Origin: a virus
Taxonomy: Duplodnaviria; Heunggongvirae; Uroviricota; Caudoviricetes
Strand: one strand, 5' to 3'
Length of the DNA stretch: 5,183 bases
Virus record (IMG/VR): IMGVR_UViG_2667527959_000003
Span: 1-5,183 of that record
The position numbers and the translations under genes are program-made. This document shows positions 1 through 5,183 of this stretch, piece by piece; positions within the stretch are counted from its first letter, which is position 1; every line of letters begins with the position of its first letter. The notes beneath the pieces are model-generated. The model was given only the letters and a program-made list of their open reading frames with translations. It was not told the origin of the DNA and did not search any database.

Positions 1-126
1 ATGATTATTCGCCAACGCGTAAAGCCAATGCCATCGAGAGAGGAATTGCTTAAGAGAAAGAGTTTCGGTTCTGTTAATGACAACAAATATCTGAATGCGA
101 TGTGGCGCAAAGGAGGCAACCAGTGA
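1..126 (+). CDS. 3' end of an upstream gene (5'-truncated by window edge), hypothetical protein
   Basis: Open frame from base 1 with no stop until TGA at 124-126 ([10 protein letters not shown]...AMWRKGGNQ*). The stop overlaps the GTG start of the next gene (GTGA at 123-126), the same coupling seen throughout the chain. The ATG at position 1 is probably coincidental. Confidence 0.4.
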
Positions 127-815
127 GCAAGATTGACTATCAGGTACTGCGTGAGGCAGCAGTAGCAATTGAAACAGTAGCAACACCTCAAAAATTGCTG
201 GCATTTCGTATGAAAGTCACACCTCAGGTTGTGCTGGCTCTACTGGATGAACGAGATGCATTAAATGAACGCCTAGCCGAACTGGAGGCTGATTTAGCAG
301 GGCTGGCCGAAGACCACCAGAAAGCGACTGAGTCAATTAAGCAGGCTGATGCAGCTGTTAAGTTGGCACACGAGAAGTTTTCGGCGCTGGCGGCGGAGAA
401 TGCGATGTTGAAGCAACGGACACAGCAACTTATCGACATCATTAGTAATACTGACAATGACTACTGCATGTGTGGTTCTGCTATGAAAGACCACGTGCAC
501 GGCGGATGTGGTTATCCTACTGGCATGTTCGATTATTACTACAACCAGTGGCTGGAGTCAGATAACAAAACCCCAGCCACCGACGCTTTCCTGGCTGAAG
601 TACGGGCAAGTGCTATTCCAGATGAAGCGACGGAGCGTGATTTATTCGAAGAATGGGTAATGGAGAAGATATTCATCTCTAAGACCACGCTAGAAGGTTT
701 GCGCACTGATGACGGCTACCGCAACTCAACTCTTTCCGGTACTGATTACAACGGAATGTGGTCGCAGTGGAAAGCAATTCGCGCCGCCCAACTTCGCCAG
801 GAGGCAGCCCAATGA
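123..815 (+). CDS. Ea22-like protein (N-terminal Ea22-type coiled-coil region plus C-terminal domain with a Cys/His cluster), about 230 aa
   Basis: ORF track frame 102..815. I prefer the GTG at 123 because AAGGAGG at 110-116 lies 6 nt upstream and the start overlaps the upstream stop. The N-terminus [13 protein letters not shown]...VVLALLDE...LAELEADL is paralogous to the next gene and matches my recollection of the Ea22/ead family. Start could alternatively be GTG at 102. Confidence 0.7.
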
Positions 816-1189
816 GCAACATCGACAAACAGGCGCTGCGTGAAATCGCAGCGGCAGCAGTTGGCGCACATGAGCGCCTTAGTGTTATGCCGCCTGATGA
901 CATTTTCGATATCTCACTGGCAGAAGGAACTCAGCTTGATGCAGATATCACTGCCTTGAACGCGCTGAACTCCGCAGCCAACCCCGCCACCGTGCTGGCG
1001 CTGCTGGATGAGTTGGAAATCGCAGAGAAGCGAATCGCTGAACTGGAAGCGAAGCTCGATAGCGCAGATAAATTGCAAGATAGCGCATTTCGTCATGGTC
1101 TTCAGCATGGCTTCAGTTTAGGTCAAACGGATAATCAGGCTGGATTTGAAGAGTGCTTATCTGCCTATGGCACCGGTAAAGGAGAGTGA
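812..1189 (+). CDS. Ea22-like protein, short paralogue (125 aa)
   Basis: ATG at 812 overlaps the upstream stop (ATGA, 812-815) and AGGAGG at 799-804 lies 7 nt upstream. The ORF track's 758 start is an in-frame extension into the upstream gene. N-terminus [16 protein letters not shown]...PATVLALLDELEIAEKRIAELEAKL parallels the preceding gene. Confidence 0.7.
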   Translation: MSNIDKQALREIAAAAVGAHERLSVMPPDDIFDISLAEGTQLDADITALNALNSAANPATVLALLDELEIAEKRIAELEAKLDSADKLQDSAFRHGLQHGFSLGQTDNQAGFEECLSAYGTGKGE

Positions 1190-1191
1190 AT

Positions 1192-1464
1192 GTGAAAAAT
1201 TATCTCAGCAATTTAGCCAGCATGCTTCAGGGGATTGCAGGTGTCATTTCAGACGGCGAGCGGGTGCAGAAAGAGTGCCCTGCGCACTTAAAGTCAGCAC
1301 TACTCGAGGCTTCTCACGCGCTAGATGGTCAATCGGTCAGGGTCAATTATCCGCCTAATGGAAAGCCTGAAATTGTTAATGCCCGCGGACACCATCGACC
1401 GCTTACCTTCCGGGAACGAGTGGCAATCCGCTTACTTGGTGGCAGGACGGAGATTCGCCCATGA
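1192..1464 (+). CDS. Hypothetical protein (about 90 aa)
   Basis: ORF track 1186..1464. GTG at 1192 sits 7 nt after GGAG (1181-1184), whereas GTG at 1186 overlaps the upstream stop but has no spacer. The 3' end is coupled to the next gene by ATGA (1461-1464). No recognisable motif. Confidence 0.55.
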   Translation: MKNYLSNLASMLQGIAGVISDGERVQKECPAHLKSALLEASHALDGQSVRVNYPPNGKPEIVNARGHHRPLTFRERVAIRLLGGRTEIRP

Positions 1465-2282
1465 GCACTATTACCAGAGAACTGGCAAAGCTGTTCAGAA
1501 AAATTACGAATTCTGAAATTGATGCGGAGGGTAACGCTCATGTTGTTTTATCTCCTGCTGATAGCCTCCTGATTAATAATGCGCGTATAGCACTGGCATC
1601 GCTCGAAGCAGAGCCTGTGGCGTATATGGTTGGCACGCAACTTCTGGAAAACATGACACAGGCGATTGCGTACAAAGCGGATACAGCCTTGCAAATTAAG
1701 CCGCTTTACACCGCCCCGTCAGCGCCGGTATCTGTTCCTGATTTGAAACCAGTTGGCTTTTTATTCGTGTCCGATGATGGCGCAGTTGCTTATTCTCCTG
1801 CTGGCTGCCCCATGAAAGGATTTAATCTAATCGGTCCGATTTACGGTGATGTGAACGCCTGCCGCGCCGCCATGCTTCAGTCCGATGGTACCCTCACCAA
1901 TGAAGGTACCATGCAGTTGTCCGGTAATTCCGAACAAATCGAACCCGTAAGTAATCGTGATGAGTTGCCGTTGGACTATCTGCAAGGTCACAAAGACGGC
2001 CTTGAATGGGCGGCGCAACTGGCAGAGGCCAATCATCCGCAAACAGGTGACTGGTTATACGACGACCCAATCGATCTTGCCAGGGCGATTCGCAAAGGTC
2101 CGGATATGCCTACTGTTCAGGCTGGCAACTCTCCGGTAACTCCGGATGGTTCAGCTAACATATTGCGGCGCTGGTTAGCATTTGGTCGCGCAATGCAAAG
2201 TTCTGGCAGTCAGTTACCTCGCCACCTGATTGCAGAAACCGAGTCCATGCTCGCAGCAGCACCGCAGCAGGAGGTGAAGTGA
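1461..2282 (+). CDS. Hypothetical protein, 273 aa, largest accessory ORF
   Basis: Long uninterrupted ORF with ATG at 1461 overlapping the upstream stop and GGAG 8 nt upstream. Ends ...AAPQQEVK*, with the last codons forming the SD for the next gene. No Walker, nuclease or other motif recognised. Confidence 0.7.
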   Translation: MSTITRELAKLFRKITNSEIDAEGNAHVVLSPADSLLINNARIALASLEAEPVAYMVGTQLLENMTQAIAYKADTALQIKPLYTAPSAPVSVPDLKPVGFLFVSDDGAVAYSPAGCPMKGFNLIGPIYGDVNACRAAMLQSDGTLTNEGTMQLSGNSEQIEPVSNRDELPLDYLQGHKDGLEWAAQLAEANHPQTGDWLYDDPIDLARAIRKGPDMPTVQAGNSPVTPDGSANILRRWLAFGRAMQSSGSQLPRHLIAETESMLAAAPQQEVK

Positions 2283-2470
2283 GTATGAGTGCATCACTTA
2301 TAACCGCCTTCAATCAAAGTGCAAATCCAAGCAATGAGCAGGTTGTTGTGTTCGGCTGGATTGCTGAGTATTTCGAAAGCATTTTCGACGATGAATCCGC
2401 TAGGTATTGCAGGAATATTTCTGAATCACTCAAAAATCAGGTTTCTGCTCAACAGGAGGTGAAGTCGTGA
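2279..2470 (+). CDS. Hypothetical small protein (about 61-63 aa)
   Basis: GTG at 2279 overlaps the upstream stop (GTGA), with an alternative ATG at 2285. AGGAGG at 2269-2274. Ends ...SAQQEVKS*. Bracketed by two copies of the CAGGAGGTGAAGT linker. Confidence 0.55.
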   Translation: MSMSASLITAFNQSANPSNEQVVVFGWIAEYFESIFDDESARYCRNISESLKNQVSAQQEVKS

Positions 2471-2679
2471 GCAAGCACATCATCAAATATGACTATCGAG
2501 AGGGAGTTAAACTCCCTAAGCACGAGATTGAGACATGGTGCGGTCATCGGCCATGGTCATTCGAATGGCTTTTTCAGGATGCTCAGCATGCGCTATTGAG
2601 CATTGATCAGGGAACGCTGTTTGTTCCTTGCAAGAATTGTCTGGCAGCAATCATCAAAACGGCGCAGGAGGTGAAGTGA
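2467..2679 (+). CDS. Hypothetical small Cys/His-containing protein (70 aa), possible zinc-binding
   Basis: GTG at 2467 overlaps the upstream stop (GTGA 2467-2470), with AGGAGG at 2454-2459 spaced 7 nt. Sequence contains WCGH...PCKNC (Cys-x-His, then Cys-x2-Cys). Ends ...TAQEVK*. Confidence 0.55.
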   Translation: MSKHIIKYDYREGVKLPKHEIETWCGHRPWSFEWLFQDAQHALLSIDQGTLFVPCKNCLAAIIKTAQEVK

Positions 2680-2963
2680 TGGACTCCTTCGCGAAATATA
2701 CGATCATTGACTGGATAGCATTCCTTCAGGTTTTGCTCATCTGGTTTTATATGGCTTACAGGAGTGGACAGTGGATTGTCAGTGTAGCCTGTAGCAAGGG
2801 ATGGCGTTGGTGGAACCGAAAGAATAAAAAAGCACTGGCATTGGATTCGTTTTACGAAGCATTCAATCTTAACAGTCTTCAGCCTGGTTCTGTCATTGTA
2901 GTCACCACTCAAAGCGGCATGACGATACAAATTCACAAGCCAAAGGAGGAAGGTCGTGGCTAA
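2679..2963 (+). CDS. Small putative membrane protein (94 aa)
   Basis: ATG at 2679 overlaps the upstream stop (TGATG), with AGGAGG at 2666-2671 spaced 7 nt. The ORF track's 2628 start is an in-frame upstream extension. Hydrophobic, Trp-rich stretch IIDWIAFLQVLLIWFYMAY...WIVSVA is consistent with one or two transmembrane helices, followed by a basic patch WRWWNRKNKK. Confidence 0.6.
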   Translation: MDSFAKYTIIDWIAFLQVLLIWFYMAYRSGQWIVSVACSKGWRWWNRKNKKALALDSFYEAFNLNSLQPGSVIVVTTQSGMTIQIHKPKEEGRG

Positions 2964-3237
2964 CCTTCAACTTGCCGTCAAAGGTGAATACTTCGATGCC
3001 ATGATTCGAGGAGAGAAAACGGAAGAGTATCGCCTGTGTAATGACTATTGGAATAAGCGAATTATGTTCCGGGAGTATGACCGCCTGATTATCACAAAGG
3101 GATATCCGAAGCGCGACGACTCCAGTCGCAGAATTGATGTTCCGTATGGAGGATATGAAGTGAAAACAATCACACACCCCCACTTCGGTGATAAACCGGT
3201 AAAGGTATACGCGATAAAGGTGAATATCAATTGCTAA
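2956..3237 (+). CDS. Hypothetical protein, 93 aa, possibly ASCH/PUA-like fold; occupies the position of lambda ea8.5
   Basis: GTG at 2956 with AGGAGG at 2944-2949 spaced 6 nt; overlaps the upstream gene by 8 nt. The motif KGEYFDAMIRGEKTEEYR resembles the N-terminal beta-strand/GxKT.E.R signature of ASCH/DUF3850-type domains, from memory only. Length and position match lambda ea8.5, but I cannot confirm identity. Confidence 0.6.
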   Translation: MANLQLAVKGEYFDAMIRGEKTEEYRLCNDYWNKRIMFREYDRLIITKGYPKRDDSSRRIDVPYGGYEVKTITHPHFGDKPVKVYAIKVNINC

Positions 3238-3261
3238 ATTAGTAGCATAGCATAAAGATGC

Positions 3262-3286
3262 TTGCATTAATGAAGTGTGTATAATA
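3262..3286 (+). promoter_or_regulatory. Putative sigma70-type promoter (perfect -10 TATAAT at 3280-3285, weak -35)
   Basis: TATAAT at 3280-3285 in the AT-rich island upstream of the small ORF at 3350. The nearest TTGCAT (3262-3267) is only 12 nt away, so the -35 is poor. AT-rich DNA throws up such hexamers by chance. Confidence 0.3.
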
Positions 3287-3349
3287 ACGCCTCATCAATA
3301 GTAAACTACTGAAATAGCAAAAAAATGCATATTAAAGAGGATTCGAAAA

Positions 3350-3541
3350 TTGAAAATGTTCATGCAAATAGACAGACGCATAGATATTAATGGCAATTCA
3401 TACTTAGTTAGATGCGAAGAGAGGCCTGACGGTGAGTGGCGTGTATATGATATTGACCGTAAGATCAATATCAGCACCATGAACAAAGACACTGCCTTTG
3501 ATGAATGGAAAGCTGAAGCTAAAAAACAACATAATTCGTAG
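3350..3541 (+). CDS. Hypothetical small protein (about 61-63 aa) in the AT-rich island
   Basis: ORF with TTG at 3350 (ATG at 3356 and 3362 in frame) and GAGG at 3337-3340. Lysine/aspartate-rich product. Sits in strongly AT-rich sequence between a putative promoter and a hairpin terminator. Confidence 0.45.
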   Translation: MKMFMQIDRRIDINGNSYLVRCEERPDGEWRVYDIDRKINISTMNKDTAFDEWKAEAKKQHNS

Positions 3542-3583
3542 AATTACAAAAACCCTAACCAATTGATGGATTTCTTTTATCTG

Positions 3584-3608
3584 AACTCGCTACGGCGAGT
3601 TTTGTTTT
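3584..3608 (+). terminator. Putative rho-independent terminator
   Basis: Inverted repeat AACTCGC (3584-3590), loop TACG, GCGAGTT (3595-3601), then a T-rich tail TTGTTTT. Confidence 0.5.
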
Positions 3609-3621
3609 ATGGAGATGATAA

Positions 3622-3789
3622 ATGCACTTTCGAGTCACAGGTGAATGGAATGGAGAGCCATTCAACAGGGTTATCGAAGCAGAGGACATCAACGACTGCT
3701 ATAACCACTGGATGCTATGGGCGCAGATAGCGCATGCAGACGTAACAAATATTCGAATTGAAGAACTGAAAGAACACCAAACCGCCTGA
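3622..3789 (+). CDS. Hypothetical small acidic protein (55 aa), absent from the supplied ORF track
   Basis: ATG at 3622 with GGAGA at 3611-3615 spaced 6 nt. Open for 55 codons (MHFRVTGEWNGEPFNRVIEAEDINDCYNHWMLWAQIAHADVTNIRIEELKEHQTA), stop TGA at 3787-3789 inside the loop of the following terminator. Confidence 0.45.
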   Translation: MHFRVTGEWNGEPFNRVIEAEDINDCYNHWMLWAQIAHADVTNIRIEELKEHQTA

Positions 3790-3802
3790 TGGCGGTTTTT
3801 TC
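3780..3802 (+). terminator. Rho-independent terminator
   Basis: Stem AACCGCC (3780-3786), loop TGAT, GGCGGTT (3791-3797), followed by a T-run (TTTTTT to 3801) then CTT. Confidence 0.65.
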
Positions 3803-3842
3803 TTGCGTGTAATTGCGGAGACTTTGCGATGTACTTGACACT
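3803..3842 (+). promoter_or_regulatory. pI-like cII-dependent promoter region (TTGC-N6-TTGC box) overlapping the start of xis
   Basis: TTGC at 3803-3806 and TTGC at 3813-3816 separated by 6 nt (GTGTAA), the cII recognition pattern known from lambda pRE and pI. In lambda the pI transcript starts just inside xis, so Int is made without Xis. Confidence 0.6.
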
Positions 3843-4047
3843 TCAGGAGTGGAACGCACGCCAGCGGCGCCCAAGAAGCCTTGAAACAGTTCGTCGATGG
3901 GTACGCGAGTGCAGGATATTCCCTCCTCCGGTTAAGGATGGAAGAGAGTATCTGTTCCACGAATCAGCGGTAAAGGTTGACTTAAATCGACCAGTAACAG
4001 GTAGCCTTTTGAAGAGGATCAGAAATGGGAAGAAGGCGAAGTCATGA
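3829..4047 (+). CDS. xis: Excisionase Xis (72 aa), lambda-type
   Basis: Product MYLTLQEWNARQRRPRSLETVRRWVRECRIFPPPVKDGREYLFHESAVKVDLNRPVTGSLLKRIRNGKKAKS matches lambda Xis as I recall it. GGAG 8 nt upstream. 23-nt overlap with int, as in lambda. Confidence 0.95.
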   Translation: MYLTLQEWNARQRRPRSLETVRRWVRECRIFPPPVKDGREYLFHESAVKVDLNRPVTGSLLKRIRNGKKAKS

Positions 4048-5095
4048 GCGCCGGGATTTACCCCCTAACCTTTATATAAGAAACAATGGATATTACTGCT
4101 ACAGGGACCCAAGGACGGGTAAAGAGTTCGGATTAGGCAGAGACAGGAGGATAGCAATTACTGAAGCAATACAGGCAAACATTGAGTTATTTTCAGGACA
4201 CAAACACAAGCCTCTGACAGCAAGAATCAACAGTGATAATTCTGTTACGTTACATTCATGGCTTGATCGCTACGAAAAAATCCTCGCCAGCAGAGGAATC
4301 AAGCAGAAGACACTCATAAATTACATGAGCAAAATTAAAGCAATAAGGAGGGGTCTGCCTGATGCTCCACTTGAAAACATCACCACAAAAGAAATTGCGG
4401 CAATGCTCAATGGATACATAGACGAGGGCAAAGCGGCGTCAGCCAAGTTAATCAGATCAACACTGAGCGATGCATTCCGAGAGGCAATAGCTGAAGGCCA
4501 TATAACAACAAACCCGGTCTCTGCCACTCGCGCAGCAAAATCAGAGGTAAGGAGATCAAGGCTTACGGCTGACGAATACCTGAAAATTTATCAAGCAGCA
4601 GAATCATCACCATGTTGGCTAAGACTTGCAATGGAACTGGCTGTTGTTACCGGGCAGCGAGTTGGTGATTTATGCGAAATGAAGTGGTCTGATATCGTAG
4701 ATGGATATCTTTATGTCGAGCAAAGCAAAACAGGCGTAAAAATTGCCATCCCAACAGCATTGCATGTTGATGCTCTCGGAATATCAATGAAGGAAACACT
4801 TGATAAATGCAAAGAGATTCTTGGCGGAGAAACCATAATTGCATCTACTCGTCGCGAACCGCTTTCATCCGGCACAGTATCAAGGTATTTTATGCGCGCA
4901 CGAAAAGCATCAGGTCTTTCCTTCGAAGGGGATCCGCCTACCTTTCACGAGTTGCGCAGTTTGTCTGCAAGACTCTATGAGAAGCAGATAAGCGATAAGT
5001 TTGCTCAACATCTTCTCGGGCATAAGTCGGACACCATGGCATCACAGTATCGTGATGACAGAGGCAGGGAGTGGGACAAAATTGAAATCAAATAA
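4025..5095 (+). CDS. int: Integrase Int (356 aa), lambda-type tyrosine recombinase
   Basis: Begins MGRRRSHERRDLPPNLYIRNNGYYCYRDPRTGKEFGLGRDRR and ends REWDKIEIK, as lambda Int does. Catalytic signature in place: R in TGQRVGDL, H..R in HELRSLSARLY, H and Y in LLGHKSDTMASQY. AGAGGA at 4013-4018 spaced 6 nt. Confidence 0.97.
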   Translation: MGRRRSHERRDLPPNLYIRNNGYYCYRDPRTGKEFGLGRDRRIAITEAIQANIELFSGHKHKPLTARINSDNSVTLHSWLDRYEKILASRGIKQKTLINYMSKIKAIRRGLPDAPLENITTKEIAAMLNGYIDEGKAASAKLIRSTLSDAFREAIAEGHITTNPVSATRAAKSEVRRSRLTADEYLKIYQAAESSPCWLRLAMELAVVTGQRVGDLCEMKWSDIVDGYLYVEQSKTGVKIAIPTALHVDALGISMKETLDKCKEILGGETIIASTRREPLSSGTVSRYFMRARKASGLSFEGDPPTFHELRSLSARLYEKQISDKFAQHLLGHKSDTMASQYRDDRGREWDKIEIK

Positions 5096-5122
5096 TGATT
5101 TTATTTTGACTGATAGTGACCT
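5093..5122 (+). promoter_or_regulatory. P' arm arm-type Int binding sites (P'3, P'2, P'1)
   Basis: ATAATGATTT (5093-5102), ATTTTGACTG (5103-5112) and ATAGTGACCT (5113-5122) are reverse complements of the arm-type sites AAATCATTAT, CAGTCAAAAT and AGGTCACTAT. P'3 overlaps the int stop codon. Confidence 0.8.
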
Positions 5123-5127
5123 GTTCG

Positions 5128-5150
5128 TTGCAACAAATTGATAAGCAATG
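5128..5150 (+). promoter_or_regulatory. IHF binding site H' in the P' arm
   Basis: CAACAAATTGATA (5131-5143) is the reverse complement of TATCAATTTGTTG, which fits the IHF consensus WATCAANNNNTTR. Located between the arm-type sites and the core, as in lambda attP. Confidence 0.7.
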
Positions 5151-5168
5151 CTTTTTTATAATGACAAC

Positions 5169-5183
5169 TTAGTATAAAAAAGC
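5169..5183 (+). other. att core (O) of the lambda attachment site, reverse-complement orientation
   Basis: TTAGTATAAAAAAGC (5169-5183) is the exact reverse complement of the lambda common core GCTTTTTTATACTAA. The window ends at the last core base, so the partner arm is not visible. Confidence 0.85.

Follow-up and report, generated by a model that had tools for sequence, protein, structure and literature searches.

The analysed window (5,183 nt; positions 1 to 5,183 of IMG/VR record IMGVR_UViG_2667527959_000003) is the early-left (PL) accessory region of a lambdoid/P22-like temperate phage, and its genes are arranged in the order DUF2737, ORF1, ORF2, a small ORF, an EaA-like gene, xis and int. 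ORF1 (123-815; 230 aa) and ORF2 (812-1189; 125 aa) are adjacent accessory genes located upstream of xis-int; unless stated otherwise, these and all features described below lie on the plus strand. ORF1 is preceded by the 3' part of a DUF2737 gene (1-126; PF10930, E = 6e-18), a homologue of HK97 gp38 and, presumably, of P22 orf56. DUF2737 is a conserved upstream neighbor of the slot occupied by ORF1, and it also precedes the EaE/Oad2-slot gene in mEp043, HK446, HK75 and one E. coli prophage. In P22 this place is taken by orf56, whose annotation says no more than hypothetical protein and which, by its position, is presumably a DUF2737 gene. The ORF1/ORF2 site was shown to lie immediately 3' of recombination and anti-RecBCD genes; in related phages the recombination genes adjoin the ORF1-type gene, the recombinase genes themselves being outside the present window. 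An Rfam scan of the window revealed no RNA family, promoter and terminator scans gave nothing relevant to ORF1 or ORF2, and the composition profile over nt 1-1200 is unremarkable. Minus-strand ORFs are present within 123-1189 (e.g., 224-457 and 914-1108), but they are unlikely to be genes, since full-length homologues of the plus-strand frames are abundant. As a genome feature, the locus is an ordinary, already annotated member of a widespread family.

ORF1 starts with a GTG codon at position 123, overlapping the upstream stop codon as GTGA, and ORF2 begins at an ATGA start/stop overlap with the end of ORF1 (812-815). In the ORF listing, in-frame upstream GTG codons (102 for ORF1 and 758 for ORF2) would lengthen both genes; positions 123 and 812 are supported as the real starts, because homologues of exactly 230 and 125 aa exist and the boundary sequence is conserved. 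Homologues with intact reading frames, 97-99% identical to ORF1 and ORF2, were found in many genomes. The assignment to the Ea22 family, made in a preliminary description of this DNA, was borne out by a profile search: both ORFs exceed the gathering score (27 bits) of PF13935 (Ead_Ea22), with 40.6 bits for ORF1 (residues 25-87 on model positions 57-119) and 76.2 bits for ORF2 (residues 2-89 on model positions 1-100). The Ea22/EaE family is already known, and ORF1 and ORF2 are further members. DUF551, reported for one Stx-phage Ea22 variant and likewise named in the preliminary description, is missing from both ORFs (no Pfam match at E <= 0.1). PADLOC and NCBIfam searches returned only weak coiled-coil matches (LmuB, DruC, SMC and similar), rejected as compositional noise along the coiled coil. 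Neither ORF had a match with E under 0.3 when searched against PDB sequences.

The two proteins resemble each other in the N-terminal module. BLASTP aligned them with E = 3e-7 (29/82 identities), all within this module. The Smith-Waterman score of the pair is 77, versus 28 ± 5 for shuffled sequences, and 77 was reached in none of 5000 shuffles. The pre-coil stretch alone scores 46 (shuffled 21 ± 4; 2 of 5000) and, as it is significant by itself, the N-terminal likeness is not an effect of coiled-coil composition. The C-terminal parts score 19 (shuffled 22 ± 4) and by this measure are unrelated. A shared N-terminal module followed by diverged C-termini, as originally proposed, is therefore upheld by both the BLASTP and the shuffle test. 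The residual nucleotide similarity reported between the genes is also genuine: positions 120-167 match 809-856 with 73% identity (repeat D2), and 231-250 match 992-1011 with 90%. The view of the genes as tandem paralogues is correct in that the N-terminal module is common to both, but they are not simple duplicates, ORF1 being a chimera and ORF2 a short EaD-type protein.

ORF1 is a chimera composed of an Ea22/EaD-type head and a coiled coil, joined to a body of the type found in P22 EaE and HK446 gp27 (Oad2). The N-cap (residues 1-15; nt 123-167), which coincides with repeat D2 and at whose end (167-168) database matches terminate, is common to ORF2, P22 EaD and lambda Ea22. The conserved VLALLDE motif (231-251) and a coiled-coil stalk extending to the sequence ALAAENA make up residues 36-97 (nt 228-413). 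AF2 predicted one helix over residues 34-109 (pLDDT about 90), and 77% of the a/d heptad positions are hydrophobic in one register; the modelled stalk is a helix of ~75 residues with a heptad pattern consistent with a coiled coil. Ends of blastn matches fall within the stalk at 228-252, 302-308 and 401-415, and its second half (about 302-413) also occurs in proteins with an Oad2-type head. The body comprises, in order, ALAAENA, a middle cassette with a Cys/His motif (residues 98-149; nt 414-569), a 13-residue junction (residues 150-162; nt 570-608), a tail cassette (residues 163-220; nt 609-782) and the terminal AAQLR.. sequence.

The intragenic junction (39 nt), which links the middle and tail cassettes and in which match ends occur at 601-607, is present too in P22 EaE and HK446 gp27. 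It is unchanged in 37 of 37 mosaic relatives; the invariance of TPATDAFL is independent in this set, whereas among viral loci it is partly by construction, TPATDAFL having served as one of the search patterns. No fewer than 12 cassette types upstream of the junction are combined through it with no fewer than 15 downstream. Conservation of its third codon positions is mostly 0.75-1.0 (0.54 in two codons), compared with about 0.3-0.6 in the flanks.

The tail cassette is a small independent domain (phrog_29036 on residues 168-225), predicted by AF2 with pLDDT 84-90. In other coiled-coil prophage proteins this domain is the N-terminal head, and it is found inside an EaA-like protein as well as in large, unrelated lytic phages. 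It was considered as the EaE/Oad2 part of ORF1 and rejected, as it is a separate mobile domain and the kinship with EaE/Oad2 lies in the framework. A second AF2 model, of residues 98-230, for which the alignment was more diverse, had a pLDDT of 75; a fold search with the almost all-helical model of residues 98-230, tail domain included, gave no match.

According to a single preprint of 2026, Oad2 (OLD anti-defence 2; HK446 gp27) binds the abortive-infection nuclease OLD of P2 and inhibits it, an HK75 homologue with 54% identity to Oad2 does not, and Oad2, described as "related to P22 EaE", "can be fused with ... an EaD/Ea22 protein" (bioRxiv 10.64898/2026.07.10.737580). Oad2 is the sole member with an EaE-type body that has a biochemical function. 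In our alignment, HK446 gp27 and HK75 gp28 differ essentially only in the middle and tail cassettes. ORF1 matches HK446 gp27 with E = 1e-7 over residues 47-167 and P22 EaE with E = 1e-7, and gp27 matches EaE (E = 4e-9) through the same junctions. Like ORF1, Oad2 and EaE are encoded in the slot directly 3' of DUF2737, after abc2 (HK446, HK75 and P22), and share the framework of ALAAENA, cassette, 13-residue junction, cassette and (A)AQLR(K/Q).. before the stop codon, with the next start overlapping. The head of ORF1 is of the Ea22/EaD type, in contrast to MKQM.. in Oad2 and MQQV.. in EaE, and its middle (Cys/His) and tail cassettes are unlike those of both proteins, so that pairwise similarity is located in the junctions and stalk only. 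Neither the middle nor the tail cassette of gp27 was found in ORF1, whose own cassettes are unrelated to them. ORF1 has the Oad2 framework without the cassettes presumed to contact OLD.

Lambda Ea22 shares with ORF1 and ORF2 the PF13935 domain, a similar N-cap MSxIxxQALREAA and (V)LxLLDE motif and a coiled coil followed by a variable C-terminus, and its gene is likewise placed in the early-left operon, where it has the recombination genes on one side and xis on the other. Both lambda Ea22 and ORF2 end with K-G-E. The alpha/beta C-terminal domain (CTD) and the AGIRIKGE tail of the lambda protein are missing from both ORFs. The alignment to lambda Ea22 proposed at the outset confirmed kinship for residues 1-45 of ORF1 only (44% identity, E = 2e-5); ORF2 gave no significant pairwise match, although the MSxIxxQALRE and LLDE motifs are common to the two proteins. 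The dimeric alpha/beta domain solved by NMR (HRYYGVGG loop) was not found in either ORF: no similarity of the ORFs extends past residue 45, and no Ea22 chain appeared in the PDB searches.

The "Ead" half of the Pfam family Ead_Ea22 was founded on P22 EaD, and ORF2 is a short P22 EaD. It consists of an 11-residue N-cap, a variable insert, the VLALLDE motif (992-1012), a short coil, a C-terminal module (about 1010-1183) and the ending ..GTGKGE. The N-terminus is identical to that of P22 EaD (11/11 residues), and residues 67-124 are 62% identical (E = 4e-23). The preliminary description had ORF2 ending soon after the coil; residues 67-124 are instead a conserved EaD-type C-terminal module. P22 EaD has the N-cap, the C-terminal module and the K-G-E end in common with ORF2, but it is 197 aa long rather than 125, the centers of the two proteins do not align, and the head insert of ORF2 is different. 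Relatives of ORF2 are length variants of 125-167 aa that differ by head inserts, and the orthologue in mEp043 is annotated as "similar to EaD".

The middle cassette of ORF1 carries the conserved motif CMCG-x5-H-x3-GCG-x-P-x-GMFDY(H/Y)Y-x2-W. The Cys/His string recognized in the preliminary description is present and conserved, but it occupies residues 115-131 (nt 465-515) and not about 468-517. Within it, four conserved Cys/His residues (C115, C117, H124 and C129; nt 465-509) lie in a short span. Across 49 clusters at 50% identity or less (down to about 40%), C115, M116, C117, G118, G128, C129 and G130 are invariant (49/49), H124 is found in 45 clusters and H126 in 32. All three sequences with K124 gain C127; the three are mutual relatives, so that this change probably happened only once. 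The single sequence with R124 retains H126. The invariance of three cysteines and the matching of a lost histidine by a gained cysteine make the Cys3-His cluster a plausible small metal-binding module, although no known fold was matched. The metal site as first suggested is retained for the cysteines and H124, and H126, which is not conserved, drops out of it. The AF2 pLDDT over this stretch is below 50 in the full-length model (shallow alignment) and about 72-78 with a deeper alignment. Among relatives, the Cys/His cassette is freely replaced by unrelated Cys-free cassettes. A "Zinc-finger containing protein" label found near a match in phage ev099 belongs to a different upstream gene and not to an ORF1 homologue.

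Each of the three gene boundaries combines a Shine-Dalgarno sequence with the start of the next gene. Boundary 1 (CGCAAAGGAGGCAACCAGTGAGC; 104-125) contains the Shine-Dalgarno core for ORF1 and the GTG start (123) over the upstream TGA, and encodes the end of the upstream protein (..RKGGNQ and stop). Related loci have this ~30-nt boundary in front of many different genes, and the ends of blastn matches accumulate at about nt 105-124. Boundary 2 (..GCCGCCCAACTTCGCCAGGAGGCAGCCCAATGA; 783-815) encodes the last 10 residues of ORF1, ending ..QEAAQ, together with the ORF2 Shine-Dalgarno core (AGGAGG) and the ATGA overlap. In boundary 3 (AAAGGAGAGTGAATGTG; 1178-1194), the K-G-E codons of ORF2 are the Shine-Dalgarno sequence of the next ORF, which likely starts at GTG 1192. 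Boundary sequences with a Shine-Dalgarno core and a start/stop overlap (CGCAAAGGAGGCAACCAGTGAGC, AAAGGAGAGTGA and GCAGGAGGTGAAGTGA) recur before different genes, and 83 of the 90 reused boundaries carry such a core.

What the "+GE" motif of Ea22 proteins signifies was given as unknown (PMC7093339). A C-terminal (K/R)-G-E tripeptide is present in ORF2 and not in ORF1. The K-G-E codons are AAAGGAGAG, with AAGGGTGAA as a synonymous coding. In 21 unique KGE ends, glycine is encoded by GGA (18) or GGG (3) and never by GGT or GGC, and all 21 are followed, 1-4 nt past the stop codon, by an ATG that opens different genes. In lambda the boundary persists as a relic, with no start downstream of it. The conserved C-terminal peptides, the published motif among them, encode in their codons the ribosome-binding site of the downstream gene, which explains the motif.

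The proposal that a conserved helical, oligomerizing part carries swappable C-termini is well supported by hundreds of mosaic relatives and agrees with earlier work (PMC10834534; PMC7093339). ORF1 contains not one but at least four internal exchange points, with blastn match ends clustering at about nt 107, 167, 228-252, 302-308, 401-415, 601-607 and 782-799. Two chimeras illustrate this: P0019 consists of ORF1 residues 1-164 and a P22-EaE-type tail, and P0053 of an Oad2-type head with the ORF1 middle and tail cassettes; many other cassette combinations occur among the relatives. From this comparison, the short DNA-conserved junctions and gene boundaries probably are the places where homologous or relaxed homologous recombination crosses over, so that heads, stalk segments, middle cassettes and tails would be free to recombine between phages and prophages. 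Related phages encode single-strand-annealing recombinases just upstream, and these may promote the exchange; recombinases have been described as acting on short or diverged homology and driving exchange (PMC2327257; PMC3945230). Conservation of the junction could also result from structural constraint instead of a role in recombination. The modular evolution of lambdoid phages via conserved boundary sequences is an idea of the older literature, and the present locus resembles it in that short conserved boundaries recur before different genes. It differs from gene-order mosaicism in having several in-frame junctions inside the ORF1 coding sequence, which yield combinatorial proteins and not only combinatorial gene orders.

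The reading that we favor, with middling confidence, is that ORF1 works as an oligomer that binds proteins of the host or a prophage, its specificity being set by cassettes that are exchanged at conserved junctions. The coiled coil would form the oligomer; lambda Ea22 is tetrameric and its CTD dimeric (PMC10834534). The oligomer would present several copies of two variable modules, the putative Cys3-His metal knuckle and the ~55-aa helical tail domain, and these might attach to one particular protein of the host or a prophage and neutralize or modulate its action. The cassettes are most likely what sets target specificity, because the reportedly inactive HK75 homologue differs from Oad2 essentially only there; as the cassettes of ORF1 differ from those of Oad2, its target is probably not OLD but a different one.

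A second reading, which we regard as rather doubtful, is that ORF1 and ORF2 are lysis-lysogeny modulators like the Ea22 proteins of lambda and Stx phages, which would shift infection towards lysogeny via a host pathway, e.g., a stress or oxidative response, instead of counteracting a defence system. Deletion of ea22 in lambda and Stx phages favors lytic development and lowers the yield of lysogens (PMC7093339; PMC10834534), the pro-lysogenic effect is the only documented phenotype of lambda Ea22 (PMC10834534), and this phenotype is kept while Ea22 C-termini vary between phages. Both ORFs belong to Ead_Ea22 and have the operon position of lambda ea22, but the match to lambda Ea22 is restricted to 45 N-terminal residues in ORF1 and is insignificant in ORF2, and the lambda CTD fold is missing. 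Lambda Ea22 itself has no known mechanism or partner, and yeast two-hybrid screens found none (PMC10834534). The body of ORF1 is of the EaE/Oad2 type, and an anti-defence activity is on record for that type. The modulator reading is defined by a phenotype rather than a molecular target and overlaps with the binder reading.

The Cys/His cassette might also be a nucleic-acid-binding zinc knuckle, with ORF1 acting on recombination intermediates (together with Erf/Rad52 and Abc2) or on sRNA; we consider this unlikely. The recombination genes adjoin in related phages, and the Cys3-His residues are conserved alongside an aromatic block (GMFDYHYxxW), aromatic residues often stacking on bases. Binding of sRNA has been speculated on in the Ea22 structure paper (PMC10834534). 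However, no known zinc-finger or nucleic-acid-binding family was matched by sequence or fold, and replacement by Cys-free cassettes fits a swappable protein-recognition module better than a core role in catalysis or nucleic-acid binding.

It is very improbable that the ORFs are recombination debris of a hypervariable region encoding functionless proteins, in which only the ribosome-binding-site boundaries are kept for downstream genes. The C-terminal peptides dictated by the Shine-Dalgarno sequence of the next gene, and the boundary relic of lambda, would fit this reading, and ea22 reportedly came up in a study on non-essential phage genes. Against it speak the intact frames at 97-99% identity in many genomes, the Cys/His residues invariant in clusters down to about 40% identity, the conservation of the tail domain in unrelated lytic phages and the demonstrated activity of one family member (Oad2). 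That ORF1 and ORF2 are unrelated genes whose N-termini look alike merely through the biased composition of coiled coils has a vanishingly small probability: it would account for the many weak matches to unrelated coiled-coil families, but it is refuted by the composition-corrected BLASTP (E = 3e-7), the shuffles (0/5000 for the full comparison and 2/5000 for the pre-coil part) and the scores of both ORFs over a curated Pfam threshold, and the DNA repeats D2 and D7 speak for a common origin.

Many prophages of E. coli, Shigella and Salmonella, Shiga-toxin phages among them, carry genes of the Ea22 family, and we know of no molecular mechanism for these genes. We tentatively suggest, holding it less probable than not, that the EaE, Ea22 and EaD proteins of enterobacterial temperate phages are one combinatorial system, in which a coiled-coil oligomer scaffold with recognition cassettes swapped in frame at DNA-conserved junctions lets phages rapidly re-target inhibitors to different host or prophage immune proteins. 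The Cys3-His knuckle (CMCG-x5-H-x3-GCG..GMFDYHY, previously undescribed) and the mobile ~55-aa domain would be plug-in cassettes of this system, and the annealing recombinase of the phage itself would probably perform the cassette exchange. The "+GE" motif gains a simple account as a downstream ribosome-binding site, and the Oad2 slot and framework, the cassette differences and the probable metal site in a common cassette turn "function unknown" into testable questions. If the combinatorial system is real, OLD would be merely the first identified target and ORF1 would inhibit another defence protein, while the pro-lysogenic phenotype of Ea22 would be a side effect of neutralizing an abortive-infection or stress sensor.

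Read along PL transcription, the window is the early-left accessory region of a temperate lambdoid/P22-like phage or prophage. Its first gene, a DUF2737 gene, is present as its 3' end (1-126, + strand) and is followed by ORF1 (123-815, +), ORF2 (812-1189, +), a small ORF of 90-92 aa directly coupled to ORF2 (1186 or 1192 to 1464, +), a gene for a 273-aa EaA-like protein (1461-2282, +), several small genes, xis (3829-4047) and int (4025-5095). Upstream genes in annotated relatives are cIII, kil, an annealing recombinase (Erf or Rad52-type), ssb and abc2, and the orthologues of ORF1 and ORF2 are labelled "ead/Ea22-like family protein" in RefSeq. The left part of the window (1-3801) shares ~98% identity with phages mEp043 and mEp213, but at the int-xis end (about 3568-5183) phage 434 and relatives (M60848) are the ~98% matches, and mEp043 and mEp213 carry an integrase of a different, SfX type. 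Two phage lineages therefore meet at a recombination joint inside the window. In the phage collection no record reaches 80% coverage of the window, and nt 100-1200 are covered to 80% in just 2 of 5426 E. coli genomes; the window is therefore itself a mosaic.

The small ORF matches phrog_14964 across its full length (E = 7e-63). GTG 1192 is its likely start, since the ATG at 1190 runs straight into TGA. Two RefSeq relatives (L001 and L002) have no gene annotated in the ~270 nt matching it. The EaA-like protein looks mosaic in the same manner as ORF1, since it gives piecewise matches to several PHROGs (phrog_60, 5117, 660) and its N-terminus (MSTITRE..) is common to genes following K-G-E boundaries in other loci; it has no Pfam match. 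Further downstream, a 93-aa protein (2956-3237, +) strongly matches phrog_625, with a weak, sub-threshold resemblance to the ASCH domain (Pfam E = 0.024); the gene at roughly this position in annotated relatives is labelled DUF4752 family. A perfect hairpin with an 8-bp stem (AAACCGCC-TGAT-GGCGGTTT; 3779-3798, both strands), followed by T-runs on each strand, constitutes a terminator-like element just 3' of a 55-aa ORF (3622-3789) and upstream of xis.

The preliminary description presented ORF1 and ORF2 as Ea22-like paralogues with a shared N-terminal module, residual nucleotide similarity and unrelated C-termini, and this interpretation was right in essentials: the feature is real, and the family is very common and already annotated. 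Both proteins exceed the curated Pfam Ead_Ea22 threshold of 27 bits (ORF1, 40.6; ORF2, 76.2), and they align with each other (BLASTP E = 3e-7) only within the N-terminal module, whose alignment score (77 vs. 28 +/- 5 for shuffled sequences) was reached by 0 of 5000 shuffles. In the same protein test, the score of the C-terminal parts was lower than the mean of the shuffles. At the DNA level, the similarity persists as repeats D2 (120-167/809-856, 73%) and D7 (231-250/992-1011, 90%). Coiled-coil composition bias can be ruled out as the source of the N-terminal likeness, because the segment preceding the coiled coil by itself scores 46 vs. 21 +/- 4 (2 of 5000 shuffles).

The architecture of ORF1 is mosaic. 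Its best 120 relatives of the 5256 in the database share 90-99% identity with differing sub-ranges of ORF1 and are unrelated outside them, and in an alignment of 37 of these (A1) conserved junctions set off interchangeable blocks: an N-cap, a variable insert, a conserved 25-residue block, a stalk segment (AEDHQ...FSALAAENA), a middle cassette (residues 98-149), a 13-residue junction (residues 150-162; nt 570-608), a tail cassette and a conserved end (AAQLR(K/Q)xxxx-stop). The junction core T150-V160 is invariant in all 37 sequences, and R161 and A162 are almost invariant. When the window was compared by local blastn with 85 related loci, match ends clustered at nt ~107, 167, 228-252, 302-308, 401-415, 601-607 and 782-799, positions which coincide with the junctions. 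Among 66 distinct proteins of viral contigs, at least 12 upstream cassette kinds are combined with at least 15 tail kinds, the Cys/His cassette of ORF1 being paired with at least 8 different tails; since TPATDAFL was among the patterns used to retrieve these loci, junction invariance is built into this set, but the diversity of the joined parts is not. Third codon positions of the junction show conservation of mostly 0.75-1.0 (two codons, 0.54), compared with ~0.3-0.6 in the flanks. Residues 34-109 are modelled by AF2 as a single long helix (pLDDT ~90) with a consistent heptad pattern, 77% of a/d positions being hydrophobic in one register.

The same framework links ORF1 with the P22 protein EaE and with HK446 gp27 (Oad2). 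According to a July 2026 preprint, Oad2 binds the abortive-infection nuclease OLD of P2 and inhibits it, is related to EaE and in some phages is fused with an EaD/Ea22 protein (bioRxiv 10.64898/2026.07.10.737580). ORF1 and gp27 each lie directly downstream of a DUF2737 gene and EaE occupies the same slot; all three share the order ..ALAAENA, cassette, 13-residue junction, cassette, QLRKG..stop. Matches of ORF1 to gp27 and to EaE (E = 1e-7 each) are comparable to that between gp27 and EaE (4e-9). Natural chimeras occur as well: the commonest close relative (P0019, 236 aa) joins ORF1 residues 1-164 to an EaE-type tail, and another protein (P0053) joins an Oad2-type head to the middle and tail cassettes of ORF1. 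The cassettes of ORF1 are its own and its head is of the Ea22/EaD type. The common slot, framework and chimeras indicate that ORF1 is an "EaD/Ea22-fused" form of the EaE/Oad2 type. The HK75 homologue (gp28), 54% identical to Oad2, is reported to lack this activity against OLD (bioRxiv 10.64898/2026.07.10.737580). In alignment A3, gp27 and gp28 are near-identical in head, stalk and junctions and differ in the two cassettes, from which we infer that the cassettes determine specificity. A 355-aa relative of ORF1 (P0027) is identical to its residues 1-164 and carries an HNH_3 + AP2 homing-endonuclease module after the junction, an architecture in keeping with the HNH-nuclease fusions that the preprint mentions for Oad2-like proteins (bioRxiv 10.64898/2026.07.10.737580).

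The middle cassette carries the Cys/His string (residues 115-131; nt 465-515). A search with residues 105-230 against 1.84 billion cluster representatives gave just 107 matches, so the family of this region is narrow. In the 49 representatives covering the motif, seven positions (C115, M116, C117, G118, G128, C129 and G130) do not vary, H124 occurs in 45 and H126 in 32, and the adjoining block P-x-GMFDY(H/Y)YxxW is likewise conserved. All three K124 sequences carry Cys at 127, seen in no other of the 49; they form one lineage, so this is probably a single event. The sole R124 sequence retains H126. This conservation supports a small candidate Cys3-His (or Cys4) metal site, C-x-C-x6-H-x4-C; of the site proposed in the preliminary description, C115, C117, C129 and H124 are retained, but the full residue list, including H126, is not supported. 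The motif matched no family in Pfam, NCBIfam or PDB, and a fold search with the model of residues 98-230 (mean pLDDT 75; ~72-78 across the motif, 84-90 across the tail domain) gave no match.

The tail domain has no Pfam family, and residues 168-226 match phrog_29036. Elsewhere it heads other coiled-coil prophage proteins at their N-terminus, some of them running on into Ead_Ea22 (P0304), is embedded in an EaA-like protein (P0337), and occurs in large lytic phages (~145-150 kb; Acinetobacter ABPH49, Serratia Kashira, ChuuTotoro). Given these three other contexts, the tail cassette (609-782) is an independent mobile domain of ~55 aa.

ORF2 is a short EaD rather than a truncated stub: its first 11 residues are identical to those of P22 EaD, and its residues 67-124 match the C-terminus of EaD at 62% identity (E = 4e-23). 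Among relatives 125-167 aa long, most of the variation lies in head inserts, and others keep the head and have different C-termini still ending in K-G-E. This "+GE" motif (window 1178-1194), called of unknown significance by Dydecka et al. (PMC7093339), is the Shine-Dalgarno sequence (AAAGGAGAG) for the gene that follows. After 90 of 108 distinct 3' ends of Ead/Ea22-type genes a start codon lies within -4 to +12 nt, and 83 of these 90 ends have a Shine-Dalgarno core within the last codons. The K-G-E ending corresponds to AAAGGAGAG-TGA-N-ATG; its Gly codon is GGA in 18 and GGG in 3 of 21 unique cases, never GGT/GGC, although these two account for 52% of internal Gly codons, and the genes that follow vary. 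The endings ..RKGGNQ, ..RQEAAQ and ..KGVQS, each before the stop, are encoded by CGCAAAGGAGG..., CGCCAGGAGG... and sequences like them, which overlap a start of the GTGA or ATGA form. The lambda ea22 3' end has the identical boundary (..attcgcatcaaaggagagTGAgat; L003 2340-2360, minus strand), with the downstream ATG reading ATC, which makes the boundary there a relic. Another case of reused boundary or linker sequences is GCAGGAGGTGAAGTGA (SD + GTG start + TGA stop), exact at 2267-2282 and 2664-2679 with an 81% variant at 2452-2467, giving three consecutive proteins that end in ..QEVK(S).

Our analysis maps the cassettes of this family more finely, links ORF1 to EaE and Oad2, provides evidence from conservation for a small candidate metal site, and explains the conserved C-terminal peptides through ribosome-binding sites. 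The comparative data suggest that cassettes are exchanged at the junctions through recombination, homologous or relaxed homologous, for which the annealing recombinases encoded upstream are a plausible driver, in line with two reports (PMC2327257, PMC3945230). By analogy with Oad2, the proteins would be oligomeric scaffolds whose variable cassettes bind a protein of the host or of a prophage and neutralise or modulate it. Lambda Ea22 has a pro-lysogenic phenotype (PMC7093339, PMC10834534), which may be this same activity as it shows in the phage life cycle, or a distinct function.

What the first reader, a model, noticed from the sequence alone, without database searches (positions are those of the whole stretch)
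2268..2679. Exact 13-nt linker CAGGAGGTGAAGT repeated at three consecutive gene junctions, bracketing two mini-genes like cassettes
Identical copies lie at 2268-2280, 2453-2465 and 2665-2677. Each encodes the C-terminal tail ...Q-E-V-K of the upstream protein (QQEVK, QQEVKS, AQEVK), supplies a near-perfect SD (AGGAGGTGA) for the downstream gene, and runs into a stop/start overlap (GTGA or TGATG). The 63-aa and 70-aa genes are therefore each flanked by the same sequence, which is hard to explain by translational need alone, since other junctions in this operon use different SD contexts. A conserved boundary sequence like this fits the modular-exchange model of lambdoid mosaicism, in which short shared linkers act as recombination joints. 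It could also reflect a shared regulatory RNA element.
Basis: partly seen in the sequence, partly recalled or inferred. Interest (0 to 1): 0.6.

Follow-up and report, generated by a model that had tools for sequence, protein, structure and literature searches.

The report
Shared cassette junction in lambdoid phages
Three neighbouring small phage genes are joined by the same 13-base sequence, which ends one protein and carries the ribosome-binding site for the next, and related phages show that accessory genes have been swapped in and out at exactly these points.

Summary
CAGGAGGTGAAGT occurs exactly three times, at three consecutive gene junctions, always read as Q-E-V-K. No shuffle of the window reached that count.

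It is not the generic ribosome-binding context. In six whole lambdoid genomes (about 277 kb), only 3 of 123 AGGAGG sites extend to AGGAGGTGA, and all three are this junction.

The motif is the core of a widespread junction in the early-left accessory ("ea") operon of Escherichia, Salmonella, Shigella and Klebsiella temperate phages. It supplies the upstream tail and stop, a 9-nt perfect anti-Shine-Dalgarno complement, and a stop-overlapping start.

In relatives it joins at least 51 upstream to at least 36 downstream sequence clusters. Non-homologous replacement joints map 0-14 nt from each of the three copies. The slot holding the 63-aa gene holds other cassettes elsewhere, and cassette order can be permuted.

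There is no RNA structure, promoter or terminator at the copies.

This fits the "conserved boundary sequence" model of lambdoid mosaicism. Recombination through the 13-mer itself is inferred, not shown. Breakpoints also occur at junctions without the motif and inside genes, and the motif drifts among relatives. I rate it a well-documented new member of a known kind, of moderate interest.

The parts
2268..2280 (+). Linker copy 1. It encodes QEVK at the end of the EaA-like protein, whose stop is TGA at 2280-2282. AGGAGGTGA lies at 2269-2277. The downstream start is ATG 2285 (or GTG 2279).
   Evidence: Exact match. ORFs. Annotation of near-identical DNA.
2255..2282 (+). Extended form of copy 1: CAGCAGCACCGCAG plus the linker, encoding (A/P)AAPQQEVK*. 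The same stretch is shared with DUF551-type and other upstream genes in relatives.
   Evidence: Alignment of the window with L205 and L224. E. coli hits begin at 2247-2261 and at 2254.
2453..2465 (+). Linker copy 2. It encodes QEVK(S) at the end of the 61/63-aa protein. The GTG start of the 70-aa gene at 2467 overlaps the stop (GTGA).
   Evidence: Homology with relatives that carry a different upstream gene begins at 2451-2453.
2665..2677 (+). Linker copy 3. It encodes QEVK at the end of the 70-aa protein. The TGA stop at 2677-2679 overlaps the ATG start of the DUF4752 gene at 2679 (TGATG).
   Evidence: In an evenly spread sample, 36 of 40 E. coli genome hits start at 2656-2664. All 79 loci found through DUF4752 carry a linker-like sequence here.
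1461..2282 (+). EaA-like modular protein gene (273 aa). It is the upstream partner of copy 1.
   Evidence: Annotated as EaA in mEp043. No Pfam domain. Matches phrog_60.
2285..2470 (+). Cassette 1: mini-gene of 61 aa (63 aa if it starts at GTG 2279), phrog_23654, function unknown.
2467..2679 (+). Cassette 2: 70-aa gene, phrog_4090, function unknown.
2679..2963 (+). DUF4752 gene. It is the downstream partner of copy 3. Its own 3' junction with the next gene lacks the motif.
   Evidence: Pfam E = 2.7e-36..
2956..3237 (+). 93-aa gene (phrog_625). In six related loci it is joined directly to the 70-aa gene through a hybrid junction, CAGGAGGT|TAACCGTGGCTAACC, and DUF4752 is absent.

Best explanation
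The 13-mer is the core of a portable inter-cistronic adaptor used in the pL-distal accessory ("ea") operon of enterobacterial lambdoid and P22-like temperate phages.

In 13-17 nt it does three things:
- It encodes the last four residues (Q-E-V-K) and the stop of whatever gene lies upstream.
- It presents AGGAGGUGA, a 9-nt perfect complement of the 16S rRNA 3' end.
- It places the next start codon 4-7 nt later, overlapping or abutting the stop (UGAUG or GUGA), so the downstream mini-gene is translated by coupling.

Many unrelated genes carry the same adaptor. A crossover inside it, between two phages or prophages or between two copies in one genome, therefore regenerates an in-frame stop plus a working initiation site. 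Single genes can then be inserted, deleted, replaced or reordered seamlessly. The three exact copies in the window bracket two such cassettes.

Shown: the copies and their geometry; the rarity of the motif elsewhere in these genomes; combinatorial partner exchange; replacement joints that map onto the linkers.

Inferred: the translational coupling; that the exchange occurs by short-homology recombination within the linker, plausibly through the Erf, Rad52-like or Red annealing proteins encoded a few kb upstream in these operons, or through RecA on the longer 27-45 nt forms; and that selection retains such joints because they are seamless.
For: Copies and significance. Frame, tail, stop and start.

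Not a generic SD: in mEp043 (42.8 kb) the motif occurs only at these three junctions, and AGGAGGTGA occurs twice against 28 AGGAGG sites. P22 has none. Over six genomes the count is 3 of 123, all in ea junctions.

The tail is not part of any protein domain. It follows DUF551, DUF1627, dATP/dGTP pyrophosphohydrolase and Pfam-less proteins, outside the domain envelopes. Distant homologues of the 70-aa protein (46-59% identity) end in ...QALSED* or ...ELEKEL* instead.

Partner exchange: 83 A/P-tail junctions from a 14-mer scan join 51 upstream clusters to 36 downstream clusters in at least 50 combinations.

Sets found through a flanking gene rather than through the motif:
- All 79 DUF4752 loci have a linker-like sequence immediately upstream, with 30 different sequences 40-60 nt further up.
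- Close relatives of the 70-aa gene have at least 8 different upstream tails and at least 8 different downstream genes.

Joint positions:
- E. coli genome hits begin at 2656-2664 (36 of 40 sampled), at 2451 and at 2254, and at 2247-2261.
- Base-by-base, homology starts at 2451-2453 and at 2255, and ends at 2672, inside copy 3.
- Between junctions unrelated on both sides, identity forms an island exactly 13 nt wide, with flanks at about 25%.

The slot before the 70-aa gene holds a 185-nt, a 121-nt or a 269-nt cassette, or none. A 38-41-aa membrane mini-gene lies upstream of the 70-aa gene in L150 and downstream of it in L234.

The same upstream gene (...HWREMPAAP...) is joined to the 70-aa gene via AAGTCGTGA and to DUF4752 via AAGTGATG.

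The linkers diverge less than the gene between them: 10/156 against 242/1194 mismatches.

Annealing recombinases lie in the same operon.

Spread: the DUF551 tail plus linker 44-mer is found in 726 phage records, 397 of them near full length, from Salmonella, Escherichia, Stx phages, Klebsiella and Shigella.
Against: From general knowledge, 13 nt of identity is below the minimal efficient pairing length for RecA and for efficient Red recombination. Only the extended forms (27-45 nt) are comfortably long enough.

Mosaic breakpoints are not confined to the linker. HSP ends also pile up at boundaries without the motif (about 100-160, 2950, 3220-3250, 3560 and 3800). They also occur inside genes (2514 and 2620 in the 70-aa gene; 1940-2151 in the EaA-like gene).

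Neighbour diversity on the linker side of DUF4752 is only about twice that on its side without the motif: 10 against 5 clusters, effective numbers 2.5 against 2.1.

The linker drifts. Only 43 of 79 junctions are exact, and variants change the extended SD and the tail (QEMK, QEVN, QEAK). mEp043 copy 3 even weakens the SD core (CAGGTGG).

Lower divergence of the linker is also what selection on overlapping SD, stop and start functions would produce on its own.

The 14-mer set was selected on the motif itself.
Confidence: 0.6

Rival explanations
1. Selection only. Recombination in this region is essentially illegitimate or random. The shared junction persists and spreads only because it is a very good translational-coupling module. 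The linker marks surviving joints but is not the pairing substrate.
For: Breakpoints also occur at gene boundaries without the motif and inside genes. L115 carries a scar of a non-linker deletion...AAAPQE-AINALIPLVSRNE-QEVK*. The hybrid junction CAGGAGGT|TAACCGTGGC lies within, not across, a full linker. 13 nt is short for homologous pairing. The conserved core is the SD plus the stop/start.
Against: Random joints filtered by selection should not repeatedly recreate the same 13 nt in the same frame between dozens of unrelated gene pairs. The extended SD is evidently not required, since GAGATGA, GGTTAA and GGCGAA variants persist, so selection alone explains the exact identity poorly. Other junctions of the same operon function with different contexts.
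Confidence: 0.25
2. Independent convergence. Each of the three junctions evolved a maximal SD on its own, and the identity is coincidental.
For: 9 of the 13 nt are the perfect anti-SD complement. All junctions in the operon have strong SDs and overlapping stop/start codons.
Against: AGGAGGTGA follows only 3 of 123 AGGAGG sites in six genomes, and all three are this junction type. Identity extends beyond the SD (the C before it, AGT after it) and keeps the same frame. The same sequence joins many other gene pairs in relatives.
Confidence: 0.03
3. Functional peptide tag. The ...(A/P)PQ(Q)EVK C-terminus is selected at the protein level, for example as a degradation, interaction or localisation signal shared by the Ea proteins.
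For: The tail is translated on dozens of proteins and is often preceded by an Ala/Pro-rich stretch.
Against: The tail uses GAG and AAG rather than the codons E. coli prefers, and synonymous variants are few compared with what a purely protein-level constraint would allow. The tail changes to QEMK, QEVN, QEAK or QEVKS/P with the downstream partner. One cassette reads the linker in another frame (...CRR*, stopping at the TGA inside the linker). The tail lies outside the Pfam domain envelopes. Distant homologues lack it.
Confidence: 0.05
4. Structured or regulatory RNA element, or a site-specific cassette site (attC-like or PeSL-like) repeated at each junction.
For: Only the regular repetition at gene boundaries.
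Against: Folding z-scores are -1.08, +0.79 and +0.62, with three different structures. There is no Rfam hit. No promoter-like or terminator-like site lies at the copies. No inverted repeat involves the copies, apart from one chance-level pair of 14-nt arms, 86% complementary and 704 nt apart. The flanks are unrelated. The only integrase is a lambda-type Int, 97.5% identical to lambda, with its own attP.
Confidence: 0.02
5. Local tandem duplication in this one phage created the three copies.
For: The three copies are identical and adjacent.
Against: The two enclosed genes share no detectable similarity. Each is found separately with other neighbours. The flanks of the copies are unrelated. Relatives with the same gene order have non-identical copies.
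Confidence: 0.02

Closest known systems
Short conserved boundary (linker) sequences of the modular theory of lambdoid phage evolution (Susskind and Botstein 1978; Clark et al. 2001, HK620). Cited as such in PMC3029335; my account of the HK620 paper is from memory.
   Same: A short sequence conserved between otherwise unrelated flanks, sitting at gene or module boundaries in the early ("metabolic") region of lambdoid phages, with mosaic joints on it. It is proposed to focus homologous recombination.
   Different: I could not read Clark et al., so I cannot say whether this sequence is one of their seven. The 13-mer and the QEVK tail do not occur in the searchable open-access text. Here the boundary is a single-gene cassette joint rather than a functional-module boundary, and it is at once a coding tail, a stop, an SD and a start.
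PeSLs, the mobile promoter-early/stem-loop cassettes of T4-type phages (PMC2839356, PMC4122927).
   Same: Short conserved regulatory motifs that flank small ORFs of unknown function in hyperplastic regions and are proposed to mediate modular shuffling by recombination.
   Different: PeSLs are transcriptional (promoter plus terminator) and intergenic. This element is translational (SD plus stop/start), partly coding, and has no promoter or hairpin. The phage lineage and lifestyle also differ.
Classical translational coupling junctions (SD inside the upstream ORF, UGAUG or AUGA overlap, as in the trp operon and many phage operons). Established knowledge.
   Same: The geometry of all three copies. 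Every other junction in this operon has the same general design.
   Different: Ordinary coupled junctions are gene-pair specific. This one is the same sequence shared by dozens of unrelated gene pairs, and it has an unusually long 9-nt anti-SD match.
Morons of lambdoid phages (Juhala et al. 2000; Hendrix).
   Same: Small accessory genes gained and lost individually between neighbouring genes of lambdoid phages.
   Different: Morons carry their own promoter and terminator. These cassettes have neither and depend on the operon transcript and the shared adaptor.
Integron gene cassettes (attC sites).
   Same: Single promoter-less ORFs arrayed head to tail, each bounded by a recurring sequence, expressed from one upstream promoter, with variable content and order.
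   Different: There is no attC-like imperfect palindrome and no IntI. The only integrase is lambda Int with its own attP. Exchange would be by general or short-homology recombination rather than site-specific.
Relaxed or homeologous recombination by phage annealing proteins as a source of mosaicism (Martinsohn et al. 2008, PMC2327257; De Paepe et al. 2014, PMC3945230).
   Same: It provides the enzymology that could use short or imperfect homology patches flanking exchanged segments. Such recombinases are encoded in these same operons.
   Different: Those studies describe "HR traces" of variable sequence next to mosaics, not one recurring adaptor.

Membership tests
Conserved boundary/linker sequence of lambdoid mosaicism | A short sequence conserved between genomes whose flanks on both sides are unrelated | tested here: met
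   An identity island exactly 13 nt wide with flanks at about 25%. 51 upstream by 36 downstream clusters. Sets found through a flanking gene rather than the motif.
Conserved boundary/linker sequence of lambdoid mosaicism | Located at gene or module boundaries of the early region | tested here: met
   All copies lie at ORF ends and starts in the pL-distal ea operon. In whole genomes the motif is found only there.
Conserved boundary/linker sequence of lambdoid mosaicism | Mosaic (non-homologous replacement) joints coincide with it | tested here: met
   Joints lie 0-14 nt from each of the three copies. Joints also exist elsewhere.
Conserved boundary/linker sequence of lambdoid mosaicism | Recombination actually initiates or resolves within the sequence | not testable with these tools
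   Needs crosses with intact and scrambled linkers.
Translational-coupling junction | SD within the 3' end of the upstream ORF, 4-10 nt before the downstream start | tested here: met
   AGGAGGTGA ends 4 nt before GTG 2467 and before ATG 2679, and 7 nt before ATG 2285.
Translational-coupling junction | Stop and start overlap or lie within a few nt | tested here: met
   GTGA at copy 2 and TGATG at copy 3. At copy 1, GTGA or a 2-nt gap to ATG 2285.
Translational-coupling junction | Downstream translation depends on upstream translation | not testable with these tools
   Needs reporter fusions with premature stops and SD mutants.
PeSL-type mobile regulatory cassette | Early promoter plus stem-loop terminator in the repeated motif | tested here: not met
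   No promoter-like or terminator-like site at 2268, 2453 or 2665. No stable hairpin.
Integron attC cassette | Imperfect inverted repeat forming a recombinogenic hairpin | tested here: not met
Integron attC cassette | Adjacent IntI-type integrase with attI | tested here: not met
   The only integrase (4025-5095) is 97.5-98% identical at DNA level to lambda/434 int.
Moron | Own promoter and terminator flanking the inserted gene | tested here: not met
   In contrast, ORF 3622-3789 is flanked by terminator-like hairpins.
Rfam RNA family | A match to a curated covariance model | tested here: not met
   Only two sub-threshold hits, elsewhere in the window.

The most novel reading that the evidence does not exclude
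The QEVK/SD adaptor is not merely a tolerated joint. It is an evolved, dedicated plug-and-play system: a recombinase-independent, integron-like cassette array. Under this reading the phage's own annealing proteins use the adaptor at high frequency to reassort single accessory genes (possibly anti-defence or host-takeover genes) among co-resident prophages and infecting phages. The adaptor carries stops in two frames and a universal initiation site, so any incoming ORF is expressed at once.
Probability: 0.2. Interest if true: 0.7.

Novelty: new member of a known kind. Interest (0 to 1): 0.45.

Why it matters
The idea that short conserved linkers focus recombination in lambdoid phages is decades old, but few concrete sequences support it. 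The prevailing view is that most mosaic joints lack any shared sequence.

This case is compact and abundant: hundreds of phage records and dozens of partner genes. The shared sequence, its reading frame, its translational role and the joint positions can all be read directly, so the linker hypothesis can be tested by simple crosses and reporter assays.

It also has two practical uses. It helps delimit and annotate the many tiny ea-region ORFs, two of which are unannotated in reference records. It also explains why unrelated Ea proteins share a C-terminal ...PQEVK tail that should not be read as homology.

Tried and rejected
It gave no information on taxonomic range. Range was taken from the phage BLAST instead.
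- The RNA-structure idea was rejected on folding of each junction, Rfam and the promoter/terminator scan.
- The tandem-duplication idea was rejected because the two cassettes share no similarity.
- I compared neighbour diversity on the linker side and the non-linker side of DUF4752 as an internal control. The difference was weak (10 against 5 clusters) and the test is not decisive.
- I looked for allele-level divergence switches across the linkers. Base-level inspection showed that those switches lie inside the 70-aa gene (2514, 2620), so I do not use them as evidence for the linker.
- Literature: Clark et al. 2001 is not held. The exact-sequence and tail search found only irrelevant papers. 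The epsilon34, phage L and co-transfer papers do not mention such a junction.
- The P22 genome has no copy, so the motif is not universal in ea regions.
Full report
**Where the window comes from.** The window is the promoter-distal end of the early-left (pL) operon of a lambdoid phage or prophage, on the + strand. Gene order is:
- the end of a DUF2737 gene
- two Ead/Ea22-like genes (Pfam)
- a 90-aa ORF
- an EaA-like gene (1461-2282)
- a 61/63-aa gene
- a 70-aa gene
- a DUF4752 gene (2679-2963)
- a 93-aa gene
- two small ORFs
- xis and a lambda-type int (4025-5095), followed by attP

. The left two-thirds is 98% identical to phages mEp043 and mEp213. The int-xis end is 97.5-98% identical to lambda and 434. 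In related records the same operon runs from the recombination genes (Erf or Rad52-like, ssb, abc2) into these ea genes.

- CAGGAGGTGAAGT is present exactly at 2268, 2453 and 2665. No further site appears even at 2 mismatches, and none of 200 dinucleotide-preserving shuffles reached three.
- Copies 1 and 3 share 16 nt. This family is the top direct repeat in the window.
- All copies are read CAG GAG GTG AAG, giving the upstream tails ...APQQEVK*...SAQQEVKS* and ...KTAQEVK*.
- AGGAGGTGA is a 9-nt perfect complement of the 16S rRNA 3' end (established knowledge).
- The downstream starts follow 4 nt later at copies 2 (GTG 2467) and 3 (ATG 2679), overlapping the stops as GTGA and TGATG.
- At copy 1, curated annotations of identical DNA use ATG 2285, 2 nt past the stop, giving 61 aa. 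A GTG at 2279 would overlap the stop.
- The other five junctions of the operon are also coupled, but they use different contexts.
- The two enclosed genes are genuine conserved phage families of unknown function, phrog_23654 and phrog_4090. They are unrelated to each other.

**It is not the generic ribosome-binding context.**
- In the complete mEp043 genome the motif occurs only at these same three junctions. One copy there carries a mismatch.
- AGGAGGTGA occurs twice in mEp043, against 28 AGGAGG sites. P22 has none.
- Over six complete lambdoid genomes (277 kb), 3 of 123 AGGAGG sites extend to AGGAGGTGA. All three are this junction in the ea region.

**It is not an RNA element or a site-specific site.**
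- The three junction RNAs fold into different, unremarkable structures, with z-scores of -1.08, +0.79 and +0.62.
- Rfam finds nothing there.
- No promoter-like or terminator-like site coincides with a copy.
- There is no meaningful inverted repeat.

**What relatives show: the scan selected on the motif.**
- A scan of IMG/VR for the 14-mer returned, besides scattered unrelated hits, 83 junctions of one type.
- In that type an upstream ORF ends in an Ala/Pro-rich stretch plus Q(Q)EVK*, followed by (G)TGATG or CGTGA and a new gene.
- With the last 60 nt excluded, these junctions join 51 upstream sequence clusters to 36 downstream clusters in at least 50 combinations.
- The tail follows DUF551, DUF1627 and dATP/dGTP pyrophosphohydrolase domains as well as Pfam-less proteins. 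It lies outside the domain envelopes.

**What relatives show: sets found through a flanking gene.** Because the first set was selected on the motif, I repeated the analysis on loci found through flanking genes.
- All 79 loci found through DUF4752 carry a linker-like sequence immediately upstream. 43 are exact, 22 have one mismatch and 14 have two or three mismatches. There are 30 different sequences 40-60 nt further upstream.
- Loci found through the 70-aa protein show the linker on both sides in close relatives (77-94% identity). They have at least 8 different upstream tails and at least 8 different downstream genes.
- Relatives at 63-72% identity mostly keep diverged variants of the tail, and those at 46-59% identity end in ...QALSED* or ...ELEKEL*.
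- Between junctions unrelated on both sides, identity is an island exactly 13 nt wide.

**Where the joints are.**
- Against 5,426 complete E. coli genomes, 556 records match the region 2150-2800. In an evenly spread sample of 40, 36 alignments begin at 2656-2664, one to nine nt before copy 3.
- One further alignment begins at 2451, 2 nt before copy 2. Another begins at 2254, 14 nt before copy 1.
- The upstream genes in those genomes are DUF551, dATP/dGTP pyrophosphohydrolase or hypothetical proteins.
- The 61/63-aa gene is likewise preceded by EaA, by a pyrophosphohydrolase or by DUF551 genes, with homology starting at 2247-2261.
- Base-by-base alignments put the switch from unrelated to near-identical sequence at 2451-2453 and at 2255. 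They put the switch to unrelated sequence at 2672, inside copy 3.
- The same upstream gene (...HWREMPAAP...) is joined to the 70-aa gene through AAGTCGTGA and to DUF4752 through AAGTGATG. The crossover interval is therefore the 13-mer itself.

**Cassette behaviour.**
- In 19 related loci there are three linker-like junctions in a row.
- The slot before the 70-aa gene holds the 185-nt cassette of the window, a 121-nt cassette or a 269-nt cassette. In other loci it holds nothing.
- The 121-nt cassette encodes a 38-aa hydrophobic peptide. It reads the linker in another frame and stops at the TGA inside AGGAGGTGA. The adaptor therefore terminates ORFs in two frames, and its third frame is that of the downstream start.
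- That mini-gene lies upstream of the 70-aa gene in L150 and downstream of it in L234.
- Six loci join the 70-aa gene directly to the 93-aa gene through a hybrid junction.
- The DUF551 tail plus linker 44-mer is found in 726 phage records, 397 of them near full length, from Salmonella, Escherichia (including Stx phages), Klebsiella and Shigella.

**Limits.**
- Breakpoints also pile up at boundaries without the motif (about 100-160, 2950, 3220-3250, 3560 and 3800).
- They also occur inside genes: 1940-2151 in the EaA-like gene, and 2514 and 2620 in the 70-aa gene.
- Neighbour diversity on the linker side of DUF4752 is only about twice that on its non-linker side.
- The linker drifts among relatives, including in the extended SD and the tail.
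- Its lower divergence than the enclosed gene (10/156 against 242/1194 mismatches; Fisher p = 6e-6, alleles not independent) is also what overlapping functional constraints would produce.
- From general knowledge, 13 nt is short for RecA or efficient Red pairing. The extended 27-45-nt forms (AAAPQQEVK and HWMPLPEPPQEVK tails) are more plausible substrates.

**Interpretation.**
- The best-supported reading is a portable inter-cistronic adaptor: tail, stop, SD and start in one short sequence.
- It lets single accessory genes be exchanged seamlessly. It is propagated both because crossovers within it are automatically functional and because it offers a patch of homology.
- I put 0.6 on this composite reading.
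- I put 0.25 on the version in which the linker only marks selected joints and is not the pairing substrate. The remainder goes to convergence, a peptide tag, an RNA or site-specific element, or local duplication.

**Relation to known work.**
- The concept matches the "short conserved boundary sequences" of the modular theory (Susskind and Botstein; Clark et al. 2001, as cited in PMC3029335).
- It parallels the PeSL cassettes of T4-type phages (PMC2839356 and PMC4122927).
- It is compatible with relaxed recombination by phage annealing proteins (PMC2327257 and PMC3945230).
- DUF551 has been called a portable domain in Ea22 variants (PMC10834534).
- I found no open-access mention of this sequence or tail, and I could not read Clark et al..
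- I therefore class it as a new member of a known kind, of moderate interest.

Noticed in passing
window 2119-2151 (and the 1940-2151 module): A 33-nt stretch inside the EaA-like gene (CAGGCTGGCAACTCTCCGGTAACTCCGGATGGT, encoding QAGNSPVTPDG) matches at 100% in DUF551-protein genes of hundreds of E. coli genomes, many of them O157:H7, with nothing else aligned. The 1940-2151 module is shared at 91-94% with other DUF551 or hypothetical genes. This looks like an intragenic, inter-domain counterpart of the junction linker.
   Followed up: partly
window 1461-2282; upstream proteins in L006, L016, L017, L021, L031, L039, L047: The proteins that carry the QEVK tail form a mosaic superfamily sharing short motifs: an N-terminal MSTITxEWL...ALASLEAEP, an internal ACRAAMLQ, and PVTPDGW before the C-terminal domain. 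Between these motifs lie unrelated segments. The window protein has these motifs too, in slightly divergent form, which suggests domain-level shuffling at conserved peptide linkers.
   Followed up: no
window 2662-2695: At copy 3 the SD (GCGCAGGAG) can pair with codons 2-5 of the DUF4752 gene (CUCCUUCGC). This would mask the SD unless a ribosome translating the upstream gene opens it. The fold is not better than shuffles (z = +0.62), so this is only a hint of strict coupling.
   Followed up: partly
L115 (- strand), about 120 nt before its linker: An EaA homologue has a double tail, ...ESMLAAAPQE-AINALIPLVSRNE-QEVK*. A truncated first linker (CAGGAGG) is fused in frame to the last 13 codons of some other cassette and then to a full linker. 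It looks like the scar of a deletion that did not use linker-linker homology.
   Followed up: partly
L150 3669-3785; L234 3213-3338: A 38-41-aa hydrophobic mini-ORF (VITALAWHF...IFSLCRR*) behaves as a cassette of its own. In L150 it ends at the TGA inside the linker (+1 frame). It sits upstream of the 70-aa gene in L150 and downstream of it in L234.
   Followed up: yes
window 2467-2679 and 1192-1464; L121 4321-4530 and 3040-3312; L122 3704-3976: The 70-aa gene (phrog_4090, E = 1e-40) is not annotated in the RefSeq chromosome NZ_CP109924.1. The 90-aa ORF (phrog_14964, E = 6e-63) is not annotated in that record or in mEp043. These are probably missed small genes.
   Followed up: partly
L123 (mEp043) 24544, - strand: In mEp043 the third linker copy reads CAGGTGGTGAAGT. 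This breaks the AGGAGG core, so a weakened SD is tolerated at the DUF4752 start in a viable phage.
   Followed up: no
window 3583-3602 and 3779-3798: Two terminator-like hairpins flank ORF 3622-3789 (55 aa), just upstream of xis. This ORF has moron-like or terminator-bounded organisation, unlike the linker cassettes. The region corresponds to the ORF55/terminator region annotated in phage 434.
   Followed up: no
window 2940-2963 compared with DUF4752 loci L125-L204: At the DUF4752 3' junction, which lacks the motif, the last residues of DUF4752 change with the downstream partner (94-aa form ...AGGTCGTGGCTAA against 92-aa form ...AGAGGAAAAATGATG). The joint there lies inside the upstream gene's 3' end and no shared sequence is kept.
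   Followed up: partly
window 3148-3163: A fourth, weak copy of the repeat family (GGAGGATATGAAGTGA, 81% to the reference) lies inside the 93-aa gene (YGGYEVK). It is probably chance.
   Followed up: no

What the first reader, a model, noticed from the sequence alone, without database searches (positions are those of the whole stretch)
3238..3620. AT-rich moron-like island between the accessory operon and the integration module
Base composition shifts abruptly to strongly AT-rich immediately after the stop at 3237. The island holds a perfect TATAAT (3280-3285), one small ORF (3350-3541) and a hairpin with T-tail (3584-3608). A promoter-gene-terminator unit of foreign composition inside a phage operon is the classic moron signature, and such elements often encode lysogenic-conversion, exclusion or anti-defence functions expressed from the prophage. 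In lambda the ea8.5-to-xis gap is about 295 bp as I recall, against 591 bp here, which would fit an insertion, but I cannot verify that number.
Basis: partly seen in the sequence, partly recalled or inferred. Interest (0 to 1): 0.55.

Follow-up and report, generated by a model that had tools for sequence, protein, structure and literature searches.

The report
Rare small gene inserted before xis
The AT-rich patch is a real but rare ~340-base insertion in a lambda-like phage; it carries a genuine 63-residue protein gene of unknown function that standard annotation misses, but its "promoter" is no better than chance and its "terminator" is ordinary lambda backbone.

Summary
The window is the far end of a lambdoid early-left (exo-xis) operon: ea genes, an ASCH gene, the island, lambda orf55, xis, int, attP.

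The island is real. At 33.9% GC against 48.2±3.3% it is the lowest-GC stretch in the window. Relative to 933W, lambda and mEp213 it is an insertion spanning about 3229-3567. It occurs in 1 of 50,697 phage records and 27-30 of 5,426 E. coli genomes, always just after the same ASCH allele.

ORF 3350-3541 is a true gene (phrog_16329). Homologues at 35-66% identity show saturated synonymous change (pS ~0.8) against pN 0.20-0.39. PGAP annotates it in none of the 30 matching genomes.

- **Terminator:** the hairpin at 3583-3608 is not part of the insert. It is lambda's own predicted terminator t4, present in phages that lack the island.
- **Promoter:** TATAAT has no -35, occurs at chance frequency, and reads AATAAT in a second allele class.
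- **Family pattern:** every divergent family member is followed by a terminator 16-41 nt after its stop. One lineage conserves a -10-like block in an otherwise divergent spacer.
- **Function:** unknown. The AlphaFold2 model is a generic four-strand-plus-helix fold with no diagnostic match.

Verdict: a moron-type accessory gene insertion, ordinary in kind. Autonomous expression from the prophage is unproven.

The parts
2956..3237 (+). ASCH-domain gene (93 aa), the constant left neighbour of the island. Its last 3 codons (3229-3237) already belong to the island-specific sequence.
   Evidence: PGAP names the identical product an ASCH domain-containing protein, WP_000002117.1. It matches phrog_625 at E 4e-50; the Pfam ASCH match is weak. 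In most related loci, homology to the window begins at 2955.
3229..3567 (+). The inserted AT-rich island proper, 339 bp at 33.9% GC. It takes the place of about 31 nt that in 933W (and the matching stretch in lambda) hold the gene end and the first of two tandem terminator hairpins (lambda t3).
   Evidence: Alignments with 933W, mEp213 and lambda define both junctions. In a second context, upstream of dinI, homology ends at 3558.
3238..3349 (+). 112-nt untranslated spacer at 29.5% GC. It is a possible 5' UTR and promoter region.
   Evidence: GC. It diverges 7.1% between the two allele classes, against 2.1% for the ORF.
3280..3285 (+). TATAAT, a candidate -10 hexamer without a matching -35.
   Evidence: 2 found, 2.19 expected. 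It reads AATAAT in the class-2 copies, L033-L041.
3320..3326 (+). A-run of variable length (6-8 A). It is the only site of indels among close copies.
3337..3342 (+). Shine-Dalgarno-like AGAGGA, 7 nt before the TTG start.
   Evidence: Read directly from the sequence.
3350..3541 (+). Real protein-coding gene of 63 aa, in the uncharacterised family phrog_16329. The predicted fold is four beta strands plus a C-terminal helix.
   Evidence: - Family match: phrog_16329 at E 5.8e-48, full length.
- Homologues: HK639 gp31 core, P0015, P0008, P0016 and P0009 at 35-66% identity, each with a valid start codon at the aligned position.
- Coding signal: differences by codon position are 14/12/33. pN is 0.20-0.39 against pS of about 0.8.
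- Integrity: intact in all 29 lambda-type IMG/VR copies.
- Structure: AlphaFold2 mean pLDDT 89.3.
3568..3620 (+). Conserved lambdoid junction segment that is not part of the insert. It holds the terminator hairpin 3583-3602 with its T-tail to 3608 (lambda predicted t4) and the ribosome-binding site of orf55.
   Evidence: 178 phage records match it at 95-100% identity. Hairpin. The same sequence is listed as t4-lambda in PMC4195576, Table 4.
3622..3789 (+). Homologue of lambda orf55 (lambdap35), 55 aa, function unknown.
   Evidence: Alignment with lambda. Matches phrog_676 at E 3e-39.
3779..3798 (+). Second intrinsic terminator (lambda predicted t5), just upstream of the CII-site/pI region and xis.
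   Evidence: Listed as t5-lambda in PMC4195576. The equivalent site in phage 434 is annotated as a terminator.

Best explanation
The island is a horizontally acquired accessory-gene insertion in the exo-xis (early-left) region of a lambda-like prophage.

**What happened.** About 340 bp of low-GC DNA (3229-3567) replaced the short stretch that in lambda and 933W ends the preceding gene and holds the first of two tandem terminator hairpins.

**What it carries.** The insert holds a 112-nt untranslated spacer and one real gene (3350-3541). The gene encodes a 63-residue soluble protein with four beta strands packed against a C-terminal helix. It belongs to a tiny, enterobacterial-phage-restricted family (phrog_16329).

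**How it is probably expressed (inferred).**
- The gene points the same way as the operon. I therefore infer that it is transcribed with the other early-left genes by antiterminated polymerase, on infection or induction.
- Any polymerase that is not antiterminated, including one starting at the weak candidate promoter in the spacer, would stop at the resident lambda-type terminator 41 nt downstream.
- That would keep xis and int insulated.

**What the protein probably does (inferred, low confidence).** From its size, fold and position among early accessory genes, it most likely acts by binding and modulating a host or phage protein. It is unlikely to be an enzyme.

**Shown versus inferred.**
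- Shown: the insertion boundaries, the composition, the coding status, the family distribution and the backbone origin of the terminator.
- Inferred: the route of transcription and the mode of action.
For: - **Context.** xis, int and attP are 98% identical to lambda and 434.
- **Boundaries.** Both junctions are defined against 933W, mEp213 and lambda.
- **Composition.** GC is 33.9% against 48.2±3.3%.
- **Rarity.** The island is in 1 of 50,697 phage records and 27-30 of 5,426 E. coli genomes. The ASCH gene without it is in 186 phage records.
- **Coding status.** Codon-position differences are 14/12/33. pN is 0.20-0.39 against pS of about 0.8 in all six pairs of four divergent members. The ORF is 2.1% divergent against 7.1% for the spacer between allele classes. 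Indels fall only in the upstream A-run. All 29 IMG/VR copies are intact.
- **Start codon.** The aligned start position is TTG, ATG, ATG or GTG in four lineages.
- **Family size.** Only 13 clusters in 5.8 billion proteins.
- **Same slot elsewhere.** The HK639/L048 lineage has the gene in the same position just before the excision-integration module.
- **Terminators.** Every lineage has a terminator 16-41 nt after the stop.
- **Backbone terminator.** The hairpin is shared with lambda and listed as predicted t4-lambda in PMC4195576.
Against: - No expression data of any kind were available.
- The window does not contain pL, N or nutL, so antiterminated read-through rests on analogy with lambda.
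- The long AT-rich spacer is unusual for this tightly packed operon. The constant gene-then-terminator layout also fits an autonomous unit equally well.
Confidence: 0.7

Rival explanations
1. Classic moron. The spacer holds a working sigma-70 promoter around TATAAT 3280-3285. The gene is transcribed on its own from the repressed prophage and terminated at 3583-3608. Its product changes the lysogen, for example by exclusion, anti-defence or conversion.
For: - **Window:** a perfect -10 hexamer sits in a 112-nt, 29.5% GC untranslated spacer, in an operon whose other genes abut or overlap.
- **Other lineages:** three more (HK639, L048, L046) also have spacers of roughly 100-125 nt upstream.
- **Conserved -10-like block:** the HK639 and L048 spacers are only 42% identical, yet both keep a G-ATAATAT--GATG block 42-43 nt before the start.
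- **HK639:** scores a 9-of-12 promoter, TTGCCG-17-AATAAT.
- **Terminators:** every family member is followed by one, as a prophage-expressed unit placed in front of xis and int would need.
- **Class-2 allele:** AATAAT keeps the critical A at position 2 and T at position 6 of the hexamer.
Against: - There is no -35, and no TG at the extended -10 position. The promoter scan does not call it.
- TATAAT occurs at chance frequency.
- The first base of the hexamer is not conserved between allele classes.
- L046 has no promoter-like site.
- L045 and L047 have no spacer at all, and their start codon overlaps the upstream stop.
- The terminator was not brought in by the insert.
- The class-2 copies have no terminator between the gene and dinI.
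- AT-rich DNA commonly contains promoter-like hexamers.
Confidence: 0.3
2. The ASCH gene and the 63-aa gene form one two-gene functional cassette (2955-3558) that moves and works as a unit. The small protein would modulate the ASCH protein, or the reverse.
For: - All 29 IMG/VR copies, the three E. coli loci inspected and the one phage record carry the same ASCH C-terminus directly upstream.
- In most loci, homology to the window starts exactly at 2955.
- This ASCH allele is distinct from the common one. It is about 93% identical to 933W, and no phage record reaches 99%.
Against: - Members of the family in the HK639, L048, L045, L047 and L046 loci have unrelated upstream neighbours with no ASCH match.
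- L033 keeps the small gene with only the last 44 bp of the ASCH gene.
- ASCH genes occur without the island in 186 phage records.
- The linkage may only reflect how recently and rarely the insertion happened.
Confidence: 0.12
3. The island is non-coding filler or a decaying remnant. The ORF would be a chance reading frame, which would explain why PGAP never annotates it.
For: - PGAP annotates nothing under the match in all 30 E. coli genomes.
- Pfam and NCBIfam give no match.
- Truncated or frame-shifted variants exist: P0003 to P0007, and the Salmonella fragments whose homology begins at 3425.
Against: - There is strong purifying selection across four lineages.
- The match to phrog_16329 is full-length.
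- The start and stop positions are conserved.
- The fold prediction is confident from only 5 sequences.
- The ORF is more conserved than both of its flanks.
Confidence: 0.03

Closest known systems
Morons of lambdoid phages (Hendrix and Juhala concept; from my own knowledge, not checked here)
   Same: It is extra DNA between sequences that are adjacent in sister phages, with markedly lower GC. It holds a single small gene co-oriented with the host operon, and a terminator lies downstream.
   Different: The terminator is resident backbone rather than part of the insert. Promoter evidence is weak. Expression in the lysogen is untested.
Lambda exo-xis region genes (ea8.5, ea22, orf61, orf63, orf60a, orf73; Wegrzyn laboratory papers, e.g. 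PMC4195576)
   Same: It has the same genomic compartment and orientation. It is likewise a small, poorly characterised early gene thought to be transcribed from pL, and it sits next to the same predicted terminators t4 and t5.
   Different: It has no sequence relationship to any lambda gene: tblastn of the 63-aa protein hit only Stx2_16002 and HK639. In particular it is not lambda orf63, despite the equal length. The island is absent from lambda and from 933W.
HK639 gp31 (YP_004934061) and phrog_16329
   Same: It is a true homologue at 65.6% identity. It occupies the same slot as the last gene before a terminator and the integration module, and it is also low in GC (35-39% against about 53-58% around it).
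   Different: HK639 gp31 is annotated as 88 aa from an upstream ATG. The conserved core is 62 aa, starting at the position aligned with window 3350. Its flanking genes, spacer and terminator sequence are all different.
Small beta-sheet-plus-helix binding proteins (MmoD, TriX immunity protein, HicB N-terminal domain, AP2-type domains)
   Different: Identity is 8-12% with no sequence-level relationship. There is no partner toxin gene nearby. The fold is too common to imply a function.

Membership tests
Moron (extra transcription unit in a phage genome) | Extra DNA lying between sequences that are adjacent in related phages | tested here: met
   In 933W, mEp213 and lambda the preceding gene's end runs almost directly into the segment that matches window 3568-3620. 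The 339 bp at 3229-3567 are absent from all three.
Moron (extra transcription unit in a phage genome) | Base composition different from the surrounding genome | tested here: met
   33.9% GC against 48.2±3.3%, the lowest of any 339-bp window.
Moron (extra transcription unit in a phage genome) | Own promoter upstream of the gene | tested here: inconclusive
   - **Against:** TATAAT has no -35 and is not called by the scan. It occurs at chance frequency. It reads AATAAT in class 2.
- **For:** a -10-like block is conserved in the HK639/L048 lineage.
Moron (extra transcription unit in a phage genome) | Own terminator carried with the insert | tested here: not met
   The hairpin at 3583-3608 lies outside the insert and is present in lambda, 933W, 434 and mEp213. 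A functional terminator still follows the gene.
Moron (extra transcription unit in a phage genome) | Expressed from the repressed prophage | not testable with these tools
   No transcriptome data were available for any carrier strain.
phrog_16329 (uncharacterised phage protein family) | Full-length significant match to the family profile | tested here: met
   E 5.8e-48, residues 1-63 on profile positions 1-63 of 63.
Lambda orf63 and other lambda exo-xis proteins | Sequence homology to a lambda-encoded protein | tested here: not met
   tblastn against 50,697 phage records at E ≤ 1 returned only Stx2_16002 and HK639.
HicB-like antitoxin | HicB fold together with an adjacent HicA toxin gene | tested here: not met
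CVNH (cyanovirin-N homology) domain | Match to the Pfam CVNH profile | tested here: not met
   The only link is a repeat-inflated phmmer hit to a multi-CVNH protein, E 6e-6 over 5 stretches. The 63-aa protein itself has no Pfam hit at E ≤ 1.
Known anti-phage defence components (PADLOC) | Match to a PADLOC profile | tested here: not met
   No hit at E ≤ 1 for this protein, its two distant homologues, the ASCH protein or orf55.

The most novel reading that the evidence does not exclude
The 63-aa protein founds a new family of prophage-expressed small effectors. In this reading it is transcribed from its own weak promoter in the lysogen and deliberately insulated from xis and int by the terminator that always follows it. 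It would either act on superinfecting phages or host defence, or modulate excision itself. That second option is suggested by its recurrent placement just before the xis-int module in two lambdoid lineages, and by a sheet-plus-helix fold of the type seen in AP2 and arm-binding DNA-binding domains.
Probability: 0.15. Interest if true: 0.55.

Novelty: new member of a known kind. Interest (0 to 1): 0.3.

Why it matters
- **Annotation.** It adds a genuine, selection-constrained small gene to lambdoid prophages. NCBI's pipeline leaves it unannotated in every complete E. coli genome that carries it.
- **Mosaic evolution.** It shows where new genes enter these phages: at a conserved terminator-containing junction upstream of orf55, xis and int.
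- **Candidate for testing.** The exo-xis region is known to influence the lysis-lysogeny decision and Shiga-toxin prophage induction, and one carrier is an Stx2a phage. An extra gene there is therefore a reasonable candidate for a regulatory, exclusion or anti-defence role.
- **Limits.** Nothing here points to a new principle. The finding is a typical accessory-gene insertion.

Tried and rejected
- **Rfam.** A scan of the whole window at E ≤ 1 gave only two chance-level hits elsewhere, so there is no known RNA family in the island.
- **Protein family libraries.** Pfam, NCBIfam and PADLOC gave nothing for the 63-aa protein. A profile search of PDB sequences gave nothing better than E 1.4.
- **Exhaustive phmmer against 1.84 billion representatives.** It found only two more small homologues, plus three large repeat proteins (LTD, CVNH and Cep120-type). 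I rejected those three as repeat-inflated chance matches.
- **GTDB species-representative genomes.** The scan for relatives found none.
- **Literature.** A search for HK639 turned up nothing on gp31.
- **Minus-strand ORF 3295-3492.** I considered it and rejected it, because the plus-strand frame carries the conservation and the third-position bias.
- **TTGCAT (3262-3267) as a -35.** I considered it and rejected it. By my count the spacing to TATAAT is 12 nt, which is too short.

Full report
**1. What the window is**

On the plus strand the window reads in the direction of lambda's leftward early transcription.
- A run of ea-type genes comes first. These include ead/Ea22-like genes and a DUF4752 gene.
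- Next are a 93-aa ASCH-domain gene (2956-3237), the AT-rich stretch, and a 55-aa ORF (3622-3789).
- Then come xis (3829-4047), int (4025-5095) and the attP core at the very end.
- From 3568 onwards the DNA is 97-98% identical to phages 434, HK630 and lambda-type records.
- The 55-aa ORF is lambda's lambdap35, also called orf55.

The finding therefore sits at the far end of the exo-xis region, one gene upstream of xis.

**2. Checking the observation**

The composition shift is real and is the strongest in the window.
- GC is 34.7% for 3238-3620 and 33.9% for 3229-3567.
- All non-overlapping 339-bp windows average 48.2% (sd 3.3), with a minimum of 40.7%.

- TATAAT is at 3280-3285, the ORF at 3350-3541, and the hairpin with its T-tail at 3583-3608.
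The ea8.5-to-xis gap is 295 bp in NC_001416, against 591 bp here.
- In both phages that gap also contains orf55. The like-for-like comparison is 88 bp (ea8.5 stop to orf55 start) against 384 bp.

- **The promoter.** TATAAT occurs twice in the window, with 2.19 expected from shuffles. No -35 lies at 16-18 nt, and the best match I counted by eye is 2 of 6. The TG sits one base off the extended -10 position. The promoter scan does not report the site.
- **The hairpin.** It is a good intrinsic terminator, but it is not part of the foreign DNA (section 3).

**3. Boundaries of the insert**

I aligned the window with 933W, mEp213 and lambda.
- 933W carries a 93%-identical ASCH gene. It matches the window up to 3228, three codons before the stop.
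- 933W then has about 31 nt (GGCAATGAATAACAATCCTCGCACTCGCGGG). It rejoins the window at GGATTTCTTTTATCTGAACTCGCTACGGCGAGTTTTGTTTTATGGAGATGAT, which is window 3568-3620.
- Lambda and mEp213 have different upstream genes, but they share this junction segment and the hairpin CCTCGCACTCGCGGGG plus T-run in front of it.
- So the insert is 3229-3567. It displaced the first of two tandem hairpins.

The junction segment is backbone.
- It is found at 95-100% identity in 178 phage records.
- In 933W it precedes a different downstream gene.
- Bloch et al. 2014 (PMC4195576, Table 4) list exactly these lambda sequences as predicted terminators t3, t4 and t5.
- The window's 3583-3608 is t4, its 3779-3798 is t5, and t3 is what the island replaced.

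**4. Distribution and linkage**

- **How rare it is.** The island proper (3238-3567) occurs in only one of 50,697 phage records, Stx2a phage Stx2_16002 at 99% identity. It is in 27-30 of 5,426 complete E. coli genomes, once or twice per genome and always chromosomal. IMG/VR holds 29 further lambda-type copies.
- **How the copies differ.** Among the five close copies I aligned, the only length differences lie in the A-run at 3320-3326.
- **What it travels with.** Every inspected copy directly follows the same ASCH allele. In most loci, homology to the window starts at 2955, the ASCH start.
- **A second allele class.** L033-L041 are 94-95% identical to the window. There the right-hand homology ends at 3558, and the cassette lies about 250 nt upstream of dinI and nin-type genes instead of orf55-xis-int. 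I read a CTGT-N8-ACAG LexA-box-like motif ahead of that dinI by eye in the sequence.
- **Partial copies.** In L033 only the last 44 bp of the ASCH gene remain. Salmonella contigs L006-L008 carry only the 3' two-thirds of the ORF, from 3425.
- **What this means.** The ASCH link is strong but not absolute, and the small gene has its own recombination history.

**5. The ORF is a real gene**

- **Family match.** It matches phrog_16329 over its full length at E 5.8e-48.
- **Family size.** Across 5.8 billion proteins the family has only 13 clusters. An exhaustive HMMER pass over 1.84 billion representatives added just two distant small members.
- **Four lineages can be told apart.**
  - A: the window type.
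  - B: HK639 gp31, with P0013, P0014 and P0015, at 65-67% identity.
  - C: P0008 and P0016, at 48-51%.
  - D: P0009, at 35%.
- **Substitution pattern.** The window and HK639 differ at codon positions 1/2/3 by 14/12/33. In all six pairs of four divergent members, the proportion of synonymous differences is saturated (0.76-0.99). The non-synonymous proportion is only 0.20-0.39.
- **Conservation against flanks.** Between the two allele classes of lineage A, the ORF differs by 2.1%, the spacer by 7.1% and the ASCH gene by 6.4%.
- **Start codon.** The aligned position is a valid start in all lineages: TTG, ATG, ATG and GTG. AGAGGA lies 7 nt upstream of it here. I therefore take 3350 as the start.
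- **Annotation gap.** PGAP lists no feature under the match in any of the 30 E. coli genomes. I checked three loci directly. This is an annotation gap, not evidence against the gene.
- **Name clash.** Despite the equal length, the protein is unrelated to lambda orf63. A tblastn search of all phage records at E ≤ 1 hit only Stx2_16002 and HK639.

**6. Is it an autonomous transcription unit?**

Evidence for:
- The gene is preceded here by 112 nt of 29.5% GC untranslated DNA, in an operon whose other genes abut or overlap.
- Lineages B and D also have spacers of roughly 100-125 nt.
- The HK639 and L048 spacers are only 42% identical. Both keep a G-ATAATAT--GATG block 42-43 nt before the start. 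HK639 also scores TTGCCG-17-AATAAT.
- Every lineage has an intrinsic terminator 16-41 nt after the stop, each with a different sequence. A unit expressed in a lysogen directly upstream of xis and int would need exactly that.

Evidence against:
- The weakness of the -10 evidence set out in section 2.
- TATAAT reads AATAAT in class 2.
- L046 has no promoter-like site.
- In lineage C the gene has no spacer, and its start overlaps the stop of a DNA polymerase III theta-like gene.
- Class 2 has no terminator before dinI.
- In the window the terminator is resident backbone, and lambda has it without this gene.

I rate an independent promoter at about 0.3. The default follows from the orientation and from established lambda biology: transcription with the early-left operon by antiterminated polymerase. 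PMC4195576 describes the exo-xis region as believed to be transcribed from pL. This step is an inference, because the window does not include pL, N or nutL.

**7. What the protein might do**

- **Model.** AlphaFold2 was run on a five-sequence alignment and gave a confident model (mean pLDDT 89.3). It has strands at 6-13, 16-24, 30-34 and 40-43, and a helix at 46-61.
- **Invariant residues.** These include F4, Q6, I7, D8, R9, G15, V20, R21, E24, P26, G28, W30, D34, F50, W53 and A57.
- **Charge.** By my count from the sequence, the protein has 12 acidic and 12 basic residues, so it is near neutral.
- **Other searches.** Foldseek found nothing at E ≤ 0.001 in PDB or BFVD. Pfam, NCBIfam and PADLOC are silent.
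- **My inference.** It is a small protein-binding modulator, as is typical of early accessory genes. This is a prior, not a result.

**8. Comparison with what is known, and verdict**

- **Kind.** It is a moron-type accessory insertion in the lambdoid exo-xis region.
- **Moron criteria.** It meets two: extra DNA between neighbours, and deviant composition. It does not carry its own terminator. Promoter and lysogen expression remain undecided.
- **Family.** The gene is a member of the already catalogued but uncharacterised phrog_16329, with HK639 gp31 as its only annotated phage relative.
- **Novelty.** This is a new member of a known kind.
- **Interest.** It is modest. The points of note are the rarity, the annotation gap, the constant gene-terminator layout, and the position next to xis and int in a region that influences prophage induction.

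Noticed in passing
window 2268-2280, 2453-2465, 2665-2677: The 13-mer CAGGAGGTGAAGT occurs exactly three times, with 0 expected by chance. Each copy spans the stop-start junction of consecutive small ea-type genes, so three successive proteins end in ..QQEVK or ..AQEVK. It looks like a reused junction or linker sequence. It would supply the next gene's ribosome-binding site and could serve as a recombination joint for swapping modules.
   Followed up: partly
window 3568-3620: This 53-bp junction segment holds terminator t4 and the ribosome-binding site. It is 95-100% identical in 178 phage records. The gene upstream of it differs between phages (ea8.5, ASCH and others), and in 933W the gene downstream differs too (L0063 instead of orf55). 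It behaves as a conserved boundary at which modules are exchanged.
   Followed up: partly
window 3229-3234 and 3560-3565: The palindromic hexamer CAATTG sits at both ends of the inserted island. It could be chance or a trace of the joining event. The class-2 copies diverge at 3558, so they lack the right-hand copy.
   Followed up: no
window 3350-3541; E. coli loci L003, L004, L005: NCBI's PGAP annotates no gene for the 63-aa ORF in any of the 30 complete E. coli genomes that carry it, although the ORF is under clear purifying selection.
   Followed up: yes
window 3428: The window's copy has Asp27 (GAC). Every other copy examined has Asn27 (AAC), including the IMG/VR copies, the three aligned E. 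coli loci and Stx2_16002. HK639 also has Asn here, while the more distant homologues have Ser or Gly. This is a substitution private to the window copy among the close relatives.
   Followed up: partly
window 3359-3375; L045 5010-5027; L046 5010-5027; L047 4010-4027: The first codons after the start, TTC ATG CAA ATA GAC AG, are identical at the nucleotide level in lineages that share only 35-50% protein identity. This includes the rare ATA codon. It may hint at a constraint on the mRNA 5' end as well as on the FMQIDR peptide.
   Followed up: no
L033-L041 (IMG/VR), e.g. L033 3712-4700: In the second allele class, the ASCH plus small-gene cassette lies co-oriented with, and about 250 nt upstream of, dinI followed by NinB/NinG-type genes. 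I read a CTGT-N8-ACAG LexA-box-like motif ahead of dinI by eye. An early-left-type block is thus joined to a nin-type block, which is an unusual arrangement for a lambdoid genome.
   Followed up: no
window 3803-3816: TTGCGTGTAATTGC fits the CII-binding consensus TTGC-N6-TTGC at the pI promoter position, just after terminator t5 and before the xis start. The equivalent site is annotated this way in phage 434.
   Followed up: partly
L045 4759-5183 and L047 3765-4189: In one lineage, the homologue of the 63-aa gene overlaps by 4 nt the end of a DNA polymerase III theta-like (HOT-type) gene. This conserved gene pair has unknown meaning.
   Followed up: no

What the first reader, a model, noticed from the sequence alone, without database searches (positions are those of the whole stretch)
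3622..3802. Unlisted 55-aa acidic ORF ending inside a strong terminator, with possible weak similarity to the preceding small ORF
This ORF is missing from the supplied track, presumably below its length cutoff, but has a reasonable SD and its stop codon sits in the terminator loop just upstream of the pI box. Both small proteins show a G-E-W motif followed about 18-19 residues later by an acidic/aromatic [DN]-[EH]-W (GEWRVYDID...FDEW versus GEWNGEPFN...YNHW). That hints at a duplicated small-protein pair, one basic and one acidic, but the similarity is weak and may be chance.
Basis: inference. Interest (0 to 1): 0.45.

Follow-up and report, generated by a model that had tools for sequence, protein, structure and literature searches.

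The report
Phage lambda orf55 gene copy
The 55-codon reading frame is a real, already catalogued small gene (orf55 of phage lambda, function still unknown) that sits between transcription terminators just upstream of the prophage excision genes, and it is not a duplicate of the small gene before it.

Summary
The ORF at 3622-3789 is real. It has a GGAG Shine-Dalgarno 7 nt upstream, and its TGA lies in the loop of a strong hairpin followed by a T-run, 2 nt before the cII box of pI.

It is the orthologue of phage lambda orf55:
- 92.7% amino-acid identity to lambda 29121-29285c.
- It is named ORF55 in the phage 434 record.
- It matches PHROG 676 over its full length.
- NCBI's PGAP pipeline annotates it.
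- The cassette occurs in 2571 of 5426 complete E. coli genomes.

The hairpin at its end is the annotated t'I terminator.

The frame is under purifying selection: pN/pS is 0.26, against 0.85 and 5.4 in the other two frames. Relatives of 38-55% identity occur in early-left operons of other phages.

The proposed kinship with the preceding 63-aa ORF fails. BLASTP finds nothing, and hhalign gives P 0.11, rising to 0.72 with a deeper profile. The predicted topologies differ. ORF63 is neutral, not basic, and accompanies orf55 in only about 25 genomes.

Verdict: known gene, ordinary finding, function still open.

The parts
3568..3582 (+). Left edge of the conserved orf55 cassette. It holds the T-rich tail (GGATTTCTTTTATCT) of the annotated tL4 terminator. 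The tL4 stem itself is missing in this window.
   Evidence: The similarity of 89 of about 100 related loci to this window starts at 3568. In lambda, 434, HK022 and most loci a hairpin CCTCGC-actc-GCGGGG precedes this T-run, and it is annotated tL4 in M60848.1 and X51962.1. Here the ORF63 module replaces the stem.
3583..3608 (+). Intrinsic-terminator-like hairpin (GAACTCGC-TACG-GCGAGTTT plus TGTTTT) immediately upstream of the orf55 ribosome-binding site. It is the second of two tandem hairpins in lambda.
   Evidence: Terminator scan. Fold energy -11.9 kcal/mol, z -4.4, with 0 of 200 shuffles folding as well. It is conserved in nearly all loci, with an A-to-G change that keeps pairing as G-U. 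Lambda folds into tandem hairpins.
3611..3614 (+). Shine-Dalgarno GGAG, 7 nt before the ATG.
   Evidence: Read from the sequence. Annotated as a ribosome-binding site at the same place in phage 434, OL657226.1.
3622..3789 (+). orf55: a 55-aa acidic protein, orthologue of phage lambda orf55.
   Evidence: ORF list. PHROG 676 match at E 2.7e-39 over 1-55 of 55. 92.7% amino-acid identity to lambda 29121-29285c and to 434 ORF55. PGAP CDS WP_001597940.1 in E. coli. pN/pS 0.26. AlphaFold2 model with pLDDT 89.7, strands 2-9, 12-19 and 41-49, helix 23-37.
3779..3801 (+). t'I intrinsic terminator: stem 3779-3786, loop 3787-3790 holding the orf55 TGA, stem 3791-3798, then the T-run. It also reads as terminator-like on the minus strand.
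   Evidence: Terminator scan on both strands and fold. The terminator at this position, between the last upstream gene and pI, is annotated t'-I in 434 (M60848.1), though 434's t'I has a different stem. The hairpin sequence itself is annotated t'I in P22 (L06296.1), by identity to lambda, and on the other strand as the aI RNA terminator (BK000583.1). The right edge of the cassette lies at 3801-3809 in about 60 loci.
3803..3816 (+). cII-binding box TTGC-N6-TTGC of promoter pI. It is a neighbour, not part of the gene.
   Evidence: Read from the sequence. The same element is annotated as the CII site and pI -35 in OL657226.1.
3829..4047 (+). xis (excisionase), the downstream neighbour.
   Evidence: Pfam Exc PF07825, E 3.9e-41.
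3350..3541 (+). ORF63, the upstream neighbour. It is unrelated to orf55 and is a rare AT-rich insertion.
   Evidence: PHROG 16329. Only 7 database clusters. Model with four strands then a helix. GC 0.30-0.38 against 0.45-0.50 in the neighbours. Not annotated by PGAP.

Best explanation
The ORF is the orthologue of bacteriophage lambda orf55. It is a genuine, non-essential accessory gene and the last gene of the early-left (pL, N-antiterminated) operon before xis-int.

It sits in a compact, freely exchanging cassette with these parts, in order:
- terminator hairpin(s) of the tL4 region;
- a Shine-Dalgarno sequence;
- orf55;
- the t'I terminator, whose loop holds the stop codon.

Shown here:
- identity with lambda orf55 and 434 ORF55;
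- purifying selection on this frame;
- a confidently predicted 6.6-kDa acidic beta-beta-alpha-beta fold;
- the position between two intrinsic terminators, with only 19 nt and no room for a promoter between the upstream hairpin and the ATG;
- distant homologues that also lie in early-left operons.

Inferred:
- The gene is behind at least one terminator and has no promoter of its own. It should therefore be made mainly from N-modified, terminator-resistant pL transcription, that is, early after infection or induction and not in the quiescent lysogen.
- The product most likely acts by binding stoichiometrically to a host protein. It is a single small acidic domain with no catalytic or DNA-binding signature, and it shares its architecture with small phage inhibitors (Gp2, p56, AcrIE2, Dmd).
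- The target is unknown. Candidates from the literature are RNA polymerase and the host replication-initiation machinery.
- A ribosome finishing orf55 would cover the t'I stem. Translation may therefore lessen termination at t'I on the same transcript. This is a secondary, untested consequence of the layout.
For: Identity:
- tblastn gives 92.7% identity to lambda 29121-29285c, 434 ORF55 and others.
- PHROG 676 matches over its full length at E 2.7e-39.
- The 434 record names ORF55, t-L4 and t'-I.
- PGAP annotates the 168-nt CDS.

Coding:
- 65 distinct nucleotide versions give variable sites 12/6/19 at codon positions 1/2/3.
- pN/pS is 0.26 in frame, against 0.85 and 5.4 in the other frames.
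- Homologues of 38-55% identity keep F3, T6, W9, N10, E19, D22 and D25.

Fold: pLDDT 89.7, beta-beta-alpha-beta, as in the published model (PMC8614690).

Layout:
- Hairpins and T-runs flank the gene.
- The cassette edges lie at 3568 and 3801-3809.
- There are at least 5 downstream and at least 21 upstream neighbour types, including lambda-type xis, TorI-type xis and an AlpA-like gene with a P4-type integrase.

Early-left position of distant homologues:
- In Flyfo siphovirus the homologue lies between N and cIII/kil.
- In Morganella phage it lies between the repressor and ssb.

Non-essentiality: the lambda orf55-orf60a block can be replaced (PMC12318184).

Region phenotype: orf73, ea22, ea8.5 and orf55 together have been linked to inhibition of host replication initiation (cited in PMC9239242).
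Against: - No experiment on this protein is known in the searched literature. Translation and the timing of expression are inferred, not shown.
- No Pfam, NCBIfam or PADLOC family matches.
- Many prophages carry truncated, frameshifted or chimeric copies, and HK022 has a 1-nt deletion at the start. Loss is therefore tolerated.
- The last 48 nt of the gene are also kept in P22 without the rest of the gene. Part of the 3' conservation may therefore belong to the terminator module rather than to the protein.
Confidence: 0.8

Rival explanations
1. Orf55 is a temperate-phage counterpart of T7 Gp2. It docks on the RNA polymerase beta-prime jaw and sigma70 region 1.1 and damps sigma70-dependent host transcription early in lytic growth (proposal of Donaldson 2021).
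For: - The secondary-structure order is the same as in Gp2.
- Three Gp2-type 'RNA polymerase inhibitor' entries appear among the top 35 BFVD hits.
- hhalign gives a co-linear 41-column alignment with 27% identity.
- A docking model has been published (PMC8614690).
- Another gene of the exo-xis region, orf73, does act on RNA polymerase (PMC9239242).
Against: - No BFVD hit has E<=0.001.
- hhalign probability is 1.6%, and the Smith-Waterman shuffle test gives p 0.31.
- The orf55 profile does not find Gp2 in the PDB at E<=10.
- The positions aligned with the Gp2 arginines R56 and R58 are N43 and R45. Position 43 is never basic, and position 45 is Arg only in the E. coli clade; elsewhere it is V, E, H, N, D or Q.
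- Lambda depends on host RNA polymerase throughout, unlike T7 (established knowledge).
Confidence: 0.1
2. ORF55 and the preceding ORF63 are a duplicated or interacting small-protein pair.
For: - The two ORFs are adjacent.
- Both have GEW and a later [DN][EH]W motif.
- The Smith-Waterman score is 37 against a shuffled mean of 22.5, with 48 of 5000 shuffles at or above it.
Against: - BLASTP finds nothing at E<=100.
- hhalign P is 0.11, then 0.72 with the deeper profile.
- The aligned motifs fall in different structural elements. W9 ends strand 1 in ORF55, whereas W30 starts strand 3 in ORF63.
- E8 is not conserved in the orf55 family.
- ORF63 is neutral.
- orf55 occurs thousands of times without ORF63.
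- In strain H1 another gene lies between them.
Confidence: 0.03
3. The ORF is not a functional protein gene. The sequence is conserved because it carries the terminators and pI-upstream DNA that travel with xis-int, and the open frame is incidental.
For: - The flanking terminator pieces occur on their own in many phages. P22 keeps only window 3742-3805. Salmonella and Stx phages keep only 3568 to about 3620.
- Many truncated or chimeric copies exist.
- The gene is dispensable.
Against: - There is frame-specific purifying selection and third-position bias.
- Full-length homologues at 38-55% identity occur in other phages at other positions, without this terminator arrangement.
- The predicted fold is confident and compact.
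- The Shine-Dalgarno sequence and its spacing are conserved.
Confidence: 0.04
4. The main role of orf55 is regulatory in cis. Its translation up to the stop codon in the t'I loop masks the hairpin, so that only translated (pL-derived) transcripts read through into xis-int.
For: - The stop codon lies in the hairpin loop, so a terminating ribosome would cover both stem arms.
- Translation close to a terminator is known in general to lower its efficiency (established knowledge, not tested here).
Against: - N-modified polymerase already ignores intrinsic terminators.
- In 434 and HK022 a 114-codon gene separates orf55 from t'I, and the hairpin after orf55 is degenerate.
- Distant homologues lack the arrangement.
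- Amino-acid conservation is not needed for such a role.
Confidence: 0.08

Closest known systems
Bacteriophage lambda orf55 (NC_001416 hypothetical protein at 29121-29285c; ORF55 of phage 434, M60848.1; PHROG 676)
   Same: - 92.7% amino-acid identity.
- The same length.
- The same Shine-Dalgarno sequence.
- The same position between the tL4-region hairpins and t'I/pI/xis.
- The same predicted fold as the published model.
   Different: - Four amino-acid differences from lambda.
- The upstream neighbour is ORF63 instead of ea8.5.
- The stem of the first tL4 hairpin has been replaced.
T7 Gp2, inhibitor of E. coli RNA polymerase (PDB 2wnm, 2lmc, 4llg)
   Same: - Small acidic phage protein of about 60 aa.
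- The same beta-beta-alpha-beta order.
- Early gene.
   Different: - No significant sequence or profile similarity.
- The functional arginines are not conserved.
- Lambda has no RNA polymerase of its own.
Other exo-xis region accessory genes of lambdoid phages (orf60a, orf63, orf61, orf73, ea22, ea8.5)
   Same: - Small, non-essential, mosaic early-left genes that modulate host physiology or the lysis-lysogeny decision.
- orf55 is counted as the seventh ORF of this region (PMC3824215).
   Different: - No sequence relation to them.
- It is the only one flanked on both sides by intrinsic terminators, and the only one without any reported individual phenotype.
Morons of lambdoid phages (promoter-gene-terminator insertions)
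   Same: - Compact, self-contained cassette with a terminator.
- Present or absent between conserved flanks.
- Many alternative neighbours.
   Different: - No promoter of its own was found.
- It is preceded by a terminator and is co-oriented with the early operon, so it is probably not expressed from the repressed prophage.

Membership tests
lambda orf55 / PHROG 676 | Full-length match to the family profile | tested here: met
   phrog_676 matches at E 2.7e-39, residues 1-55 on profile positions 1-55 of 55. All 14 diverse members also match it.
lambda orf55 / PHROG 676 | High identity to the lambda and 434 reference genes | tested here: met
   92.7% identity over 55 aa to lambda J02459/NC_001416 29121-29285c and to M60848.1 ORF55.
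lambda orf55 / PHROG 676 | Synteny: after the tL4-region terminator and immediately before t'I, pI and xis | tested here: met
   The stem of the first tL4 hairpin is missing here, but its T-run and the second hairpin are present.
lambda orf55 / PHROG 676 | Reading frame maintained by selection | tested here: met
   pN/pS is 0.26 in frame, against 0.85 and 5.4 out of frame. Variable sites are 12/6/19 by codon position.
T7 Gp2 RNA polymerase inhibitor family | Gp2-like fold | tested here: inconclusive
   [not shown]
T7 Gp2 RNA polymerase inhibitor family | Detectable sequence or profile homology to Gp2 | tested here: not met
   hhalign probability 1.6%, P 0.031. The Smith-Waterman shuffle test gives p 0.31. 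No Gp2 chain is found at E<=10 in PDB profile searches.
T7 Gp2 RNA polymerase inhibitor family | Conserved arginine pair (Gp2 R56, R58) needed for RNA polymerase binding and inhibition | tested here: not met
   The equivalent positions are N43 and R45 (PMC8614690). Across the family, position 43 is N, D or E. Position 45 is R only in the E. coli clade and otherwise V, E, H, N, D or Q.
T7 Gp2 RNA polymerase inhibitor family | Binding to the beta-prime jaw and inhibition of sigma70 transcription | not testable with these tools
   Needs biochemistry or a multimer structure prediction.
Paralogous pair with ORF63 | Significant pairwise or profile similarity | tested here: not met
   The shuffle test gives a nominal p of 0.01 only.
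Paralogous pair with ORF63 | Same fold | tested here: not met
   [not shown]
Paralogous pair with ORF63 | Conserved co-occurrence | tested here: not met
   The orf55 cassette is in 2571 genomes, but together with ORF63 in about 25. There are at least 21 upstream neighbour types.
Moron (promoter-gene-terminator cassette) | Own promoter upstream of the gene | tested here: not met
   Only 19 nt separate the upstream hairpin from the ATG. The promoter scan finds nothing there, and the counts equal the shuffle expectation.
Moron (promoter-gene-terminator cassette) | Terminator directly after the gene | tested here: met
   t'I at 3779-3801.
Known anti-phage defence or toxin-antitoxin proteins | Match to a PADLOC, Pfam or NCBIfam model | tested here: not met
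   No family matches at E<=1 in any of the three libraries.

The most novel reading that the evidence does not exclude
The orf55 family could be a dedicated early modulator used by temperate phages. On this reading, its small acidic Gp2-like domain tunes host RNA polymerase or blocks host replication initiation, rather than shutting the host off. Its stop-in-terminator layout would couple its own translation to read-through into xis-int, and so link host takeover to excision. Nothing here excludes this, but nothing here supports it beyond fold class and gene position.
Probability: 0.08. Interest if true: 0.5.

Novelty: already known. Interest (0 to 1): 0.1.

Why it matters
This matters little as a discovery. 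The ORF has been in the lambda and 434 records for decades, is in PHROGs and in RefSeq annotation, and has a published structural model.

Three points are still of use:
- The first-stage track misses real genes below its length cutoff.
- The apparent motif sharing with the neighbouring ORF is chance, so no 'paired small proteins' story should be built on it.
- orf55 is among the most widespread prophage genes of E. coli, present in about half of complete genomes and often in several copies. It still has no assigned function, and the only published functional guess (Gp2-like) is weakened by the family-level residue pattern shown here.

Tried and rejected
- **No known family.** Pfam, NCBIfam and PADLOC scans gave nothing for ORF55 or ORF63. 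An Rfam scan of the whole window found nothing relevant.
- **Name coincidences.** Papers on 'ORF55' of phage T5 (the DRT4 trigger), of phage DruSM1 (anti-Avs ligase) and of phiKZ (RNA polymerase subunit) concern unrelated proteins.
- **No interaction data.** The lambda two-hybrid interaction map does not include orf55.
- **Paper not held.** The lambda ribosome-profiling paper could not be read under the id tried.
- **Contamination in the genome scan.** The genome-contig scan returned mostly lambda DNA contamination in unrelated genomes, which was useless for diversity.
- **Small family.** The exhaustive HMMER search of 1.84 billion representatives found only 53 hits. Most are fragments or chimeras, and about 8 are genuinely diverged full-length relatives.
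- **No viral structural relative.** The BFVD fold search gave no hit at E<=0.001.
- **Toxin-antitoxin pair.** I considered a toxin-antitoxin reading of ORF63 plus ORF55. I dropped it because there is no family match, no conserved pairing, and a terminator lies between the two genes.
- **Corrected terminator name.** I first called the hairpin at 3583-3602 'tL4'. The 434 and HK022 annotations place tL4 on the hairpin just upstream, whose stem is absent here.
- **ORF63 coding test.** Coding constraint on ORF63 could not be assessed, because only one substitution was seen among the available copies.

Full report
**Where the window lies.** The window is the left end of a lambda-type prophage, read in the direction of early-left (pL) transcription. 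The genes run in this order:
- ea22-like, DUF4752 and ASCH-domain genes;
- a 63-codon ORF (3350-3541);
- the 55-codon ORF of the finding (3622-3789);
- xis (3829-4047; Pfam Exc, E 3.9e-41);
- int (4025-5095);
- the lambda att core at the very end (5165-5183, minus strand).

**The observation.** The ORF is as described.
- It runs from ATG at 3622 to TGA at 3787-3789 and has 55 codons.
- GGAG lies at 3611-3614, 7 nt before the ATG.
- The TGA lies in the 4-nt loop of the hairpin AAACCGCC-TGAT-GGCGGTTT (3779-3798), which is followed by a T-run. The fold energy is -15.2 kcal/mol.
- Two bases after the T-run comes TTGCgtgtaaTTGC (3803-3816), the cII box and -35 region of pI. The same element is annotated in the phage 434 genome.
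- The protein is acidic: pI 4.9, net charge -6.

**What it is.**
- tblastn against phage records finds the same 55-aa product in 87 records. It is 92.7% identical to lambda (29121-29285, complementary strand), to phage 434, where the 1990s record M60848.1 names it ORF55, and to many lambdoid and Stx phages.
- It matches PHROG 676 end to end at E 2.7e-39.
- NCBI's PGAP pipeline annotates the same 168-nt CDS in E. coli genomes as a hypothetical protein, WP_001597940.1. PGAP does not call ORF63.
- The cassette occurs in 2571 of 5426 complete E. coli genomes, with up to five copies per genome.
- The terminator at the equivalent position, between the last upstream gene and pI, is annotated t'-I in 434, although there it has a different stem. 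The hairpin sequence itself is annotated t'I in P22, by identity to lambda.

**Is it really coding?** Sixty-five distinct nucleotide versions were collected from phage, viral-contig and genome loci.
- Variable sites number 12, 6 and 19 at codon positions 1, 2 and 3.
- Pooled Nei-Gojobori pN/pS is 0.26 in the orf55 frame, against 0.85 and 5.4 in the other two frames.
- An exhaustive HMMER search of 1.84 billion representative proteins found a small family. There were 53 hits, many of them fragments or chimeras, and about eight genuinely diverged full-length relatives.
- Adding three phage homologues of 38-55% identity, the alignment keeps F3, T6, W9, N10, E19, D22 and D25, and mostly G7, G11, F14, H29, W30 and W33.
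- In Flyfo siphovirus the homologue lies between N and cIII/kil. In a Morganella phage it lies between the repressor and ssb.

The protein is therefore conserved independently of the xis-proximal terminator layout, and it always sits in the early-left operon.

**Anatomy of the cassette.**
- Similarity of related loci to this window begins sharply at 3568 (89 of about 100 loci). It ends at 3801-3809 in about 60 loci and continues into lambda-type xis in 35.
- Downstream there are at least five module types. They include lambda xis, ORF114 plus xis as in 434 and HK022, TorI-type excisionase, and an AlpA-like gene with a P4-type integrase.
- Upstream there are at least 21 neighbour types.
- In lambda and most loci two tandem hairpins precede the gene. 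The first is CCTCGC-actc-GCGGGG plus ATTTCTTTT, annotated tL4 in 434 and HK022. The second is GAACTCGC-TACG-GCGAGTTT plus TGTTTT.
- In this window the ORF63 module has replaced the stem of the first hairpin. Its T-run (3571-3581) and the second hairpin (3583-3608; -11.9 kcal/mol, z -4.4) remain.
- Only 19 nt lie between that hairpin and the ATG, and no promoter-like site is found there.
- The flanking pieces also occur alone. P22 keeps just window 3742-3805. That stretch is annotated there as t'I and, on the opposite strand, as the terminator of the c1-activated aI RNA. Many Salmonella and Stx phages keep only 3568 to about 3620.

The terminators therefore behave as conserved junction elements, and orf55 is an optional cargo between them.

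**How it probably works.** The steps shown are coding constraint, position behind a terminator with no promoter of its own, and the fold.
- The AlphaFold2 model, built from 14 sequences, has pLDDT 89.7. It has strands 2-9, 12-19 and 41-49 and a helix at 23-37, which agrees with the published model (PMC8614690).
- From the layout I infer that orf55 is expressed from N-antiterminated pL transcripts, early after infection or induction.
- From the size, the acidity and the absence of any catalytic or nucleic-acid-binding signature, I infer that it acts by binding a host protein.
- The literature gives two leads. One is a speculative docking of Orf55 into RNA polymerase in place of T7 Gp2 (PMC8614690). 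The other is an older report that the block orf73-ea22-ea8.5-orf55 inhibits host replication initiation (cited in PMC9239242).
- The gene is dispensable: the orf55-orf60a block can be replaced in viable lambda (PMC12318184).

**Testing the Gp2 idea.**
- BFVD gives no hit at E<=0.001, although three Gp2-type entries appear at E 0.05-0.1.
- hhalign of the family against Gp2 gives probability 1.6%.
- A Smith-Waterman shuffle test gives p 0.31.
- PDB profile searches do not find Gp2 at E<=10.
- The residues aligned with the functionally critical Gp2 arginines are N43 and R45. Across the family, position 43 is never basic, and position 45 is Arg only in the E. coli clade.

Orf55 may work like a small inhibitor, but it is not demonstrably a Gp2 family member, and the Gp2-specific binding determinants are not conserved.

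**The proposed relation to ORF63.** The motifs exist, but nothing supports homology.
- BLASTP finds no alignment at E<=100.
- hhalign gives P 0.11 with shallow profiles. It gives P 0.72 once diverged orf55 relatives are included. That is the behaviour expected of a chance match.
- The Smith-Waterman shuffle test gives a nominal p of about 0.01 for a pair chosen after inspection.
- In the putative alignment W9 ends strand 1 of ORF55, whereas W30 begins strand 3 of ORF63.
- ORF63 is neutral (pI 6.6), not basic.
- ORF63 has only seven database clusters and lies in an AT-rich insert (GC 0.30-0.38).
- ORF63 accompanies orf55 in about 25 of the 2571 genomes that carry orf55. In strain H1 another gene sits between them.

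**Verdict.** This is a correct sighting of a real but long-known gene: lambda orf55, ending in the t'I terminator just before pI. The duplicated-pair interpretation is rejected. The function of orf55 remains unknown. Its most likely role is as an early-expressed small binder of a host factor, and the published Gp2 analogy is weakened by the family-level evidence gathered here.

Noticed in passing
[not shown]
   Followed up: partly
window 3742-3805; L110 901-964 and L111 601-664 (phage P22): P22 keeps only the last 48 nt of orf55 plus the t'I hairpin. This is a stretch of 95% identity, noted in the P22 record L06296.1 as identical to lambda 29106-29165. The hairpin is annotated there as t'I on one strand and as the terminator of the c1-activated antisense aI RNA on the other. 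The hairpin may therefore work in both directions.
   Followed up: partly
window 3568-3624: The T-run plus second hairpin upstream of orf55 occurs on its own, without orf55, in many Salmonella P22-like and Stx2a phages (matches to the first 35-57 nt only). It behaves as a conserved junction sequence for mosaic exchange.
   Followed up: partly
window about 3670-3676 (codons V17-E19 of orf55): At least nine database ORFs with unrelated N-terminal sequences all join the orf55 sequence at the same point (…|IEAE[DN]INDCY…). Several others are frameshift variants that start MEWR(T/A)IQQS. This suggests a recurrent recombination or truncation point inside the gene, as in the 'portion of orf55' reported for 933W.
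   Followed up: no
L003 about 340-360 (phage HK022, X51962.1): HK022 has a 1-nt deletion right after the orf55 ATG (ATGCCTTCC against ATGCACTTTC here and ATGCACTTCC in phage 434). The orf55 frame stays open only from an ATG inside the Shine-Dalgarno region (MEMINAFRVTGEW…). The gene may be inactive or re-started there.
   Followed up: partly
L001 1700-2180 (phage 434): In 434 and HK022 a 114-codon gene is inserted between orf55 and t'I. The hairpin after orf55 is degenerate there (GCCGCC/GGAGGT). A different hairpin (GCCGCAT…ATGCGGC) serves as t'I in front of the same pI box.
   Followed up: partly
window 2268-2280, 2453-2465, 2665-2677: The 13-mer CAGGAGGTGAAGT occurs three times (0 expected by chance), each at a gene junction where one ORF ends …QEVK and the next starts at an overlapping GTG or ATG. 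It is a repeated boundary sequence between the small early-left genes.
   Followed up: partly
window 5165-5183 (minus strand): The lambda att core GCTTTTTTATACTAAGTTG lies exactly at the end of the window. The window therefore ends at the prophage-host junction or within attP.
   Followed up: no
L005-L020 (genome-contig hits): Genome assemblies of unrelated taxa (Shewanella, Chromatium, Kitasatospora, Oceanobacillus, Bradyrhizobium and others) contain low-coverage contigs, several of about 48.4 kb, that are identical to phage lambda. These are almost certainly laboratory lambda DNA contamination in public assemblies.
   Followed up: no
L106 1883-2182 (E. coli strain H1): A 99-codon cysteine-rich ORF (CxxC…CxxC) is inserted between the upstream hairpin and orf55 in one genome. 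It is another alternative cargo at the same junction.
   Followed up: no
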